Assembly: GCA_030612885.1 (NCBI GenBank)
Contig: JAUWMZ010000004.1
Coordinates: 17,631 to 81,630, forward strand
From: Candidatus Nealsonbacteria bacterium
GTDB taxonomy: Bacteria > Patescibacteriota > Minisyncoccia > Minisyncoccales > JAGMDC01
DNA length: 64,000 nucleotides
Direction: 5' to 3'
Shown here: positions 1 to 64,000 of the stretch, one piece after another
Layout of the letters: the number at the start of each line of letters is the position of its first letter
How positions within the stretch are numbered: the first letter of the stretch is position 1
Program-made: the position numbers and the translations under genes
The notes under the pieces: generated by a model
What the model saw: the letters and a program-made list of their open reading frames with translations, nothing else
Databases searched by the model: none
Told to the model about the DNA's origin: nothing

Positions 1-1
1 G

Positions 2-214
2 CCTCGCTGGAAAGAAATTGAAAAAGAATATCCTTGGTTAAAAACAGAGTATATTGAAAGAGATGAACATCCAGAGATTGTAGAAAAATACAATCTTTTG
101 GCTATTCCCAGTTTTATCTTCCTTAATAAAAATGGCGAGGAAATTTTAAGATTTTCTAAAATAGTAGAAAAGGATGTTTTAATAAAGGCAATTTTAGAAA
201 ACAAGGACAAATAA
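2..214 (+). CDS. thioredoxin-fold protein, C-terminal part (5' end outside window)
   Basis: Frame-2 ORF open from window edge to TAA 212-214; ...EHPEIVEKYNLLAIPSFIFLNKNGEEILRF... resembles the C-terminal half of a Trx fold. Confidence 0.5.
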   Translation, partial: PRWKEIEKEYPWLKTEYIERDEHPEIVEKYNLLAIPSFIFLNKNGEEILRFSKIVEKDVLIKAILENKDK

Positions 215-216
215 AA

Positions 217-648
217 ATGCCGAGACATATTATTATATTTGGTATTACAGCTATCATTATTACGGTTATTGCCGGCTATTTAATTTATACAAACCAAAAT
301 CCAAACGATCATAACGGAGCTGATTTAGAAACGCTTGTTTTAGACAAAGAAGGGGGGATAGATTTAGACGCTTGTTTGGAGAGAGGTCTTGCTGATAAAA
401 TTATAGTTTTAGAATCAGAATATTGCAGCGCTTGTAAAATTGTTGTTCCCAGACTACAAGAGATTGAAAGAGAATTAGGGAAGGAAATTATTTATTTAGA
501 TTTGTCTAAAGAAAATGATCAGAATAGGGCTAAAGAATTTAAAATTTGGCCTAAATGGACGCCTACTGTTTTAATAAGTTGTGATGTTTTTATTGGCGCT
601 TATTCTAAAGAAAAATATAAAGAAGCAATAGAAAATTTAAGTTATTAA
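217..648 (+). CDS. membrane-anchored thioredoxin-like protein (CxxC)
   Basis: N-terminal TM helix IIIFGITAIIITVIAGYLIY followed by Trx-like domain with CSAC motif (SEYCSACKIVVPRL). Confidence 0.6.
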   Translation: MPRHIIIFGITAIIITVIAGYLIYTNQNPNDHNGADLETLVLDKEGGIDLDACLERGLADKIIVLESEYCSACKIVVPRLQEIERELGKEIIYLDLSKENDQNRAKEFKIWPKWTPTVLISCDVFIGAYSKEKYKEAIENLSY

Positions 649-658
649 AAATTAAGGT

Positions 659-1522
659 ATGGAAAAAAGTAAAATTATCATTGCTCTTTTGATTATTATA
701 GGACTGATAGGTCTTTTTTTCTTAGCTAAACAGGCCTCGCCAGAAACCTTCAAAGAGCTCGGTTTAAATTTGTCTTTACCCTGGTTTACTTTTATTATTG
801 CTATTATTGATGGTTTTAATCCCTGTACTTTATGGGTTTTGACTTTTTTGCTCGTTTTACTAATTTCTGTGTCTGAAACCCCCGAAGCAGAGCAAGCTCG
901 CTACGGGGCAGGCAGAAAAAGGATATTTATTGTTGGTTTAACTTTTGTATCAGTTATTTTTATTGTTTATTTTATGTTTATGACTGCCTGGTTAAATATA
1001 TTTCGTTATATAGGATTCATTGATCCATTAAGAATAATGATTGCCAGTGTAGCTTTGATTGCTGGAGCGATTAATTGCAAGGAGTTTTTCGCTTTTAGAA
1101 AAGGTATAACTTTAATGATACAAGAAAAACATAAACCTCTTTTAATGCAAAAGATAGAAAAAATGAAAGAGGTTATAAGATACGGCTCTCTGCCAGCCCT
1201 AATCACAGCTTCTGTTATACTGGCCTTGTTTTCTTCTTTGGTGGAGCTGCCTTGTACTGCTGGCTGGCCTATAATTTATACAGGTGTATTATCAGCAAAA
1301 GTTTTTGAAGGAACTATTTCTTTTTATATTTATTTATTGTTTTATAATCTTATTTACATCATACCTCTTAGCGCAGTGATATTATTATTTGGCTGGTTTT
1401 TCAAAGGTAAGAAAATTAGCAAAGAGCAAACACAAATAATAAAACTTATTGGCGGAGTAATAATGATTGCTCTGGGAATAATTTTATTAGTCAATCCAGG
1501 ATTATTAATGCTAATGGAGTAA
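659..1522 (+). CDS. CcdA/DsbD-like thiol-disulfide membrane electron transporter
   Basis: Polytopic membrane ORF with two Cys-in-TM motifs (GFNPCTLWVL, ELPCTAGWP); adjacent to two Trx-fold genes. Confidence 0.55.
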   Translation: MEKSKIIIALLIIIGLIGLFFLAKQASPETFKELGLNLSLPWFTFIIAIIDGFNPCTLWVLTFLLVLLISVSETPEAEQARYGAGRKRIFIVGLTFVSVIFIVYFMFMTAWLNIFRYIGFIDPLRIMIASVALIAGAINCKEFFAFRKGITLMIQEKHKPLLMQKIEKMKEVIRYGSLPALITASVILALFSSLVELPCTAGWPIIYTGVLSAKVFEGTISFYIYLLFYNLIYIIPLSAVILLFGWFFKGKKISKEQTQIIKLIGGVIMIALGIILLVNPGLLMLME

Positions 1523-1536
1523 TTCATAACTATTTT

Positions 1537-2265
1537 ATGCTTTTAGAAATCAAAAACTTAAAAGTTTTGGGGAACGGTAAGGAAATATTAAAAGGGATTA
1601 ATCTGAATATAAAGAAAGGAGAGACCCAAGCGCTTTTGGGTCCGAATGCCAGCGGGAAATCCACCCTTGCCCAAATTATTTTAGGAAACCCGAAGTATAA
1701 AATTACAGAAGGCAGGATTTTTTTTAATAAAAAAAATATTACTAAACTTTCTTCTGAAAAACGAGTCAAACTGGGAATTGCTCTAGCTTGGCAAAATCCA
1801 CCAGCTATAAAAGGAGTGAAACTCTCTCAGCTATTAGAGGAAATTTCAGCTTTTAAAGGTTCAATCTCCACATTTTTTAAATTTCAGAAAATTGGTTTTC
1901 AGTTAATAAATAGAGAAGTAAACGTAGATTTATCTGGCGGAGAAAGAAAGATGTCAGAATTATTGCAGGTTTTAAGTCTTAAGCCAAAACTAGTTGTCTT
2001 TGACGAGATTGATTCCGGTTTGGATTTTAAAAAAATAAAAGAGGTATCAGAAATAATAAAAAAAGAACTGCTCGCAAAAGATATTTCAATTCTTTTGATT
2101 ACTCACTCTGGAGAGATTTTAAAATTTTTAAAACCGAATATTACTAATGTAATGGTCGCTGGGAAAATTATTTGTAAAGAAAAAGATTATAAAAAGGTTT
2201 TAAAAACCATTAAAAAATATGGCTATGAAAAATGTAAAAAATGCCGATTATTATCAAATAGATAA
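1537..2265 (+). CDS. sufC: Fe-S cluster assembly ATPase SufC
   Basis: Walker A GPNASGKST, signature LSGGERK, Walker B VVFDEIDSGLD, SufC-like N-terminus. Confidence 0.85.
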   Translation: MLLEIKNLKVLGNGKEILKGINLNIKKGETQALLGPNASGKSTLAQIILGNPKYKITEGRIFFNKKNITKLSSEKRVKLGIALAWQNPPAIKGVKLSQLLEEISAFKGSISTFFKFQKIGFQLINREVNVDLSGGERKMSELLQVLSLKPKLVVFDEIDSGLDFKKIKEVSEIIKKELLAKDISILLITHSGEILKFLKPNITNVMVAGKIICKEKDYKKVLKTIKKYGYEKCKKCRLLSNR

Positions 2266-3130
2266 TAGAATTCCAGAAATTTGCCAGTTGAAAGGAATAG
2301 AAGTTTTATCTGCTAAATTGGCTTGGGAAAAATATAACTGGACTAAAAAATATTTTTTAAAAAAACCAAAACACGGCTACTTTATTTGGGTAAAAAAACA
2401 ACCCCAATTGCCAATTTTTACTTGTATCACCATCGCCAACAAAAATATCAAGCAGGAGCTTCAGAATCTTTTAGTTGTAGAAAAGAATTTAAAAATAAAA
2501 ATTCAGGGAACCTGTAATGCTCTGAAAAGAAATTTGGCTGGGGTTCATCAGGCGAAAGGGAAGATTATTTTAAAACAAGGATCAACTCTTCAATATAGAC
2601 ATATTCATTCTTGGGGAGAAAAGGATATTGTTGAGCCAAATTATGAGTTTTTCTTAGAGAAAAAAGCGAAATTAGATTATAGTTATAAAGTTTTTTCTCC
2701 TCCTAAAAAATTAAAAATGAAGACATTGATTACTCTTTTAGAAGGATCCTCTGCTAATCTGAATATTGTGGGAAAATTTTCTCAAACCAAAACAGAATTT
2801 GAAGAGACATTAATTCTAAAAGAAAAAGGTGCTTCTGGAATAATAAAACTCAGATTGGCGGGAAATAAAAATAGCGAGATTACTGCTTATTCCAAGGTTG
2901 TAGCTCAATCTGAAAGCAAAGGTCATTTGGACTGCCAGGGATTATTAATGAATAAAGATTCAAAAATTTCTTTAATTCCAGAATTGATTTGTAAAAATAA
3001 AAAAGCCCAAATTACTCATGAGGCCTCAATTGGAAAAATTTCCGAGGAGGCATTAAATTATTTGAGAATGCGCGGCTTAAAAGAGAAAGAAGCAATTAAT
3101 CTAATCATTAATGGATTTTTAGAAAATTAA
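2219..3130 (+). CDS. SufB/SufD-family Fe-S assembly protein
   Basis: C-terminal THEASIGKISEEALNYLRMRGLKEKEAINLIINGF matches the SufB/SufD signature; overlaps sufC 3' end. Confidence 0.75.
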   Translation: MAMKNVKNADYYQIDNRIPEICQLKGIEVLSAKLAWEKYNWTKKYFLKKPKHGYFIWVKKQPQLPIFTCITIANKNIKQELQNLLVVEKNLKIKIQGTCNALKRNLAGVHQAKGKIILKQGSTLQYRHIHSWGEKDIVEPNYEFFLEKKAKLDYSYKVFSPPKKLKMKTLITLLEGSSANLNIVGKFSQTKTEFEETLILKEKGASGIIKLRLAGNKNSEITAYSKVVAQSESKGHLDCQGLLMNKDSKISLIPELICKNKKAQITHEASIGKISEEALNYLRMRGLKEKEAINLIINGFLEN

Positions 3131-3132
3131 TT

Positions 3133-3720
3133 ATGGATGTGGAAAAAATAGAAGAAGAACTAAGAAAAATAAAGGATGAAGTTTTACAATGCCAAAAATG
3201 TGTGCTTTATCAAACAAGAATTTTACCTGTTATTGGACAGGGCAACCATCAAGCAAAAATAATGTTTGTCGGCGAAGCGCCTGGTGCGTCAGAGGACAAA
3301 ACTGGTCGGCCCTTTTGCGGAGCAGCTGGTAAGATTTTAGATGAACTATTGGAATCTATTAGTATTAAAAGAGAAGAAGTTTATATTTGTAACATTCTCA
3401 AATGCCGCCCTCCAGCAAATCGCAATCCTAAAACAGAAGAAATAGAGGCTTGTACTCCTTATCTTCTACGACAAATTGAAATTGTAAAACCCAAAGCAAT
3501 CTGCGCTTTGGGTAATTTTTCTACTGCTTTTATTTTTGAAAAATACGGCTTAAGAGATAAAATTGAGGGGATAAGTAAAATTCATGGAAATATTTTTGAG
3601 GCAAAAACTCTATTTGGTTCTCTAAAAATTATTCCTCTTTATCATCCAGCCGTAGCTACCTACAATTCTAATATGAAAGAAATCCTAAAAAAAGATTTCC
3701 GAATTCTTAAGAATCTCTAG
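3133..3720 (+). CDS. uracil-DNA glycosylase, family 4
   Basis: CQKCxL, GEAPGASEDKTGRPFCGAAGKILD and C-terminal HPA motifs typical of family-4 UDG. Confidence 0.85.
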   Translation: MDVEKIEEELRKIKDEVLQCQKCVLYQTRILPVIGQGNHQAKIMFVGEAPGASEDKTGRPFCGAAGKILDELLESISIKREEVYICNILKCRPPANRNPKTEEIEACTPYLLRQIEIVKPKAICALGNFSTAFIFEKYGLRDKIEGISKIHGNIFEAKTLFGSLKIIPLYHPAVATYNSNMKEILKKDFRILKNL

Positions 3721-3730
3721 TAGGCAAATT

Positions 3731-3783
3731 ACAAACACCGGGTGTTTGTTGATGACAAATTAGAACGATCGTTCTAATTTGTC
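3731..3783. terminator. two adjacent hairpins between convergent udg and topA (likely bidirectional terminators)
   Basis: acaaacac-cgg-gtgtttgt (3731-3749) and a perfect 30-nt palindrome gacaaattagaacgatcgttctaatttgtc (3754-3783). Confidence 0.55.
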
Positions 3784-3787
3784 ACAA

Positions 3788-5833
3788 TTATTTTTTGTAG
3801 TCGCACTCTTTATTTGAGCATTTGATTTTGCCTTTTTTTGTTTCTACTAAAAGAGAACCGCATTCAGGACATTTCTCATTAATTGGTTTGTCCCAAAGAG
3901 CAAAATCGCATTTTGGATATTGATTGCAGGCGTAAAATGTTTTTCCTTTTCTAGTTTTCTTCTCTATAATTTCTCCTTTGCCGCATTTAGGACATTTGAT
4001 ATTCAAAGACGGTCTTTCCAATGGTTTAGTGTATCTGCATTTTGGAAAGCTAGAGCAAGCGTAAAATTTTCCATATCTGCTCATTTTTTTTACCAAAGGC
4101 GAACCGCATTTAGGACATTTTTCATTTGTTTTTTCTTCAGCAATTTCTTTTTTAGCTATTTCTTTTTCCTTTACTTTTAAATTTTCTTCAAAAGGCTGAT
4201 AAAATTCTTTTATTACCGAAATCCATTTTCTTTTTCCTTCAGATATTTCATCTAAATCCTTTTCCATTTCCGCTGTAAATTTCATATCTACAATTTTAGG
4301 AAAATGTTTAACCAACAAATCATTAACGATGATTCCTATTTCTGTCGGCTCAAATTTTTTATTTTCATTTTTTTGAACATAATTTCTTTCCTGAATTGTA
4401 GAAATTGTAGGCGCATAAGTTGAAGGCCTGCCAATGCCGTTTTCTTCTAAAACTTTAATTAAGGTTGCCTCTGTATATCTGCCTGGCGGCTGGGTGAAAT
4501 GCTGTGAAGGAAGAAGTTTTAAGAGTTCTAATATCTCATTTATCTCAAGTACGGGCAGTTCGTTTTCTTCGTATTTAATGGAATATACCTTTAAGAATCC
4601 ATCAAATTTAAGTATCTGTCCGGTTGTTCTAAAGATATATTCTTTAGCGCTAATATCTACAGTAGTGGAGTCAAAGAGGGCTTGACTCATTTGACAAGCG
4701 ATAAATCTCCGCCAAATTAAATCATAAAGTCGAAGTTGGTTATCATCTAACTTAGCTTTTATCTCTAGTTTGTCAGGCTCTTTATCAGGATAAGCAGGTC
4801 TTATGGCTTCATGGGCTTCTTGAGCGCCTTTTGCTTTTGTTTTGTATTTCTTCAAAAACCCAGCCCAATATTCTTTTCCGTAATTATCAATGATAAATTT
4901 TCTTGCTCCAAACAAAGACATTTCAGATAGATTTAAAGAATCAGTTCTATGATAGGTAATAAGTCCTTTTTCATAGAGGCCCTGGGCAGTTCTCATTGTC
5001 ATTTTAGCGGGCCAGCGCAATCTTTTCCAGGATTCTTGCTGTAGAGTAGAGGTAGTAAAAGGCGGCAAAGGATTTCTTTTTATTTCTTTTTTTTCAATGT
5101 TTGAAATCTTGTATTCAGCTCCTTTTAAATCCTTAACAATCTTTTCCGTTTCTTTTTTTGTTTTAATTCCCAGTTTCGGAATTACTTTCCCATCTTTTTT
5201 AATAAGCTTTGCCAAGAATTCATTTTTCGCGTTGGTTTTGTGTGATTGAAGCTTTGCTTCAATCAGCCAATATTCTTCTGGCTTGAAATTTTTAATTTCT
5301 CTTTCCCGTTCCACTACCAGACGGACAGTTACCGATTGAACCCTTCCTGCAGAAAGTCCTCGGGCGACTTTTTTCCATAAAAGAGGGGAGAGTTTATAGC
5401 CAACCAAACGGTCTAAAATTCTTCTTGCTTGCTGAGCATTAACCAAATTTATGTCAATTTTTCTTGGATTTTTTAAGGCCTGCTCAATTGCTGATTTGGT
5501 AATTTCGTGAAAGACAATCCTTTGATACTTTTTACCATTTAAATTTAAAATTTGGCTTAGATGATAGGCGATTGCTTCTCCTTCTCTATCTTCATCAGTG
5601 GCCAAAATAAGCAGGTCTGTTTTTTGAGATTCTTTTTTAAGTAATGAAACTGTTTTTCTTGCTTTTAGAGGAATAACATATCTCGGCTTAAAATTTTTCT
5701 CTGTGTCTATTCCTAATTCACTTTTTGGCAAGTCGCGAATATGACCATAAGAAGATAGGACCTTGTATTTAGGTCCTAAAAAATTACTGATAGTCTTAGA
5801 TTTTGTAGGGCTTTCAACGATGACTAATTGCAT
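3788..5833 (-). CDS. topA: DNA topoisomerase I
   Basis: TOPRIM start MQLVIVESPTKSKTI, active-site region ITYHRTDS, C-terminal CxxC...CxxC zinc ribbons. Confidence 0.95.
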   Translation of the reverse strand: MQLVIVESPTKSKTISNFLGPKYKVLSSYGHIRDLPKSELGIDTEKNFKPRYVIPLKARKTVSLLKKESQKTDLLILATDEDREGEAIAYHLSQILNLNGKKYQRIVFHEITKSAIEQALKNPRKIDINLVNAQQARRILDRLVGYKLSPLLWKKVARGLSAGRVQSVTVRLVVEREREIKNFKPEEYWLIEAKLQSHKTNAKNEFLAKLIKKDGKVIPKLGIKTKKETEKIVKDLKGAEYKISNIEKKEIKRNPLPPFTTSTLQQESWKRLRWPAKMTMRTAQGLYEKGLITYHRTDSLNLSEMSLFGARKFIIDNYGKEYWAGFLKKYKTKAKGAQEAHEAIRPAYPDKEPDKLEIKAKLDDNQLRLYDLIWRRFIACQMSQALFDSTTVDISAKEYIFRTTGQILKFDGFLKVYSIKYEENELPVLEINEILELLKLLPSQHFTQPPGRYTEATLIKVLEENGIGRPSTYAPTISTIQERNYVQKNENKKFEPTEIGIIVNDLLVKHFPKIVDMKFTAEMEKDLDEISEGKRKWISVIKEFYQPFEENLKVKEKEIAKKEIAEEKTNEKCPKCGSPLVKKMSRYGKFYACSSFPKCRYTKPLERPSLNIKCPKCGKGEIIEKKTRKGKTFYACNQYPKCDFALWDKPINEKCPECGSLLVETKKGKIKCSNKECDYKK

Positions 5834-6692
5834 AGATATTTCCTCCTAAGTTTCTTACTTTGTTTTGTATCTCCAAATTAGAAAGAGTGCTTGCTACTTT
5901 GGCTGGACCAAGTTCTGTTCTTTCAATTATTTTATCAATATACAATGCTTGTTGAGATAAAGCAACCAAAACGAGTTTTTCTGCTTCATTTTCTCCTTTT
6001 ATCTCTTTTTTGTTGTTTAATTTAAATAGACCAGTGTCTAAATTTAGTTCTTTTAAAATATCTTTGGCATTTTCTACTAGCTTCGCGCCTCGTTTGATTA
6101 AAAAATGGCAGCCTTTAGAATTCTGGGAATAAATGGAGCCGGGCAGAGCAAAAACTTTTCTTCCTTGTTTTCTTGCCCATTCAGCAGTAATCAAGGCGCC
6201 GGATTTTTCTTTTGCCTCCACAACTAAAATACCCAAACTTAAGCCAGAAATTATCCGGTTTCTATTCGGAAAGCTGAATTTAGAACCAGGGGTTCCAGAA
6301 GGGTATTCAGAAATTAAAAGTCCATTCTTTTCTAAAACTTTTTCTACTAACTTTAAATTTGATTGGGGATAAATAGTTTTTTCATCTAAGCCGGTTCCTA
6401 AGACAGCAATTGTTCTTTTTTCTCTTTCTAAAACTCCTGAATGGGCTGCGGTGTCAATTCCTTGAGCAAAACCGCTGACAATGGTTAAGCCAGCCTCACT
6501 TAGATCGCCAGCGATTTCCAAGGCTGCTTGTTTTCCATAAGAAGAACACATTCTGGTTCCAACAATTCCAAAACAGGGCTCTTTAGCAATTATTTTTCCT
6601 CTGTAATAAAGAACCTCTGGCGCGCCTTTAATTTCTTTTAATCGCTTGGGATAATTCTCGTCCTCAATTGAGATGGTTTTTATCTCATTCAT
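5814..6692 (-). CDS. dprA: DNA-processing protein DprA
   Basis: GIVGTRMCSSYGKQAALEIAGDLSEAGLTIVSGFAQGIDTAAH Rossmann-like DprA core. Confidence 0.85.
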   Translation of the reverse strand: MNEIKTISIEDENYPKRLKEIKGAPEVLYYRGKIIAKEPCFGIVGTRMCSSYGKQAALEIAGDLSEAGLTIVSGFAQGIDTAAHSGVLEREKRTIAVLGTGLDEKTIYPQSNLKLVEKVLEKNGLLISEYPSGTPGSKFSFPNRNRIISGLSLGILVVEAKEKSGALITAEWARKQGRKVFALPGSIYSQNSKGCHFLIKRGAKLVENAKDILKELNLDTGLFKLNNKKEIKGENEAEKLVLVALSQQALYIDKIIERTELGPAKVASTLSNLEIQNKVRNLGGNIYAISHR

Positions 6693-6693
6693 T

Positions 6694-7347
6694 TTATTGA
6701 TTAAACTCTGCCATTGCTTTTTCTATGCCTTGTTTTGCCGCCATTTCAATTGCTTGGTAGGTTTTTTCAATTACTTCTTTTAAGATTTTACTTTCTTCTT
6801 TTGAAAATTTTTGAAGAACGAACCCCGCACCAGAAACTTTGTTTCGGTGCGGGACTAGTCCAGCACCGAGCTTTGCTCTGGTGCTGGGTTTTTCTGTATT
6901 CTGTATTCTGTATTCTTGGTTTTTGATTCCTATTCGGAAGCGGACAAAGTTTTTTGTGCCGAGTTCGTCAATAATTGATTGAACTCCTTTGTGTCCGGCT
7001 GAACCGCGATTTTGAACAATTTTCATTTTTCCCAATGGTAAATCCAAATCATCGTGAACCACCAATAAATTGACGAGAAATGTTCTCGTCAATTTAATCA
7101 ATGATAAATTATTAATGATTATTTTGACTGCTTTGCCTGATTCATTCATAAAGGTTTGTGGCTTGGCCAAGATTATCTTTTTGCCATCCATAATACCTTC
7201 TGAAATTTCTGCCTTGAATTTCTTTTTTAATTGCCAATCAGAAAAACCGTGAATTTTCTGAAATTCATCTAAGGCCATAAATCCGACATTGTGCCGAGTT
7301 TTTTGATATTTTTGGCCGGGATTACCTAAACTTACTATAAGAATCAT
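6694..7347 (-). CDS. pth: peptidyl-tRNA hydrolase, with an in-frame palindromic/tandem-repeat segment near the C-terminus
   Basis: MILIVSLGNPGQKYQKTRHNVGF..., VVHDDLDLPLGK, RFRIGI ... FVLQKF; unusual segment encoded by 6824-6913. Confidence 0.9.
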   Translation of the reverse strand: MILIVSLGNPGQKYQKTRHNVGFMALDEFQKIHGFSDWQLKKKFKAEISEGIMDGKKIILAKPQTFMNESGKAVKIIINNLSLIKLTRTFLVNLLVVHDDLDLPLGKMKIVQNRGSAGHKGVQSIIDELGTKNFVRFRIGIKNQEYRIQNTEKPSTRAKLGAGLVPHRNKVSGAGFVLQKFSKEESKILKEVIEKTYQAIEMAAKQGIEKAMAEFNQ

Positions 7348-7369
7348 TATTTTATTATAGCACCCCTTG

Positions 7370-7448
7370 CCCCGTAGTGAAAATTTGACTTATTTCATAA
7401 ATTAAAGTTTTCTGAAAGAAAACTTTTTGTCAAATTTCTACTACGGGG
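7370..7448. mobile_element. 79-bp MITE-like hairpin element with CCCCG termini, flanked by CTTG direct repeat
   Basis: Arms ccccgtagtgaaaatttgac / gtcaaatttctactacgggg (18/20 complementary); inner hairpin aaagttttc-tgaa-agaaaacttt; CTTG at 7366-7369 and 7449-7452. Confidence 0.6.
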
Positions 7449-7486
7449 CTTGTAAAAATAAAAAAACTTGCTAAAATAGAATAAGT

Positions 7487-8047
7487 ATGAAAATATTAAA
7501 AAGTATATTGTCATTTATCTGGGAGATATCTAAAATTGTTATTATTGCTTTGCTGATAGTAATTCCTATCCGCTATTTTATATTCCAGCCATTTTTTGTT
7601 AAAGGCCAATCTATGGAGCCGAATTTTCACAATGGTGATTATTTAATTATTGATGAAATATCTTATCGTTTTTCTGCTCCCGAAAGGGGAGAAGTAGTAG
7701 TTTTCAAATATCCGAATAATCCTTCCCAGCGTTATATTAAAAGAATTATTGGTTTGCCAGGAGAAACAATAAAAATAGAAGATGATAAAGTAAATATTTT
7801 GAACGACGACTGTGAATTTGTGTTATATGAATCAAACTATCTTTCTGACTTTATACAAACGCCGGGAGATATTGTATTTCCATTAGGAGAAAATGAATAT
7901 TTTGTTTTAGGGGATAATAGAAATGCTTCTTTTGATTCCCGAAAATGGGGCGCTCTATCAGAAGAAGATATTATAGGAAGAGTGTTTTTTAGAGCTTGGC
8001 CAGTAAGCGTCTTAGCTAAGATTGAGATACCGGAGTATAACCACTAA
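7487..8047 (+). CDS. lepB: signal peptidase I
   Basis: GQSMEPN (catalytic Ser), RGEVVVF, YIKRIIGLPGETI (Lys box), GDNRNASFDSR. Confidence 0.9.
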   Translation: MKILKSILSFIWEISKIVIIALLIVIPIRYFIFQPFFVKGQSMEPNFHNGDYLIIDEISYRFSAPERGEVVVFKYPNNPSQRYIKRIIGLPGETIKIEDDKVNILNDDCEFVLYESNYLSDFIQTPGDIVFPLGENEYFVLGDNRNASFDSRKWGALSEEDIIGRVFFRAWPVSVLAKIEIPEYNH

Positions 8048-8115
8048 TAAAATCACTAATTTGAATCTCTAATTATCACTAATAATTTATTCGTGAGTAT
8101 TCGTGATTATAGCAA
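8048..8115. repeat. AT-rich word-repeat spacer (CACTAAT / ATTCGTG family)
   Basis: aatcactaat...tatcactaataatttattcgtgagtattcgtgat; same words as the spacers at 42141-42233 and 43559-43648. Confidence 0.6.
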
Positions 8116-8123
8116 ACTTTAGT

Positions 8124-8154
8124 TTGATATATCAAAACTTCGTTTTGTTATAAT
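8124..8154 (+). promoter_or_regulatory. putative sigma70-type promoter of hisS (TTGATA-19-TATAAT) inside palindrome tttgatatatcaaa
   Basis: TTGATA 8124-8129, TATAAT 8149-8154, 12 nt before the GTG start; a near-identical motif recurs at 27709-27739. Confidence 0.4.
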
Positions 8155-8166
8155 TCGTAAATATTT

Positions 8167-9450
8167 GTGGCAAGAAAGCCGAAATTTCAAACTTTAACAG
8201 GAATGCATGATGTTTTACCTGACAAGCAGAAGTATTTTCAAAAGATTTATAATACATCCAAGGATATTGCTAACTTTTGCGGTTTTGAAAAAATTGATAC
8301 GCCCATAATTGAACAGGCTGAACTTTTTGAAAAAGGAACTGGTTTGTCTACTGATATTGTTCAGAAAGAGATGTATAGCTTTAAGACCAAAGGAGGGGAT
8401 TGGGTAACCTTAAGGCCAGAGGGGACCCCGTCCATTGTCAGGGCTTATATTGAACATGGCATGCAGTCTCTTCCTCAACCAGTGAAGCTTTGGTACTCTG
8501 GTCCTTTTTTCCGGCATGAACGTCCCCAGGCTGGCCGTTATAGACAGTTTAATCATATTGGTTTTGAGATATTAGGCGAGAAAAATTCAGTCATTGATGC
8601 TCAAATCATTCAAGTTTTCTATAATATTTTAAAGGAATTAAAGATTAACGATATAATAATAGAGATAAACAGTATTGGAGATTCCCACTGCAGGCCCTAT
8701 TACAAAAAATTGTTAGTAAGTTATTTGAAAAATCGAGAGAGTTTGCTGTGTTCTAATTGTAGAAAGCGACTTAGAGAAAACCCTTTAAGAGTTTTAGATT
8801 GTAAAGAAGAGAGATGCAAGAAAGTAGTCAGTCAAGCACCTCAGATGATTGACCATCTCTGCGATGAGTGTAATCAGCACTTTAAAGAAGTTTTAGAATT
8901 TTTAGATGATATGGAGCTTCCTTATAATCTTAGTCCATATTTAGTTAGAGGTCTTGACTATTATACTAAAACCGTTTTTGAAATATATCAAGATACAGAA
9001 GAAGGCAGAAAGCAGGGCTCTTTAGCGGGTGGAGGAAGATATGATAGATTGGTTAAACTTTTAGGAGGAAGAGATGTACCAGCTTGCGGTGCCGCATTAG
9101 GAGTAGAAAGAATAATGAATGTAATGGAAAATATAGGGGTTCGGCTTCCTCAATCTTCTTCTCCCCGAGTTTTCTTGGCCCAATTAGGCACTCTTTCCAA
9201 GCAAAAGAGTTTGAAACTTTTTGAGGAGTTCAGAAAAGCTAAAATTCCAATAGCTGAATCGTTTAGCAAAGATTCTTTAAAAAGCCAGTTAAGAATAGCT
9301 GATAAAACAGGAGTGGATTATACTTTAATCCTTGGTCAGAAAGAGGTTTTTGAAGGCATAATAATTTTAAGAGAGATGAAAACAGGAAAACAGGAAACCG
9401 TGAAGATAGATAAAATAATTAATACAATGAAAAGGAAACTAAAGAAATAA
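8167..9450 (+). CDS. hisS: histidyl-tRNA synthetase
   Basis: GTG start; GMHDVLP, LRPEGTPSIVRAY, FRHERPQAGRYRQFNHIG class II motifs, GGGRYD. Confidence 0.92.
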   Translation: MARKPKFQTLTGMHDVLPDKQKYFQKIYNTSKDIANFCGFEKIDTPIIEQAELFEKGTGLSTDIVQKEMYSFKTKGGDWVTLRPEGTPSIVRAYIEHGMQSLPQPVKLWYSGPFFRHERPQAGRYRQFNHIGFEILGEKNSVIDAQIIQVFYNILKELKINDIIIEINSIGDSHCRPYYKKLLVSYLKNRESLLCSNCRKRLRENPLRVLDCKEERCKKVVSQAPQMIDHLCDECNQHFKEVLEFLDDMELPYNLSPYLVRGLDYYTKTVFEIYQDTEEGRKQGSLAGGGRYDRLVKLLGGRDVPACGAALGVERIMNVMENIGVRLPQSSSPRVFLAQLGTLSKQKSLKLFEEFRKAKIPIAESFSKDSLKSQLRIADKTGVDYTLILGQKEVFEGIIILREMKTGKQETVKIDKIINTMKRKLKK

Positions 9451-9451
9451 T

Positions 9452-9808
9452 ATGGCTTGTCTTTTTTGTCAAATTATAAATAAAGAGATACCAGCTGATA
9501 TAATGTATGAGGATGAAAAATTTGTAGTTTTCAAGGATATTAAACCAAAAGCTCCTATTCATCTCTTAATTGTTCCTAAGAAACACATTCTATCTGTCCA
9601 ACATTTAGAAATAGAGGATAAAGAGCTAATAGGAGAATTATTTCTTCTGGCCAAAAAAATAGCCCAAGAAAAAGGCATTGCCGGAAAAGGATATAAATTA
9701 GTTTTTTGTGTTGGAAAGGGAGGAGGGCAAACAATAGAACATATCCACCTACATTTACTTGCCGGCTGGAAAACGGCTGAAGAAAGAGATATTCCCGGAA
9801 TGCCATAA
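9452..9808 (+). CDS. HIT-family (HinT-like) nucleotide hydrolase
   Basis: CLFCQII..., histidine triad HIHLHLL. Confidence 0.88.
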   Translation: MACLFCQIINKEIPADIMYEDEKFVVFKDIKPKAPIHLLIVPKKHILSVQHLEIEDKELIGELFLLAKKIAQEKGIAGKGYKLVFCVGKGGGQTIEHIHLHLLAGWKTAEERDIPGMP

Positions 9809-9832
9809 AAAAATCAAAAATTTTAAAAAAAT

Positions 9833-10051
9833 ATGCCTATTCAAATAAAAAAACAACCTAGAGAAAATTCTCAATCTTTAACCAGACGCTTTTCCAGAAG
9901 AATTCAGAAAAGCGGGATTTTGCGTCGGGCAAAAAAAAATAGATTCAGAGAAGAATCAAAAAGCAAACAATTAAGAAAAAGAGCGGCTCTAAGAAAAGAA
10001 GAATTAAAGAAAGAATACGAAGAATTAAGAAAACTTGGTAAAGTAAAGTAG
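9833..10051 (+). CDS. rpsU: 30S ribosomal protein S21
   Basis: 72-aa highly basic ORF, ...ENSQSLTRRFSRRIQKSGILRRAKKNRF... S21-like pattern. Confidence 0.75.
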   Translation: MPIQIKKQPRENSQSLTRRFSRRIQKSGILRRAKKNRFREESKSKQLRKRAALRKEELKKEYEELRKLGKVK

Positions 10052-10071
10052 ATTATCAAAACAGTAAGCAT

Positions 10072-10542
10072 ATGATTGAAATTAATAATCTAACAACCAG
10101 TCCAGTAGATGAGGATTTTTTAAAAAAAAATGCTAAAATGGTCTTAGACGAAGAATTCGCCGTCCGCCAGCTGGCGGAGCGGAAAGAAGAAGCTAATTTA
10201 TCTATTGCTTTTGTGGGTCAGGGAAGAATGAGGGAAATCAATAAGAGATACCGGGGCAAAAATCGGGTTACTGATGTTTTAAGTTTTCCAGAATCCAAGG
10301 TTTTATTACAAAAATTTAAGGTAGGTCCTGCTCAAAAAATTCAGGGCTTAGGGGAAATAATCATTTGTCTGCGTGAAGTTAAAAAAAATGCTAAAAAATT
10401 TAATTCTTCTTTTGAAAAAGAATTAAATAGGGTTTTAATTCATGGGATTCTGCATTTGCTGGGATATGACCACGAGAAAGGCGAAGAGGAGGCCGGGAAG
10501 ATGGAAGAGAAAGAAAAATATTATTTGTCAAAAATATTTTAG
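10072..10542 (+). CDS. ybeY: rRNA maturation endoribonuclease YbeY
   Basis: Zn-binding HGILHLLGYDH; VTDVLSFP motif. Confidence 0.88.
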   Translation: MIEINNLTTSPVDEDFLKKNAKMVLDEEFAVRQLAERKEEANLSIAFVGQGRMREINKRYRGKNRVTDVLSFPESKVLLQKFKVGPAQKIQGLGEIIICLREVKKNAKKFNSSFEKELNRVLIHGILHLLGYDHEKGEEEAGKMEEKEKYYLSKIF

Positions 10543-10548
10543 TTTTTT

Positions 10549-11772
10549 ATGGCAAAAAATCATTTTATCACTGGTTTAGATATAGGAAGCGGTTCTATCA
10601 AAGGTTTGACCGTTTTGAGAAAACAAGATTCTCCAAATTTTGAAGTTTTGGGTAGGTCGGAAAAGTTTTCTTTGGGAATTAGAAAGGGAGCAATAGTTGA
10701 TCCTGAAACAGTTTCTAAAAATATTCGCTGGGTGATAAATCAGCTTGAAAATGAGTCCGGTCAGAAAATTGACGATGTTTATATTAATTTGGGCGGAAGC
10801 CATATTTTTTGTACTCCTTCTCATGGTACTGTGGTTGTTTCTCGGGCTGACCAGAAAATTTCTAAAGAAGACATTGATAGAGTACTTCAATCAGCTCAAG
10901 CATTTTCTTTACCTTTAAATAAGGAAATTATTGAAATTTTCCCTAAAGAATTTATTGTTGATGGAGAAGGAGGGATAAAACAGGTTGAAGGAATGAGGGG
11001 CGTAAAATTGGAAGTAGATGCTTTGGCGATCTGCGCTTTCACTCCTTATTTCAATAATCTAACTAAGGCAGTTTCAAATTCAGATATTCAAGTTGGAGAC
11101 ATTATTCCTTCTGCTTTAGCTTCAGCCAAAGCAGTTCTTACTCCCCACCAAAAAGAATTAGGGGTGGTTTTAATAGACATTGGCGCTGGCACTACCTCAT
11201 TAGCTGTTTATCAAGAAGGAGATTTGATTTATACTGCTGTTTTTCCAATTGGTTCTGCTCATATTACGCAGGACATTGCTATTGGATTACAAACGGACAT
11301 TGATGTTGCCGAGAAAATAAAAAAGCAATTTGGCACTTGTATTTTAAACGGTAGCGGAAGCAATAAAAAAGAAAAAATTTTAGCATCGCAGAACTCTCCT
11401 TTAGTTTTTTCCCGCAAAATGCTGACCAAAATTATTGAAGCAAGGGTCTCGGAAATTTTTAATTTGGTCCAGAAAGAAATAAAAAAGATTACTCCTCAGC
11501 CCCTGCTTCCGGCAGGTATTGTTTTAACCGGCGGCGGGGCGAAAATACCCAGAATTGTAGAGCTGGCTAAAAAAGAATTAAAACTTCCAGCCCGGCGTGG
11601 ATTTCCTCAAGGATTTTCAGAAATAGAAGAGGATTCTTCCTTAAGCGTTGTCTGCGGTTTAGTGTTAGAAGGAGCAGATTGGTCTAAAGAGCCAAGTTTT
11701 TCCGGCTTCAGTGCCGCTGGCAAAGGGATTCTCGGAAAACTCAAAAAGATATTTAAGATTTTTATACCATAA
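10549..11772 (+). CDS. ftsA: cell division protein FtsA
   Basis: Actin-fold motifs GLDIGSGSIKG, LIDIGAGTTSLAV, VLTGGGAKIP; C-terminal amphipathic helix GKLKKIFKIFIP. Confidence 0.92.
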   Translation: MAKNHFITGLDIGSGSIKGLTVLRKQDSPNFEVLGRSEKFSLGIRKGAIVDPETVSKNIRWVINQLENESGQKIDDVYINLGGSHIFCTPSHGTVVVSRADQKISKEDIDRVLQSAQAFSLPLNKEIIEIFPKEFIVDGEGGIKQVEGMRGVKLEVDALAICAFTPYFNNLTKAVSNSDIQVGDIIPSALASAKAVLTPHQKELGVVLIDIGAGTTSLAVYQEGDLIYTAVFPIGSAHITQDIAIGLQTDIDVAEKIKKQFGTCILNGSGSNKKEKILASQNSPLVFSRKMLTKIIEARVSEIFNLVQKEIKKITPQPLLPAGIVLTGGGAKIPRIVELAKKELKLPARRGFPQGFSEIEEDSSLSVVCGLVLEGADWSKEPSFSGFSAAGKGILGKLKKIFKIFIP

Positions 11773-11990
11773 TCTATGCAAAAAAAACGAAAATTTTAAT
11801 TGGGATCTTAATTGGGGTTTTAGTTATAATAATTTTACTCATCGGAATTTTAGCTTGGCGGTATGTACCATTTAGATACCCTATCCCATAAATTTCTAGA
11901 AAATAAATTAAAAATTCGCAAAATTATCAAAGATTGAATAATTTTGAATTTTCGTTTATGCTTTCTACTTTTCGTTTTTCGGAGTAAAAT

Positions 11991-12416
11991 ATGAAAAACT
12001 CTAAAGGCATAAAAAATAATAGTTTCAATAAAAATACCAGATATTGGTTAGATAGTTCTGAAAAAGATTTTCAAGCTGCTCAAAGTTTGTTAAAATCAAA
12101 ACATTATTCTCAATGCTTGTTTTTCTGCCATCTATCTGTGGAAAAATTATTAAAAGGAATTGTTACGCAAACGATAAAAGATTATCCTCCTTTTACGCAC
12201 GATCTGCGAAAATTAGCCAGAATAGCTGGTTTAGATTTGAGTCCCAGTCAGAAGAAAGTTTTAGACAAAATTTTTAGCTTTAATATTGTGGGACGTTACG
12301 CTGGGGCAAAATTAGAATTTTATAAAAAATACAATAAAAAGGAATATGCCCAAAAATATTTGAAGATTACACAAGATTTACTTCTATGGCTAAAAAAAGA
12401 ATCCCCAAAAAAGTAA
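11991..12416 (+). CDS. HEPN-domain protein (TA-like partner of the downstream nucleotidyltransferase)
   Basis: 141-aa helical ORF, ...SQCLFFCHLSVEKLLKGIV...THDLRKLARIAG... typical of HEPN; overlaps next ORF. Confidence 0.7.
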   Translation: MKNSKGIKNNSFNKNTRYWLDSSEKDFQAAQSLLKSKHYSQCLFFCHLSVEKLLKGIVTQTIKDYPPFTHDLRKLARIAGLDLSPSQKKVLDKIFSFNIVGRYAGAKLEFYKKYNKKEYAQKYLKITQDLLLWLKKESPKK

Positions 12417-12718
12417 TTACTGTAGTACAGGGATACGCTAAACGATTGGCAGAAAAAGATAAATTACCAATAAAAAAGGTAATCATTTTTGGTTCCTATG
12501 CCAAAGGAAAACCTCATAAATGGAGCGATGTTGATGTCTGCGTTATTTCACCTAAATTCAAGAGTGGATTTGAAGCATTGCAATTTTTGTTAATAAGAAG
12601 GAATGAACAAGAGGTGATGGCTGGTTTGGAGCCTGTAGGTTTTTCTGATAAAGATTTTAAAGAAGGAAGCAGTTTAATCCAGGAGATTAAAAAAACTGGT
12701 GTAAGAATAAAAGTTTAG
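12386..12718 (+). CDS. minimal nucleotidyltransferase (MNT-type)
   Basis: GSYAKGKPHKWSDVDVCVI = GSxxxGx(n)SDxDxxV Pol-beta NTase motif. Confidence 0.8.
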   Translation: MAKKRIPKKVITVVQGYAKRLAEKDKLPIKKVIIFGSYAKGKPHKWSDVDVCVISPKFKSGFEALQFLLIRRNEQEVMAGLEPVGFSDKDFKEGSSLIQEIKKTGVRIKV

Positions 12719-12754
12719 TTATAAACAATCAAAAATATTTAAGATTTTTATACC

Positions 12755-13696
12755 ATGACAAGTTTAGCTAAAATAAAAGTAATAGGGGTTGGCGGGTCTG
12801 GTTCTAATGCTGTTTCCAGAATGATGAAATGTAAAATTCAAGGCATTGATTTAATTGCCATTAATGCTGATGCCCAAGATTTAAAGCATACTTTTGCCCA
12901 TCAGAAAATTCGTATTGGCAAACAAGTAACTAAGGGTTTAGGTACGGGTATGAATCCAGAAGTGGGAAGGAAAGCAGCTGAAGAAAACAAAGAAGAGATT
13001 GAAAAGGTTTTAAAAGGTTCAGATATGGTTTTTATCACCTGCGGGCTTGGCGGCGGCTGCGGATCCGGCGCTTCTTCAGTAGTGGCTGAGATTGCTAAAA
13101 AGCAAGGGGCTTTGACTATTGCCGTGGTTACCAAGCCATTTTTTTTTGAGGGCAATCAGCGTCAGGCCATAGCTGAAAAAGCATTGAAAAATTTAAGAGA
13201 GAAAGTAGATACTCTGCTTATTATTCCCAATGACAAAGTTCTTTCTTTGATTGATAAAGAAACAACCTTACTCTCTGCTTTTTGGGCCTGCGATGAAGTC
13301 CTTAGAGAAGCGGTTCAGGGAATTTCCGATTTGATTGTTTTTCCCGGTATTATCAATGTTGATTTTGCTGATTTAAAAGCTATTATGAAAAACTCTGGTC
13401 CTGCTTTGTTCGGCATTGGTTATGGAAAAGGAGAAAACAGAATAGAAGAAGCAGTGAACCAGGCTATTAATTCTCCTTTGCTTGATTTCTCAATTCAAGG
13501 AGCGAAAGGCCTTTTATTTAATGTCAGCGGAGGAAGAGATATTAGCTTAGAAGAGGTCAGAAATATTGCCAATATTATTACCAAACATACTAGCCCCAGA
13601 GCAAAAGTAATTTTTGGCGCTGTTCAGGATAAAAATTTATCCAAAGGAGAAATAAAAATTACTGTTATTGCTACTGGGTTTAATAATAATGATTAA
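12755..13696 (+). CDS. ftsZ: cell division GTPase FtsZ (core only, no C-terminal linker/peptide)
   Basis: GVGGSGSNAV, tubulin signature GLGGGCGSGASS, NVDFADL; ORF ends 7 aa after VIATGF. Confidence 0.92.
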   Translation: MTSLAKIKVIGVGGSGSNAVSRMMKCKIQGIDLIAINADAQDLKHTFAHQKIRIGKQVTKGLGTGMNPEVGRKAAEENKEEIEKVLKGSDMVFITCGLGGGCGSGASSVVAEIAKKQGALTIAVVTKPFFFEGNQRQAIAEKALKNLREKVDTLLIIPNDKVLSLIDKETTLLSAFWACDEVLREAVQGISDLIVFPGIINVDFADLKAIMKNSGPALFGIGYGKGENRIEEAVNQAINSPLLDFSIQGAKGLLFNVSGGRDISLEEVRNIANIITKHTSPRAKVIFGAVQDKNLSKGEIKITVIATGFNNND

Positions 13697-14003
13697 TTTA
13701 AATGACCAAAATTTTCAAGAAGAAGTGCTTAATAACGACAAGCCGTTTTTAGTTGATTTTTGGACAGATTGGTGTGTTCCCTGCAAAGTTATTGCTCCTT
13801 TTGTAGAGAAAATTGCTGAAGATTATAAAGATAAGATAAAAGTCGGCAGGCTTAATGTAGATGAAGCCAAACAAACGGCTATTGCTTACGGAATTGAAGC
13901 TATTCCTACCTTAATTATTTTTAAACAAGGTCAGATAGTAGATAGAATAATTGGGGTAGTGCCTGAGCAGGTTTTAATCCAAAAAATAGAACAACATATT
14001 TAA
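13689..14003 (+). CDS. trxA: thioredoxin
   Basis: Start moved to ATG 13689 (MINLNDQNF...); WTDWCVPCK active site; AIPTLIIFKQG. Confidence 0.9.
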   Translation: MINLNDQNFQEEVLNNDKPFLVDFWTDWCVPCKVIAPFVEKIAEDYKDKIKVGRLNVDEAKQTAIAYGIEAIPTLIIFKQGQIVDRIIGVVPEQVLIQKIEQHI

Positions 14004-14074
14004 AATTTTTAAAATTTTTTTGTCTGTAAAGATATCATATATACTGCAGCCGCGGCATATGTGATACAATTTTT

Positions 14075-14344
14075 ATGAACGATAAAGCAGTAGAGAATTT
14101 AATAAAGGATTACAAAAAATACGCTGAAGAAAACGGATTTAAACTAAACTCTGATAAAAAGATAGTAGAGGTTTTAATCAAAAAATTATTAGAAAACGAG
14201 AAAAAGTACGGTGAAAGATATTGTCCTTGCAGATTAATCACTGGTGATTGTGAAAAAGATAAAAAAAAGATTTGCCCTTGTGTTTTTATGGATTCTGAAA
14301 TAAGAAAACAAGGTCATTATTATTGTGATTTGTTTGTAAAATGA
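14075..14344 (+). CDS. ferredoxin-thioredoxin reductase catalytic-subunit-like protein (variant third Cys motif)
   Basis: [10 protein letters not shown]...ICPCVFM...YYCDLF; the CPC/CPC pattern of FTR beta chain, with CHC replaced by YYC. Confidence 0.7.
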   Translation: MNDKAVENLIKDYKKYAEENGFKLNSDKKIVEVLIKKLLENEKKYGERYCPCRLITGDCEKDKKKICPCVFMDSEIRKQGHYYCDLFVK

Positions 14345-15264
14345 GAAAAATTAAGGCATTAGTTTTGTTTTCTGGCGGATTAGATTCAATTTTAGCAGCA
14401 AAGATTTTAATGGAACAAGAAATTAAATTAAAAGGAATAACTTTCAAGAGTTATTTTTTTAATGTAGAGCAGGCAAAAAAAGCTGCTAAACAAATCAAAC
14501 TTCCCTTAAAAATTATTGATTTTTCCAAAGAGCATTTAAAAACAGTAAAAAATCCAAGGCATGGTTACGGAAAAGCAATGAATCCTTGTATTGACTGCCA
14601 TATTTTAATGTTAAAAACCGCTAAAATGATTATGAAAAAAGAAAAGTTTGATTTTATTATTACTGGTGATGTTTTAGGAGAGCGGCCAATGTCTCAAAAC
14701 AAACAGGCCTTAGAGTTGATAGAAAAAGAATCTTCTTTAACCGGATATTTATTACGACCCTTATCTGCTAAGTTATTAAAACCAACTATTCCCGAAAAAC
14801 TGGGCTGGGTAAACAGGGAAAAGCTTTTAGACATTTTTGGCCGTTCGAGAAAAAAACAAATTGCCTTAGCTAAAAAATACAAAATAAAGGAATATCCCAC
14901 GCCAGCTGGCGGCTGTTTATTAACTGATTTGGAATTTGCTAAACGGCTAAGAGAATTATTGAAAATTTATCCAAAATGCACTGGTAATGATATTGAATTA
15001 TTAAGATTAGGACGGCACTTTTTAGAAAATAGAACAAAAATTATAGTGGGAAGGAATGAACAGGAAGATAAAATAATAAAAAGGTTAGCCAAGAGACAGG
15101 ATGTTTTAATAGAAATGAAAAATTATCCTGGTCCCTTAACTTTAATCAGAAGTTATGAAAGAGGAAAAATTTCAAAAAATATTATAAAAAAAGCTCAAAA
15201 GTTGACTCAATATTATTCAACCAAAGCCCGTCACAAAAAAGATATAGAATTTAGTGTTGAATAA
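14341..15264 (+). CDS. PP-loop ATP pyrophosphatase, ThiI/MnmA-like tRNA thiolation-type enzyme
   Basis: PP-loop LFSGGLDS; NPCIDCH; TGDVLGERPMSQ...LLRPL resembles the ThiI AANH domain. Confidence 0.6.
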   Translation: MRKIKALVLFSGGLDSILAAKILMEQEIKLKGITFKSYFFNVEQAKKAAKQIKLPLKIIDFSKEHLKTVKNPRHGYGKAMNPCIDCHILMLKTAKMIMKKEKFDFIITGDVLGERPMSQNKQALELIEKESSLTGYLLRPLSAKLLKPTIPEKLGWVNREKLLDIFGRSRKKQIALAKKYKIKEYPTPAGGCLLTDLEFAKRLRELLKIYPKCTGNDIELLRLGRHFLENRTKIIVGRNEQEDKIIKRLAKRQDVLIEMKNYPGPLTLIRSYERGKISKNIIKKAQKLTQYYSTKARHKKDIEFSVE

Positions 15265-15270
15265 AGCGAA

Positions 15271-15301
15271 ACGAGGTCGGACCTCGTCTTCGTACTTTTT
15301 T
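15271..15301 (+). terminator. intrinsic terminator
   Basis: acgagg-tcgga-cctcgt stem-loop followed by a T-rich run. Confidence 0.55.
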
Positions 15302-15330
15302 ATTTTTAAGAATTAAGATATAATTAAAAA

Positions 15331-16527
15331 ATGACTTTTTCTAATCTAAATTCAGTTTCCTATTTATTTTTCTTCCTGAAAAGAGAATCAGATAGATTTT
15401 TTACCAGTATTGCTATACGAGGTTTTGGGTTTGGAATGATTACTATATTTGTGCCAATTTATATCTATCAACATTTTAATTCTCTCCCTTTAACTTTTTT
15501 ATTCTTCGCCGGAATTTATGGATTGCAAGGAATTTTAATTCCATTTGGCGGTCAAATAATGATGAAAATCGGCCTTAAAAAAGCTATGCTTGTTTCCCTT
15601 CCTTTTTTTTGGGGATTTTATATCTGTCTGCTTTATTTTGATGTCTCTCAGTTATTTATCTTCTTATCTATAATTTTATATGTGTTGGGAATGATTTTTT
15701 TCTGGCCTGCTTATCATACTAATTTTGCTCGGGTCTCTGAAAGAAAAAAATTAGGAAAAGAAGTAGGAAAACTTAATTTTGTAGTTGCTTTGCCAGGAAT
15801 TTTAGCTCCGGCTATTGGCGGAACTATTATTGCTCTTTTTGGCTACCCTACTTTATTCATAACAGTTTTAGCTGTGCTTTTTAGTTCAGCTATTCCTTTA
15901 TTTTTATCAAAAGATATACATCAAGTTTATACTGACTCTTATCTAAAAGCATATCAAAGAATATTTAAAAAAGAAAATAGATATCACAATTTAGCTTTTG
16001 CCATTTTTGGTATAGAGGCAACAATAAATAACTGCATTTGGCCTATATTTTTAGCTATTTTAGCTATCGGCTATATTGCTATTGGAAGCGTGGCTAGCGT
16101 AGCTTTAATGGTCTCTTTATTTTTTACCTTGTATATGGGCAGAATTACCGACCGTCTGAATAAAACCAAACTTTTAGCCCTTGGTTCAGTACTTACTTCC
16201 GGCGCTTGGCTCGGAAAGTTTTTTGTGTTTAGTCCTATTTCCGCTTTTTTAGCTCAAGGATTTTATAGGTTTGCCAGGACATCAGTGGAGATTCCTTTCC
16301 AAACCATTTTATATGAAAAAGCAGAAGACAAAGGCGCAGAAATTGATGAATTTATTATTTATAGAGGAATGGCAATAGCGCTTCCTCGCTGCGCTTTTCT
16401 TATAGTTTTAGCAGGGCTGTCTTTTGTTATTTCTAACATAAACTTTGCTTTTATTTTGGCGGCGGTCTTTTCGTTAGGATTTATATTTATGGGAAAAATC
16501 CCAGAATTAAAATCCTGGCTTAGATAA
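15331..16527 (+). CDS. MFS-like polytopic membrane transporter
   Basis: 398 aa, about 10-12 hydrophobic segments, loop motif GRITDRLNKTK resembling MFS signature. Confidence 0.5.
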   Translation: MTFSNLNSVSYLFFFLKRESDRFFTSIAIRGFGFGMITIFVPIYIYQHFNSLPLTFLFFAGIYGLQGILIPFGGQIMMKIGLKKAMLVSLPFFWGFYICLLYFDVSQLFIFLSIILYVLGMIFFWPAYHTNFARVSERKKLGKEVGKLNFVVALPGILAPAIGGTIIALFGYPTLFITVLAVLFSSAIPLFLSKDIHQVYTDSYLKAYQRIFKKENRYHNLAFAIFGIEATINNCIWPIFLAILAIGYIAIGSVASVALMVSLFFTLYMGRITDRLNKTKLLALGSVLTSGAWLGKFFVFSPISAFLAQGFYRFARTSVEIPFQTILYEKAEDKGAEIDEFIIYRGMAIALPRCAFLIVLAGLSFVISNINFAFILAAVFSLGFIFMGKIPELKSWLR

Positions 16528-16536
16528 TAGTAAAAA

Positions 16537-17049
16537 ATGCTAAATAATATAGATTTTTATATTTTTCAACAGATAAATAATTGGGCTGGTCAATGGGCAT
16601 GGATTGATATGCTCGGTATTTTTTTTGCTAAATATTTTGGATATATTTTAGTTTTTTGTTTATTTTTGTTTTTAATCAAAAATTCCAAAAAGTATTGGCA
16701 AATGGTTTGGCAAGCAATCTTTGCTGGAATTATCTCTCGTTTAGTTTTTACTGAAATTATTCGCTGGATTTTTCCAAAATCCAGACCCTTTATAGAGAAC
16801 AACGTTAATTTATTACTAAATCATACCAATTCTTCTGCTTTTCCCTCTGGCCACGCTGCTTTTTATTTCGCCATATCTTCGGTTATCTATTTTTATAATA
16901 AAAAAATCGGCATATTGTTTTTTACAGCCAGCTTTTTAATTTGTTTAGCCAGAGTTTTTTGCGGCATCCATTGGCCATTAGATATTCTTGCCGGAGTATT
17001 ACTCGGCATTTTCTCCGGCTGGCTAATAATAAAAATTTTCAAGAAATAA
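16537..17049 (+). CDS. PAP2-family phosphatase (undecaprenyl-diphosphatase-like)
   Basis: KSRPF, PSGH, ARVFCGIHWPLD = PAP2 tripartite motif; membrane protein. Confidence 0.8.
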   Translation: MLNNIDFYIFQQINNWAGQWAWIDMLGIFFAKYFGYILVFCLFLFLIKNSKKYWQMVWQAIFAGIISRLVFTEIIRWIFPKSRPFIENNVNLLLNHTNSSAFPSGHAAFYFAISSVIYFYNKKIGILFFTASFLICLARVFCGIHWPLDILAGVLLGIFSGWLIIKIFKK

Positions 17050-17055
17050 TGTCTT

Positions 17056-17074
17056 GCAAACACCCTGTGTTTGT
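17056..17074. other. conserved hairpin ACAAACAC-NNN-GTGTTTGT family, copy 2
   Basis: gcaaacac-cct-gtgtttgt; same stem sequence as 3731-3749 and 53802-53826. Confidence 0.6.
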
Positions 17075-17076
17075 AA

Positions 17077-18192
17077 ATGTGTATGAAAGATTTAAAAGAA
17101 AAAGTTGGACAATTGTTTATTTGTAGAACCCCGGATAATATTGGCCAAATCGAAATGTTTGTAAATGAAAATATTGGCGGATTTATAATTGGTAAGGGTG
17201 GTGAAATCGTTTCTAAAAGTCAATCTACATTAGAAGGGGATAACTTAGAATCGTTAAAACGATTTGTAAAATTATTGAATAGATTATCGCAGAAGAATAA
17301 AAAAATCCCTTTATTTTTGGCAATTGACGGAGAAGGAGGAAAATATTTTAACAGGCTAAAATCTATTTCTGATTATAAATCTCCACGTTTCTATGGAAAG
17401 AAATTTGAAAAAGATGGAAATCTGGAGTTTTTTAAAAGGGAGGTGAAAAAATTTGCAGAGTTAATGAATCAAATTGGATTTAATATAAATTTTGCACCAT
17501 TGGTTGATTGCGCAAAGAAAGGGTATAAGGGATATCTGGCAGAAGAAGGAGTATTTATTAAAAATAAAGACGATTTAATAAAATCTGAGGTTATAGCAGC
17601 AAACAGGTCTTACTCTGATAAAATGGAAACAGTAATCACATTGGGCTTGACTGCAATGCGAATTTTTCAAGAACACAACATTATACCAACATTGAAACAT
17701 TTTCCTTCGTACGGAACCTTAAAGAAGAATCAAAATCCGCATAGAGTTTTAGTAAAATTAAAATTATCTAAAAACGAAATTTTAGCGCAGATTGAGCCAT
17801 ATAAAAAAGCTTTTAAAAATAGGTGCTATGCAATAATGAAAGGACATGTGATAACTTGTCTGGATTGGAATGCACCTGCATCACTTTCAGTTAAAACTGA
17901 TAAATTTCTAAGAGATAAATTAAATTTTGATGGTCTGGCAGTCGTGGATGAGTTACATATGGGTGCGATAAAACAATATTATTCAAGAATGAACTGTGAA
18001 GAAATTCTTAAAAAATCTGCTGTTGATGCCTTAAAAGTTAATGATATTATTTTAACTAGTCATCCAGAAGATTTTATTGTTATGCGGGATGCAATTGTTA
18101 AAGAAGCAAATAAAAATGAAAAATTTTTAGAGAGAGTTAATAAAGTATACAATAAGATATTGTATTATAAAAAAATCATAAATCTGCTATAA
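17077..18192 (+). CDS. glycoside hydrolase family 3-like (NagZ-type) protein
   Basis: LAIDGEGG, NFAPLVD, LKHFPSYG parallel GH3 motifs iDqEGG / aPvlD / KHFPGHG. Confidence 0.6.
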   Translation: MCMKDLKEKVGQLFICRTPDNIGQIEMFVNENIGGFIIGKGGEIVSKSQSTLEGDNLESLKRFVKLLNRLSQKNKKIPLFLAIDGEGGKYFNRLKSISDYKSPRFYGKKFEKDGNLEFFKREVKKFAELMNQIGFNINFAPLVDCAKKGYKGYLAEEGVFIKNKDDLIKSEVIAANRSYSDKMETVITLGLTAMRIFQEHNIIPTLKHFPSYGTLKKNQNPHRVLVKLKLSKNEILAQIEPYKKAFKNRCYAIMKGHVITCLDWNAPASLSVKTDKFLRDKLNFDGLAVVDELHMGAIKQYYSRMNCEEILKKSAVDALKVNDIILTSHPEDFIVMRDAIVKEANKNEKFLERVNKVYNKILYYKKIINLL

Positions 18193-18214
18193 TGATAAAA
18201 AATAATCTAAAAAT

Positions 18215-19135
18215 ATGGCAAAAAAAATGATAATCTTAAAAAGATATATTAAAAACCCTATTCTTAAACCGATAAAAACCCATCATTGGGAAAAATACGT
18301 CTACAACTGCGCTGCAATAATCTTGGATAATAAAGTTCATATAGTTTATAGGGCTTTAGGTAGGGATAGAATATCAAGGTTTGGTTATGCATCAAGTAAA
18401 GATGGTTTTAATATTGATGAAAGGTTAGAGAAACCAATTTTTATCCCAGAGTTAGAATCTGAAAAACCAATGGTAAAGTTCAATAATTCTGGCACTGAGG
18501 ACCCCAGATTAACAAGGATTGGCAACAGAATTTACATGCTTTATGCTGGTGTAAATGGCAGAACAGCCCAATCATCTATAGCTTCAATTGAAGTTGAAGA
18601 TTTTTTACAAAAGAAATGGAAATGGAAAAGGCATGGGGTTCTTTTTCCATATATTGATGATAGAAATGCTGGTTTATTTCCAGAAAAGATAAATGGTAAA
18701 TATGTCCTTTATACAAGGTTTATGCCAAATATTTGGGTGAGTTATTCAAGAGATTTGAAAAACTGGTCAAGACCAAAAATAATAATGAAACCAAGAAAAG
18801 GGATGTGGGATGAGTACAAGATTGGTATAGCCGGACCTCCCATAAAATTGAATAATTCTTGGCTATTGATTTATCATGGAGTTGAACAAAAGCAAGTTGG
18901 AAGAATTTATAGATTAGGATTTGCTTTAATAGATCTTAAAAACCCGGAAAAAATTTTATATAGATGTGAAAAACCAATTTTTGAACCAGTCAAGGATTAT
19001 GAATTAAAAGGACAAGTTCCAAATGTAGTTTTTTCATGCGCTGCTGTTGTAAAAGAAAAGACACTTTTTGTTTATTATGGCGGCGCCGACACTGTAATAG
19101 GGGTAGCTACTGCAGACATTTCTAAACTTCTTTGA
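18215..19135 (+). CDS. GH130-family glycosidase/phosphorylase
   Basis: 5-bladed-propeller-type pattern YNCAAI..., GTEDPRLTRIGNRIYMLY, DDRNAGLFPEKINGKYVLYTR. Confidence 0.65.
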   Translation: MAKKMIILKRYIKNPILKPIKTHHWEKYVYNCAAIILDNKVHIVYRALGRDRISRFGYASSKDGFNIDERLEKPIFIPELESEKPMVKFNNSGTEDPRLTRIGNRIYMLYAGVNGRTAQSSIASIEVEDFLQKKWKWKRHGVLFPYIDDRNAGLFPEKINGKYVLYTRFMPNIWVSYSRDLKNWSRPKIIMKPRKGMWDEYKIGIAGPPIKLNNSWLLIYHGVEQKQVGRIYRLGFALIDLKNPEKILYRCEKPIFEPVKDYELKGQVPNVVFSCAAVVKEKTLFVYYGGADTVIGVATADISKLL

Positions 19136-19149
19136 AAAGAAAAAAAATG

Positions 19150-19175
19150 CGGGAATTGATTTCCCGTTTTTTTTT
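19150..19175. terminator. bidirectional intrinsic terminator
   Basis: cgggaa-ttgat-ttcccg flanked by an A-run upstream and a T-run downstream. Confidence 0.7.
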
Positions 19176-19181
19176 ATTTTG

Positions 19182-19265
19182 TGCCGGGGGTGGGAGTTGA
19201 ACCCACAAGCTCTTGCGAGCAATGGATTTTGAATCCATCGTGTTTACCAATTTCACCACCTCGGC
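19182..19265 (-). tRNA. tRNA-Leu (anticodon CAA)
   Basis: Reverse complement GCCGAGGTGGTGAAATTGGTAAACACGATGGATTCAAAATCCAT..., anticodon loop TTCAAAA, long variable arm GCTC-GCAA-GAGC, T-arm GTGGGTTCAACTCCCAC; one A-C mismatch in acceptor stem. Confidence 0.8.
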
Positions 19266-19329
19266 TTAATTTAACTTTATCAAAAATTTCCCTTTTGTCA
19301 ATTTTGGAATTTTATGCTATATTTTAATA

Positions 19330-20100
19330 ATGGCGCGAATTATAAGTATTTTAAATGCCAAAGGCGGAACCGGGAAAACAACTACCGGAGTCAATCTCCC
19401 AGTTTTTTTGGCGGCGATGGGAAAGAGAGTTTTATTAGTTGATTTTGATCCTCAAGCCAACGCCACTTTTTCTTTAGGGATTGACCCGAGAAAATTACCT
19501 CTTTCTATTTATAATGTTTTGATGGATCAAATTACTCCTTCGGCAATTATCAGGAAGACCTCCTTTTTTGGATATGATATTATGCCGGCTTCTCCGGATC
19601 TGGCCGGAGCTACCGTAGAATTGATAGAAGCGAAAAACCGGGAATTCAAATTAGCTCAAATTTTAAAAAAAGTTGAAGAACCATACGATTTTATCATTAT
19701 TGATTCTCCGCCCAGCTTGGGAATTCTAACCCTTAATACATTAGTCGGCTCCAAGGAGGTTTTAATCCCGGTTCAATGCGAATATCTGGCTCTGGAAGGA
19801 TTAGGACAACTTTTAGATACAATTGCCTTAGTGAAAAATAATCTTGGTCAGGATTTAAAAATTACCGGCGCTTTGTTAACAATGTATAATAGAAAAAATC
19901 GTATTTCCAGAGATGTAGCCAAAGAGGTAAGAAGGAATTTTCCCGGCTATGTCTTTAACAGTATTATTCCCAGAAGCGTGGCTTTGGCTGAAGCGCCCAA
20001 ATACGGCCAGACCATTTTACAATACGCTCCGGTTTCCCAAGCGGCAAAGGCATATAGAGAATTAGCCGAGGAACTAATTAATAAAAACAACAAATTATGA
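19330..20100 (+). CDS. parA: chromosome partitioning ATPase ParA/Soj
   Basis: Deviant Walker A NAKGGTGKTTT; DFDPQANAT; IIDSPPSLG. Confidence 0.92.
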   Translation: MARIISILNAKGGTGKTTTGVNLPVFLAAMGKRVLLVDFDPQANATFSLGIDPRKLPLSIYNVLMDQITPSAIIRKTSFFGYDIMPASPDLAGATVELIEAKNREFKLAQILKKVEEPYDFIIIDSPPSLGILTLNTLVGSKEVLIPVQCEYLALEGLGQLLDTIALVKNNLGQDLKITGALLTMYNRKNRISRDVAKEVRRNFPGYVFNSIIPRSVALAEAPKYGQTILQYAPVSQAAKAYRELAEELINKNNKL

Positions 20101-20993
20101 AACAATCTTTTGGTAAAGGCATAGAATCTTTGATTCCTAAGAAAAAACAAAAAAGCATTGAAAAAGCTGTTAGTAAAAAAGAAGCAGTTTTTTCTATTGA
20201 GATTGAAAAGATAAAATCTAATCCTTATCAGCCAAGAAAAGAATTTAATATGGAGGCCTTAAATTCCTTAGCCGAATCAATCAGGGAGTACGGGATTTTA
20301 CAACCATTAATTGTGACTAAAGTTGAAATAACTAATCCAAATGGTAGAGGTATCAGGACTGAATATCAATTAATTGCCGGTGAAAGGCGGTTAATGGCGT
20401 CAAAGATAGCCGGTTTTAAAGAGGTGCCGGTAATTATAAGAAAACCCACAGATAAGGAAAAGTTAGAGATGTCTTTGATTGAAAATGTACAACGTTTTGA
20501 TTTAAATCCAATAGAAAAAGCCGAAGCATTTAATTATTTACATAAGAAATTTGGTATGACCCATGAAAAAATTAGTGGACTTGCAGGAATAGGCAGGGTA
20601 GCAGTAACTAATCATATCCGACTTTTGGATCTCTCTGAAGAGATAAAAGAAGCGGTTAGAGCAGAAAAAATCAATGAAGGCCAAGCCAGAGCGATTTTAC
20701 TTACTAAAGGACCAAAAAAACAAAAAGCCGTTTTTCAGAAGATATTAAAAGACGGCTTAAATGTTAGAGAATCAGAATATTTTGCTCAAAAACTTAATAT
20801 CTGGAAGCCGATGAAGAATAATTTAAAAATAGGAATTTCTGATGAGATAATAAATTTCGAAATGCAATTCAAGGAAATTTTTGGAGTAACCGCTAAAACT
20901 GTTCGACTGGTCTTGGAAAAAGGCAGACCCAAGTTAACAGTGTTTTTTGATTCTAAGGGTCAGATTAAAAAAATATTAGAAAAATTGAAGTAA
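20097..20993 (+). CDS. parB: chromosome partitioning protein ParB/Spo0J
   Basis: NPYQPRKEF, GILQPLIV, IAGERRLMASK ParB box, HTH region. Confidence 0.9.
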   Translation: MKQSFGKGIESLIPKKKQKSIEKAVSKKEAVFSIEIEKIKSNPYQPRKEFNMEALNSLAESIREYGILQPLIVTKVEITNPNGRGIRTEYQLIAGERRLMASKIAGFKEVPVIIRKPTDKEKLEMSLIENVQRFDLNPIEKAEAFNYLHKKFGMTHEKISGLAGIGRVAVTNHIRLLDLSEEIKEAVRAEKINEGQARAILLTKGPKKQKAVFQKILKDGLNVRESEYFAQKLNIWKPMKNNLKIGISDEIINFEMQFKEIFGVTAKTVRLVLEKGRPKLTVFFDSKGQIKKILEKLK

Positions 20994-21002
20994 AACAAAG
21001 AA

Positions 21003-22754
21003 TCAATCCCAAGTGGCTTTAATAATTTTTTGAGGCCATTTTTCTTTTAATCTTTTTAAATTAGAACAATCAATCTTATGAATAGTGGCTCCTTTGCTTT
21101 TGGTGACATAGCCAATAATTTTATCTCCGGGTTGAGGCAAACAGCATTTCGCTATATTCGTTAACATTCCTTTTTCTCCAGCCAAAGAAACAGATCCTTT
21201 TTTTAATGCTTTTTCTTCTTTTAGTTTCTTTTCTTTCTTAACTGGTATAGGTATAAAAGAGAGAATTTTGGGCAAACTAACCTTTTTCTCTGTTTGTTCT
21301 GTTGGACTGAACCATTTTTTAATTCTAATTTTGGCTAAACTAGTTTTGACAAAATCCAGCCAATCTCTGGAAGGAGTTCTTTTTTTATTGGTGATAATTT
21401 CCACCAAATCACCGCTGTTTAGTTCTTGATTAAGACGGGCTATTTTTCCATTAACTTTTGCTTCTTGGCAATGATTTCCTACTTCTGTATGAATAGCATA
21501 AGCGAAGTCTACTGGGCAGGCATTTTTCGGCAAATCAATAATATCGCCTTTTGGAGTAAAAACAAAAACTCTCTGGCCAAAAAAATCAATTTTCAAGGAC
21601 TCCAAATATCTATCTGGAGAAAATTTCTTGGTTTCTTCCTGCCATTCTCTTAGTTGCTTTAACCAGTAAAGATTGCGTTCCGGTGGCTTACTGACCAATC
21701 TTTTAATATAAGTTTTAAGTCCTTTTTGCTCTGAATAATACCAATGGGCAGCAATACCAAATTCTGCTTCTTTATGCATTTGAGGTGTTCTGATTTGAAT
21801 TTCAATAATTTTATTATCCATACAGGAAATACTAGTATGCAGGGAGCGGTAGCCATTTGGTTTTGGTCGGGCGATATAATCTTTGGTTCGTCCAGGCAAA
21901 GGTTTCCAAATTTTATGAATAATTCCTAATGTTTTATAACAGTCTTCTACGTTTTTAACGATTATTCTTAAAGCAACTAAATCATAAATTTTGTCTAAGT
22001 CATCATTATATCTTTTGAGTTTTTGATAAAGAGAATAATAGTGCTTTGCCCGAGAGTCAATTTGTATAGGTTTAATTTCTTCTTTTTTTAATTCTTGTTT
22101 AATAATAGGAACAAGTTTCTTTAAATAATTTTCTCGTTTTTTATATTTATCTTTAACTTTTGGTAAGAGTTTTTTGTATTCATCTGGGAAAGCGTATGGG
22201 AAAGCAAAATCTTCTAATCTACCTTTAATCTCTCCAATACCCAAGCGGTAGGCAAGAGGAGCATAGATTTCAATTGTTTCTAAGGCAATTCTTTTCGCCT
22301 TATCAGGTCTTAAATAATTTAAACTTTTTAAATTGTGAAGGCGGTCGCACAATTTAATAAAAATTACCCGCACATCCTCTGCCATGGCTAAAAACAGCTT
22401 TCTGAAATTTTCTGCTTGTCTTTCAACACCGTGATATTTAATTTTCCCTAATTTACTAACGCCTTCTACCAAAAGAGCAATTTCTTTGCCAAATTCTTTT
22501 TTAATTTCTTCATCAGTAACAGCAGTATCATCTGGAACGTCATGAAGCAAGCCGGCAGCTATTGTAGTTGGGCACAGCTTTGCTTTTTTCAAACAAATAG
22601 CAGTACGTAAAGGATGAATAATAAAATCATCTCCGGATGCCCTTTTTTGATTTCTATGGGCTTTCTCGGCAAATTGGTATGCCTTTTTAATCAATTTAGG
22701 ATCTTTGCTGTCTTTTATAAGCTCTTGAAATAATCTTTGTTTTTTATTTGACAT
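21003..22754 (-). CDS. rel: bifunctional (p)ppGpp synthetase/hydrolase (RelA/SpoT homolog)
   Basis: HD domain HPLRTA...LLHDVPDDT, synthetase YRSLHTSI...EIQIRT, TGS-like region. Confidence 0.9.
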   Translation of the reverse strand: MSNKKQRLFQELIKDSKDPKLIKKAYQFAEKAHRNQKRASGDDFIIHPLRTAICLKKAKLCPTTIAAGLLHDVPDDTAVTDEEIKKEFGKEIALLVEGVSKLGKIKYHGVERQAENFRKLFLAMAEDVRVIFIKLCDRLHNLKSLNYLRPDKAKRIALETIEIYAPLAYRLGIGEIKGRLEDFAFPYAFPDEYKKLLPKVKDKYKKRENYLKKLVPIIKQELKKEEIKPIQIDSRAKHYYSLYQKLKRYNDDLDKIYDLVALRIIVKNVEDCYKTLGIIHKIWKPLPGRTKDYIARPKPNGYRSLHTSISCMDNKIIEIQIRTPQMHKEAEFGIAAHWYYSEQKGLKTYIKRLVSKPPERNLYWLKQLREWQEETKKFSPDRYLESLKIDFFGQRVFVFTPKGDIIDLPKNACPVDFAYAIHTEVGNHCQEAKVNGKIARLNQELNSGDLVEIITNKKRTPSRDWLDFVKTSLAKIRIKKWFSPTEQTEKKVSLPKILSFIPIPVKKEKKLKEEKALKKGSVSLAGEKGMLTNIAKCCLPQPGDKIIGYVTKSKGATIHKIDCSNLKRLKEKWPQKIIKATWD

Positions 22755-22883
22755 AAAGTTAATAATGTATCATAGCTTAAAAAATGGGTTTTAGCAAGCA
22801 GAATAAACTTGAAATTAAATTGAGATATTATACAATTAAAATAGAAAGGTCGTTAAATTGTAATCCATAATTTTTTTAAAACA

Positions 22884-23285
22884 ATGGCAAAAATTCTTAT
22901 AACTTCAAATGGTTCTGATTTAAATTCTTCGGTTTCACCGGTTTTTGGGAGATGTTCTTATTTTTTGATAATTGATGAAAAAGGAAAGCTAGAAAAAGCC
23001 ATACCAAATACTGGCGTTCAGGCAATAAGAGGCGCAGGCATTGCTGCTGCTCAGACAGTAGTAAGCCAAGGAGCAACAGTAGTTATTACCGGGAATGTCG
23101 GACCTAATGCTTTTGCGGTTTTACAACAATCAGGAGTCAAACTCTATAATGGGGTAGGAATGACTGTCAAAGAAGCATTGGATAAATTTAAAGATAATGA
23201 GTTAACAGAGATTATTACATCAGCTGGCCGTTTTGGCGGTAGAGGAATGGGCGGCGGTATGGGCGGCGGAAGAAGACAGGTTTAA
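22884..23285 (+). CDS. NifX/NifB-C-terminal-like (dinitrogenase FeMo-cofactor-binding family) protein with Gly-rich tail
   Basis: ...VSPVFGRCSYFLIID..., GATVVITGNVGPNAFAVLQQSGVKLY typical of the family; tail GRFGGRGMGGGMGGGRRQV. Confidence 0.7.
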   Translation: MAKILITSNGSDLNSSVSPVFGRCSYFLIIDEKGKLEKAIPNTGVQAIRGAGIAAAQTVVSQGATVVITGNVGPNAFAVLQQSGVKLYNGVGMTVKEALDKFKDNELTEIITSAGRFGGRGMGGGMGGGRRQV

Positions 23286-23308
23286 AATAATTTTAATTTT
23301 AAACTCCT

Positions 23309-24124
23309 ATGAAAAAAATTGCCATCACTGGAGGTAAAGGCGGCACAGGTAAATCAACTGTTGCCGTTTTGTTGACTAATAAATTTTCAAAAAAAGGGAA
23401 AAAAGTAATTCTTTGCGATTGTGATGTGGAGTGTCCTAATGACTATTTGCTAATTGGTCAGAAATTAAAAAAACCAGTTAAAAAAATATTTGCTGAATTT
23501 CCCGAGTTAAATAAAAAGAAATGTCAGAAATGCGGACTTTGTGCCAAGACCTGCCAAAGTAATGCTATTTTTTTAGCACCAGGAAAATATCCGGTATTTA
23601 TTAAAGATTTATGTTCTGCCTGCGGCGCTTGTTGGGCTGTTTGTCCTTATAAAGCCATTAAAGCCAAGAAAGAAGAAGTTGGAAAAATATATTTGCATAA
23701 AATTAAAAGTAGCCTTTACTTAATTACCGGTGTTGCCAAAGCAGGGTTGGAGGAAACAGGGCCGGTTGTTACCCAGCTTAAAGAATTTGCTTTAAATTTC
23801 GCCAAGACAATAAAAGCAGATTATGTTTTATTTGATACTGCGGCTGGTATCCATTGTCCGGTCATCAGCGCTTTATTTGGTTGTGATTTCGCTTATGCTG
23901 TTACAGAACCAACGCCAATGGGCGCTTATGATTTAAATTTAATTTTGGACTTGTGTAAGAAACTTAAAATACCAACTAAAGTAATTATAAATCAAGCAGA
24001 TTTAGGAGATAAAAAGGAAATTAAAAAAATTGCCAGAAAATTTGAAACAAAAATAGTAAAAGAAATTCCTTATTCAAAAAAAATAGTTGATGCCTATTCT
24101 CAGGGCAGATTAAATAAATTATGA
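23309..24124 (+). CDS. MinD/Mrp-superfamily P-loop ATPase with inserted 2x[4Fe-4S] ferredoxin domain
   Basis: GGKGGTGKST Walker A, CDCDVECPN, CQKCGLCAKTC and CSACGACWAVCP cluster motifs. Confidence 0.8.
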   Translation: MKKIAITGGKGGTGKSTVAVLLTNKFSKKGKKVILCDCDVECPNDYLLIGQKLKKPVKKIFAEFPELNKKKCQKCGLCAKTCQSNAIFLAPGKYPVFIKDLCSACGACWAVCPYKAIKAKKEEVGKIYLHKIKSSLYLITGVAKAGLEETGPVVTQLKEFALNFAKTIKADYVLFDTAAGIHCPVISALFGCDFAYAVTEPTPMGAYDLNLILDLCKKLKIPTKVIINQADLGDKKEIKKIARKFETKIVKEIPYSKKIVDAYSQGRLNKL

Positions 24125-24987
24125 AATTTCAATTAGTTGTTACTTCAGGAAAAGGCGGGGTAGGGAAATCAATGCTGTGTTCTGCTTTAGCTATGCTTTT
24201 TAGTAAAAGGAAAAAAGTAGTGGCTGTTGATTGTGATGTTGACGCGCCGAATTTAGCAATATGGCTTAATGAAACAAGGAATTGGCAGAAAATTAAGAAA
24301 ATTTCTACTTCAGCCAAAGCAAAGATTGATTATAAGAAATGTAATGGGTGTGGACTATGCGCAGAACACTGCCGATTTAATGCTATAAAGATGGAAAAAG
24401 GCAAGCCAGTAATAAATCCTTTTTTATGTGAGGGTTGCGCTGCTTGTGAAGTTTTATGTCCTCAAAAAGCCATTAGCTTAAAACCAGTGAAAAATGGTGA
24501 AATAAAAGTTAAAAGAACAAAGTACGGTTTTTTCTTGGTTTCCGGCCAGCTTCTTCCTGGTGAAACCGGTTCTGGAAAAGTAGTAACTGAGATTAAAAAA
24601 GAAGGAGAGAGATTTAAATATGATATAATGATTATAGATTCAGCTCCAGGCACTGGCTGTCCGGTAATTGCTTCTCTGCAAGGTGCTGCCTTTGTTGTTT
24701 TAATCACTGAACCAACTCCTTCCGGGTTTTCTGACCTAAATCGGGTCTTAGAGGTAGTAAATCATTTTAATATGCCTTATAATATAGTAATAAACAAATG
24801 GGATATTAATCCTGATTTAAGCAAGAGAATTGAAAAATGGGCTGGCCCAAGATTTCTGGGCAAGATTTCTTATGACAAAAATATATTTAAAGCTATTTCT
24901 AATTTAACTCCAATTTTAGAAACAAATCTAAAAGCGAAAAAAGAGATTGAAGAGATTTATGGAAAACTACTTAAAAAATTGAATTAG
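24121..24987 (+). CDS. MinD/Mrp-superfamily P-loop ATPase with inserted 2x[4Fe-4S] ferredoxin domain (paralog)
   Basis: SGKGGVGKSM, VDCDVDAPN, CNGCGLCAEHC and CEGCAACEVLCP; ATGA overlap with upstream paralog. Confidence 0.8.
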   Translation: MKFQLVVTSGKGGVGKSMLCSALAMLFSKRKKVVAVDCDVDAPNLAIWLNETRNWQKIKKISTSAKAKIDYKKCNGCGLCAEHCRFNAIKMEKGKPVINPFLCEGCAACEVLCPQKAISLKPVKNGEIKVKRTKYGFFLVSGQLLPGETGSGKVVTEIKKEGERFKYDIMIIDSAPGTGCPVIASLQGAAFVVLITEPTPSGFSDLNRVLEVVNHFNMPYNIVINKWDINPDLSKRIEKWAGPRFLGKISYDKNIFKAISNLTPILETNLKAKKEIEEIYGKLLKKLN

Positions 24988-25126
24988 CCCCTTGACTATG
25001 TATTTTAGTTAATTTAAACTTAAATATAGAGAAATTACCCCCATAAATAAAAAGGAACAGAAAAACAATGGGGAAAAGGTCGAAGAAATCAAAAATATAA
25101 TTATTAATTTTAATATAATTTTAATT

Positions 25127-25294
25127 ATGGCTGAAAAAATTACTGCTTATTGTGTAAAATGTAAAGCAAAAAGAGAAATGAATGATCCGAAAGAAGTTAC
25201 TATGAAAGGAAAAGGAGGAACTAAAAGAAGGGCTATGACTGGAACTTGTCCAAAATGTGGGACAAAGATGTTTAGAATAATGGGAAATAAGTAA
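25127..25294 (+). CDS. small zinc-ribbon protein (55 aa; below the ORF-track size cut-off)
   Basis: Manual translation MAEKITAYCVKCKAKREMNDPKEVTMKGKGGTKRRAMTGTCPKCGTKMFRIMGNK; CxxC...CxxC; the opposing 25147-25377 ORF is spurious. Confidence 0.65.
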   Translation: MAEKITAYCVKCKAKREMNDPKEVTMKGKGGTKRRAMTGTCPKCGTKMFRIMGNK

Positions 25295-25354
25295 GAACCT
25301 GCTTTGCAGAACCTTGATTCCTCCGGAATTAAGAACCTGCTTTGCAGAACCTTG
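25293..25354. repeat. two direct copies of a 24-nt unit aagaacctgctttgcagaaccttg
   Basis: Copies at 25293-25316 and 25331-25354, separated by the small hairpin attcc-tcc-ggaat; a related inverted copy lies at 50437-50466. Confidence 0.8.
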
Positions 25355-25404
25355 TTTTCTTGCGAAAATAAAAGCAAGAATTTTGGAATATTCTAGAATT
25401 TTTT

Positions 25405-25435
25405 AGCCCAATGCCGCTGGAAGCGGCATTGGGCT
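25405..25435. terminator. perfect 14-bp GC-rich hairpin (terminator-like)
   Basis: agcccaatgccgct-gga-agcggcattgggct, downstream of the zinc-ribbon gene. Confidence 0.5.
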
Positions 25436-25463
25436 ATTATTTAATTTGGGTTATCATTAAATA

Positions 25464-26342
25464 ATGAAAAGGTCTAAAAGTTTTGTTTCAGTAATATTGG
25501 GGCTGTTATTTTTAGCAAATATTTTAGCTTATTCATTGGTCTATGATTTAAACAACGCCCGATTACTTGAGGTTACCTTTTTTGATATAGGCCAAGGCGA
25601 TAGTATTTTTATTGAAACACCAGAAGGGCATCAAATTTTAATTGATGGAGGCCCGTCCTCAGCTGTTCTGGAAAAGTTAGCAGAAGAAATGCCTTTTTGG
25701 GACAGAACTATTGATTTAATAATTCTTACTCATCCAGAACATGACCACATAGCCGGCTTGCTCGAGGTTCTGCAGAGATATAAAGTAGAGCAGATTCTAT
25801 GGACCGGCATTAAACGGAATACAGCCGAATATAGAAAGTGGCAGGAGTTAATTAAGAAAGAAGAGGCAGAGGGAGCAAAAATATTTATAGCCCAGTCCGA
25901 TCAAAGAATATTAACGAGAAATGTTCTCGTTAATATTTTATATCCATTTGATAGTTTGGAGGGCCAGGAAGTTAAAAACACCAATAACAGCTCTATCATT
26001 ACTCGTTTAGTTTTTGGAAAAAAATCTTTTATATTTACTGGCGATGCTTACAAATCAATAGAAAGAGAATTAATAGAAAAAGACATTACTTTAAATTCAG
26101 ATGTTTTAAAAGTTGGGCATCATGGAAGCAAGACCTCGTCTTCTGAAGAATTTATACAAGCAGTGAGTCCGGAAATTGCTGTTATCCAATGCGGGAAAGA
26201 TAATCCCTACGGCCATCCTTATCCAGAGACATTGGCAACCCTTGAAAAATTTGGTATAAAGATTTTAAGAACAGATCAAAATGGAGATATTAAAATTGTT
26301 TCTGATGGAAAAAAATATGACATTTCCGATTTTCAAAACTAA
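25464..26342 (+). CDS. ComEC/Rec2-related metallo-beta-lactamase-fold protein
   Basis: N-terminal TM helix; FFDIGQGDSIFIE, THPEHDHIAGL, VGHHGSKTSS. Confidence 0.8.
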   Translation: MKRSKSFVSVILGLLFLANILAYSLVYDLNNARLLEVTFFDIGQGDSIFIETPEGHQILIDGGPSSAVLEKLAEEMPFWDRTIDLIILTHPEHDHIAGLLEVLQRYKVEQILWTGIKRNTAEYRKWQELIKKEEAEGAKIFIAQSDQRILTRNVLVNILYPFDSLEGQEVKNTNNSSIITRLVFGKKSFIFTGDAYKSIERELIEKDITLNSDVLKVGHHGSKTSSSEEFIQAVSPEIAVIQCGKDNPYGHPYPETLATLEKFGIKILRTDQNGDIKIVSDGKKYDISDFQN

Positions 26343-27384
26343 AAAAAGGGGAGTGAATAAAAAGTTTGACCTAACAAATCCAGGACAGCGAATGGAGTAT
26401 TTTCAATTGAAAGCCGGCAAAGAAATAGAAAAAATCAGGCAATACTTAAAAAACAAAACTTTTATTGCTTATTTTTTGGGAAAGAAAAATTCTGGCAAGG
26501 GAACTTATGCTAAAATGTTTGCTGAAGTGGTATGGCCGGAAAAGATATTTCATTTTTCCATAGGAGATATGATAAGAAGAATAGACGGGGAGTTAAAAGA
26601 TGAAGAGAAAAAAAAGCAATTGATTGGTTTTCTGGAAAAAAACTATCGCGGTTGGCTTTCAATTGATAAAATAATTTCTATATTAAAATCAAGAAATACA
26701 AAAGAATTACTGCCAACAGAACTGATTTTAACCTTGATCAAAAGAGAGATAGCTAAGCAAAAAGGAAAAGCTATCTTTATTGACGGCTTTCCTAGAGAAT
26801 TGGACCAAATAGCTTTTTCTTTATTTTTTCGGGATTTAGTTGATTACAGGCAGGACCCGGATATTTTTGTTTTAATTGATGTGCCGGAAAAAGTCATTGA
26901 TGAGAGAATAAAATGGAGAAGGGTTTGTCCGATTTGCCAAACATCAAGAAATTTAAAACTACTGCCTACTTCAAAAATCGGTTACAACAAGGATAAAAAA
27001 GAATTTTTTCTCGTTTGTGATAATCCAAAATGTAAAGGGGCTAAAATGCTTCAGAAAGAGGGAGACGCATTAGGCATAGGACCGATAAAGGAACGTTTAA
27101 ATTTAGATGAGACATTGATTAAAAAGGCATTTTCTTTATATGGCGTTCCTAAAATTTTATTAAGAAATTCCGTTCCAGTGAACAAAGCCAAAGAATTTAT
27201 TGATGACTATGAGGCTACTCCGGAATATAGTTATCAATGGAATGAGAAAAAGAAAAAAGTAAAAATAATTGAAAAGCCATGGGTTGCTCAAGATGAAAAC
27301 AATGTTTCTTCTTACAGCTTGATGCCTCCGCCAGTAGTTTTGTCTTTTATCTCTCAAATAGTTGACGCTTTAAATCTTCGCTGA
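26317..27384 (+). CDS. atypical long adenylate-kinase-family (NMP kinase) paralog
   Basis: P-loop GKKNSGKGTYAKMF, IDGFPRELDQ, Zn-lid-like RRVCPICQ...CDNPKCKG; start placed at ATG 26317. Confidence 0.6.
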   Translation: MTFPIFKTKKRGVNKKFDLTNPGQRMEYFQLKAGKEIEKIRQYLKNKTFIAYFLGKKNSGKGTYAKMFAEVVWPEKIFHFSIGDMIRRIDGELKDEEKKKQLIGFLEKNYRGWLSIDKIISILKSRNTKELLPTELILTLIKREIAKQKGKAIFIDGFPRELDQIAFSLFFRDLVDYRQDPDIFVLIDVPEKVIDERIKWRRVCPICQTSRNLKLLPTSKIGYNKDKKEFFLVCDNPKCKGAKMLQKEGDALGIGPIKERLNLDETLIKKAFSLYGVPKILLRNSVPVNKAKEFIDDYEATPEYSYQWNEKKKKVKIIEKPWVAQDENNVSSYSLMPPPVVLSFISQIVDALNLR

Positions 27385-27392
27385 CGCAGGGG

Positions 27393-27420
27393 TTGACAGA
27401 GTATTTAGAAGATATATAAT
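27393..27420 (+). promoter_or_regulatory. strong sigma70-like promoter (TTGACA-16-TATAAT) with no ORF behind it
   Basis: TTGACA 27393-27398, TATAAT 27415-27420, immediately after the stop codon of the previous gene. Confidence 0.55.
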
Positions 27421-27426
27421 AAAAGT

Positions 27427-27656
27427 GGAAGGGGGATAGAAATTTGGCGGTGCTTCATTAGAAGTTATGTAAGATAATTTTTAACGGAGCCCTGCTAATT
27501 TCTTAAGATTCTGGAACAAAAGTTTTTTCTGGGAGCTATATTTGTATAACCCGTGGGTCATACAAGAAGCACCCACTTGGATAGTTTTTCAGAAATTCTT
27601 TAGAAACGGCAGGGTCTTGAATTTGTTCGCTTTATTATTTAGGCGGATTTTTTTTA
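27427..27656 (+). ncRNA. candidate structured RNA (independent sRNA or long regulatory leader), class unknown
   Basis: No ORF. Long-range pairs ggtgcttc(27449-56)/gaagcacc(27566-73) and ccctgc(27490-95)/gcaggg(27609-14); competing hairpin gtgggt/acccac (27553-58/27571-76); ends in a T8 run. Confidence 0.35.
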
Positions 27657-27708
27657 CAAAAAAATTGAAAAAATAAAAAAATAGAGTTAAACTATAACAA
27701 GCTAAGGC

Positions 27709-27739
27709 TTGATATATCGAATCTTTGATTCGCTATAAT
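27709..27739 (+). promoter_or_regulatory. putative promoter of the ABC/GTPase/FTR operon (TTGATA-19-TATAAT)
   Basis: cttgatatatcgaa...tataatt, 11 nt before ATG 27751; same architecture as 8124-8154. Confidence 0.4.
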
Positions 27740-27750
27740 TAATAAAGATT

Positions 27751-28554
27751 ATGGATGAAGAAATTAAAAAAATTACAATTTTGCCTGGAATAAATAAATT
27801 CGGTAAAAAAGAAAATTTTGAAAAGATTGAAATAAAAAAAGGGCAGGTAATAGCTATTGTTGGCAATACTGGAGCAGGTAAAACACAGCTTCTCTATGAT
27901 ATTGAAAGATTGGCCCAAAAAGATACCAGAAGCAGACGAAAGTTTTTAGTCAATGATAAAATCCCTGATAAAGAAATGAGATTTAATCCGGAGAGAAAGC
28001 TGATCGCTTCGTTGGCTCAAAGCATGAATTTTTTAATGGATATATCTGTCAGGGATTTTCTAAAGCTGCATTTAGAATCTCGCGGAAAAAAAGCAAGACA
28101 AGGGTTGCTTAAAGAAGTAATAAAAGAAGCTAATGAAATTACCGGTGAGGCGATTTCTCCTGAAATGAATTTGCTAAATTTATCTGGAGGACAGAGCAGA
28201 GCATTAATGGTTTCTGATGTGGCAAATATCAGCGTTTCTCCTATTATTTTAATCGATGAAATAGAAAATGCCGGCATCAGAAAAGAAAAGGCGATTGAGA
28301 TTTTAGTAGAAGAGGGCAAAATTGTTTTAATTGTAACTCACGATCCCTCTCTAGCCCTAAACGCTGATAAAAGAATTATTATCAAGAATGGTGGTATTGT
28401 TAAAATTTTGGACACTACTTTAAAAGAAAAGGGTATTGCTTATTATCTTAATTGGATAGAAAATTACAATTTGGAAATTAGAGAAAAAATAAGGCAGGGA
28501 AGAGAAATTAAAAATGTAGAAATATACTGTGAACCGATTAAATTAAAGAAATAA
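27751..28554 (+). CDS. orphan ABC-type ATPase (no permease partner in the operon)
   Basis: Walker A GNTGAGKT, signature LSGGQSRAL, Walker B ILIDEIENAG, H-loop VTHD. Confidence 0.8.
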   Translation: MDEEIKKITILPGINKFGKKENFEKIEIKKGQVIAIVGNTGAGKTQLLYDIERLAQKDTRSRRKFLVNDKIPDKEMRFNPERKLIASLAQSMNFLMDISVRDFLKLHLESRGKKARQGLLKEVIKEANEITGEAISPEMNLLNLSGGQSRALMVSDVANISVSPIILIDEIENAGIRKEKAIEILVEEGKIVLIVTHDPSLALNADKRIIIKNGGIVKILDTTLKEKGIAYYLNWIENYNLEIREKIRQGREIKNVEIYCEPIKLKK

Positions 28555-28559
28555 AACTC

Positions 28560-29372
28560 ATGAAATTTGTAATTTTTGCCGGAACTCCCGGCTCAGGCAA
28601 GACCAGCATCATTAAATATATAGTTCAAGAATTAAAGGAGAATTTTAAATTATTCTTTGCTAAATTTGACTGTCTGCAAACATCAGATGACGAACGTATT
28701 AAGCAAGAATATAAAATTCCAACTGTTAAAAAATTGGCTGGAGAGCTTTGCCCCGACCATTACACGGCCTTAGAGATCCCTAAAATCGTCAAAGAAAACC
28801 AAGATAAAGATGTTATTATTTTAGAAACTGCCGGCTTATGTCTCCGTTGTTCCCCTTATATTAAGGAGGGTTTAGGAATTAATGTTTTGGATATTACTTC
28901 AGGAGACCCTTCTCGTTATGGTCCGATTTTAACACAAGCAGATGTTGTGGCTGTCAGCAAAGGCGATTTGATTTCTCAAGCAGAAAGAGAAATTTTTAGA
29001 GCGAAGATTTTAAAAGTTAACCCTAAAGCAAAAATAGTAGAAGTTAACGGACTTACTGGAGAAGGCGCTATTGATGTTGCAGAATTCATAAAGTTGTCTT
29101 CTCATATTGAAAATAAAAAACTTCGCCTCAAACATTCTATGCCTTCGGCAGTTTGCGGTTACTGCTATGGAAATAAAATAATTGATGAAAAAGAAGTGCA
29201 TCAAAGGTATTTGGCGGGAAAAGAATTGAAAAAACTAATTCCTAACTTAAATTGCGGAAAATGCGGGTTTAAATCTTGTAACGAGTTTATCAGAGCGGTT
29301 TTAGATAAGAAAGTAAAAAAAGAACAATGTCCATTTATTAAACAAAAGGTTGTAACTATTAAGAAACTATGA
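28560..29372 (+). CDS. G3E-family (HypB/UreG/CooC-like) P-loop GTPase fused to a C-terminal RnfB-type Fe-S domain
   Basis: [20 protein letters not shown] (cf. HypB ENVGNLVCP), SKGD; C-terminal [12 protein letters not shown]...CPF cysteine cluster. Confidence 0.65.
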
Positions 29373-29881
29373 CAGAAGAAAAACAAGAATTTGAGAAACT
29401 ATTCAAAGAATATCAAGACTACGCCAAAAAGAATGGCATTTGTTTGAATCCGGATAGAAAAATAACAGAGAGTTTGATCAAGGGTTTGATAGAGCGAGAG
29501 AGGAAGTATGGCGAAAGATATTGTCCTTGCCGCCGAGTTACAGGGAATAGAAAAAAAGACAAAAAAATTATCTGTCCTTGTGTTTATTATAAAAAAGAAA
29601 TTGAAGAACAAGGATATTGCCATTGTTTTTTATTTGTAAGTCCTACACCAGAGGCATTAGCTCATAAGGCAGAGAAAGATAATTTCAAAAATATGAATAG
29701 ATTTGAAGTAAATAAATCAAAATGCGCTGGTTGCGGCGCTTGTATCAAAATTTGTCCTTTTGGGGCAATTAAAATTGGAGAGGACGGAAAAGCGATTATA
29801 GACAAAAACAAATGTCAGGGTTGCGGTAAATGTAAAGAAATTTGTCCTTTTAATGCTGTAGAAACAGAGAAAGATAAATAA
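29369..29881 (+). CDS. ferredoxin-thioredoxin-reductase catalytic-domain / 2x[4Fe-4S] ferredoxin fusion
   Basis: [10 protein letters not shown]-x14-CPCVYY-x10-CHCFLF (complete FTR beta motif) followed by [12 protein letters not shown] and [12 protein letters not shown]. Confidence 0.8.
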
Positions 29882-29893
29882 ATTTCAAATTCG

Positions 29894-29920
29894 AAAACCG
29901 CTGATTAATCAGCGGTTTTT
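29894..29920. terminator. intrinsic terminator (bidirectional)
   Basis: aaaaccgctgat-ta-atcagcggttttt perfect palindrome with flanking A/T runs. Confidence 0.8.
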
Positions 29921-29924
29921 AATG

Positions 29925-30002
29925 TGGTCGGGGCACTGGGATTTGAACCCAGAAATCACACGCACCCCATGCGTGTATGTTATCCAATTACACTATGCCC
30001 CG
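29925..30002 (-). tRNA. tRNA-Pro (anticodon GGG), CCA encoded
   Basis: Reverse complement CGGGGCATAGTGTAATTGGATAACATACACGCATGGGGTGCGTG...CTGGGTTCAAATCCCAGTGCCCCGACCA; anticodon loop ATGGGGT. Confidence 0.85.
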
Positions 30003-30013
30003 AGATAGTTTAA

Positions 30014-30235
30014 TCACTTTAATTTAGAAAGTGTCTTTATACACTTAGCGCAGGCCAAGATTCTTTTGCCGGCAAATTTGCGGAAAGCTTTTTTTTCTAC
30101 ATCAATAGGAACTTTGACCCATTGGAGATTGGGGTATTTTCTTTTTTTGGGAGTAGGATTATACTTGCCCCTAAGTTTATTCAACTTCCGAGCCATTAAT
30201 CCTGTTTTTTGACAAATCGTACATTGTTTAGCCAT
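30014..30235 (-). CDS. rpmB: 50S ribosomal protein L28
   Basis: 73-aa basic ORF MAKQCTICQKTG...NPTPKKRKYPNLQWVKV... L28-like N-terminal pattern with extra Cys pair. Confidence 0.75.
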   Translation of the reverse strand: MAKQCTICQKTGLMARKLNKLRGKYNPTPKKRKYPNLQWVKVPIDVEKKAFRKFAGKRILACAKCIKTLSKLK

Positions 30236-30362
30236 AGTAATTCTATCTTAATATCTTTTTATAGATTTGGCAAGAGTTATTTTATTTGCTACACTATAAC
30301 TACTACACTATAACTATATAATAATTTTTCACTTTTCACTTTTAATTTAAACGATAGCGAAT

Positions 30363-31004
30363 ATGGACCCTTTAACTTTAATTTTAATCATTATCATATT
30401 TCTTTTTTCTGTTGTTATCCATGAAGTGGCTCACGGAACAATGGCAAATATCTTAGGAGATCCAACTGCCAAATATGCTGGGCGGCTTACTTTAAATCCT
30501 TTGAAGCATTTGGATCTTTTTGGCTCTATTATCGTGCCCGGTATTCTTATTTTAACCAGTATGGCCGTAGGGGGAGGTATTATTTTCGGTTGGGCAAAGC
30601 CAGTTCCTATTAATCCCTATAATTTCCGAGACCAAAAATATGGTTCAGCTAAAACAGCCCTTGCCGGTCCGGCAGCTAATATTCTCCTGGCTTTAGTTTT
30701 CGGGCTGTTAATAAGATTTTTGCCTTTTGGAACAGGTTTATTCTCCCAAAATTTGATTTTTGTTTTTGGTTTTATTGTCTGGGTAAATTTACTTTTGGCA
30801 GTATTTAATCTTTTACCAATTCCACCCTTAGACGGTTCTCATATTCTTTTTGCTTTTTTACCCCAGAGTATGGAGAAGCTAAAAATCATTTTGGCCCAGT
30901 ATGGTTTATTTATTTTACTTTTTGTTATTTTCTTTTTACTTCATTGGATTATACCAGCAATTAACTATTTATTTTATTTAATCGTCGGCGTTCCATTTTT
31001 TTAA
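30363..31004 (+). CDS. site-2 protease-family (M50) membrane metalloprotease
   Basis: HEVAHG and NLLPIPPLDG motifs in a polytopic membrane protein. Confidence 0.85.
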   Translation: MDPLTLILIIIIFLFSVVIHEVAHGTMANILGDPTAKYAGRLTLNPLKHLDLFGSIIVPGILILTSMAVGGGIIFGWAKPVPINPYNFRDQKYGSAKTALAGPAANILLALVFGLLIRFLPFGTGLFSQNLIFVFGFIVWVNLLLAVFNLLPIPPLDGSHILFAFLPQSMEKLKIILAQYGLFILLFVIFFLLHWIIPAINYLFYLIVGVPFF

Positions 31005-31040
31005 TCTAAGCTAGAGGTTAAAGATAGTATAGAAAATCTG

Positions 31041-31078
31041 TTGCAACAAATAGATACGATCGTACTAGTTTGTTGCAA
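31041..31078. other. 38-nt hairpin with CGATCG-centred palindrome
   Basis: ttgcaacaaa-tagatacgatcgtactag-tttgttgcaa; the central tacgatcgta resembles the core of the 3754-3783 palindrome. Confidence 0.6.
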
Positions 31079-31127
31079 ATCTTATTTTGTATTATAGTAT
31101 ATATACGTTTTATTAGTATTTATTACT

Positions 31128-31751
31128 ATGAAAAAAAATAAACATTCTAAATATTTGTTCCAAAGAAAAAAAGCAAGTTTTGCCCAAAGACTTTTTAGAG
31201 ATGGATTAAATGTATCAGGTTACATATTACTTACCATTAAAGATTTTAAAGAGGATTTTTATAAAGTATTTTTGGCAGAACTTCCAGATAGTTATCCGGG
31301 ATTTAAATTAATGAAAGTAATGTTTGGGTATAATTCTAAAAAAAAGTTTGAAAAAAAGATTATTAATGCGAATATTTCTCGGCTTAAAAAACAAGGGCTT
31401 ATAACAGAAGATAAAGATAGAGAATTTCGGCTTACTATTAAAGGAGAAGAAATGGTTACTTACATCAAAGACAGACACTCTATTTTAGAAAAACCCTGGG
31501 ATAAAAAAATCAGGGTAGTAGTATTTGATATTCCGGAAAAAGAAAAACGTTTGAGACAATGGCTTCGCGCAGAATTAGGATTATTAGCATTTAAACCACT
31601 TCAAAAAAGTGTTTATATTGGTAAATATCCAATTCCTGAGGATCTTTATCAGGACTTAATTAAAAATGATATTTTCAATAATGTCCATATTTTTACTGTA
31701 AACAAAGCTGACAAACAAAAAAAATTAATTCAATTATTAGAAAAAGGATAA
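31128..31751 (+). CDS. PaaX-like regulator (winged helix + Cas2-fold-like C-terminal domain)
   Basis: ISRLKKQGLI...RLTIKGEEMV (wHTH) and WDKKIRVVVFDIPEKEKRLRQWLRAELGLLAFKPLQKSVYI (PaaX/Cas2-like ferredoxin fold). Confidence 0.55.
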   Translation: MKKNKHSKYLFQRKKASFAQRLFRDGLNVSGYILLTIKDFKEDFYKVFLAELPDSYPGFKLMKVMFGYNSKKKFEKKIINANISRLKKQGLITEDKDREFRLTIKGEEMVTYIKDRHSILEKPWDKKIRVVVFDIPEKEKRLRQWLRAELGLLAFKPLQKSVYIGKYPIPEDLYQDLIKNDIFNNVHIFTVNKADKQKKLIQLLEKG

Positions 31752-31888
31752 TTTTCCAAACTTATTAGTGGTAGACATGGAAGTTTTTCCAGTAAACATT
31801 GTCAAAAAAGGAAGTATTGAAGAGTGTCTCCAATTTCTGAAGGACAATAGACAAACTCCGGAGATATAATATGGGTATTCTTCGCAAT

Positions 31889-31920
31889 GGGGGTGTTTCG
31901 TTTTTCACCCTTTATTTTTT
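31889..31920 (+). terminator. intrinsic terminator
   Basis: gggggtg-tttcgttttt-caccc followed by tttatttttttt. Confidence 0.6.
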
Positions 31921-31949
31921 TTGACTTTTATTTCAAGATTTGATATGCT
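31921..31949 (+). promoter_or_regulatory. putative promoter of the str operon (TTGACT-17-TATGCT)
   Basis: TTGACT 31921-31926, TATGCT 31944-31949, upstream of rpsL. Confidence 0.4.
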
Positions 31950-32006
31950 TTAATATAAGCACAGAATGCTTTATTAATTTTGAATTTTGATTTTTGAATT
32001 TTTATC

Positions 32007-32435
32007 ATGCCTACAATCCATCAACTAATTAAAAAGAAGAGAAAAACGACTAAAAAAGCCAATAAAAGGCCTGCTTTGAGTTTTGGTTTTAATGTTTTAA
32101 AGAATAGGCCTAAGAAATATTTCTCTCCTTTTAAAAGAGGAGTTTGTCTTAAGGTCTTTACCGTCACTCCCAGGAAGCCGAATTCTGCTTTAAGGAAAGT
32201 AGCCAGAGTCCGGCTAAGTAATGGATCGGAAGTTACGGCATATATTCCTGGTGTTGGCCATAACCTGCAAGAGCATTCAGTTATTTTAATCAGAGGAGGA
32301 AGAGTTAAGGATTTACCGGGAGTAAGATATCATGTGGTTCGCGGTGTTCTTGACACTGGCGGAGTAGAAGAAAGAAAACAAGGAAGGAGCAAATATGGAA
32401 CGAAGAAAAAGAAAGCTTCAGCCCCAAAAGCTTAA
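32007..32435 (+). CDS. rpsL: 30S ribosomal protein S12
   Basis: [10 protein letters not shown]..., [44 protein letters not shown]. Confidence 0.97.
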
Positions 32436-32442
32436 ATAAATT

Positions 32443-32904
32443 ATGCGTAAAAAAGTAAAAAAAAGAGAAATTTTGCCTGATTCTGTTTATGATAATATTA
32501 TGGTTTCCCAGTTTATTAATCAGGTAATGCGTAGAGGTAAAAAAACAACTGCCAGAAAGATTATTTATGGCACTTTTGATATTATTAAAGAAAAAACAAA
32601 GAAAGAACCTTTAGATGTTTTTGATTTAGCTATCCAAAATGCTTCTCCTTTACTTGAAGTAAAATCAAAAAGAATTGGAGGAGCTGTTTATCAAGTTCCC
32701 AGAGAGGTAAAAGGAGAAAGAAAAATAAGCTTGGCTATGCGCTGGATTATTTCTGCTGCCAAATCAAAAAAAGGAAAATCAATGAAAGAGAAGTTAGCTG
32801 AAGAATTAATTGCGGCCTCCAAAAACGAGGGGACAACTATCAAAAAGAAGAACGACACTCATCGTATGGCAGAGGCGAACCGCGCTTTTGCTCACTTTGC
32901 CTAA
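32443..32904 (+). CDS. rpsG: 30S ribosomal protein S7
   Basis: ILPDSVYDN..., [24 protein letters not shown]. Confidence 0.97.
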
Positions 32905-32906
32905 GA

Positions 32907-32990
32907 ATCATTTTAACATTCAATCATTTTAACATATTAACATAATTCAAATTCAGAATGTTAACATGTTAATATGTTTACATGATGGAA
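32907..32990 (+). repeat. hairpin spacer, TTAACAT/ATGTTAA word family
   Basis: aacatattaacat (32931-43) pairs perfectly with atgttaatatgtt (32966-78); shares a 21-nt core aattcaaattcagaatgttaa with 35303-35323. Confidence 0.75.
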
Positions 32991-33132
32991 ACCTTGGATT
33001 TTATTTTCTCTTTTATATTAGTATTACTTTTAATATACCTTTTATTAGTATCGATTTGGTAAAAATTTGTTTTGTTATTTAATAAAAGGTTAATTCATTG
33101 GTAAATAAATAAAAAACTTTTAACTTAAACAT

Positions 33133-35238
33133 ATGAGACAGTATCCAATTGAGAGAACAAGAGACATCGGTATTATCGCCCACATTGACGCTGGTAAGAC
33201 AACCGTTTCAGAACGGGTGCTTTTTTATACTGGAATTTCCCACAAAATTGGCGAGGTTCATAAAGGAGAAGCAATTATGGATTGGATGGAACAAGAAAAA
33301 GAGAGGGGGATTACTATTACTTCAGCTGCCACAACTTGTTTCTGGTCGCCAGAAAAGTATACAACAAAAGAGAAAACCCAGGAATATAGGATTAATATTA
33401 TTGATACTCCTGGCCATATTGATTTTACAGCTGAAGTTCAGCGCTCCCTTAGAGTTTTAGATGGAGCCGTAGTGGTTTTTGACGGAGTAGCCGGAGTAGA
33501 ACCTCAGTCAGAGACAGTTTGGCGTCAGGCGGACAAATTTAAAGTTCCCAGAATTTGCTTTATAAACAAGTTAGATAGAATAGGAGCTGATTTTGAGAAA
33601 AGTTTTAATTCAATTGGCCAAAAACTTTCTCCCAATGCTATAGCTATGCAAATACCTATTGGTGCTGAAGATAAACTTGAAGGGGTAATTGATTTAATGA
33701 AAATGAAAGCCCTGAAGTTTGAAGGCGAGCTTGGTGAAAAAGTAGTAGAAGAAGAAATTCCTCAAGATTTGAAAAAAAAAGCAAAAGAATGGCGGAAAAA
33801 AATGGTAGAGAAAATTGCTAGCGAAGATGAAAAACTTTTAGAAAAATACTTGGCTGAAAAAGAAATTTCAGAGAAAGAATTAAGAGAAGTTTTAAGAAAG
33901 GCCTGTATAAATTATAGGCTTATTCCAGTATTTTGCGGTTCAGCTTTAAAAAACAAAGGCGTTCAGCCGCTTTTGGATGCTGTTATTTATTATCTTCCTT
34001 CTCCTGTTGAGCTTCCGCCAATAGTTGGTAAAAATCCTAGAACCAATGAGGAAATGGAGAGAAAATCTGACGACAACGAGCCATTTACCGCTTTAGCTTT
34101 TAAGGTTGCCGCTGATCCTTATGTAGGAACTTTAACTTATTTTAGAGTTTATTCAGGCCGTTTGAAAAAAGGTTCTTATGCTTTAAATACTACTACTGGA
34201 GAAAAGGAACGATTAGGCAGAATTTTAAGAATGCATGCTGCTGAGAGGGAAGAAGTAGATGAGCTTTTTGCCGGTGATATTGCTGCTACTGTCGGCCTTA
34301 AAAAAACTAGTACTGGCCATACCTTATGCGATGAGGATCACCCTATTGTTTTAGAGGAAATTACTTTTCCAGAACCAGTTATTTCTATTAGAATTGAACC
34401 GAAAACCAAAGCTGACCAAGAAAAAATGGGTTTAGCCATGAAAAAATTATCAGAGGAAGATCCTACTTTTAGAATAAAAAGTGATGAAGAAACCGGCGAA
34501 ACCATTATTTCTGGCATGGGCGAACTTCATCTTGATATACTTTGCGACCGGATGAAAAGAGAATTTAAAGTTGAAGCAAATATGGGCAGGCCCCAGGTTG
34601 CTTATAAAGAAACAATTAGAACAGAAGCAGAAGCAGAAGGCAAATATATCCGCCAGTCAGGCGGCCGGGGCCAGTATGGCCATGTCTGGCTTCGTATAGA
34701 ACCGAAAGAGAAAGGAGAGGGTTTTGAATTTATTAATGAGATTAAAGGAGGAGTTATTCCCCGTGAATTTATTCCGGCCGTAGAAAAAGGAGTAAAAGAA
34801 GCAAAAGAAAAAGGAGTAGTTGCCGGTTATCCAGTGATAGACGTTTCTATTACTCTTTATGACGGCTCTTTTCATGAGGTTGATTCTTCGGAAATAGCTT
34901 TTAAAATTGCTGCTTCTATTGCTTTTCAAGCAGTAACCAAGAGAGCAAAGCCAGTACTCCTTGAGCCAATTATGAAATTAGAAGTAGTTATTCCTGAAGA
35001 TTTCTTGGGAGACGTAATTGGGGATTTAAGTTCCAGAAGAGGAAAAATAGAAGAAACCCAGGAGCGATTAAATATGAAAGTAATTGATGCCAAAATTCCT
35101 TTGGCAGAAATGTTTGGTTATGCTACTTCTCTCCGTTCTTTAACAGAAGGGAGAGGAACATTTACTATGGAATTTGACCATTACGAACCAGTGCCGGAAA
35201 ATATTAGTCAAGAAATTATAGAAGGCAAAAGAAAATAA
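33133..35238 (+). CDS. fusA: elongation factor G
   Basis: [35 protein letters not shown]. Confidence 0.97.
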
Positions 35239-35273
35239 TTTGATTTTTGTGGAGGAGTTTGCTAAAGTAAATA

Positions 35274-35350
35274 ATCATATTAACATACTAACATATTAAC
35301 AAAATTCAAATTCAGAATGTTAAAACGTTTGAATGTTAAAATGTTGAAAT
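35274..35350 (+). repeat. hairpin spacer, TTAACAT/ATGTTAA word family
   Basis: catattaacatactaacatattaac...gaatgttaaaacgtttgaatgttaaaatgttg. Confidence 0.75.
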
Positions 35351-35351
35351 A

Positions 35352-35642
35352 ATGACCTTAGATGAAATCAAAAATTTAATAGCATTAGATGGGGGAAAGT
35401 TTATTATTGTGGAAAATGGACAACCAGTGCTAATGATAATGAGCTTTAATGATTATAAAGAGATAATATGGAATTCTGAAAAAATTTCTTCCCAGCAATC
35501 AGATTCTAATTCTGAAAAAGAAATCCCAAAAGCTCAAGAAGTTCAAGGATTTAATTCAGAGAGCGATAACGAATATGCAGAGGTAAATGAGAGAACTCCC
35601 CAATCAGAAGAATCGTTAAAGATTGAGGATTTGCCGGTTTAG
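35352..35642 (+). CDS. orphan Phd/YefM-like antitoxin-domain protein with acidic tail
   Basis: GGKFIIVENGQPVLMIMSFNDYKEI resembles the Phd/YefM N-terminal domain; no toxin gene adjacent; inserted between fusA and tuf. Confidence 0.45.
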   Translation: MTLDEIKNLIALDGGKFIIVENGQPVLMIMSFNDYKEIIWNSEKISSQQSDSNSEKEIPKAQEVQGFNSESDNEYAEVNERTPQSEESLKIEDLPV

Positions 35643-35667
35643 AAACCCTTAATGAAAACCCTTGACC

Positions 35668-35695
35668 TTGACTTTTTTTTTGTTTTTAATAGAAT
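35668..35695 (+). promoter_or_regulatory. putative tuf promoter (TTGACT-16-TAGAAT)
   Basis: TTGACT 35668-35673, TAGAAT 35690-35695; places the following hairpin spacer in the tuf 5' UTR. Confidence 0.4.
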
Positions 35696-35699
35696 AAAT

Positions 35700-35786
35700 A
35701 ATATAATCTTATAACAACATACTAACGTATTAACATATTAACAAAAATTAGTGTTAAAATGTTAAAATGTTAAAATGTTAAAGTGA
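35700..35786 (+). repeat. hairpin spacer, TTAACAT/ATGTTAA word family
   Basis: caacatactaacgtattaacatattaac...gtgttaaaatgttaaaatgttaaaatgttaaag, ending 3 nt before the tuf ATG. Confidence 0.75.
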
Positions 35787-35789
35787 TTT

Positions 35790-36989
35790 ATGGCTGAGAA
35801 AGAAAAATTTGAAAGAGGAAAAACTCATCTTAATATTGGGACTATCGGTCACGTAGACCATGGTAAAACCACGCTTACAGCAGCTATTCTGCATGTTTTA
35901 AAGTTGAAAGGCTTTAAAGCATCGGAGAAAGCAGTAGAGCAGATTGATTCTGCTCCAGAAGAAAAAGCGCGTGGTTTAACTATTAATATTTCCCATTTAG
36001 AGTATGAAACAGAAAAGAGGCACTATGCGCATATTGATTGTCCTGGACACGCTGATTATATTAAAAATATGGTTACCGGTGCCGCGCAGATGGATGGAGC
36101 CATTTTGGTTGTTTCGGCTGCTGATGGTGTTATGCCTCAAACCAGAGAGCATATTTTGCTTGCTCGCCAAGTAGGATTATCTCATATAGTAGTATTTTTG
36201 AATAAATGTGATACCGTAGATGACCCTGAGATAATTGATTTAGTTGAGTCAGAAGTAAAAGAGCTTTTAAAAAAATATGAATTTCCAGGAGATGAAATTC
36301 CTGTTATTCGCGGTTCCGCTATTAAATCCCTTGATGCAAAGTCAGCTGATGATGAAGCAGCCAAACCAATTTTGGATTTAGCTAAAGCAGTAGATGATTA
36401 CTTTCCTGAACCAACTCGAGATATTGATAAACCATTTTTAATGGCTATTGAGGATGTTTTCTCTATTGCTGGAAGAGGAACTGTTGCTACTGGCAGGATT
36501 GAGCGAGGAATAGTTCATCCAAACGATGATGTAGAAATTGTTGGTTTTAAGCCTACCCAGAAAACAGTAGCAGTGAGCGTAGAAATGTTTAATAAGATAC
36601 TTGACGAAGGAAGAGCTGGTGATAATGTTGGAATTTTACTTCGCGGCCTTAAAAAAGAAGATGTGGAAAGAGGACAAGTTTTAGCAAATCCCGGCAGCAT
36701 TACTCCTCATACTGAATTTGACAGTGAAATTTATGTCCTGACCAAAGAAGAAGGTGGAAGACATTCTCCTTTCTTTGCCGGTTATAAGCCACAATTCTAT
36801 ATTCGAACGACTGATGTTACCGGAGATGTTGCCTTACCAGAAGGGACAGAGATGGTTATGCCCGGAGATACTGTTAATCTAAAAATTAAATTGATTGCTC
36901 CAATTGCTCTTGAAGAAAAACAAAGATTTGCTATCAGGGAAGGAGGTAAGACCGTAGGAGCAGGAGTAGTAACGAAGATAATTAAGTAA
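35790..36989 (+). CDS. tuf: elongation factor Tu
   Basis: [22 protein letters not shown], canonical EF-Tu throughout. Confidence 0.98.
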
Positions 36990-37117
36990 AATTTTCAATT
37001 TTCAATTTTTATTCAATTTTCAATTCTTTAATTTTCAATTAGAAATTAGAAATTAGAAATTGATTGAAAATTAGAAATTAGAAATTGAAAATTAATTCGT
37101 TGTTCTTTTGAGATAAG
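36990..37117 (+). repeat. hairpin spacer, ATTTTCAATT / AATTAGAAAT word family
   Basis: 5' half tandem attttcaatt units, 3' half tandem agaaatt / aattgaaaatt units. Confidence 0.8.
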
Positions 37118-37456
37118 ATGACTACAAAGAAAAAAGCAGATGAAATTGAAATAAAGCCCAAGTTAAGGATAAAATTACGGGCTTATGACCATAAGGTTAT
37201 TGATAATAGCGCTCGACAAATTGTTGAGGCGGCTCTGCGCTATGGTGTTGAAGTTTTTGGACCAATTCCTTTACCGACTGAAATACACAAATATACAGTC
37301 AATAGAGCTTCTTTTATTCATAAAGACAGCCGGGAGCAGTTTGAAATGAGAGTTCATAAACGGTTGATTGACATACTTAATCCCAATCCGAAAGTCATTG
37401 ATGCTTTGACTAGCTTGACTCTTCCAGCTGGGGTAGAAATTGAAATCAAGATGTAA
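37118..37456 (+). CDS. rpsJ: 30S ribosomal protein S10
   Basis: [21 protein letters not shown]..., GPIPLPT. Confidence 0.96.
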
Positions 37457-37462
37457 TATTAT

Positions 37463-37642
37463 CAACGAATTTACCAATCCTTTACGAATATACGAATATT
37501 TATATCATAAAACATGGTTTTTCTTTCTAAAACATTTATATTTTAGTAAAATTAATTAAGGGAAATAACCTACGGGTGTCGGGTTAACCCGACATTTTTT
37601 AATTCTATTCGTAAATTCGTATAAAATTTGTTATTCGTTGAT
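37463..37642 (+). repeat. long-range inverted repeat spacer, ACGAAT/ATTCGT word family, enclosing a terminator hairpin
   Basis: atcaacgaat...tacgaatatacgaata (5') versus tattcgtaaattcgtata...ttattcgttgat (3'); the 3' arm abuts the rplC ATG. Confidence 0.7.
37578..37600 (+). terminator. intrinsic terminator-like hairpin between rpsJ and rplC
   Basis: gtcgggttaacccgac (perfect palindrome) followed by attttttt. Confidence 0.6.
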
Positions 37643-37646
37643 TGTT

Positions 37647-38243
37647 ATGAAGTTTATCTTAGGAAAAAAATTAGAAATGTCTCAGTTTTTTAATGAAAAA
37701 GGAAAGGTTATTCCAGTAACCTTAATTGAAGCCGGACCTTGTTATGTCGCTCAAGTAAAGAATAAGGAAAAAGATAAATACGAAGCGGTTCAGCTTGGTT
37801 TTGAAAAAATACTTAAAAAGAAGAAAATAAAAAAAACAATGAAAGGAAAAGAATATAGATATTTAAGAGAGTTTAAAAATGGTAAAGAATACAAGATAGG
37901 GGACGAAATTAATGTTTCGCTTTTTCAAGAAGGAGATAAAGTAAAAATTTCTGGAATTTCTAAAGGAAAAGGATTTCAGGGGGCAGTGAAAAGATGGGGA
38001 TTTCATGGAAGAAATGCTACTCACGGAGTTAAGCATGAGCAAAGAACCCTGGGTTCAGTAGGAAGTGCTTATCCGGAAAGAGTAATCAAAGGAAAAAAAA
38101 TGCCCGGCAGAATGGGAGCCGAGAGAGTGACAGTTAAAAATTTAAAAATAGCGAAAGTTGATAAAGAAAATAACTTATTGGCAGTTGAAGGAGCAGTGCC
38201 AGGAAGACGCGGGACACTACTTGAAATACGTTCGGGAATATAG
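37647..38243 (+). CDS. rplC: 50S ribosomal protein L3
   Basis: Start moved to ATG 37647 (MKFILGKKLEM); SKGKGFQGAVKRWGF; last codons and TAG lie in a repeat-element terminus. Confidence 0.95.
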   Translation: MKFILGKKLEMSQFFNEKGKVIPVTLIEAGPCYVAQVKNKEKDKYEAVQLGFEKILKKKKIKKTMKGKEYRYLREFKNGKEYKIGDEINVSLFQEGDKVKISGISKGKGFQGAVKRWGFHGRNATHGVKHEQRTLGSVGSAYPERVIKGKKMPGRMGAERVTVKNLKIAKVDKENNLLAVEGAVPGRRGTLLEIRSGI

Positions 38244-38248
38244 GCAAT

Positions 38249-38396
38249 CGCTCGGAAAGTAATTTTTAGGAGACGCTCATTCGCTTCCAGCGAGCGAATT
38301 CGCTCAGTTCTCGGCAAAATTCGAGCACTCAAGATGTTGAGTGCTCGACCAAGCAATTTTGCCTCGAGGTGCTCCATAAAAATTACTTTCCTCGCT
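38249..38396. mobile_element. GC-rich ~148-nt multi-stem repeat element, copy A (MITE-like / structured RNA)
   Basis: About 95% identical to 58959-59108. 15-bp outer stem ggaaagtaattttta/taaaaattactttcc; hairpins attcgct/agcgaat and cgagcactcaa/ttgagtgctcg; ggcaaaatt/aattttgcc. Confidence 0.8.
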
Positions 38397-38481
38397 TAAA
38401 TATTTTTGTGAAACTTGTTGCCTCGCTTTTCAGAAAGATTAGAAAATAAAAAAAAATCGGCAACATTACAACATTATAACA

Positions 38482-39135
38482 ATGCCAACCATTCCAGTTT
38501 ACAATCAAAAAGGTGAAGAAACAGGAAAAACAGAATTACCTTCTGAGATATTTGAGGTTGCTTTTAGTCCTGATTTGGTTCATCAGGTTGTTGTTTCGCA
38601 AATGGCAAATCGAAGGCAGGTTAGCGCTCATACTAAAGACAGAAGTGAAGTGCGCGGAGGAGGCAAAAAACCCTGGCGGCAAAAAGGAACCGGAAGAGCA
38701 AGACATGGCTCTATCCGTTCACCTTTATGGAAGGGAGGAGGCGTAACATTTGGTCCGACTAAAGAGAGAAATTTTAAAAAAATAATTCCTAAAAAAATAA
38801 AAAGAAAAGCTCTTTTTATGGTTTTAAGCCAAAAGAAGAAAGATAATGAATTGGTTGTCTTAGATGAGTTGAAGATTGAGAAACCAGAGACAAAAATAAT
38901 GAAAGGAATAATCCAGAATCTGAAATCAAAAATTAAAAACATAAAAACAGAAAGTTTTCTAATCACTTTGCCAAAAATGGATAAGAATATCATTTTATCA
39001 ACCAGAAACATTCCTAAAATAGATACAATTCAAGCAAAAGAATTAAATTGTCTTGATATTTTAAATTATAAATACTTAATGCTTCCTAAAGAAGCAGTTG
39101 AAGTAATAAAAACTACGTTTTTAAAATCCCAATAA
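38482..39135 (+). CDS. rplD: 50S ribosomal protein L4
   Basis: VSAHTKDRSEVRGGGKKPWRQKGTGRARHGSIRSPLWKGGG. Confidence 0.96.
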   Translation: MPTIPVYNQKGEETGKTELPSEIFEVAFSPDLVHQVVVSQMANRRQVSAHTKDRSEVRGGGKKPWRQKGTGRARHGSIRSPLWKGGGVTFGPTKERNFKKIIPKKIKRKALFMVLSQKKKDNELVVLDELKIEKPETKIMKGIIQNLKSKIKNIKTESFLITLPKMDKNIILSTRNIPKIDTIQAKELNCLDILNYKYLMLPKEAVEVIKTTFLKSQ

Positions 39136-39263
39136 CCTATAATAATTTTCAATTTTCAATTTTCAATTTTCATTCAATTTTCAATTTAATAATTTTCAAT
39201 TAGAAATTAAAGAATTAGAAATTTATTAGAAATTAGAAATTAGAAATTAGAAATTTAAAACCT
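39136..39263 (+). repeat. hairpin spacer, ATTTTCAATT / AATTAGAAAT word family
   Basis: aattttcaattttcaattttcaattttcatt...attagaaattagaaattagaaattagaaattt. Confidence 0.8.
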
Positions 39264-39704
39264 GTGGCTTTACTTGATATCTTCAAAAGGAAGAAGAAAA
39301 AGGAAGAGAAAATTGAACCCGTAAAAAAGAAAGAAGAGGAGGCGAAAGAACCTCCTAAAGTTAGTGTTTCAAAACCCAAGCCCGCTTTCGTTAAAGCTAC
39401 GGCGGGCAGGGAAAAAAAGATTGATTTGGCTTGGAAGATTTTAGAGACACCTCATATTTCTGAAAAAGCCACTGATTTAACAAAGCAGAACAAATATGTT
39501 TTTAGGGTTTTTCCTAAATCAAATAAAAAAGAGATAAAAAAAGCAGTGGAAGATGTTTACGGGATAGATGTTTTAGATGTTAGAACTATTAAAATTCCCA
39601 GAAAGAAGAAGATGAGAGGCAGGGTTTCTGGCTGGAAAAAGGGCTATAAAAAAGCAATTGTGAAAATAAAAGAAGGCCAGAAGATAGAACTGTTACCTCG
39701 ATAA
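39264..39704 (+). CDS. rplW: 50S ribosomal protein L23 with Lys-rich N-terminal extension (GTG start)
   Basis: Core ILETPHISEKATDL...YVFRV; about 55-aa extension containing the KATAG hairpin insert. Confidence 0.9.
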   Translation: MALLDIFKRKKKKEEKIEPVKKKEEEAKEPPKVSVSKPKPAFVKATAGREKKIDLAWKILETPHISEKATDLTKQNKYVFRVFPKSNKKEIKKAVEDVYGIDVLDVRTIKIPRKKKMRGRVSGWKKGYKKAIVKIKEGQKIELLPR

Positions 39705-39708
39705 ACCT

Positions 39709-40539
39709 ATGAAAAAATATAAACCAACAACACCGGGAAGGAGAGGAATGACTAAAACAGATTCTTCTTTTTTAACTAAGAAAAAACCTGAAAAAGGTTT
39801 GCTTTCAGCAATCAGAAAAAGGGGAGGAAGAAATTTAGAAGGAAGAATTACAATCAGGCATCGGGGCGGCGGAGCGAAAAGAATGTATAGACATACTGAT
39901 TTTGGCCAAGAGAAAATTGATATTCCGGCAAAGGTTATTGCTTTAGAGTATGATCCTAACCGTTCTGCTTTTATTGCTCTTTTGGAATATCAAGACAAAG
40001 AGAAAAGATATATTTTGGCTCCCCAAGGATTAAAAAAGGGCGATGAAATAATGATTTCAGAAAAAACAGAACTTAAGCCGGGAAATAGAATGAAATTAAA
40101 AAATATTCCAGTCGGAACTTTGGTCTATAATGTTGAGCTTGAGCTAAACAAAGGAGGAATTATTGTAAAAGGAGCAGGCACTACAGCAAAGGTTTTAGCT
40201 CAAGAAGGAGGGTACACTCATCTTGTTCTTCCTTCTTCTGAAATTAGGAAAGTGTCCAGAGAATGTTTTGCTTCAATAGGCATAGTTTCAAACCCTGAAC
40301 ATAGATATGTCACAATAGGAAAGGCAGGCAGAACACGTCATAAGGGTAAAAGATCCCATGTCAGAGGTACGGCAATGAATCCTGTAGATCATCCACATGG
40401 CGGTGGAGAAGGGAGAACCGGGATTGGGATGAAGCATCCTAAAACTCCTTGGGGCAAGCCGGCCTTAGGAGTAAAAACAAGAAAGAAAAAATGGACAGAC
40501 AAGCTTATTATTAAAAGAAGAAAGAAGAAAAAGAAATAA
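39709..40539 (+). CDS. rplB: 50S ribosomal protein L2
   Basis: GRNLEGRITIRHRGGG, GTAMNPVDHPHGGGEG. Confidence 0.97.
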   Translation: MKKYKPTTPGRRGMTKTDSSFLTKKKPEKGLLSAIRKRGGRNLEGRITIRHRGGGAKRMYRHTDFGQEKIDIPAKVIALEYDPNRSAFIALLEYQDKEKRYILAPQGLKKGDEIMISEKTELKPGNRMKLKNIPVGTLVYNVELELNKGGIIVKGAGTTAKVLAQEGGYTHLVLPSSEIRKVSRECFASIGIVSNPEHRYVTIGKAGRTRHKGKRSHVRGTAMNPVDHPHGGGEGRTGIGMKHPKTPWGKPALGVKTRKKKWTDKLIIKRRKKKKK

Positions 40540-40548
40540 TAAATAAAT

Positions 40549-40866
40549 ATGGCAAGAAGTCTTAAAAAAGGTCCTTATGTGGACCAAAAATTATTAAAAA
40601 AAATGGGCAGATTTAAGAAAGGCGATAAAGCGATTATTAAGACCTGGGCAAGAAGTTGTACTATATCTCCAGAAATGGTTGGTTTTACTTTTGGCGTCCA
40701 TAACGGTAAGGAACATATTCCTGTCTTTGTTAGCGAAGATATGGTAGGTCATAAACTGGGAGAATTTGCTCCAACTAAAAAATTTACGAGACACGGAGGA
40801 AAAATGCAAAAAGAACAGGAAATGAAAGTCAAAGAACAAGAAAAAGAAAAAACAAAAACATCTTAA
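40549..40866 (+). CDS. rpsS: 30S ribosomal protein S19 (Lys/Glu-rich C-terminal extension)
   Basis: [39 protein letters not shown]. Confidence 0.96.
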
Positions 40867-40916
40867 CATTTCCAAATTTATTATTTGTTAGTATGTTAAA
40901 ATGTTAGCATGTTTAT
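40867..40916 (+). repeat. short spacer of the TTAACAT/ATGTTAA word family
   Basis: ttgttagtatgttaaaatgttagcatgtttat directly before the rplV ATG. Confidence 0.55.
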
Positions 40917-41453
40917 ATGCCTATTACAGCGAGATTAAAGTATCTTCATATTGCTCCGAGAAAAGTTCGTTTAGTAACTGATTTGATTCGCGGAAAAACG
41001 GTTGAGGAAGCTCAAAAGATTTTGAATTTTAGTTCGAATAGAGCTTCTCAGCCATTATTGAAATTACTTAAATCCTGTATAGCTAATGCCAAAAATAATT
41101 TTCAAATTGAGCAAGAAAACCTTTTTATATTAAAGATTTTTGTTGATGAAGGACCAAAACTAAAAAGATGGCATGCTCAATCAAGAGGTCGGGCTGCTGA
41201 AATTCAAAAAAAGAGTTCCCATATTTCTTTAGAAATAAGTGAGATTAAAAAGAAAACTAAAAAAATTAAAAAGGTAGCAAAAACAAAAGAAAAAATTGTT
41301 GAAAAGAAATCCTCTCTTGCTGAAGTTAAGGGAGACAAGGTAGACAAAGAAGCTCCAAAAATAGAAAAACCAAAAACAATCATTAGGAAAGAGAGACCTG
41401 TGCCCAAAATAAAACAAACCATGAAGAGAGTATTTAGGCGAAAAGCCTTTTAA
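40917..41453 (+). CDS. rplV: 50S ribosomal protein L22 with ~70-aa Lys-rich C-terminal extension
   Basis: LHIAPRKVRLVTDLIRGK..., RGRAAEIQKKSSHI then KKKTKKIKKVAKTKEK... Confidence 0.93.
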   Translation: MPITARLKYLHIAPRKVRLVTDLIRGKTVEEAQKILNFSSNRASQPLLKLLKSCIANAKNNFQIEQENLFILKIFVDEGPKLKRWHAQSRGRAAEIQKKSSHISLEISEIKKKTKKIKKVAKTKEKIVEKKSSLAEVKGDKVDKEAPKIEKPKTIIRKERPVPKIKQTMKRVFRRKAF

Positions 41454-41456
41454 ATT

Positions 41457-42140
41457 ATGTCTCATAGAGTTCATCCAAAAGCATACAGATTGAGAGAAAC
41501 AAACGACTGGGATTCTCGATGGCAAACTAAAAGAAATCTCCCGGAATATTTAAAGGAGGATTTTATAATAAGAGAGTTTTTAGAAAAAAAATTGAAAGAT
41601 TCCGGAGTTCAGAGTATTGAAATTGAAAGATTTTCCGGTAAAGTCAATGTTATTATTAATACTTCAAAACCAGGTTTTATTATTGGTCGTGGCGGAAAAG
41701 GAGCAGAAGATATTAAAAGAGATTTAGAGAAAAAAATCATTAAAAGTTATAAATTATCTATTAATAAAAAGAAAATAACTTCTTTGTCTCAAGAAAAAAA
41801 AGAGATGAGAATTGAAATTAGAGAGATAAGAAATCCTTGGGCACATTCAAGAATTATTGCTCAATGGATTGCTCAACAAATTGAAAAAAGAATGCGTTAT
41901 CGGAGAACGCTTAAACAGGCATTAAGCAAGGTTATGGTAAATAAAGAAATAAAAGGAGTGAGAGTAGAAGTTTCTGGTCGTTTAGACGGAACTAAAATTG
42001 CTCGGCGAGAATGGCTTCATGTTGGTCATCTTCCTCGTCAAACTTTAAGAGCAAAGATTGATTATGGAACAGCAACGGCCCACTGTACTTATGGAGCAGT
42101 AGGAGTGAAAGTTTGGGTATACAAAGGCGAACAGTTTTAA
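41457..42140 (+). CDS. rpsC: 30S ribosomal protein S3
   Basis: HRVHPKAYRL, KH domain GFIIGRGGKGAEDIK, GRLDGTKIARREW. Confidence 0.96.
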   Translation: MSHRVHPKAYRLRETNDWDSRWQTKRNLPEYLKEDFIIREFLEKKLKDSGVQSIEIERFSGKVNVIINTSKPGFIIGRGGKGAEDIKRDLEKKIIKSYKLSINKKKITSLSQEKKEMRIEIREIRNPWAHSRIIAQWIAQQIEKRMRYRRTLKQALSKVMVNKEIKGVRVEVSGRLDGTKIARREWLHVGHLPRQTLRAKIDYGTATAHCTYGAVGVKVWVYKGEQF

Positions 42141-42233
42141 TCCACGAATAAAATCACGAATAAAAGAATCACTAATTATCACGAATAATTATTAGTGAAT
42201 ATTCGCGATTAAAATTAGTGATTTATTAGTGGT
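42141..42233 (+). repeat. hairpin spacer, CACGAAT/CACTAAT versus ATTAGTG/ATTCGCG word family
   Basis: ccacgaataaaatcacgaataaaagaatcactaattatcacgaataa | ttattagtgaatattcgcgattaaaattagtgatttattagtgg. Confidence 0.75.
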
Positions 42234-42638
42234 ATGTTGATGCCGAAAAAAATTAAACATCGTAAATGGCGAAAAGGCCGTTCAAAGGGGATAGAAAGGC
42301 GAGGAACTGAACTATCTTTTGGTAGTTATGGTTTAAAAGTTTTAGAAAAGAAATGGATTACTGCTCGTCAGATCGAGGCAGCTCGCCGAGCGATTATTAG
42401 ATATTTAAGAAAAGGAGGAAAACTTTGGATAAGAATTTTTCCAGATAAACCTATAACTAAAAAAGGAACAGAAGTTCCTATGGGCGGAGGTAAGGGAAGT
42501 GTAGAGTATTATGCTTTTCCAATAAAACCAGGCAGAATTATTTTTGAATTAGAAGGAATAAAAGAAGAAATGGCTAAGGAAGCTTTTAAAAGAGCAACAG
42601 ATAAATTGCCAGTAAAAACAAAATTTATCAAGCGATAG
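42234..42638 (+). CDS. rplP: 50S ribosomal protein L16
   Basis: [36 protein letters not shown]. Confidence 0.96.
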
Positions 42639-42647
42639 AAAAACTTT

Positions 42648-42830
42648 ATGAAGACAAAAGAGCTACAACAAAAATCCCAATCAGAACTTCAGCATATTTT
42701 AATAAAAAATCGTGAGAAGTTACGACAGTTGCGTTTTGATTTAGCTTCTGGTAAGGTTAAAAATGTTAGAGAAATTCGAAAAATTAAAAAAGAAATTGCT
42801 CAAACATTAACAATTTTAAAGCAACAGTAA
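42648..42830 (+). CDS. rpmC: 50S ribosomal protein L29
   Basis: 60 aa, ELQ...[26 protein letters not shown]. Confidence 0.9.
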
Positions 42831-42831
42831 C

Positions 42832-43062
42832 ATGAAAAAAGAATTAAAAGGAACAGTTGTTTCTAATAAAATGTCAAAAACTATAGTAGTAGAAGTGGAA
42901 AGGATAAAAGTTCATCCTAAATACAAGAGAAGATATAAAGTACACAAAAAATACAAAGCCCACAATGAAAAGGGAGAGTTTAAGGTAGGAGACAAAGTAA
43001 TTATTGAAGAATGCCGGCCATTATCTAAAGAGAAGAAGTGGAGAGTTATAAAAAAGGTTTAA
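42832..43062 (+). CDS. rpsQ: 30S ribosomal protein S17
   Basis: [20 protein letters not shown]...HPKYKR...HNE...[14 protein letters not shown]. Confidence 0.94.
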
Positions 43063-43186
43063 AATTTTCAATTATTTAATTTTCAATTTTCATTAAATTT
43101 TCAATTATTTAATTTTCAATTAAATAAAAATTAGAAATTGAATCATTAGAAATTTAATAGAAATTAGAAATTAGAAATTTCACATT
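43063..43186 (+). repeat. hairpin spacer, ATTTTCAATT / AATTAGAAAT word family
   Basis: aattttcaattatttaattttcaattttcatt...attagaaattgaatcattagaaatttaatagaaattagaaattagaaattt. Confidence 0.8.
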
Positions 43187-43558
43187 GTGATTCAGCCACA
43201 GACAATGTTAAAAATAGTAGACAATACTGGAGCTAAAATTGCTCAGTGTTTTAAGGTACTTGGCGGAACACGGAGAAGATATGCTCAAATCGGAGATATA
43301 GTTGTAGTTGCCGTAAAAAAAGCAGAACCGAGAAAAGCTGTTAAAAAACACGATAAAGTAAGAGCAGTAATTGTTAGGCAAAAAAAGGCATATAGACGTT
43401 CAGACGGCTCCTATATTCGTTTTGATGATAATGCAGCAGTTATTCTTGAAGGTACTAGTAAAGAGCCGAAAGGGGGAAGAATTTTAGGACCAGTGGCTCG
43501 AGAAATAAAAGAGAAAGGATTTGAGAAAATAGCTGGAATGGCAAAAGACATGGTCTAA
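43187..43558 (+). CDS. rplN: 50S ribosomal protein L14 (GTG start)
   Basis: MIQPQTMLKIVDNTGAK..., IRFDDNAAVIL. Confidence 0.96.
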   Translation: MIQPQTMLKIVDNTGAKIAQCFKVLGGTRRRYAQIGDIVVVAVKKAEPRKAVKKHDKVRAVIVRQKKAYRRSDGSYIRFDDNAAVILEGTSKEPKGGRILGPVAREIKEKGFEKIAGMAKDMV

Positions 43559-43648
43559 CCACTAATATTTACTAATTTTAATCACGAATACTCACTAATA
43601 ATTTATTAGTGATAATTAGTAATTTTTATTCGCGATTTTATTAGCGGT
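43559..43648 (+). repeat. hairpin spacer, CACTAAT/CACGAAT word family
   Basis: ccactaatatttactaattttaatcacgaatactcactaataa | ttattagtgataattagtaatttttattcgcgattttattagcgg. Confidence 0.75.
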
Positions 43649-43972
43649 ATGAAGATTAAAAAAGGTGACACAGTATTAATCATTTCAGGTAAAGACCGAG
43701 CCAGAAAAGGCAAGGTTCTTCAGGTTATCCCTAAAGAAGAAAAGGTTTTGGTTGAAGGTATTAATATAAGAAAAAAAAGTGTTAAACCAAAAAAAAGCGG
43801 AGAAAAAGGACAAATAGTAGAAATGCCCGGTCCAATTTCTGTTTCAAATTTGAAACTTATTTGTCCGAAATGTAAAAAAGCAACAAGGATAGAGTATAAA
43901 ATAATAAAATCGAAAGATGCGAGTAAGAAAACAAAAATAAGAATATGCAAAAAATGCCAATCAGAAATATGA
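43649..43972 (+). CDS. rplX: 50S ribosomal protein L24 with C-terminal Cys4 zinc ribbon
   Basis: KOW motif KKGDTVLIISGKDRARKGKV; CPKCKK...CKKC. Confidence 0.93.
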   Translation: MKIKKGDTVLIISGKDRARKGKVLQVIPKEEKVLVEGINIRKKSVKPKKSGEKGQIVEMPGPISVSNLKLICPKCKKATRIEYKIIKSKDASKKTKIRICKKCQSEI

Positions 43973-44523
43973 TTAAACTAAAAGACAAATATATTAAAGA
44001 AGCAATACCGGCTATGAAAGAAAAATTCGGTTATAAAAACAGTATGGCTGTTCCTAAAATTGAGAAAGTAGTGATTAATAATAGTTTTGGCAGGATGATA
44101 ATGGATAAAACATCTGATGAGAAAAAGAAAATTAAAGAAGCAATTATACAAGATTTGTCTTTAATCTGCGGTCAACGTCCAGTTTTAACTAAATCAAAAA
44201 AGTCCATTTCTACTTTTAAAGTTCGTGAAGGTATGGAAATTGGGGCAAAAGTTACTTTGAGAAAGAAAAAAATGTATGATTTTTTAGATAGGTTAATTCA
44301 TATTACTTTTCCTCGCTCTCGTGATTTTCGAGGCATTGACTCTAAATCAATTGATGAAAAAGGAAATTTAACCATTGCTATTAAGGAACATATTTCTTTT
44401 CCAGAAGTATCGCCAGAGAAGACAAGATTTCTTTTCGGGTTTGAGATAACTGTGGTAACTACTGCCAAAAATAAAAAACAGGGATTAGAATTATTAAAAT
44501 TGTTGGGATTCCCAATAAAATAA
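43969..44523 (+). CDS. rplE: 50S ribosomal protein L5
   Basis: Start placed at ATG 43969 (ATGA overlap with rplX stop); MIKLKDKYIKE..., FRGI...DEKGNLTIAIKEHISFPE. Confidence 0.94.
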   Translation: MIKLKDKYIKEAIPAMKEKFGYKNSMAVPKIEKVVINNSFGRMIMDKTSDEKKKIKEAIIQDLSLICGQRPVLTKSKKSISTFKVREGMEIGAKVTLRKKKMYDFLDRLIHITFPRSRDFRGIDSKSIDEKGNLTIAIKEHISFPEVSPEKTRFLFGFEITVVTTAKNKKQGLELLKLLGFPIK

Positions 44524-44535
44524 CTCTACGAAATA

Positions 44536-44721
44536 ATGGCGACAAAATCTCAAATTGAAAAATCAGAGAAAAAACCTAAGTTTAGTTCCCGAATTGTTCG
44601 GAGATGTTTTAGGTGTGGCAGAAAAAGAGGATATATGAGAAAATTTGGATTGTGTCGGATTTGTTTTCGGGAAATGGCAAACCAGGGCTTGATACCGGGA
44701 GTAAAAAAGTCGTCTTGGTAA
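44536..44721 (+). CDS. rpsN: 30S ribosomal protein S14, type Z (zinc-binding)
   Basis: 61 aa, CFRCGR...CRICFRE, ends KSSW. Confidence 0.95.
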
Positions 44722-44849
44722 AAATCCAAATTACAAAATCCAAATGTCAAATCAAATCCAAAATCCAAATGTCAAAAAAAGAGTTTTAGTTATTTGATAT
44801 TTAGTCATTTGACATTGAATTGACATTTGAGCTTTGACATTTGACATTC
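44722..44849. repeat. ~128-nt hairpin spacer, AAATCC/CAAATGTC versus GACATTTG word family; inverted copy of 49431-49556
   Basis: 44722-44780 is the exact reverse complement of 49498-49556 (59 nt); the rest matches apart from one 7-nt unit. Confidence 0.9.
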
Positions 44850-44855
44850 ACAATT

Positions 44856-45245
44856 ATGACTGATCCAATAGCCGATATGTTCAACAGAATAAAAAATGCT
44901 CAAGCCGTATTAAAACCTACGGTGAGTATTCCTTTTTCAAATTTAAAATATGAAATTGCTAAAATTTTAGAGAAAGAAAAATATATCAAAAAAATAGAGA
45001 AAAAGAGAAGAAAGATAGAAAAGACAATAGAAATTTCTCTTAAATATAATAAAAATATTCCGGCTATTGTTGAATTGCGAAGAGTTTCAAAATCAGGACA
45101 GAGAATTTATCTTCCAGTTCAGAAAATCAAGAGAGTAAAAGGAGGATTTGGTTCAGCCATTATTTCTACATCAAAGGGTTTAATGACAAATAGAGAAGCA
45201 AGAAAAAATAAGTTAGGCGGAGAGGTTATTTGCGAAATGTGGTAA
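44856..45245 (+). CDS. rpsH: 30S ribosomal protein S8
   Basis: Start moved to ATG 44856 (MTDPIADMFNRIKNA); the upstream 5 codons in the ORF track lie in the repeat. Confidence 0.95.
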   Translation: MTDPIADMFNRIKNAQAVLKPTVSIPFSNLKYEIAKILEKEKYIKKIEKKRRKIEKTIEISLKYNKNIPAIVELRRVSKSGQRIYLPVQKIKRVKGGFGSAIISTSKGLMTNREARKNKLGGEVICEMW

Positions 45246-45277
45246 TTTCCTTGCTTAAAATTTTAACTATTAAATTT

Positions 45278-45859
45278 ATGAGTCGTATTGGGAAAAAACC
45301 AATTGAAATACCAGAGGGGGTGGAAATAAAAATAGAGGATGGAAAAGTAGTAGTAAAAGGTCCCAAAGGCGAACTTTCTAAGGAAATTCGACCTGAAATT
45401 AGGGTTGAAATAAAAAATGAAGAACTTTATGTTTTTCCTAAAAAAGAAATTCAAGAAAACTCTGTTGTAAAAAAAGATTCAGGAAAGACAAAACAAATAA
45501 GGGCATTTTGGGGTTTAACTAGATCTTTTTTAGCTAATATGATAAAAGGAGTTGTTCAGGGTTATGAAAAGAAACTGGAAATACAAGGTTTAGGGTATAA
45601 AGCTTCTTTAGAAGGAAATGATTTAATATTAAACATCGGTTTTAGCCACCCCAAAAAAATTGAGACGCCAGAAGGCATAAAACTATCAGTAGAGAAAAAT
45701 ATTATTATTATTTCAGGTTTTGATAAAGAATTAGTAGGGAGAGTGGCTGCTGGAATAAGAAAAGTTAGGCCGCCAGAGCCGTATAAAGGAAAGGGAATCA
45801 GATATGTTGGTGAAGTTGTTAGAAAGAAAGTAGGAAAAAAGGCAGCAACCGCCGAGTAA
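45278..45859 (+). CDS. rplF: 50S ribosomal protein L6
   Basis: Start moved to ATG 45278 (MSRIGKKPIEIPEGV); PEPYKGKGIRY. Confidence 0.95.
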   Translation: MSRIGKKPIEIPEGVEIKIEDGKVVVKGPKGELSKEIRPEIRVEIKNEELYVFPKKEIQENSVVKKDSGKTKQIRAFWGLTRSFLANMIKGVVQGYEKKLEIQGLGYKASLEGNDLILNIGFSHPKKIETPEGIKLSVEKNIIIISGFDKELVGRVAAGIRKVRPPEPYKGKGIRYVGEVVRKKVGKKAATAE

Positions 45860-45861
45860 GT

Positions 45862-46034
45862 CGCTCGGGAATATAGTTTTTAGAAAATTTGCTCGGCAAC
45901 AAAGTTTCAAAGTACCGACCCTCAAAATCCCAGCGAGATTTTGGGGTCTAAGTTCTCAACGGCTGGCTTCTCGCTTCACTCGGAGACCATGCCCAGCCGC
46001 CTCCGAAGTTTACTTTGAAACTTATTGCCTCGCT
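45862..46034. mobile_element. GC-rich multi-stem repeat element, divergent copy C (same termini, different interior)
   Basis: Termini cgctcggg... and ...ttgcctcgct; stems aagtttcaaagta/tactttgaaactt, gaccctcaaaatc/gattttggggtc, ggctgg/cccagcc. Confidence 0.65.
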
Positions 46035-46081
46035 TAATTTTATTTGTAATTCGTTTTCATTCGTAAGAATATTAAAATACA

Positions 46082-46474
46082 ATGTTAAAGAAACAAGAAA
46101 AACGTGTAAGGCGCCATAAGAGAGTAAGAGCGAAAATATTTGGGACTGGTAGCATTCCTCGACTTTGTGTTTTTAGGTCAAACAAACATATTTATGTGCA
46201 GGTGATTGACGATGATAAAGGAAAAACTTTAGTTACGGCGAGCGATCAGGAGATAAAAAAGTTAAAAATTAAAAGTTCAAAGTTGAAAGAGAAAGAAGAA
46301 GAGAAAATAAGAACAGGTAAAATTGAGGTTGCTTATGAGATTGGGAAGTTAATTGCTGAAAAAGCCCTGAAAAATAAAATTAAAAAAGTTGTCTTTGACA
46401 GAGGAGGATACCGATACCATGGGAGAGTTAAAGCGCTTGCAGAAGGGGCGAGGGAAGCTGGATTAGTGTTTTAA
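46082..46474 (+). CDS. rplR: 50S ribosomal protein L18
   Basis: [59 protein letters not shown]. Confidence 0.95.
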
Positions 46475-46508
46475 ACCAGTTTAAAATTTTCAATCGTAAA
46501 TTAGTATT

Positions 46509-47003
46509 ATGTTTAAACAAAGAGAAAAACCAAAAGATGAGTTTGAATCCAAGTTGTTAGATTTAACTCGAGTAAGCAGGATGACATCCGGTGGACGTCG
46601 GCTTCGGTTCCGAGCCCTTATAGTGGTTGGTAACAAAAAAGGAAAAGTTGGAATAGGAGTTGCTAAAGGTAAAGATGTGGCTCAATCTATTGAAAAAGCC
46701 ACTCGTTTAGCAAAGAAAAATTTAATTGAGGTTCCAATTGAAGACGGAACTATTTTTTATGAAGTTGTGTCTAAGTTTGGAGCAGCTAAAGTTTTACTTA
46801 GACCTCAAAGAAAAACAAGAGGATTGGTTGCTGGCGGCACTGTTCGGGTAATTTGCGATTTAGCTGGAATTAAAAATATTTCTTCAAAGATTCTCGGAAG
46901 GACGGGAAATAAGTTAAATAACGCTAAAGCAACAATTGAAGCATTAGAGAAATTAAAAACTAAAAGCAAACATGCAATTACACCAACTACATCCAAAGCA
47001 TAA
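46509..47003 (+). CDS. rpsE: 30S ribosomal protein S5
   Basis: RVSRMTSGGRRLRFRALIVVGNKKGKVGIGVAKGKDV. Confidence 0.95.
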   Translation: MFKQREKPKDEFESKLLDLTRVSRMTSGGRRLRFRALIVVGNKKGKVGIGVAKGKDVAQSIEKATRLAKKNLIEVPIEDGTIFYEVVSKFGAAKVLLRPQRKTRGLVAGGTVRVICDLAGIKNISSKILGRTGNKLNNAKATIEALEKLKTKSKHAITPTTSKA

Positions 47004-47400
47004 ATCAAAAAGGAAAAAAAGAATTGGCCGTGGTGGTAAACGCGGTACTTATTCTGGTCGTGGAGTAAAGGGGCAAAAATCGCGTTCTGGAAGAAAGTTA
47101 GAGCCGATTATCCGAGGATTAATTAAAAGATATCCTAAGTTAAGAGGATATAAGTTTAAGGAATGGAAAACCAGGCCAGCTGTGGTTAATGTTGGCAGTT
47201 TAAAGAAATTTAAAACTGGAGAAAAAATTAATCCATCTGCCTTGCTTGAAAAGAAAATAATTCCTAAAATAAAAGGAAGAATGCCAAAAGTAAAAATTTT
47301 AGGGAAAGGGAAACTGACAAAAGCCTTAACTATAGAGGGTTGTGAAGTTTCCAAAAGCGCCACAGAAAAAATTGAGAAAGCTGGCGGCAGAATTGTATAA
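46972..47400 (+). CDS. rplO: 50S ribosomal protein L15
   Basis: KRIGRGGKRGTYSGRGVKGQKSRSG; overlaps the rpsE 3' end, so there is no room for rpmD (L30). Confidence 0.94.
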   Translation: MQLHQLHPKHKSKRKKRIGRGGKRGTYSGRGVKGQKSRSGRKLEPIIRGLIKRYPKLRGYKFKEWKTRPAVVNVGSLKKFKTGEKINPSALLEKKIIPKIKGRMPKVKILGKGKLTKALTIEGCEVSKSATEKIEKAGGRIV

Positions 47401-47408
47401 CATACAAT

Positions 47409-48710
47409 ATGAATTGGCTCAACAAAATAATCCAAATATTTAAAATAAAAGATTTGCGCAAAAAGATAATTTTTGTCTTGTTCATTTTTGCTGTTTTTCG
47501 ATTGATGGCGAATATCCCAATTCCGGGAGTAAATCTTGAAAATTTAAGAATGTTTTTTGCCAGCAATGAAAGTTTAAGTTTATTAAACTTGTTTACCGGC
47601 GGCGCATTGGAAAGATCTTCTATAGTAATGCTTGGGTTAGGGCCTTATATTACCGCTGTTATTATTCTTCAGCTTTTAACAATGATTTTTCCCCAATTGG
47701 AAAGAATGTACAAAGAAGAAGGAGAACAGGGCAGGCAAAAATTTAATCAGTTTGGAAGAATGTTAACTGTTCCTTTGGCGGCTATGCAAGGATTTGCAAT
47801 GTTGACCTTGCTTCAACGCCAGAGTCCGCCTGTAGTTGAATTTTCTTCTCCTGTTATGCTTTTTGCCGCTATTTTAAGCATTACTGCCGGAGCAGTATTT
47901 TTGATGTGGTTAGGAGAATTGATTACTGAAAAAGGAATTGGCAATGGCGTTTCTCTTTTAATTTTTGCTGGCATTATTGCTGCTTTTCCAATGTCTATTT
48001 ATCAAAGTTATTTTGACATTGAATCAAGTCCTGAAAAAACCTTTGCCTACCTTTTTTTCTTTATCTTAGCTTTAGTTATAATTTTCGGCGTTGTCTTAGT
48101 TAATGAAGCAAGAAGAAATATCCCTGTCTCTTACGCTAAGAGAGTAAGAGGAATGAAAATGTATGGCGGCGTTTCTACTTATTTACCTTTAAATCTTAAT
48201 CCGGCCGGGGTTATTCCTATTATTTTTGCTCTTTCTATTATGCTTTTTCCAGGAATGATTGCCAGCTTCTTGGGAGGAGCTGGGGGAGTTGTTGGCAGTA
48301 TTGCTCAAGCTGTTGGAGGTTTTTTTGACCCTCAAAGAAATCTTCTGGGCTATGGGATTTTCTATTTTCTTTTAGTGGTTCTATTTACCTTTTTCTATAC
48401 AGCAGTAACTTTTGACCCTAAGGCAATCTCTACTAATTTACAAAAAATGGGCGGGTTTGTGCCTGGTATTAGGCCAGGTTCTTCCACTGCTATCTTTTTG
48501 AAATATATTTTAAATAGGATCCTGCTCTTCGGAGCTTTATTTTTAGGAACAATTGCCGTAATGCCTTTTATGGTTAGCGCTATTACTAGTATTCAGACAT
48601 TTACTTTCTTAATAGGAGGAACATCTTTATTGATTATAGTGGCAGTAGTTTTAGAAACAGTAAAACAAATTAAAGCCCAGTTGCAGATGAGGGACTATGA
48701 TACGTTTTAA
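47409..48710 (+). CDS. secY: preprotein translocase subunit SecY
   Basis: 10-TM protein; MLGLGPYITAVIILQLL, GELITEKGIGNGVSLLIF. Confidence 0.96.
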   Translation: MNWLNKIIQIFKIKDLRKKIIFVLFIFAVFRLMANIPIPGVNLENLRMFFASNESLSLLNLFTGGALERSSIVMLGLGPYITAVIILQLLTMIFPQLERMYKEEGEQGRQKFNQFGRMLTVPLAAMQGFAMLTLLQRQSPPVVEFSSPVMLFAAILSITAGAVFLMWLGELITEKGIGNGVSLLIFAGIIAAFPMSIYQSYFDIESSPEKTFAYLFFFILALVIIFGVVLVNEARRNIPVSYAKRVRGMKMYGGVSTYLPLNLNPAGVIPIIFALSIMLFPGMIASFLGGAGGVVGSIAQAVGGFFDPQRNLLGYGIFYFLLVVLFTFFYTAVTFDPKAISTNLQKMGGFVPGIRPGSSTAIFLKYILNRILLFGALFLGTIAVMPFMVSAITSIQTFTFLIGGTSLLIIVAVVLETVKQIKAQLQMRDYDTF

Positions 48711-48783
48711 TGTCATTTTAACATTTTTTTAATTTATTTTTTGTTAATATGTTAACATATTAGTATATTAAGATGATTTTTTT
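48711..48783 (+). repeat. spacer of the TTAACAT/ATGTTAA word family
   Basis: tgtcattttaacattttttt...ttgttaatatgttaacatattagtat. Confidence 0.6.
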
Positions 48784-49482
48784 ATGAACAAGCCATTGAA
48801 TTTTACTTTCATAGGGAGATCTGGTTCAGGAAAAGGAACCCAGGCAAAACTTTTAATAAAGCACTTTGGAAATCTATTATATGTTTCCACTGGTGATTTA
48901 TTTAGAGATTTATCTAAAGCCAATACAGATACAAGCATAAGAGTTCAAAAAATAATAGAAGAAGGAGGTTTGCCGTTTGATGATTTAGCAGCTGCTTTAT
49001 GGATGCATAAACTTGCTTATAATCTTAAAGAAAATGAAGGATTTATTCTTGATGGCGCTCCTCGCAGAGTAAATGAAGCTCAAACATTAGACAGATATTT
49101 AGATTTTTTAGAAAGAAAAGAAACCTGTTTTAATTTGTTAATTGATATTTCCAGGCAGGAAGCATTTGACCGTTTATCAAAAAGACGAATTTGTAAGAAC
49201 TGTGGTCGTTTAATTCCTTGGGTTGGTGAGTTTAAAAAAATAAAAGTTTGCGACAAATGCGGAGGAGAATTAATTACTCGTGCTGATGATACGTCGGAAG
49301 CAATAAATAATAGATTAGATTATTACGAAGAGAGAGTAGCTCCAACTGTAAAATATTATGAAGAGCAAGACAGGTTGATAAAAATTAATGGCGAGCAATC
49401 TATAGAAGATGTTTTTAAAGAGATTCTAGAAAATGTCAAATGTCAAAGCTCAAATGTCAATTCAATGTCAAACGTCAAATGA
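48784..49482 (+). CDS. adk: adenylate kinase (zinc-lid type) with repeat-derived C-terminal tail
   Basis: GRSGSGKGTQAKLL, LDGAPRRVNEAQ, CKNCGR...CDKCGG; last ~17 codons (ENVKCQSSNVNSMSNVK) are encoded by the 49431-49556 repeat. Confidence 0.93.
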   Translation: MNKPLNFTFIGRSGSGKGTQAKLLIKHFGNLLYVSTGDLFRDLSKANTDTSIRVQKIIEEGGLPFDDLAAALWMHKLAYNLKENEGFILDGAPRRVNEAQTLDRYLDFLERKETCFNLLIDISRQEAFDRLSKRRICKNCGRLIPWVGEFKKIKVCDKCGGELITRADDTSEAINNRLDYYEERVAPTVKYYEEQDRLIKINGEQSIEDVFKEILENVKCQSSNVNSMSNVK

Positions 49483-49556
49483 CTAAATGTCAAATTATTT
49501 TTTTGACATTTGGATTTTGGATTTGATTTGACATTTGGATTTTGTAATTTGGATTT
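49431..49556. repeat. ~126-nt hairpin spacer, inverted copy of 44722-44849
   Basis: See 44722-44849; overlaps the adk 3' end and generates the spurious MDFGFDLTFGFCNLD N-terminus of the map ORF. Confidence 0.9.
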
Positions 49557-49563
49557 ATTAGCG

Positions 49564-50328
49564 ATGATTTTTATTAAAACTCCAGAGGAGATTAAAATAA
49601 TGGCTGAAGCAGGTAAAATCCTGGCAAAGATTATGAAACAGTTAATGGGGATGGTGGAGCCGGGAATTACCACTAAAGAACTCAATATGGCTGCAGAAAG
49701 CCATATTTTTAAGTTCGGAGCAGAACCGGGGTTTAAGGGTCCTATTTCTAAAGGTTACGGTGGTTTTCCAACTGCTTTATGTTCTTCGGTCAATCAGGTA
49801 ATCGTTCATGGAGTCCCTTCAAGTTATAAATTGAAACAAGGAGATATTTTGTCTTTGGATTTAGGATTAAGATGGAAAGGATATTTTGCTGATATGGCAG
49901 TAACAGTACCAGTAGGAGAGATTTCTCCAGAAGCTCAAAGATTGATTAAAGTAACAAAAAAAGCTTTGAAAAGAGGAATTAAAAAAGTTAGACCAGGAAA
50001 TACATTTGGTGATATTGGAAATACAATTCAAAGATATGTTGAATCACAAGGGTTTAATGTTGTGCGCGAGCTTTGCGGACACGGCATTGGCAAGGGATTA
50101 CATGAAGATCCGCAAATCTTGAATTACGGCAAACGCCATACCGGTCCAAAAATTAAGCCGAGTATGGTTTTTTGCTTAGAACCAATGGTGACAACAGGGG
50201 ATTGGCGTATAAAAAAATCCAAAGATGATAACGGTTTTGAGACCACTGACGGCTCCTTATCTGCGCATTTTGAACACCAAATGGCTGTCACTGAAACCGG
50301 AGTTAAGGTGTTGACAGAATTGGAATAA
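49564..50328 (+). CDS. map: methionine aminopeptidase, type I
   Basis: Start moved to ATG 49564 (MIFIKTPEEIKIM); VHGVPS, DMAVTVPVG, GHGIGKGLHEDP, LEPM. Confidence 0.94.
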   Translation: MIFIKTPEEIKIMAEAGKILAKIMKQLMGMVEPGITTKELNMAAESHIFKFGAEPGFKGPISKGYGGFPTALCSSVNQVIVHGVPSSYKLKQGDILSLDLGLRWKGYFADMAVTVPVGEISPEAQRLIKVTKKALKRGIKKVRPGNTFGDIGNTIQRYVESQGFNVVRELCGHGIGKGLHEDPQILNYGKRHTGPKIKPSMVFCLEPMVTTGDWRIKKSKDDNGFETTDGSLSAHFEHQMAVTETGVKVLTELE

Positions 50329-50380
50329 TGAGTAATATCAAAATATTTTTAGGACAAATAAATCTCCCAAATTTTAAATG

Positions 50381-50417
50381 GGGTAAAAGCGCATTCGCTT
50401 GAGCCCTTTATTTTTTT
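50381..50417 (+). terminator. intrinsic terminator after map
   Basis: ggg...aagcg-catt-cgctt...ccc stem followed by tttattttttt. Confidence 0.6.
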
Positions 50418-50436
50418 GAGCGAAGCGAGAAAAATC

Positions 50437-50466
50437 AAGGTTCTTGAGCAAAGCGAAAGGTTCTTA
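50437..50466. repeat. inverted relative of the 25293-25354 unit
   Basis: caaggttcttgagcaaagcgaaaggttctta versus reverse complement of the 25293 unit caaggttctgcaaagcaggttctt. Confidence 0.55.
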
Positions 50467-50528
50467 ATTTATTCCAAAAATTGTGCTATACTAAAAAAAG
50501 TTATAAGTTTCAAGTTTTAAAATTTATT

Positions 50529-50915
50529 ATGGCATTACCAAAATTCTTACAACCATTTTTGCCGTCTTATGATATTTCTAAGATGGATTTAGATGATCTT
50601 TATGATAAAAAATTAATCATAGAGGCGGTTTTAAATCAGGGAACAACAAAAGAAATAAAATGGCTATTTGTGACTTATAGTACTCGGGAGATTAAAAATG
50701 TTTTAAAAAATCCAAGCCGTGGTTGCTGGAATCCAAGAGTGCTTAATTTTTGGACAAAATTTTTTAGAATTAAAATTAACCCGATTATTTATGAAATAGC
50801 TATTTTAGACTTAAATCCTAATCCGAAAAAAAGAGAAAGATGGTTTAAGTTTATTAGAAAGAATGCCTCAAAAGAAACTTTAAAAAGATGGCAGGAATTA
50901 GGTATCTTAAGATAA
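50529..50915 (+). CDS. hypothetical protein, putative cognate antitoxin of the downstream AbiEii-like NTase
   Basis: Start moved to ATG 50529 (MALPKFLQPFLPSYD); 3-nt gap to the AbiEii-like gene; no domain recognised with confidence. Confidence 0.4.
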   Translation: MALPKFLQPFLPSYDISKMDLDDLYDKKLIIEAVLNQGTTKEIKWLFVTYSTREIKNVLKNPSRGCWNPRVLNFWTKFFRIKINPIIYEIAILDLNPNPKKRERWFKFIRKNASKETLKRWQELGILR

Positions 50916-50918
50916 TCT

Positions 50919-51566
50919 ATGAAAGAATTTATTCTTAATTGGAATCAAAAAAAGATATTAAAAAATATTTCTTTTTTAAAAAAAGATAAATTTTATCTTG
51001 CCGGAGGTACGGCATTGGCTTTACATTTTGGCCATCGAACTTCTCACGATTTAGATTTTTATACACCAAAACATTTCAGCTCTCAAACTATTTATAAAAG
51101 ATTCCAAAAAATATTTGAAAAAGAAAAAATATCTGATCCAGACATTTTAGAAGATACTTTAAAATTTAAATTAAATATTACCGATATTTCTTTTTTTAGA
51201 TATCCCTATGACTTAATTCAACCCTTAATTTCTTATCAGTCGGTTAACCTAGTCAGTCCTGAGGATATTATAGCCATGAAAATGGAGGCAATAATCGGTA
51301 GAGGATTAAAAAGAGATTTTGTTGATATTTATTTTGCTCTAGAAAAATATGGCATAAAGAAAATATTAAATTTTTATAAAAAGAAATATCCTGAGATTTT
51401 TAATGAATATAATTGTCTTACTAGTTTAACTTATTTTGAAGATGCTGAAAAAAAAGAACAAGGAAGAAAAAGAATTTATCTTTACGATAATGTTGAATGG
51501 AAAAATATAAAAGAATATATTGAGAGAGAAATTAAGAAATATCAATTAAACCAGATTAAAAAATAA
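50919..51566 (+). CDS. AbiEii/AbiGii-family nucleotidyltransferase toxin-like protein
   Basis: FYLAGGTALALHFGHRTSHDLDFYT and EDIIAMKMEAIIGRGLKRDFVDIYF are typical of the DUF1814/AbiEii NTase fold. Confidence 0.7.
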   Translation: MKEFILNWNQKKILKNISFLKKDKFYLAGGTALALHFGHRTSHDLDFYTPKHFSSQTIYKRFQKIFEKEKISDPDILEDTLKFKLNITDISFFRYPYDLIQPLISYQSVNLVSPEDIIAMKMEAIIGRGLKRDFVDIYFALEKYGIKKILNFYKKKYPEIFNEYNCLTSLTYFEDAEKKEQGRKRIYLYDNVEWKNIKEYIEREIKKYQLNQIKK

Positions 51567-51567
51567 T

Positions 51568-52302
51568 ATGGAAAATCAAGACACCTATCTATCAGTTATC
51601 ATTCCTGCTTATAAAGAAGGAAAAAGGATTGTAAAAACATTAAAAGAAATTGACAAGTATTTATCAAAACAGGCATATGCTTATGAAATTATTGTAGTTA
51701 ATGACGGTTCGCCTGACAAAACTGCTGAGGTTGTAAGAAAAGTAATTCCTGAAATTAAGAATTTGCGGATGATTGATAATAAAGAAAATCACGGCAAGGG
51801 ATACGTAGTTAGACAGGGATTAATAGAGTCAAAAGGAAAATACAGAATTTTTACTGATGCTGATAATTCCACCTCAATTGACCAGATAGAAAAGATGTGG
51901 CCAGAATTTCAAAATGGTTGTGAAGTAGTGATTGGTTCGCGGGATATTAAAGGAGCGGTCATAGCTGTTCCACAGTCCTGGTGGCGGATAACACTTGGTA
52001 ATATCTTTAATTTAATTGTTCAGATTATTTCCGGACTTTTTGGAATATGGGATACTCAATGCGGTTTTAAGGGTTTTACTAAAAAAGCAGTTCAAGATAT
52101 TTTTCCGAGATGTAAAATCAATCGTTTTGCTTTTGATGTGGAAGTATTGGTTTTAGCTAAAAAGCTTGGTTATAAAATAAAAGAAATTCCAGTGGTTTGG
52201 ATAAATGATCAAGCAAGCACAGTAGGATTTAAGTCAATGGTAAAAATGTTGATTGAAGTATTTCAAATTAGATGGAATTTGATTAGACATAAATATGTTT
52301 AA
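51568..52302 (+). CDS. family 2 glycosyltransferase (dolichyl/polyprenyl-phosphate glycosyltransferase-like)
   Basis: LSVIIPAYKE, VVNDGSPDKT, DADNS. Confidence 0.85.
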   Translation: MENQDTYLSVIIPAYKEGKRIVKTLKEIDKYLSKQAYAYEIIVVNDGSPDKTAEVVRKVIPEIKNLRMIDNKENHGKGYVVRQGLIESKGKYRIFTDADNSTSIDQIEKMWPEFQNGCEVVIGSRDIKGAVIAVPQSWWRITLGNIFNLIVQIISGLFGIWDTQCGFKGFTKKAVQDIFPRCKINRFAFDVEVLVLAKKLGYKIKEIPVVWINDQASTVGFKSMVKMLIEVFQIRWNLIRHKYV

Positions 52303-53335
52303 AAGCAAAAAATTAAAGTTTCCATCAGAACTTCGTTTTGATTTAGCCAGCAAGGATTGGGTTGTTATTGCTACTGGCAGAGCGCGGAGACCGGAGACAT
52401 TTAAAAAAGAAAGAAGAAAAATAGAAAAGGTTTCTAAAAAAGATTGTCCTTTTTGTCAAATTCATACTCAAGAAAAACCAACATTAGTGTTTTATAACGG
52501 AAAAAAGATTATTTTTAAACCAGGAGACAAAATTCCCAAGAACTGGACTACTATGGTGGTTCCTAATAAATATCCTGCTTTTATTCCTAATTCAAGAATA
52601 GATAAACATATTGAAGGGGGCTTATATGAGAAAATGAACGCAGTGGGTTTTCACGAGGTAGTGGTTACTCGAGACCATAGCAAACAGATGGCTCAATTTT
52701 CAATAAAGCAGATTAAAGAGGTAATAGATGTTTATCAACAAAGATATTTAGGTCTGATGAAAGAAAAGTTTGTCAATTATGTCTCCGTTTTTCATAACCA
52801 CGGTATAGAGTCAGGCGCTTCAATCGCTCATCCTCATTCTCAAATTATAACTACGCCTCTTATTGATACTGATTTAAAGAAAGCTATACGTAATTCTAAA
52901 AAATATCTCAGAGCTCATAAAAAATGCCTTTACTGTTTGATGGGAGAATGGGAAAGAAAAACTAAAGAAAGGGTAGTTTTTGAAAACAAGGATTTTTTAG
53001 TCATTTGTCCTTTTGCTTCTAAAATGGCTTTTGAAATTATTATTACTCCTAAAAAACACCTTTCTTATTTTGAAAGAATTACTGAAGAAGAAAAATCACA
53101 GTTAGCCGAGGCATTTCAAAAAGCCTTGAGCAAGCTTTATAAAGGTTTAAATGATCCAGCTTACAATTTTTATCTCCATACTGCTCCTTGCGATGGAAAA
53201 GATTATGGTTATTATCACTGGCATTGGACTATTTTACCGAAAACTTCAACCTGGGCCGGGTTTGAAATCGGCACCAGAATGGAGATTTCTACTATTGAGC
53301 CGGAAAAGGCAGCAGAGTATTTAAAAAAACAATGA
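52295..53335 (+). CDS. galT: galactose-1-phosphate uridylyltransferase (HIT superfamily)
   Basis: CPFCQ zinc motif; active site HPHSQI; second half-domain with HWHW. Confidence 0.8.
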   Translation: MFKSKKLKFPSELRFDLASKDWVVIATGRARRPETFKKERRKIEKVSKKDCPFCQIHTQEKPTLVFYNGKKIIFKPGDKIPKNWTTMVVPNKYPAFIPNSRIDKHIEGGLYEKMNAVGFHEVVVTRDHSKQMAQFSIKQIKEVIDVYQQRYLGLMKEKFVNYVSVFHNHGIESGASIAHPHSQIITTPLIDTDLKKAIRNSKKYLRAHKKCLYCLMGEWERKTKERVVFENKDFLVICPFASKMAFEIIITPKKHLSYFERITEEEKSQLAEAFQKALSKLYKGLNDPAYNFYLHTAPCDGKDYGYYHWHWTILPKTSTWAGFEIGTRMEISTIEPEKAAEYLKKQ

Positions 53336-53790
53336 TTTTAGAAATAAAAACATTCTTATTGGCAATGATGCCGATAGGCGAACTTCGGATATCTATCCCT
53401 TATGCATTAGAAGTGTATGATTTATCACTTTGGTCAGCTTATTTTTTTTCTGTTATTGGCAACTTAATTCCAGCTATTTTTCTACTTTGGTTTTTAGGGC
53501 CTGTTTCTAAGTACTTAAGTCATCACTTTTATTCCTTTAATCGTTTTTTTGCCTGGCTTTTTGAAAGAAATAGAAAAAATCACAGTAATAAGTTTAAAAA
53601 TTGGAAAGAACTGGCTTTAGTTATTTTAGTAGCTATTCCTCTTCCATTCACTGGCGCCTGGACTGGTTCAATCTGCGCTTTTATTTTTAGAATTCCCTTT
53701 AAAACAGCTCTGCCGTTGATATTTTTAGGAATACTAATCGCCGGCATATTAGTTTCTTTACTAAGCTTAGGCCTATTTCAATTTATTTAA
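53332..53790 (+). CDS. small membrane protein (putative small multidrug export / COG2426-like)
   Basis: 152 aa, 4 TM segments, N-terminal LLAMMPIGELRISIPYAL motif. Confidence 0.5.
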   Translation: MILEIKTFLLAMMPIGELRISIPYALEVYDLSLWSAYFFSVIGNLIPAIFLLWFLGPVSKYLSHHFYSFNRFFAWLFERNRKNHSNKFKNWKELALVILVAIPLPFTGAWTGSICAFIFRIPFKTALPLIFLGILIAGILVSLLSLGLFQFI

Positions 53791-53801
53791 TTTAAATCAT
53801 T

Positions 53802-53826
53802 CATACAAACACCAGGTGTTTGTATG
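53802..53826. other. conserved hairpin ACAAACAC-NNN-GTGTTTGT family, copy 3
   Basis: catacaaacac-cag-gtgtttgtatg (11-bp stem). Confidence 0.6.
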
Positions 53827-53833
53827 AAGTTCT

Positions 53834-56224
53834 ATGAAAAAATCAGAAAAACTTATACTTTGGTACAGAGAAATCTCTAAAGATGATGTTGCTTTGGTTG
53901 GCGGGAAAAATGCTTCTCTGGGAGAGATGTTTTCGCAACTCACAAAAAAGGGAATTAACATTCCTGATGGTTTTGTTTTAACTTCAAAGGCATACTGGCA
54001 TTTCTTAAAAAAGAATCAGATTAACGAACAAATAAAAAAAATATTTAAGAATTTTAATCCAAAAAGTTTGAGTTCTTTAGAAAAAACCGGCAGAGATGCA
54101 AGGCAATTAATTTTAAAGTCTGAATTTCCACAGGACTTAAAAAAAGAGATTCTGGAAAATTATAGAAAGTTGTCTAAAAAATATAATAAAGGGAATGTCG
54201 ATGTCGCTGTAAGAAGTTCGGCCACTGCGGAAGACCTGCCAAGCGCGAGTTTTGCCGGCCAACATGAGACTTACTTGAATATTTCTGGCAGCGAAGAATT
54301 ATTAAAAGCCATTAAAAAATGTATGGCTTCTTTGTTTACTGATAGAGCCATTGCCTATCGTGATGAGAAAGGTTTTAATCACTTAAAAATTGCTTTATCT
54401 GTTGGAGTTCAAAAAATGATCAGGTCAGACATAGCTTCTTCTGGTATAATGTTTACCTTAGATACTGAAACTGGATTTCAAAATGTGGTTTTAATTAATT
54501 CTATCTATGGAATAGGAGAAATGATAGTTAAAGGGAAAATCACGCCTGATGAATTTTATGTTTTTAAGCCAACCCTTCGGCAGGCTCAGGGCAAGCTTTA
54601 CGAACCAATAATTTCAAAAAATTTGGGAAGGAAGAATAAACAATATATCTATAATAAAAATGGCGGATTGAAAGAAATTAAGGTTCCTCAAAACAAGCAA
54701 TTAAAATTTTCTTTAACTGATGACGAAATTTTATACTTAGCTAACTGGGCTTGTCAAATTGAAGAGCATTACAAAATGCCCCAAGATATTGAATGGGCAA
54801 AAGACGGAAAAACCGGAAAGTTATTTATTGTTCAAGCAAGGCCGGAGACAGTTCATACCTCTGAAGTTAAAAAAGTTTATGAAGAATATAGAATTCAAAC
54901 AAAGAAAAAGCCGATTTTAGAAGGAATTGCTGTTGGAAATAAAATCGGTCAGGGAAAAACAAGAATTGTTTCTAATATTTCAAAAATTAGTCAATTCAGA
55001 AAGGGAGAGGTTTTGGTAACCAAAATCACAGATCCGGACTGGGTTCCGATAATGCGGCTCGCTTCGGCTATTGTTACTGATGAAGGCGGCAAGACCTGCC
55101 ATTCTGCTATAGTGGCCCGGGAATTAGGAATACCCTGTATTGTTGGAACAAAAACCGCTACAAAAGTCTTGAAAAACGATCAAGATATAACCATTGATTG
55201 TACACAAGGATTAGAAGGAAGAATATTTTTAGGAAAAATTTCTTTTGAAATTAAAAAATATAATTTGAGAAAGATTCCCAAATTAAAAACAAAGATCATG
55301 CTCAACATCGGAGCGCCAGACATTGCTTTTAAGACTTCATTTTTGCCGAATGACGGAGTAGGATTAGCTAGAGAAGAGTTTATTATTGCGGAAAAAATTA
55401 GAATTCATCCCTTGGCTCTTTATCACTTTAAAGAATTAGAAGACAAAACATTAAAGAAAAAAATTGAGAAAATAAGCGTTGGATACAAAGATAAAAAGCA
55501 ATATTTTGTTGATAAGTTGGCAGAGGGAGTGGCGACAATTGCGGCAGCGTTTTATCCTAAAGAAGTAATTTTGAGATTTTCTGATTTTAAAAGCAATGAA
55601 TATAGAAATTTAATAGGCGGCGAACTTTTTGAGCAAGAAGAAGCAAATCCAATGCTGGGATTCAGGGGCGCCTGCCGTTATTTAGATAAAGAATTTCAGC
55701 CGGCCTTTCAAATGGAATGCCAGGCAATTAAAAAAGCAAGAGAAGAATTCGGCTTAAAAAATATCACTTTAATGGTTCCTTTTTGCCGAACAGTAGAGGA
55801 GGGGAAAAAAGTTTTAGATTTAATGAAAAAGTTTGGTTTGGAAAAAGGAAAAGATGGCTTAAAAGTCATTGTAATGTGCGAAATTCCTTCCAATGTTATT
55901 TTAGCAGATGAATTTTTAGACATTTTTGACGGGATGTCAATCGGTTCAAACGACCTTACTCAGTTATCATTAGGAATGGATAGGGACAATGCGCGGATTG
56001 CTCATATTACTGATGAGAGAAATCCGACTATTAAAAAAATGCTTTCAAAAGTGATTTATTTATGCCGCCAAAAGAAAAAATATTGCGGAATCTGCGGTGA
56101 AGCTCCTAGTACATATCCGGAATTTGCTGAATTTTTAGTTAAAGAAGGGATAGAAAGCATTTCTTTAAATCCAGACACTGTTATCAAAACAATTTTAAAC
56201 TTGGCAAAAAAGAAAAAAAAGTGA
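53834..56224 (+). CDS. ppsA: phosphoenolpyruvate synthase
   Basis: VGGKNASLGEM, VAVRSSATAEDLPSASFAGQHETYLN, phospho-His region TDEGGKTCHSAIVARELGIP, GSNDLTQ. Confidence 0.95.
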   Translation: MKKSEKLILWYREISKDDVALVGGKNASLGEMFSQLTKKGINIPDGFVLTSKAYWHFLKKNQINEQIKKIFKNFNPKSLSSLEKTGRDARQLILKSEFPQDLKKEILENYRKLSKKYNKGNVDVAVRSSATAEDLPSASFAGQHETYLNISGSEELLKAIKKCMASLFTDRAIAYRDEKGFNHLKIALSVGVQKMIRSDIASSGIMFTLDTETGFQNVVLINSIYGIGEMIVKGKITPDEFYVFKPTLRQAQGKLYEPIISKNLGRKNKQYIYNKNGGLKEIKVPQNKQLKFSLTDDEILYLANWACQIEEHYKMPQDIEWAKDGKTGKLFIVQARPETVHTSEVKKVYEEYRIQTKKKPILEGIAVGNKIGQGKTRIVSNISKISQFRKGEVLVTKITDPDWVPIMRLASAIVTDEGGKTCHSAIVARELGIPCIVGTKTATKVLKNDQDITIDCTQGLEGRIFLGKISFEIKKYNLRKIPKLKTKIMLNIGAPDIAFKTSFLPNDGVGLAREEFIIAEKIRIHPLALYHFKELEDKTLKKKIEKISVGYKDKKQYFVDKLAEGVATIAAAFYPKEVILRFSDFKSNEYRNLIGGELFEQEEANPMLGFRGACRYLDKEFQPAFQMECQAIKKAREEFGLKNITLMVPFCRTVEEGKKVLDLMKKFGLEKGKDGLKVIVMCEIPSNVILADEFLDIFDGMSIGSNDLTQLSLGMDRDNARIAHITDERNPTIKKMLSKVIYLCRQKKKYCGICGEAPSTYPEFAEFLVKEGIESISLNPDTVIKTILNLAKKKKK

Positions 56225-56239
56225 TATAATAATATAAAT

Positions 56240-57127
56240 ATGGAAAAAACATTAACATTAAAAGAATATGTGAAGAAAAACGATAAAGAAATAGCAGGTT
56301 TGATTGTAAAAATGGCTGATATTGCAGAAAGAATAAGCCAGGAGCTTCCATACAGACGCGGCAAGGCAGACACAAAAAATGTGTTTGGCGAAACACAATT
56401 AGTTGCGGATAAATGGACGGATAAATTTATTATTGGTGAATTTCGCAAATCAAGATTAGTTAAAACAATGAAATCAGAGGAGCAGGGAGAAATAGTTAAG
56501 TTGAATGATAATGGAATTTTTAACATAACATTGGATCCATTAGACGGTTCTTCAAATATGAAAAGCAATAATTTAGTTGGCACAATATTTGGTATATATA
56601 AAAAAGATTTACCAACTCAAGGGAAAAATCAGATAGGCGCCGCGTATATTTTATATGGGCCCGTGATGTCCTTAGTTTACGCAACTAAAAATAGTGTTAA
56701 TAAATTTTTTTATACTAAAAAAGGATTTATTTTGAAACAAAAAAATATAAAACTTCCGGAGCCAGGTATATTATATGGAATTGGCGGGTTACGCAAGGAC
56801 TGGCTTCCCAAATTCAGAAAATATATTGAGGGGCTGGAAGCAAAAGGATATAAATTAAGATATGGCGGTTCGTTTGTCGGGGATTTTAATCAGGTTCTTC
56901 ATTATGGCGGAATTTTCGCTTATCCGGCGCTTATAAACAAGCCAAACGGAAAGTTAAGGTTGTCGGCCGAGAGCAATCCAATGTCATATATTATAAAGCA
57001 AGCGGGCGGTGCTTCAACTAATGGCGCAGGGTCAATATTAGATATTGAACCGGAAAGTATTAATCAAAGAATTCCAACTTATGTTGGTAATAAAGGTCTC
57101 ATTAAAAATTTAGAAAAAATATTATAA
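56240..57127 (+). CDS. fbp: fructose-1,6-bisphosphatase, class 1
   Basis: NVFGETQLVADKW, SEEQGE, DPLDGSSNMKSNNLVGTIFGIY, YGGSFVGDFNQVL. Confidence 0.85.
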   Translation: MEKTLTLKEYVKKNDKEIAGLIVKMADIAERISQELPYRRGKADTKNVFGETQLVADKWTDKFIIGEFRKSRLVKTMKSEEQGEIVKLNDNGIFNITLDPLDGSSNMKSNNLVGTIFGIYKKDLPTQGKNQIGAAYILYGPVMSLVYATKNSVNKFFYTKKGFILKQKNIKLPEPGILYGIGGLRKDWLPKFRKYIEGLEAKGYKLRYGGSFVGDFNQVLHYGGIFAYPALINKPNGKLRLSAESNPMSYIIKQAGGASTNGAGSILDIEPESINQRIPTYVGNKGLIKNLEKIL

Positions 57128-57129
57128 TT

Positions 57130-58041
57130 ATGGAAAAAACAATTAAAGCACCTTTGGACGTTCCAAAGGCAATGCGAAAAAAATATATTCAGAATTATTT
57201 GAATATAACACGCAATTCCGGCAGAATAATGCTTTTTGCCGGAGATCAGAAAATAGAGCATTTGAACAAAGATTTTTATGGCGAAGGAATACATCCTGAT
57301 GATGCTAATCCAGAGCATTTTTTCCGAATTGCAAGCAAGGCAAAAATTGGAGTGTTTGCTGCGCAACTCGGGCTGATTGCCAGATACGGCGCTGATTATA
57401 AAAATATTCAGTATCTTGTAAAACTTAATTCAAAAACTAATCTTATTAAAACAGAACAGAGAGATCCGTATAGCGGGAAAATCACTGATATTGATGAAGT
57501 TGTTGAATTTCAAAAAAATTCTGGTTTAAAGATAGTTGCTGTTGGCTATACAATTTATTTAGGAAGTGAATATGAAGTAGAAATGTTGAGCGAAGCATCG
57601 CGAATGGTTTATGAGGCGCATAAACAAGGCCTTTTAACAGTTCTTTGGATATACCCGCGAGGTAAAGCAGTAAAAGATGAAAAAGACCCGCATTTAATCG
57701 CTGGCGCAACAGGAGTGGCTGCTTGTTTAGGCAGTGATTTTGTTAAGATTAATTATCCTAAGAAGGAAGGCGAGGAATCAAAGGAGTTATTAAAGGAGGC
57801 AATTCAATCAGCAGGCAGAACAGGTGTTGTATGTGCTGGTGGTTCTTCGATAGATGTTAAAGTGTTTTTACAACGGTTGTATGATCAAATTAAGGTTGGA
57901 GCATGCGGAAATGCAACTGGAAGGAATATTCATCAAAAAGGACTTAAAGAAGCAGTAGTAATGTGTAATGCAATTTATGCTATTACTGTTGAAAATAAGA
58001 CAGTTGATGACGCTTTAAAAATTTACAATCAAATTGTCTAA
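57130..58041 (+). CDS. class I fructose-bisphosphate aldolase (DhnA/FbaB family)
   Basis: FAGDQKIEH, YLVKLNSKT, DFVKINYP (Schiff-base Lys region), AGGS. Confidence 0.7.
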   Translation: MEKTIKAPLDVPKAMRKKYIQNYLNITRNSGRIMLFAGDQKIEHLNKDFYGEGIHPDDANPEHFFRIASKAKIGVFAAQLGLIARYGADYKNIQYLVKLNSKTNLIKTEQRDPYSGKITDIDEVVEFQKNSGLKIVAVGYTIYLGSEYEVEMLSEASRMVYEAHKQGLLTVLWIYPRGKAVKDEKDPHLIAGATGVAACLGSDFVKINYPKKEGEESKELLKEAIQSAGRTGVVCAGGSSIDVKVFLQRLYDQIKVGACGNATGRNIHQKGLKEAVVMCNAIYAITVENKTVDDALKIYNQIV

Positions 58042-58090
58042 TAGTTTTCTTGACTTTTTTGGTCATATTCTGATAGAATATATGAGCATT

Positions 58091-58306
58091 ATGGCAAAGA
58101 TTATTTTAGATAAATCAAAGTGTGTTGGGTGCGGGGTTTGTCAGGCGGTCTGCCCGAAATATTTTGAATTGGGCCAAGACGGCAAATCTAAACTTAAAAA
58201 AGGAAAAAACAACTCAGATAAAGAGGAATTAGAAATAGACGAAATTGACTGTGCTCAAGAAGCAGCAGAATCCTGCCCAGCGCAATGCATTCATATTGAA
58301 AATTAA
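58091..58306 (+). CDS. small [4Fe-4S] ferredoxin
   Basis: Start placed at ATG 58091 (MAKIILDKSKCVGCGVCQAVCP...SCPAQCIHIE). Confidence 0.8.
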   Translation: MAKIILDKSKCVGCGVCQAVCPKYFELGQDGKSKLKKGKNNSDKEELEIDEIDCAQEAAESCPAQCIHIEN

Positions 58307-58307
58307 T

Positions 58308-58973
58308 ATGCTTAGTTTATCTGCTAAAATTAGAAAAGAAGAAAAACCAAGTGTCCTTAGAAGTAAGGGTCTTTTGCCCGCGGTTCTATATGGTCCCAAG
58401 ATTAAAAACTTTTCTTTACAGATAGATGAGAAAGAATTTGAAAAAATTTTTAAAGAAGCAGGCGAGAGCTCATTGATTAAATTAAAAGTTGATGAAAATG
58501 AATTCTTGATTTTAATTCACGATTTCCAAAAAGACCCATTAAAAGGAAATTTTATCCATATTGATTTTTATCAACCTGCTCTTGACGAAGAGACCGAAGC
58601 TACCGTGCCTTTGGAGTTTATAGGTGAAGCACCGGCAGTGAAAGAATTAGCAGGAACATTAGTTAAAAATATTAAAGAATTAGAGGTAAAAGCTTTGCCT
58701 CAAAATCTTCCTCATGATATTAAAGTTAATGTGGAAAGTTTAAAAACCTTTGAAGACAGTATTACAGTAAAGGATTTAAAAATTCCAGAAGGAGTAAAAA
58801 TATCAAAAGAGCCGGAGGAAGTCATAGCTTTAGTTACTCCGCCAGAAAAGGTAGAGGAAGAATTAGAAAAGCCAGTTGAGGAAAAAGTAGAGGAGGTGGA
58901 GAAAGTAGGCGAGAAGGAAAAAGAGGAGAAGAAAGAGGAGGAAGGAAAAGAAGAAATCCGCTCGGAAAAGTAA
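58308..58973 (+). CDS. rplY: 50S ribosomal protein L25/Ctc-type with Glu/Lys-rich tail
   Basis: Start placed at ATG 58308 (MLSLSAKIRKEE...LRSKGLLPAVLYG); last 5 codons and stop lie inside repeat copy B. Confidence 0.88.
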   Translation: MLSLSAKIRKEEKPSVLRSKGLLPAVLYGPKIKNFSLQIDEKEFEKIFKEAGESSLIKLKVDENEFLILIHDFQKDPLKGNFIHIDFYQPALDEETEATVPLEFIGEAPAVKELAGTLVKNIKELEVKALPQNLPHDIKVNVESLKTFEDSITVKDLKIPEGVKISKEPEEVIALVTPPEKVEEELEKPVEEKVEEVEKVGEKEKEEKKEEEGKEEIRSEK

Positions 58974-59108
58974 TTTTTAGGAGACGCTCGTTCGCTTCCA
59001 GCGAGCGAACTCGCTCAGCTCTCGGCAAAATTCGAGCACTCAATGTTTTGAGTACTCGACCAAGCAATTTTGCCTCGAGGTGCTCCATAAAAACTACTTT
59101 TCCTCGCT
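58959..59108. mobile_element. GC-rich ~150-nt multi-stem repeat element, copy B
   Basis: Collinear with 38249-38396; differences include a compensatory A-T to G-C pair swap and paired 1-nt indels in the outer stem. Confidence 0.8.
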
Positions 59109-59117
59109 TTATTCTTA

Positions 59118-60521
59118 ATGTTTTTTCGCATTTCCAAATCTATAATCTTATTTATCCTTATTTCGGTTTTACTATTGCCGAGTTTTTTTCTATTGGCTGA
59201 GGAAGATTTAGAAAAAGAATGTCAGATAGAAAATATTGAGAAGAAAGAAAACGAGCTTTCCAAGGAAGATTACGAAGCTTTTTTAAAGAAATGCGAAGCA
59301 TATTTTGTAGAAAAAAGCAAAGAGATTGAAAAGGATATCAATAAAACCGAAGCAGAGAAAAAGACATTACAAAATAAAGTTTATACCTTAAAAAACAAAA
59401 TTAAAAATTTAAATTATAAAATCAATCAGAGCAACCTAATAATAAAAGACCTTGGTTTACAAATTGGAGATACCCAGTCTTCAATAGATGAAACAGGTTT
59501 AGATATAGAAGATTTAAAACAAAGATTAGCAAAACTTCTGCGGCTTATCTATGAAGAAGACCAAAAATCCCTGATTGAAATTTTTCTTTCTGAAGAGGAA
59601 ATTTCTGATTTCTTTGATAATTTGGTAGCATTAGAAATACTTAATTCTGAGAATCAAGAAATTTTAGATAATATTAAAAGTTTAAAATCTTATTTAGAAA
59701 ATCAAAAAATATCCTTGGATGAAGAAAAGGAAGACAGAGAAAATACTCTTGCTGTTTATGATTTACAAAAACAAGAAAATGCAGAAATAAAAGCAGAACA
59801 AGAATATTTTCTTAAGTTAACAGAAAAAGAATATCAAAAGTATATTGCAGAGAAAGAAGAGACAGATAAAACTGCTTCTGAAATAAGGGCTCGAATTTTT
59901 GAATTAGTTGGTATTACCGAAGCTCCTCCTACTTTTGGAGAAGCGTATGAACTTGCTAAGTATGTTCAAGGCATCACAGGAATTCGTCCTGCATTTTTGT
60001 TGGCAATTTTAACACAGGAATCAAATATTGGCAAAAATGTCGGCCAGTGTTATTTGAAAAATACAAAAACAGGTGAGGGGATTTATATTAAAACAGGGAA
60101 CACAGCTCATAAAACAATGAGCCCTAAAAGTATTCCCAAATTTTTAAACATTACCAAAGATTTAGGAAGAGACCCTTATAAAACTCCTGTTTCCTGCTGT
60201 ATGTATTACAAAGGCGAGCCCTATGGCTGGGGAGGGGCAATGGGTCCAGCCCAATTTATTCCTTCCACTTGGGTTTTATATCAAGACAAAATAAGAGCAG
60301 TTACTGGAACTACTCCTGATCCTTGGAATATAAAAGACGCTTTTTTAGCGTCTGGTATTTATCTGAAAGAATTGGGTGGCAGTAAAAATGAATTTAGGGC
60401 AGCTATGCATTATTTTTCCGGAAGCACTTGGACTAAATACGAAGAATTTTACGGAAGGTCTGTAGTATCCTTAGCTAATAGGTATGAAAAAGATATTGCC
60501 AAGCTTGAAAGCGCAAAGTAA
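59118..60521 (+). CDS. secreted coiled-coil protein with C-terminal MltB-like lytic transglycosylase domain
   Basis: N-terminal signal/TM; long heptad-rich region; LLAILTQESNIG (catalytic Glu) and GAMGPAQFIPSTW. Confidence 0.75.
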   Translation: MFFRISKSIILFILISVLLLPSFFLLAEEDLEKECQIENIEKKENELSKEDYEAFLKKCEAYFVEKSKEIEKDINKTEAEKKTLQNKVYTLKNKIKNLNYKINQSNLIIKDLGLQIGDTQSSIDETGLDIEDLKQRLAKLLRLIYEEDQKSLIEIFLSEEEISDFFDNLVALEILNSENQEILDNIKSLKSYLENQKISLDEEKEDRENTLAVYDLQKQENAEIKAEQEYFLKLTEKEYQKYIAEKEETDKTASEIRARIFELVGITEAPPTFGEAYELAKYVQGITGIRPAFLLAILTQESNIGKNVGQCYLKNTKTGEGIYIKTGNTAHKTMSPKSIPKFLNITKDLGRDPYKTPVSCCMYYKGEPYGWGGAMGPAQFIPSTWVLYQDKIRAVTGTTPDPWNIKDAFLASGIYLKELGGSKNEFRAAMHYFSGSTWTKYEEFYGRSVVSLANRYEKDIAKLESAK

Positions 60522-60525
60522 AAAT

Positions 60526-61287
60526 TTAATTTTTTAGATTTTTTTCTAAAGTTTTAATCATTTTATCTAATTCTCCATTCATAATTTTTTCAATATGATG
60601 CCAGGATTTCTTGATACGATGGTCAGTAATACGGTCTTGAGGAAAATTATAAGTTCTAATTTTCTCTGCTCTCATTGCCAAGCCAATTTGGGCTTTTCTT
60701 TTTCCTCCAATCGTTTCTTCCTGTTCTCTTTGTTTTTTTTCTAAAAGCCGGGCCTCTAAAACACTCAAAGCATTTTCTTTATTTTCTAACTGGTTTCTTT
60801 CTGTTTGCGATGTAACTACTATTCCAGTAGGCAGGTGAGTGATTCTAATTGCCGTTTCTCTTTTATTGACGTTTTGTCCTCCTGGTCCAGATGATTTATA
60901 AATGTCAATTTTTAAATCTTTTGGATCTATTTTAATTTGAGTTTTTTTTGATTTTGGCAGAACAGCTACAGTCGCTGTAGAGGTATGGGTTCTTCCTCCT
61001 TTTTCGGTTTTTGGAATTCTTTGAATTCTATGAACCCCTCCTTCGTATTTTATTTTAGACCAAACATCTCCATTTTTTAATTCAAAGGTTATCTGTTTAT
61101 ATCCTCCTAATTCTGTTTTTTGAGAATCCAGAATTTTTTGCTTCCAGCCCTGATTCTGGGCATATCTTGTATACATTCTGAATAAATTAGCTGCAAATAA
61201 AGCCGCTTCTTCTCCGCCAGTACCAGCTCGAATTTCTATAATTACATCTTTTGGCTCTTCTTGAATTGTTGATTCTATACTTTCCAT
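60526..61287 (-). CDS. prfA: peptide chain release factor 1 lacking N-terminal domain 1
   Basis: PKT (PxT) codon-recognition motif in RIPKTEKGGRTHTS, GGQ in SSGPGGQNVNK; protein starts ~15 aa before IEIRAGTGGEEA. Confidence 0.85.
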   Translation of the reverse strand: MESIESTIQEEPKDVIIEIRAGTGGEEAALFAANLFRMYTRYAQNQGWKQKILDSQKTELGGYKQITFELKNGDVWSKIKYEGGVHRIQRIPKTEKGGRTHTSTATVAVLPKSKKTQIKIDPKDLKIDIYKSSGPGGQNVNKRETAIRITHLPTGIVVTSQTERNQLENKENALSVLEARLLEKKQREQEETIGGKRKAQIGLAMRAEKIRTYNFPQDRITDHRIKKSWHHIEKIMNGELDKMIKTLEKNLKN

Positions 61288-61291
61288 TGCT

Positions 61292-61516
61292 TTACTTTTT
61301 CTTTCTTTTTCTTTCTTTTTTGGCCAGCCGTTTTCTAAATTTTTCAACTCTTCCGGCAGTATCTACCATTTTCTCTTTCCCAGTATAAAAAGGATGACAT
61401 TGAGAACAAACCTCAATTTCAATGAGTTCTTTTGTTGAGCCAACAGTAAAGCTATTTCCGCAAGCACAACGCACTTGTGTGTTTGGGTAGTATTTAGGAT
61501 GTATATCTTTTTTCAT
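61292..61516 (-). CDS. rpmE: 50S ribosomal protein L31
   Basis: [10 protein letters not shown]...CACGN...[11 protein letters not shown]. Confidence 0.95.
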
Positions 61517-61562
61517 GGTATTTTCATCTTAACAAAAAGTTTTTAAAAAAGCAAGAATTTCA

Positions 61563-61595
61563 ATAAAAAAATAGAGGTGAAATAATATACACCTC
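61563..61595 (-). terminator. intrinsic terminator of the small ORF
   Basis: gaggtg/cacctc stem followed (minus strand) by a T-run. Confidence 0.6.
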
Positions 61596-61602
61596 AAATA
61601 TT

Positions 61603-61803
61603 TTATACTAAAGACGACAACACATAGTTTCCGCAAATCTGACCTATGCTTATGCCTGTGCCTGTGCAAGGTTTTTCTGAATTAACATTCAGAATCTTTC
61701 CTTGCTTTTCTAAAGAAAGTAGCTCTTCTTTAATGCCTTTTTTACTTAGTTTTTCCAGTTTAGCCATTACTTCCAAAATTTCTTTTTCTGTTTCCGAACC
61801 CAT
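61603..61803 (-). CDS. small hypothetical protein (66 aa) with strong Shine-Dalgarno site
   Basis: AAGGAGGTGAT 8 nt upstream of ATG 61803; helical N-half, C-terminal PCTGTGISIGQICGNYVLSSLV; own terminator. The 151-aa ORF-track version is over-extended. Confidence 0.5.
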   Translation of the reverse strand: MGSETEKEILEVMAKLEKLSKKGIKEELLSLEKQGKILNVNSEKPCTGTGISIGQICGNYVLSSLV

Positions 61804-62047
61804 TTTCATCACCTCCTTTTTTTTCATTCTTTCTTTCATACCCTTCACAATACCGAGTATCGTGCAGAATTGGTATATTATATAATTTACATCTTCCGCC
61901 AAAACTATACTTGCAACTATAACATAATACGGCCATTTTTTTTCATTTCCTTTTTCTTTTTTATTCCACTCAATTTTCAAGGTGCGAGACCTATCATTTA
62001 ATTGTATATCCTTTCTACCAAACCAGACAAAAAAGTCAACATCTTGA

Positions 62048-62215
62048 CCCCGCACCAATTTTGCGTTCCGATTTGCACTTTACTTACAATAATAACAAAA
62101 ATAAGTTAAACTTCCGCGGCACACTTAACACGAATAGTGTTGTCCGCCTTTGGCGGACTGGGCTATTCGCCCTTCGTGTGCCGCTAATGAACTCTATGGC
62201 AAAATTGGTGCGGGG
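62048..62215. mobile_element. 168-bp MITE-like element: 17-bp perfect terminal inverted repeats, TTGA target duplication, internal four-way junction
   Basis: ccccgcaccaattttgc (62048-64) / gcaaaattggtgcgggg (62199-215); TTGA at 62044-47 and 62216-19; inner stems 62116-24/62176-84, 62127-41, 62142-58, 62160-72. Confidence 0.7.
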
Positions 62216-62244
62216 TTGATTATTTTTTAAAGTGATGATATATT
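62216..62244 (+). promoter_or_regulatory. putative rpsB promoter (TTGATT-17-TATATT)
   Basis: The -35 overlaps the right TTGA flank of the MITE; the -10 ends 9 nt before ATG 62254 (near-leaderless). Confidence 0.4.
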
Positions 62245-62253
62245 AAAGCTATT

Positions 62254-63066
62254 ATGACGGATAAAAAAGAAACCAAAAAGAAACAAAAAGAAGAAAAAGA
62301 AACTAAACCCGCCTCCGCTAAAGCTACGGCGGGCAAGGAAGAAAAAAAAGTTGAAGTAAAGAAAGTTCCTAAGAAGGAAACTGATTTTAAAATTGATACA
62401 GATAAAATGCTGGAAGCCGGAGTTCATTTTGGCCATCGGACTTCCCGACTCCATCCCAAAATGGAACCATATTTAGCTGGTGTCAAGAATACGGTTCATA
62501 TTATTGATTTAGAAAAAACAGCGGAAAAATTAAAAGAAGCCTTGAAATTCATTCAAGAAATTGTTTCTGAAAATAAGGTTTTGCTTTTAGTAGGGACAAA
62601 AATTCAGATTAAAGATTTAGTTGGGGAAACTGCTCAAGAATGTGAATTACCTTATGTTAACGAAAGATGGCTAGGCGGCACCCTGACTAATTTTGAAGTA
62701 ATTTCAAAAAGAGTTGGATACTTAAAAGAAATAGAGGAAAAGAAAGCAAGCGGAGCATGGGAAAAATACACAAAAAAGGAAAGGATTAAAATGAATAGGG
62801 AATATCAGAATTTAAAAACAAAATTTGAAGGCATTAAAACACTCTCCAGAGTTCCTGATGCTATGTTTGTTTTAGATATAAGAAAGGATGATTTAGCAGT
62901 GAAAGAAGCCAGAATGAAAGGGATAAAAGTAATTGCTGTTTGTGATACTAATACTGATCCAAGTTTAGTTGATTATCCTATTCCAGCAAATGATGACGCT
63001 ATCTCTTCGGTGAAGTATATTCTTGAAAAAGTTAAGGAAGCGATACTCAAAGCAAAGGCGAAATAA
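62254..63066 (+). CDS. rpsB: 30S ribosomal protein S2 with ~50-aa Lys-rich N-terminal extension
   Basis: MLEAGVHFGHRTSRLHPKM core; extension contains the KATAG hairpin insert. Confidence 0.93.
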   Translation: MTDKKETKKKQKEEKETKPASAKATAGKEEKKVEVKKVPKKETDFKIDTDKMLEAGVHFGHRTSRLHPKMEPYLAGVKNTVHIIDLEKTAEKLKEALKFIQEIVSENKVLLLVGTKIQIKDLVGETAQECELPYVNERWLGGTLTNFEVISKRVGYLKEIEEKKASGAWEKYTKKERIKMNREYQNLKTKFEGIKTLSRVPDAMFVLDIRKDDLAVKEARMKGIKVIAVCDTNTDPSLVDYPIPANDDAISSVKYILEKVKEAILKAKAK

Positions 63067-63070
63067 TTTA

Positions 63071-63096
63071 CTCCATAAAAATTATTTTTCCTCGCT
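63071..63096. repeat. 3'-terminal remnant of the GC-rich repeat element
   Basis: ctccataaaaattatttttcctcgct versus the copy A end ctccataaaaattactttcctcgct. Confidence 0.6.
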
Positions 63097-63112
63097 CATT
63101 CTATTTTATATT

Positions 63113-63697
63113 ATGATTACTATTCAATTACTCAAACAACTTCGTGAAGAAACTGATGTTTCTGTTACAGAATGTAAAAAGGCATTAGAAGAATCTAAGG
63201 GCGATATTGGATTAGCCAAGGAAATTTTAAGAAAGTGGGGTAAGGATTTAGCAGGAAAAAAATCAGAGAGAGAAGTTAAGCAAGGAATAATTGAAAGTTA
63301 TATTCATCCCAATAAAAAGGTTGGGGCAGTGTTGAAAATTCTTTGTGAAACTGATTTTGTAGCAAAATCAGAACAATTTCAGCAATTAGCTCATGAAATT
63401 TGTCTTCAGATTGTTGCTTCCAAGCCCCTGTTTTTAAAAGATGAAGATATCCCGGAAGATTTTTTAGATGGAGAAAAAAAGATTTATCAGGAGCAGTTTA
63501 AAGATTCTGGAAAGCCGCAAAAGATTATAGACGGGATAATAGAAGGAAAACTAAAAAAGTATAAAAAAGAAGTTTCATTGTTGTCTCAAGCATGGATAAA
63601 AGACGAAACAAAGACAATTAAAGATCTTATTGATGAATACGTTGCTAAATTGGGAGAGAATATTGTGCTAGAACAATTTAGACGCTACGAAATCTAA
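63113..63697 (+). CDS. tsf: elongation factor Ts (short form)
   Basis: Start moved to ATG 63113 (MITIQLLKQLREETDVSVTECKKALEES); UBA-like N-domain, ILCETDFVAK. Confidence 0.9.
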   Translation: MITIQLLKQLREETDVSVTECKKALEESKGDIGLAKEILRKWGKDLAGKKSEREVKQGIIESYIHPNKKVGAVLKILCETDFVAKSEQFQQLAHEICLQIVASKPLFLKDEDIPEDFLDGEKKIYQEQFKDSGKPQKIIDGIIEGKLKKYKKEVSLLSQAWIKDETKTIKDLIDEYVAKLGENIVLEQFRRYEI

Positions 63698-63701
63698 AAA
63701 T

Positions 63702-64000
63702 ATGGCAGGATTAATCGCAACAATAATTTTATTCAGTAGCTTGTCGGGTATGGCAGTAATCTTATTTCGGAAGATTCCTGTTTTAGTTGAACTAACGTCT
63801 ATTCCGGAAAAAGAGCAGGAAGGATTGTTTTTGGGAGTAAAAAGAAAAATTAAAGAATTAGATTTTTTTGAAATTTTTGATTTTAAAAATTTTTTACAAA
63901 AGCTTCTTATGCGAATTCGCATTTTGACTTTAAAAATTGAAAACAGAATCAATAAACCATTAGAAGGATTGCATCAGAAAGAAAGAATTAAAAATGATGT
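63702..64000 (+). CDS. hypothetical membrane-anchored protein, 3' end outside window
   Basis: ATG 63702, open to window end; MAGLIATIILFSSLSGMAVILF TM helix. Confidence 0.4.
   Translation, partial: MAGLIATIILFSSLSGMAVILFRKIPVLVELTSIPEKEQEGLFLGVKRKIKELDFFEIFDFKNFLQKLLMRIRILTLKIENRINKPLEGLHQKERIKND

Follow-up and report, generated by a model that had tools for sequence, protein, structure and literature searches.

The stretch of DNA analysed here, referred to as the window, comprises 64,000 nucleotides of a Candidatus Nealsonbacteria contig; its best matches among named proteins point to Parcubacteria/Minisyncoccales. Positions 58959..59109 of its plus strand are occupied by a palindromic element (copy B) that overlaps the 3' end of the ribosomal protein gene rplY and, as an earlier note on this DNA had stated, supplies the last codons of that gene (CGC TCG GAA AAG TAA, encoding RSEK and the stop). 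A similar element (copy A) lies at 38249..38397, also on the plus strand, in the interval that separates the stop of rplC (38243) from the start of rplD (38482). Both were assigned to one type, termed W-type, and score 166 bits (copy B) and 177 bits (copy A) with a covariance model derived from four close copies. One 23-mer in the core of A and B occurs exactly twice in the window, and 0 times in 100 shuffles. Copies A (38249-38396) and B (58959-59108) are collinear and are separated by 8 substitutions and 2 single-base indels, so that the earlier description of two collinear copies with about eight differences was correct in every detail.

From 5' to 3' on the plus strand, copy B consists of a tail CGCTC (58959-58963), the 5' arm of an outer stem (58964-58983), hairpin 1 (58990-59010) with the loop TCCAGCG (58997-59003), a linker TCGCTCAGCTCTC (59011-59023), one arm of stem 2 (GGCAAAATT, 59024-59032, paired with 59066-59074), an apical hairpin (59033-59058), an unpaired ACCAAGC (59059-59065), the 3' arm of the outer stem (59083-59103, with a bulged A at 59087) and a 3' tail TCGCTT (59104-59109). 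Folding of copies A and B on both strands gave energies far below those of shuffled sequences, with z-scores of -7.4 to -8.1; for copy B the values were -72.3 kcal/mol on the minus strand and -62.1 kcal/mol on the plus strand. The minimum-energy fold of copy B pairs position 58990 otherwise (TCGTTCGCT/AGCGAGCGA). The family data favour hairpin 1 as drawn in the earlier note over this pairing, since the same loop, (T)CCAGCG(A), is found on eight different hairpin 1 stems, always on the plus strand.

The substitutions from A to B are A>G, T>C (three times), G>T (twice), a further A>G, and G>A. They are not adenine-specific, and a template/variable repeat pair of a diversity-generating (DGR) system was rejected on this basis. 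The apical loop (59043-59046) accounts for three of the changes, and the linker for one, at 59019. The A to G change at 58990 and the T to C change at 59010 together convert hairpin 1 from ATTCGCT/AGCGAAT to GTTCGCT/AGCGAAC, and comparison of the copies bears out the earlier claim that this double substitution keeps the base pair. As the earlier note also described, the two uncompensated changes (G to A at 59054, T to C at 59094) leave mismatches in the plus strand, C.A and A.C, that correspond to G.U pairs in the minus strand, and none of the A/B differences breaks a pair when read on the minus strand. Copy B is also longer by a single A in the GGAAAAG of its 5' arm and by a single T in the CTTTTCC of its 3' arm. 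This is a paired indel, but both insertions lie in slippage-prone homopolymer runs, and the copy in L020 has three A opposite four T, an unpaired intermediate. A rough estimate puts at about 0.02 the probability that four stem substitutions include one exact compensatory pair by chance. This value is suggestive; the compensatory pair between A and B becomes convincing only with the wider family.

In all, the window contains three full copies and five fragments of this family. The third full member, termed O-type, lies at 45890..46035 on the plus strand (covariance model 27 bits, E 2e-4), in the spacer that runs from the stop of rplF (45859) to the start of rplR (46082). Its outer stem, GGCAACAAAGTTTCAAAGTAC/GTTTACTTTGAAACTTATTGCC, is wholly unlike that of the W-type and its architecture is the same, with a hairpin 1 of CAAAATC-CCAGCGA-GATTTTG, an unpaired ACCATGC and a decayed apical hairpin. 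It shows 89% mean column identity to an O-type element at the rplC-rplD spacer of the metagenome contig L024. Directly upstream, at 45862..45889 (+), is a solo 5' unit, CGCTCGGGAATATAGTTTTTAGAAAATT, similar to the 5' arm of the rpsH-rplF element in L022. A truncated 5' unit resembling it, CGTTCGGGAATATAG(GCAAT), occupies 38229..38248 (+), where positions 38229-38243 form the last codons of rplC; the C-terminus of L3 reads ...EIRSGI* in the window and ...EIRG* in relatives. An O-type remnant, consisting of a 3' end and its right flank (TTTGTGAAACTTGTTGCCTCGCT ... AAAAAAAATCGGCAAC), is found at 38405..38465 (+), just 3' of copy A, which indicates that copy A sits within the remains of an older element. 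A solo 3' end, ACTCCATAAAAATTATTTTTCCTCGCT, was detected by local BLAST at 63070..63096 (+), between the rpsB stop and the tsf start. The last fragment, a 17-nt footprint of another type (TTTCCTTGCTTAAAATT, 45246..45262, +), directly follows the rpsH stop and matches the 3' end of the full element present at the same site in L022 and L023. Searches with 6-7-mers of the tails gave further hits at 16209/16384 and at position 2, which lie inside coding sequence and were discarded as chance matches.

Outside the window, the family was traced in Parcubacteria-like metagenome contigs, where a pattern scan, the covariance model and retrieval of gene neighbours together gave more than 20 combinations of site and type. 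The metagenome pattern required both inner stem arms and returned 18 loci, which are thus selected for intact inner arms; further loci were obtained by retrieving the neighbours of close L4 and L25 homologues. A scan of a genome collection with a pattern for the 3' end gave one true match, in a MAG (L003), and one doubtful match (L002). The covariance-model search, which the earlier note had proposed, contributed the third full member in the window and additional metagenome copies. One scan match, in L016, is a genuine tRNA whose AT-rich flanks fit the pattern; the family tails are absent, and it was treated as a coincidence. The element itself is not tRNA-like, as ARAGORN reports only the two real tRNAs. 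Likewise, the window searched against Rfam 15 at gathering scores matched no family other than these two tRNAs, and permissive E-values, applied to both copies and four loci, returned just chance-level hairpin matches. The plasmid and phage collections contained no match to the element, and a viral, plasmid or phage origin was rejected for this reason. A limited literature search on repeats in Patescibacteria, the candidate phyla radiation, Parcubacteria and Saccharibacteria found no description of such a family, which apparently has not been described so far.

Members are about 105-160 nt long, non-coding, GC-rich and hairpin-forming, with conserved single-stranded tails (5' CGCTCGG...CCTCGCTT 3') whose outermost 5-7 nt (CGCTCGG / CCTCGCT) are not inverted copies of one another. 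The shared plan runs from the tail CGCTC through the outer stem, often a hairpin 1, a linker with TCGCTCA and the first arm of stem 2 to an apical hairpin, an unpaired ACCAWGC, the return arms and the tail TCGCTT. The outer stem measures 19-22 bp in every member, is closed by GG/CC and, in most types, carries a single bulged A on its 3' arm. Its base is AT-rich, and the 5' arm contains TAA and TAG in two frames. At least five unrelated outer-stem sequences occur, each perfectly self-complementary. The apical hairpin, always at one fixed position, may be present, absent or replaced, and at least seven unrelated sequences were found there. Pairing of the hairpin 1 loop (AGCGA) with the TCGCT tails, as a guide, was considered and rejected, as the loop variants CCAACGA and CCACCGA occur without covariation in the tails.

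Covariation was evaluated on 23 distinct sequences aligned to the covariance model, an alignment that is fitted to the model structure and in which several rows are orthologues and so not independent. Standard pairs made up 96.4% of the cells, and 31 of the 42 pairs were changed on both sides, again in this model-based alignment; none of 500 shuffles reached any of the covariation measures. When the 3' partner was slid by 1-3 columns as a control, only 44-61% of the cells remained paired. RNAalifold, as an independent prediction, recovered the outer stem as well as the base of stem 2; 19 of 25 pairs had double changes. Because the scan loci were preselected for intact inner arms, the covariation of the outer stem rests on L018:3049, L022, L024 and L006:9647. 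The test of covariation on more copies that the earlier note had called for thus gave a strong result. Of its claim of selection on the fold, the maintenance of base-pairing holds across the family, and this selection need not act on RNA.

The types of mismatch bear on this last point. The aligned pair cells comprised 689 Watson-Crick pairs, 10 G.T (a wobble on the plus strand), 13 A.C (a wobble on the minus strand) and 13 others. G.T thus accounts for about 1.4% of the cells, and wobbles are no commoner than other mismatches. A model-free symmetric scan for single mismatches in otherwise perfect helices gave the same picture, with 6 G.T, 5 A.C and 7 others. An RNA helix would be expected to tolerate G.U pairs, and such tolerance is seen on neither strand. 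Many of the double changes are transversion swaps or replacements of whole stems. The near absence of wobble pairs points to complementarity maintained at the DNA level, by arm-to-arm templating, module exchange or selection on a DNA hairpin, and not to stepwise compensation in an RNA.

The earlier note had gone further and hinted at a functional RNA read from the minus strand, about 150 nt long, that would be antisense to the ribosomal protein genes. Both uncompensated changes in copy B form G.U pairs on that strand, which folds 10 kcal/mol better than the plus strand, and the minus-strand energy is the lower one in every copy. This energy advantage is lost against composition-matched controls: z-scores from dinucleotide shuffles are equal for the two strands, and the preference is therefore an artefact of the G-rich composition of the minus strand. 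The wobble counts provide no preference either, being symmetric in the alignment (10 versus 13) and in the model-free scan (6 versus 5). The minus strand flanking copies A and B contains no promoter-like or terminator-like sites, and a search for intrinsic terminators (a GC-rich stem followed by a T-run) in both copies and on both strands found none. The mismatch at 59094 also has another explanation. The C at this position is common to copy B and L017, and the orthologous copy in L029 carries a tandem extra 5' unit and an inner arm GTAG opposite CTAC, in which the change is compensated. The simplest explanation for the A.C of copy B is thus a loss of sequence between tandem 5' units, which brought an 'A' arm together with a 'C' arm. 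Since the element moreover decays freely in relatives, the antisense RNA is unsupported, and we consider it very improbable.

A small protein encoded on the minus strand is less credible still, to the point where we regard it as practically excluded. The reading frame in question (MEHLEAKLLGR...) is common to copies A and B, and its ATG is preceded by GAGGAAAG. Most A/B differences within it alter the amino acid, in line with the earlier remark that they are mostly non-synonymous, and in both window copies the frame continues beyond the element into unrelated sequence. In relatives, whose sequences were read by hand, it ends early or changes frame as frames and stops shift with the length of the inserted hairpin. 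The earlier view of a structural rather than a coding element is therefore supported, the minus-strand frame not being kept in relatives.

The scans were strand-blind, and all of the more than 20 combinations of site and type are nevertheless alike in orientation, the element's plus strand coinciding with the coding strand of the gene or genes beside it. The copies lie 0-40 nt past stop codons or overlap the last codons. Contig L005 has two copies 4 kb apart in opposite orientations, at 224-359 (+) and 4359-4496 (-), and each is sense to its own gene. As a single case, and on the assumption that no origin or terminus lies between the copies, this favours a link of orientation to transcription and not to the direction of replication. 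Among about 15 scan-derived sites, 5 are within ribosomal protein operons, and others follow dnaK, recA, mreB, ftsK and mraZ, which suggests a bias to highly expressed operons.

These features bring in the main rival to the explanation that we prefer (below), a cis-acting sense RNA useful to the host, serving as a site for RNase III or other processing or as a 3'-end or intercistronic stabiliser. Such an element would have spread in the manner of a mobile element and been retained for its RNA function, as with REP or Correia sequences. The consistent sense orientation, including the opposed pair in L005, the position shortly after stop codons, the presence in ribosomal protein operons and the conservation of loop and bulge motifs on co-varying stems would all be expected of it. 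Against it, G.U is not in excess of A.C on the sense strand (10 versus 13 cells), no Rfam family matches, and the same sites are empty or badly truncated in close relatives, with one arm of stem 2 gone in L029. We regard this explanation as possible and, on balance, doubtful.

A host signal acting on folded single-stranded DNA, for priming, recombination or topology, in the manner of single-strand origins or attC sites and not selfish, would fit complementarity that is Watson-Crick only, loop sequences that are conserved and strand-specific, the single bulged base in the outer stem of most types and the strict orientation. That orientation tracks the local direction of genes even within 4 kb, however, and the sites are dispensable in close relatives, the core motifs of attC are absent, and the neighbours are core operons and not cassettes. 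Overall, we judge such a signal to be unlikely.

Comparison of related contigs showed how variable occupancy is. The rplC-rplD spacer is empty in L022 and L023, and the rplF-rplR spacer is empty in L022. The 3' end of rplY is without an element in L025 and L026. L028 has the same rplY junctions as the window with the whole interior deleted, and at this gene only one of two repeated hairpins survives in L029, which also lacks one arm of stem 2. The same element type is found at different loci of related genomes, and different types occur at one locus, as at rplN-rplX in L012 and L018 and at rplC-rplD in the window and L024. Nested composites, with extra 5' units or second 3' ends, and solo ends were also observed. 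Contig L001, from another assembly, starts within copy A, as expected at a repeat, and L008, which joins S10 to L24, is probably a chimeric contig assembled across copies.

Small size, lack of coding capacity, terminal inverted repeats, dispersed copies and insertion polymorphism, which are features of MITEs, are present. Of the general features of functional RNAs, covarying stems are found, and strand-specific G.U tolerance and orthologous presence are not. We explain copy B, with about even confidence, as a member of a non-autonomous, MITE- or REPIN-like family of mobile palindromes in Parcubacteria-type Patescibacteria. Some observations weigh against mobility. No target-site duplication is visible at A, B, D, other unique junctions or three empty sites, the empty sites being too diverged for exact boundaries, and none could be defined between filled and empty sites. 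In about 300 kb of sequence, neither an autonomous partner nor an IS or transposase sharing the ends of the element came to light. Strict co-orientation, a conserved loop and bulge, and highly expressed neighbours (ribosomal operons, dnaK, recA, mreB) are atypical of classical MITEs, and would also fit an RNA element useful to the host.

On the mobile-element explanation, a trans-acting enzyme would recognise the fold, reading tails, loop and bulge and disregarding the sequence of the stems, and propagation would thereby be limited to copies that are competent to fold. The arms may be kept Watson-Crick complementary in the DNA by arm-to-arm templating or repair, together with swapping of modules. 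Insertions would be tolerated shortly past a stop codon or at the far 3' end of a gene, and only those in the sense of transcription would arise or persist. Later erosion, by deletions between internal direct repeats, could leave solo ends. The 'compensatory' differences between A and B would then reflect the family-wide upkeep of complementarity and recombination between tandem 5' units, and not an antisense RNA.

The family is similar in kind to several known groups of repeats. The Correia repeat-enclosed elements of Neisseria are non-coding, about 100-155 bp long and bounded by terminal inverted repeats of about 26 bp; their many dispersed copies are often co-transcribed with neighbouring genes and form a long stem in RNA. 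The elements described here resemble them in size, lack of coding capacity, dispersal, size variants that arise by internal deletion, and the long stem. Correia elements are flanked by a TA duplication and occur in both orientations, whereas here no duplication was seen and the orientation is strictly sense; furthermore, there is no sequence similarity, the tails are not inverted copies, and the outer stems differ wholly between subtypes. The Rickettsia palindromic elements, of about 100-150 bp, inhabit the reduced genomes of host-dependent bacteria and are inserted in frame inside genes. The present family can likewise join coding sequence, as in the tails of rplY and rplC, but it is intergenic or confined to the extreme 3' end with stop codons of its own, and shares no sequence similarity with them.

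REP sequences and REPINs, which are mobilised by RAYT (Y1 HUH) transposases, and the elements derived from IS200/IS605 are recognised as folded hairpins and not as double-stranded inverted repeats. Asymmetric ends, absence of a target duplication, intergenic clusters and composites, and a possible use as mRNA stabilisers are features in common. In contrast to REP sequences, the GTAG head is absent here, the element forms one large branched hairpin and not paired hairpins of 20-40 nt, and its orientation to transcription is strict, which that of REP elements is not. The sequence examined showed neither a RAYT nor a TnpA gene. Integron attC sites share the conserved structure with variable stems, strand-specific features (the bulged base, the variable terminal structure and the conserved termini) and the co-orientation with genes. 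The termini found here nonetheless do not contain RYYYAAC/GTTRRRY, the neighbours are ribosomal protein, dnaK/J, recA and mraZ operons, and no integrase was seen in the sequence examined.

Mycobacterial MIRUs, too, are intercistronic and always in the orientation of the operon, and overlap the flanking stop and start codons, but these are tandem direct repeats with small ORFs and not palindromes, without sequence similarity to the present family. Pneumococcal BOX elements likewise consist of modules that can be exchanged and that fold into stable stem-loops; their orientation is not strict, and they share no sequence similarity with the family either. The family is thus of the same general kind as Correia elements, Rickettsia palindromic elements and REPINs, without the defining sequence features of any of the groups compared here.

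It is conceivable, though we hold it only tentatively, that the family represents a new class of structure-specified elements whose spread or retention is coupled to transcription, either as a mobile element of single-stranded DNA or as an 'operon punctuation' module of RNA. In the former case, the element would act on the non-template strand where operons are heavily transcribed, and a putative enzyme would recognise it by its tails, its loop CCAGCG and its bulged ACCAWGC. In the latter, a mobile module would punctuate the most highly expressed transcripts of Patescibacteria.

Patescibacteria, most of them uncultured, have tiny genomes that are regarded as poor in repetitive DNA. The family described here is modular, can nest, and reshapes core operons in their spacers and ribosomal protein genes at their ends. 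For genomics, such repeats break assemblies within core operons and can yield chimeric contigs, as in L001 and L008, and they can be misannotated as small genes or RNA genes. Strict orientation to transcription, conserved loops on freely co-varying stems and wobble-free complementarity form an unusual combination for bacterial MITE-like repeats. This combination offers a handle for finding the enzyme or the RNA-level role of the family, which would be of greater interest if the coupling to transcription is real.

Copies A (38249-38397, at rplC/rplD) and B (58959-59109, at the 3' end of rplY) of the GC-rich element were read in all plus-strand frames. In both, the third frame is open across the entire element, giving about 49 codons (ARKVIFRRRSFASSERIRS...), and the remaining two end at stops within the 5' arm. 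With one frame open and two closed in this way, insertion of the element into a protein tail with frame-dependent read-through would therefore be possible.

In a relative's contig L025 (2336-2368; also seen in protein P0127), the rplY tail includes an in-frame GC-rich palindrome distinct from the family element, TCCGCCTCTGCTGAAGCTTCGGCGGG, which encodes ...SASAEASAGKEEK; it occurs in two relatives, both without the family element. At the 'empty' rplY site of the relative L026 (10640-10700), GCAGAGAAGTAATTTTTTATAG and TTCGGCAATAAAGTTTCAAAGTAT are still readable, both similar to 5' arms, each of a different family type. Erosion of a former copy may account for this site, as opposed to its never having been occupied.

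Elsewhere in L025, about 120 nt upstream of rpsB (5600-5720, CGGCGGCGAGAATACCCCGCTGTTTACAGCGGGG...) are GC-rich and seem to be structured; this stretch has no relation to the family, and a leader or a further repeat are possible identities. L026 contains about 2.7 kb without called genes (16090-18850) and with several GC-rich islands, possibly a field of repeats or an rRNA gene. The fusA-tuf interval of the str operon region in a close relative (L022:5344-6171, also L023) holds small toxin-antitoxin-like genes, with Pfam matches that are weak for YafQ/HigB and faint for PhdYeFM, and additionally two unannotated ORFs.

The metagenome scan, which required both inner stem arms, also matched an opposite-strand tRNA gene (L016:1536-1638), which lies between AT-rich inverted sequences of the kind demanded by the pattern (GTAATTTTTA ... 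ATAAAAA). This match was judged a coincidence and rejected as a family member because the family tails are absent.

The family repeats appear to break assemblies or render contigs chimeric. An ENA contig with identical rplD begins within copy A (L001:1-60), and in L008 (1494-2483) S10 is joined directly to L24 across an element, the left flank matching L011 and the right L012.

Between rpmC and rpsQ (L022:14441-14633, also L023), another repeat forms three tandem units, each with the hairpin CTGCC-TCGCTAATGCTC-GGCAG. The hairpin loop contains both family tail motifs in reversed order (CCTCGCT-AAT-GCTCGG), as might arise where units join head-to-tail; alternatively, this could be a preferred target.

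What the first reader, a model, noticed from the sequence alone, without database searches (positions are those of the whole stretch)
62044..62219. 168-bp MITE-like insertion upstream of rpsB with perfect 17-bp TIRs, TTGA target duplication and an internal cloverleaf-like four-way junction
ccccgcaccaattttgc (62048-62064) and gcaaaattggtgcgggg (62199-62215) are perfect inverted repeats flanked on both sides by TTGA, a classic transposition footprint. Inside, a 9-bp stem (gcggcacac/gtgtgccgc) closes three hairpins: aacac-gaata-gtgtt, gtccgcc-ttt-ggcggac and gggc-tattc-gccc. The loops of the first and third hairpins are complementary (cgaatag versus ctattcg), allowing a kissing interaction or an alternative helix. 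The right TTGA forms the -35 of the predicted rpsB promoter, so the insertion may have created or displaced it. The terminus accccgcacca also occurs inside pth (6822-6832).
Basis: seen in the sequence. Interest (0 to 1): 0.7.

Follow-up and report, generated by a model that had tools for sequence, protein, structure and literature searches.

The report
Promoter-targeting miniature transposon upstream of rpsB
The 168-bp palindromic block in front of the ribosomal protein S2 gene is a real, recently inserted miniature mobile element of a large, apparently undescribed family in ultra-small (CPR) bacteria; it lands on the first four bases of promoter -35 boxes and may be moved by a tiny GIY-YIG nuclease.

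Summary
A perfect 17-bp (18 with A/T) inverted repeat, TTGA on both sides, a 9-bp inner stem and three hairpins are all at the stated coordinates, and the fold is far better than shuffles. The interpretation also holds. A relative with 86% identical S2 has the same locus with one TTGA and no element, two other relatives also lack it, and a fourth carries a different palindromic element at the same TTGA. No Rfam family or tRNA matches.

The 17-mer end recurs in more than 60 two-armed copies, almost all in Patescibacteria, with several per genome. In the window's subfamily (about 168 bp, four-way core), 10 of 11 independent copies have 4-5 bp direct repeats, mostly TTGA. Eight of 11 sit on a TTGACA-like -35 box with a -10 box downstream, against 5.7% of background TTGA sites. 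The duplication rebuilds the -35 box, so the rpsB promoter predates the insertion and survives it. The core helices covary.

Sibling families with the same CCCC...GGGG ends and 4-bp duplications include about 285-bp elements that encode only an 84-93-aa GIY-YIG nuclease. This is the likely mobilising enzyme, but the link to this subfamily is indirect.

The parts
62044..62047 (.). Left copy of the 4-bp target-site duplication TTGA
   Evidence: Sequence. The single TTGA at the orthologous site of L006, L003 and L007 shows that one copy is new.
62048..62064 (.). Left terminal inverted repeat CCCCGCACCAATTTTGC
   Evidence: The same 17-mer occurs in >119 stretches of representative genomes, about 60 of them as inverted pairs 100-250 bp apart.
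62065..62115 (.). 51-nt A+T-rich spacer. It lies on one side of the core only. Its length is conserved across the family, and its sequence is conserved only within the close subfamily.
62116..62184 (.). Four-way-junction core. Closing stem 62116-62124 / 62176-62184. Hairpins 62127-62141 (loop GAATA), 62142-62158 (loop TTT) and 62160-62172 (loop TATTC).
   Evidence: In covariation on 10 subfamily copies, 96.5% of cells pair, 13 pairs have changes on both sides, 0 of 500 shuffles reach this, and slid controls pair at 35-44%.
62185..62198 (.). 14-nt linker between core and right TIR (12-14 nt in nearly all family members)
62199..62215 (.). Right terminal inverted repeat GCAAAATTGGTGCGGGG. With the flank it reads ATG GCA AAA TTG GTG CGG GGT TGA.
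62216..62219 (.). Right copy of the TTGA duplication, which is also the first four bases of the rpsB -35 hexamer
62216..62244 (+). Predicted rpsB promoter TTGATT-17 nt-TATATT (TG before the -10). It is conserved in relatives that lack the element.
   Evidence: scan; alignment with L006, L003, L007.
62254..63066 (+). rpsB (ribosomal protein S2, PF00318), the gene downstream of the insertion
62031..62036 (-). -35-like TTGACT of the divergent promoter for the small minus-strand ORF, 8 bp from the insertion site. In L010 this TCAA carries its own palindromic insertion.
7370..7448 (.). Second element of the superfamily in the window. It is a 79-bp palindrome, CCCCGTAGTGAAAATTTGAC...GTCAAATTTCTACTACGGGG, flanked by CTTG/CTTG.
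   Evidence: A sister copy at L010:7001-7077 (TTGA duplication) has empty sites in L001 and L007.
6823..6888 (.). Pair of about 30-nt hairpins with arm-like ends (CCCCGCACC...GGTGCGGG, CCAGCACC...GGTGCTGG) inserted in frame in pth
   Evidence: sequence. In one search, Pth residues ~146-174 have no counterpart in solved Pth structures.

Best explanation
The block 62048-62215 is a non-autonomous, TIR-bounded mobile DNA element (a MITE). It inserted into the TTGA that begins the -35 hexamer of the rpsB promoter and duplicated those 4 bp.

It belongs to a superfamily widespread in Patescibacteria (CPR). Members have ends reading 5'-CCCC...GGGG-3' and make 4-bp (sometimes 5-bp) target duplications. 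The window copy is of a Parcubacteria subfamily: about 168 bp, the 17-bp TIR CCCCGCACCAATTTTGC, a 12-14-nt linker, a four-way hairpin core kept by compensatory changes, and a spacer of about 50 nt.

This subfamily is found almost only on TTGA(C/A) of sigma-70-type -35 boxes. Because the duplicated TTGA is again followed by the rest of the hexamer, the promoter is rebuilt and the insertion is tolerated.

What is shown and what is inferred:
- Shown: the insertion, the duplication, family membership, structural conservation and the association with -35 boxes.
- Inferred: whether the site bias is choice by the enzyme or survival of harmless insertions.
- Inferred (about 0.5): the mobilising enzyme acts in trans and is an 84-93-aa GIY-YIG (UPF0213/YhbQ/Slx1-like) nuclease. 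This nuclease is the only gene of about 285-bp sibling elements with the same end signature and the same 4-bp duplications.
- Not established: any function for the host. The copy in the window most likely has little effect beyond replacing the DNA upstream of the rpsB -35 box.
For: Insertion with an empty site:
- L006 has one TTGA and no element at the orthologous position.
- L003 and L007 likewise lack it.
- L010 has a different 96-bp element, TTGA|CCCCCACACCA...TGGTGTGGGGG|TTGA, at the same TTGA.

Family:
- More than 119 genome stretches carry the 17-mer, and about 60 are two-armed copies of 100-250 bp, nearly all CPR.
- Single MAGs hold up to 9 or more copies.
- The architecture is constant: arm, 12-14 nt, 9-bp stem, hairpins, then about 50 nt and the second arm.

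Target duplications in the window's subfamily: 10 of 11 independent copies.
- TTGA x6: L070, L138, L144, L151, L199, and L075 as CTTGA.
- TCAA x3: window, L142, L224.
- TTTA x1: L133.

-35 association:
- 8 of 11 sites have a >=5/6 match to the -35 consensus and a >=4/6 match to the -10 consensus, against 118 of 2075 (5.7%) TTGA sites in the same loci.
- TTGAC occurs in 8 of 9 TTGA-type sites against 13% background.

Structure: 96.5% of cells pair, 13 pairs have double changes, and 0 of 500 shuffles reach this.

Not a known RNA.

GIY-YIG link:
- TIR-flanked GIY-YIG ORFs occur in unrelated contexts: L107, L252, L262 (TGAA), L272 (TAAA), L282 (TAAA) and L292.
- MITEs with the identical TIR CCCCGTTAGAAG carry TTGA/TGAA/TTCA duplications, and some lie in the same contigs as the arm elements (L109, L142, L224).
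- An arm 17-mer lies 1 nt before a GIY-YIG start codon in L125.
- The GIY-YIG proteins are 70-84% identical across several CPR phyla.
Against: - Only one copy of this subfamily lies in the 64-kb window, and I could not survey the whole source genome.
- No autonomous element with both arm-type TIRs was found. L125 has only the left arm. None of 240 retrieved GIY-YIG homologues ends in ...KLVRG, which is what the arm TIR would encode.
- In the larger three-way-core subfamily (Saccharibacteria and others) the 4-mers next to the arms are mostly not direct repeats. Copies within one genome have unrelated spacers of equal length. This is unlike ordinary young MITE families and hints at selection on a folded form or a more complex origin.
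- GIY-YIG enzymes are not known to act as transposases or to make 4-bp duplications.
- The -35 association could be survivorship rather than targeting.
Confidence: 0.85

Rival explanations
1. It is a MITE as described, but a conventional (DDE-type) transposase that makes 4-bp staggered cuts moves it, not the GIY-YIG nuclease. On this view the GIY-YIG ORFs are passenger genes inside related elements.
For: TIRs plus a fixed-length target duplication are the classical footprint of DDE transposition (established knowledge). No arm-type element with a GIY-YIG ORF and both TIRs was found. L101 has a GIY-YIG ORF without TIRs.
Against: No transposase-like ORF lies between CCCC...GGGG ends in about 1.7 Mb of fetched sequence. 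In 7 of 9 GIY-YIG genes examined, the ORF is the only gene between the TIRs, the left TIR abuts the start codon and the right TIR overlaps the stop. That is the layout of an element's own gene, not of cargo.
Confidence: 0.3
2. It is primarily a host-selected structured RNA: a cis-regulatory leader of rpsB (S2 autoregulation), an independent small RNA, or a processing or terminator stem. Its spread would be secondary.
For: Very stable fold. Helices are kept by compensatory changes. In the wider family the orientation is biased relative to the upstream gene (28 co-oriented against 12), and the 3' flank is T-rich like an intrinsic terminator tail. The arms also bracket whole tRNA genes in L079, L101, L090 and L007.
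Against: The element is absent from the orthologous rpsB loci of three relatives. It lies upstream of the predicted rpsB -35 box, so it would not be in the rpsB transcript. There is no Rfam match. It has many copies in unrelated contexts with target duplications. Covariation cannot distinguish RNA from folded DNA, and the G-U against A-C count on the arms is weak and points to the strand opposite the terminator reading (18 against 5).
Confidence: 0.1
3. It is a chance palindrome or an assembly artefact.
For: None beyond the fact that the window comes from a metagenome assembly.
Against: The identical sequence occurs in two further independent assemblies (L001 from SRR12623518, L002 from ERZ4219663). 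No shuffle reaches the fold energy or the repeats. Homologous copies exist in many genomes.
Confidence: 0.01

Closest known systems
Bacterial MITEs and palindromic repeats (Correia/NEMIS of Neisseria, ERIC/IRU of enterobacteria, RUP of Streptococcus pneumoniae, Nezha of cyanobacteria)
   Same: Small size (about 80-250 bp), no ORF, terminal inverted repeats, a short target duplication, intergenic location near promoters and gene ends, whole-length hairpin potential, and larger variants made by nested insertions.
   Different: The end sequence (CCCCGCACCAATTTTGC) and 4-bp TTGA duplication match none that I know of (from memory, not tested against ISfinder). The interior is a covarying multi-hairpin junction with length-conserved but sequence-free segments. 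The subfamily sits on -35 hexamers. The distribution spans CPR phyla. The sibling autonomous elements carry a GIY-YIG nuclease, not a DDE transposase.
Rickettsia palindromic elements (RPE)
   Same: Palindromic repeats that can sit in frame inside protein-coding genes. The window's pth carries such an insertion.
   Different: Different sequence and host group. RPEs have no demonstrated TIR/TSD logic or partner enzyme. The rpsB copy is intergenic.
GIY-YIG homing endonucleases (I-TevI, phage T4 Seg proteins) and the UPF0213 / YhbQ / YazA / Slx1 group of structure-selective nucleases
   Same: The partner ORFs carry the GIY-YIG domain (PF01541). The nearest solved structure is UPF0213 protein BH0048, 1ZG2. 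There is a weak match to the group I intron endonuclease model. Slx1 is grouped with YhbQ/YazA (PMC7017083). Like free-standing homing genes, they are small, selfish-looking and found next to tRNA genes.
   Different: Homing endonuclease genes have separate DNA-binding domains and spread by cutting an empty allele followed by repair. They are not bounded by inverted repeats and make no target duplication. Here the 84-93-aa protein is essentially the bare catalytic domain, and the unit has 12-21-bp TIRs and 4-bp duplications in unrelated sites.
Uncharacterised short insertions and GIY-YIG-encoding insertions in CPR rRNA genes (PMC11270868)
   Same: That survey reports GIY-YIG proteins encoded by insertions that are neither group I nor group II introns, and many ORF-less insertions under 200 bp at stem-loops. 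These may be the same kind of element.
   Different: The paper does not describe TIRs, target duplications or a MITE relationship. I did not examine rRNA genes.

Membership tests
MITE (non-autonomous TIR DNA transposon) | Terminal inverted repeats at both ends | tested here: met
   17/17 (18/18 with A/T) perfect.
MITE (non-autonomous TIR DNA transposon) | Target-site duplication, with an empty site carrying a single copy | tested here: met
   TTGA on both sides. L006, L003 and L007 have one TTGA and no element. 10 of 11 subfamily copies have 4-5 bp direct repeats.
MITE (non-autonomous TIR DNA transposon) | Small size, no coding capacity for a transposase | tested here: met
   168 bp. The only ORF is a 52-codon TTG ORF with no support.
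MITE (non-autonomous TIR DNA transposon) | Multiple related copies within and between genomes | tested here: met
   About 60 two-armed copies in representative genomes and up to 9 or more per MAG. Eight further subfamily copies in metagenomes. Only one copy of this subfamily lies in the 64-kb window itself.
MITE (non-autonomous TIR DNA transposon) | A cognate autonomous element with the same TIRs | tested here: inconclusive
   L125 has the exact left TIR 1 nt before a GIY-YIG ORF but no right TIR. The sibling TIR family CCCCGTTAGAA has clear autonomous (GIY-YIG) and miniature forms.
Any Rfam family, including ribosomal-protein leaders, 6S, SRP and Y RNA | Covariance-model score at or near the gathering threshold | tested here: not met
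   No hit at gathering. At E<=10 there are only spurious miRNA and snoRNA matches far below threshold.
tRNA or tRNA-like element | Cloverleaf with canonical D, anticodon and T arms | tested here: not met
   ARAGORN and the Rfam tRNA model find nothing at 62044-62219. Stem and loop sizes (9-bp closing stem, 5-nt and 3-nt loops) are not tRNA-like.
rpsB (S2) cis-regulatory leader | Conserved in the 5' UTR of rpsB across relatives | tested here: not met
   Absent from L003, L006 and L007. It lies upstream of the predicted -35 box.
REP/BIME elements mobilised by RAYT (Y1) transposases | 20-40-bp palindromes with an unpaired GTAG/CGTC tag, and no target duplication | tested here: not met
   The element is 168 bp and has a target duplication and an empty site. 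Where GTAG occurs in sibling families it lies inside the paired TIR. The family description comes from the PMC3733652 abstract.
Known IS families that make 4-bp duplications (e.g. IS5 group, IS701, IS1380; from memory) | TIR similarity to a catalogued IS and presence of its DDE transposase | not testable with these tools
   No ISfinder-type library is available. No transposase-like ORF lies between such ends in the fetched loci.
GIY-YIG homing endonuclease genes | GIY-YIG catalytic domain | tested here: met
   This applies to the sibling elements' ORF, not to the window element. PF01541 on all hits; 1ZG2 at E=9e-4.
GIY-YIG homing endonuclease genes | Spread by homing into a cognate empty allele, no TIRs and no target duplication | tested here: not met
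   12-21-bp TIRs, and TGAA, TAAA, TAAA duplications in unrelated contexts.

The most novel reading that the evidence does not exclude
The window element is a miniature derivative of a previously unrecognised class of DNA transposon. Its autonomous form is only about 270-295 bp long and encodes nothing but a bare GIY-YIG nuclease domain. The left TIR abuts the start codon, and the right TIR forms the last codons. If so, these would be among the smallest autonomous mobile elements known and the first TIR/TSD transposons driven by a GIY-YIG enzyme. Their miniature progeny would be aimed at -35 promoter boxes and also at tRNA genes, where copies carrying a replacement tRNA survive.
Probability: 0.4. 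Interest if true: 0.9.

Novelty: new variant of a known kind. Interest (0 to 1): 0.78.

Why it matters
CPR/Patescibacteria have tiny, streamlined genomes and are usually thought poor in transposable elements. I found no paper linking MITEs to them. A superfamily of palindromic elements that sits in promoters, coding regions and tRNA genes would be a major unannotated component of their intergenic DNA. It would also be a source of mis-called ORFs: here a 150-aa gene call starts inside the left TIR.

An element that lands on TTGACA and rebuilds it is a neat case of a safe landing site. It could also serve as a natural marker of promoters in organisms with no promoter data.

If the GIY-YIG nuclease is the mobilising enzyme, this is a new transposition chemistry in a unit under 300 bp that can be tested directly in vitro. 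It may also explain the non-intron GIY-YIG and short insertions reported in CPR rRNA genes (PMC11270868).

Tried and rejected
- **Rfam** at gathering and at E<=10: nothing real.
- **tRNA and tmRNA search**: nothing at the locus.
- **Other copies in the window**: none of this subfamily.
- **Long-range partner arms (0.5-5 kb) with CCCC/GGGG ends** across 1.67 Mb of fetched DNA, looking for a full-length IS: only noise and neighbouring small elements.
- **Viral contigs**: the 17-mer alone gave two apparently random hits. Paired-end patterns for the arm family and for the GIY-YIG element gave none.
- **Metagenome scan with the 9-bp closing stem**: 112 of 120 stretches were chance matches and were discarded.
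- **Strand test by G-U against A-C mismatches on the arms**: 5 against 18. This is too few, and it is confounded by bulges, so I draw no conclusion.
- **Integron attC, IS200/IS605-type (no duplication, fixed flanking tetranucleotide) and REP/RAYT readings**: considered and dropped. The same family shows different matching 4-mers on both sides (CTTG, TCAA, TTGA, TATG), and empty sites carry one copy.
- **GIY-YIG homologue with the C-terminus ...KLVRG** (what the arm would encode): none among 240 sequences.
- **Literature searches** for CPR MITEs, GIY-YIG with TIR/TSD, and GIY-YIG transposase: nothing relevant.
- **Not resolved**: the nested palindromes around start codons in Saccharibacteria, and the origin of tRNA-in-tRNA arrangements.

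Full report
**1. The observation**

The sequence is as described.
- The repeat finder reports arms 62047-62064 and 62199-62216: 18 nt, 100% complementary, 134 nt apart.
- TTGA flanks both ends, at 62044-62047 and 62216-62219.
- Inside, GCGGCACAC (62116-62124) pairs with GTGTGCCGC (62176-62184).
- That stem encloses three hairpins: AACAC-GAATA-GTGTT, GTCCGCC-TTT-GGCGGAC and GGGC-TATTC-GCCC.

Neither the TIR (up to 3 mismatches) nor the inner stem pattern occurs elsewhere in the window or in shuffles. Both strands fold far better than shuffled sequence, with z = -9.4 and -10.0. The computed minimum-energy fold pairs the two complementary loops into one long helix instead of forming the cloverleaf. 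The identical sequence is present in two other assemblies of the same strain, so it is not an assembly artefact.

**2. Setting**

S2 homologues place the organism in Parcubacteria/Minisyncoccales. Gene order around the site is conserved in relatives: SLT-domain protein, prfB(-), rpmE(-), small ORF(-), rpsB(+), tsf(+).

The element lies between two back-to-back promoter-like sites:
- TTGACT on the minus strand (62036-62031).
- TTGATT-17-TATATT for rpsB (62216-62244).

A gene caller started a 150-aa ORF inside the left TIR. That start is probably spurious.

**3. It is an insertion**

BLAST and alignment of the intergenic region against relatives show the following.
- L006 (S2 86% identical) matches window 61937-62047 and 62216-62253 contiguously, sharing one TTGA. 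This is a clean empty site.
- L003 and L007 also have one TTGA in front of the same conserved promoter and no element.
- L010 (S2 91% identical) has a different 96-bp palindromic element at the same TTGA: TTGA|CCCCCACACCATAACAAGGAC...GTCCTTGTTTGGTGTGGGGG|TTGA.
- L010 has a second element in the TCAA of the divergent -35 box.
- L010 has a third (238 bp) at the rpsB start codon, flanked by TATG/TATG.

The promoter therefore predates the insertion, and the duplication preserves it. The site is a hot spot hit independently at least twice.

**4. Not a known RNA**

Rfam gives nothing at gathering thresholds and only noise at E<=10. ARAGORN finds no tRNA.

**5. The family**

About 60 have both arms 100-250 bp apart. 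They are nearly all Patescibacteria: Saccharibacteria, Parcubacteria/Paceibacterota, Yanofsky-, Sungii-, Kaiser-, Giovannoni- and Doudnabacteria. Several copies occur per MAG.

Oriented alike, the copies share one architecture:
- arm
- a 12-14-nt linker
- a 9-bp stem that covaries (GCGAAGCGC/GCGCTTCGC, GCGAGCCGC/GCGGCTCGC, GCGACGCGC/GCGCGTCGC, GCAATGCCC/GGGCATTGC, and GCGGCACAC/GTGTGCCGC in the window)
- hairpins with the conserved loop CTATTCG
- about 50 nt of sequence that is unrelated between copies
- the second arm

About half the copies carry a bulged base on the same arm. A few Planctomycetota and Gammaproteobacteria contigs have the arms around unrelated interiors.

**6. The window's subfamily**

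A metagenome scan with the closing stem gave 8 true members among 120 stretches. Together with L113, L075 and L070 this makes 11 independent copies.

Ten have perfect direct repeats:
- TTGA in six (one as CTTGA).
- TCAA in three, including the window.
- TTTA in one.

Reconstructed sites carry a >=5/6 match to the -35 consensus and a >=4/6 match to the -10 consensus in 8 of 11 cases. The background is 118 of 2075 TTGA sites in the same loci. TTGAC occurs in 8 of 9 TTGA-type sites against 13% background. Examples are L070 (TTGACA then TATAAT) and L075 (TTGACA then TAGAAT).

On an alignment of ten copies (A4) the proposed helices pair in 96.5% of cells. Thirteen pairs have changes on both sides, and 0 of 500 shuffles reach this. 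Slid controls pair at 35-44%. The closing stem was fixed by the search pattern, so it contributes no evidence there. The hairpins and arms do. This does not tell RNA from folded DNA. The G-U against A-C count is too small to decide.

**7. Sibling families and the GIY-YIG lead**

Other small palindromes with CCCC...GGGG ends and 4-bp duplications are common in the same loci.
- Window 7370-7448 (CTTG).
- L010:7001-7077 (TTGA), with empty sites in L001 and L007.
- L109, L142 and L224 copies with TIR CCCCGTTAGAAGTC (TTGA, TGAA, TTCA, TGAA), and others.

In L107 a 285-bp unit with TIR CCCCGTTAGAAGCC encloses only an 86-aa GIY-YIG ORF. Its homologues are 70-84% identical across several CPR phyla. 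They are flanked by the same TIR in unrelated places:
- between an aldolase gene and rplY (L252)
- in a toxin-antitoxin island (L262, TGAA duplication)
- inside a diversity-generating retroelement (L272, TAAA)
- after a peptidoglycan-binding protein gene (L282, TAAA)
- between abiEi and abiEii (L292)

The left TIR lies 0-31 nt from the start codon (within 5 nt in five of seven copies; in L262 the called ORF starts just upstream of the TIR). The right TIR forms the last codons, and the stop is sometimes supplied by the flank. A second clade has arm-like ends (L272: ACCCGCCCAAATTTTTGGATT...). In L125 the exact arm 17-mer lies 1 nt before a GIY-YIG start, without a right partner. Three of the roughly 65 CPR loci have a GIY-YIG gene within 100 nt of an arm element.

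The nearest solved structure is UPF0213 protein 1ZG2. That group is placed with the structure-selective nuclease Slx1 (PMC7017083). I found no paper describing GIY-YIG elements with TIRs and duplications. PMC11270868 notes unexplained GIY-YIG-encoding and short ORF-less insertions in CPR rRNA genes.

The link to the window's subfamily remains indirect. No two-armed GIY-YIG copy was found, and no homologue has the predicted ...KLVRG end.

**8. Mechanism, with status**

- Shown: insertion at TTGA with a 4-bp duplication; family membership; conserved folded core; strong association with -35 boxes; preservation of the rpsB promoter.
- Inferred: staggered cleavage of the target by a trans-acting enzyme that recognises the CCCC-type ends. 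This is most plausibly the GIY-YIG nuclease (about 0.5), otherwise an unidentified transposase (about 0.3).
- Open: whether the -35 bias is target choice or survival. Also open is why the core structure and the segment lengths are conserved. They could serve folded-DNA recognition, or an RNA role when the element is transcribed. In the wider family the element tends to follow a co-oriented gene and is followed by a T-rich tract.

**9. Verdict**

The element is a new family of a known kind (MITE) with unusual properties, and it points to a possibly new kind of autonomous element.

Noticed in passing
window 7366-7452: A second miniature palindromic element (79 bp, CCCCGTAGTGAAAATTTGAC...GTCAAATTTCTACTACGGGG) flanked by CTTG/CTTG. 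It lies between pth and the next gene, just upstream of a TTGTAA...TAAAAT promoter-like site.
   Followed up: partly
window 6823-6888 (inside pth, 6694-7347, minus strand): Two adjacent ~30-nt hairpins with arm-like ends sit in frame in peptidyl-tRNA hydrolase. Pth residues ~146-174 have no counterpart in solved Pth structures.
   Followed up: partly
L010:4535-5000: A close relative has three separate palindromic insertions around the same rpsB promoter. Two sit in the two divergent -35 boxes (TCAA and TTGA duplications). A third, of 238 bp, sits at the rpsB start codon with TATG duplicated, which keeps an ATG in place.
   Followed up: partly
L090:1918-2185 (minus strand); L101:2421-2640; L007:6773-6950; L079:2707-2828: The arms can bracket a whole tRNA gene. 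In L090 a tRNA-Ser(UGA) gene is split in its anticodon loop (which contains TTGA) by an arm element that carries an intact, identical tRNA-Ser. L101 shows the same arrangement with tRNA-Met. In L007 a tRNA-like gene is split by arms carrying tRNA-Thr. The element seems to replace the tRNA it disrupts.
   Followed up: partly
L107:6155-6439; L252:1183-1462; L262:1206-1487; L272:845-1128 and 1141-1435; L282:570-852; L292:~590-853: These are ~270-295-bp units made of 12-21-bp CCC(C)G... inverted repeats around a single 84-93-aa GIY-YIG ORF. They occur in unrelated contexts, three of them with perfect 4-bp direct repeats (TGAA, TAAA, TAAA). The proteins are 70-84% identical across CPR phyla.
   Followed up: partly
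L021, L034, L072, L088, L129 (downstream flank of the arm element): In Saccharibacteria the arm element lies just upstream of rpmA, rpsN, groEL and dnaK. It is embedded in a larger palindrome that contains a degenerate direct copy and an inverted copy of the start-codon region (...ATGGCA / TGC(T)CAT...). Alternative pairings could hide the real start codon. Unexplained.
   Followed up: no
L012-L129 copies: Copies of the three-way subfamily within a single genome share arms and core. Their spacers have the same length (45-54 nt) but unrelated sequences, and the linker is a constant 12-14 nt. Half the copies carry a bulged base on the same arm. This is unlike ordinary MITE families.
   Followed up: no
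L028, L032, L036, L084: Exact arm 17-mers in inverted pairs around unrelated interiors, on contigs binned as Pirellulales, Gammaproteobacteria, Phycisphaerales and Sedimentisphaerales. This reflects either horizontal spread beyond CPR or mis-binned contigs.
   Followed up: no
L272:118-2323 and sister loci L273-L281: Two tandem GIY-YIG elements sit inside a diversity-generating retroelement, between the target gene (Lcl_C domain) and bAvd/reverse transcriptase.
   Followed up: no
window 61603-62058 (minus strand): The 150/151-aa ORF called upstream of rpsB starts inside the left TIR. It fuses a conserved small ORF (~60-69 aa in relatives) to its upstream region, so it is probably an annotation artefact caused by the insertion.
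   Followed up: no
L209:9093-12640: An unrelated metagenome contig picked up by chance carries a long array of repeats with a 69-bp period (CCCCGAGAAAATACTT...). It is probably a CRISPR array or tandem repeat.
   Followed up: no
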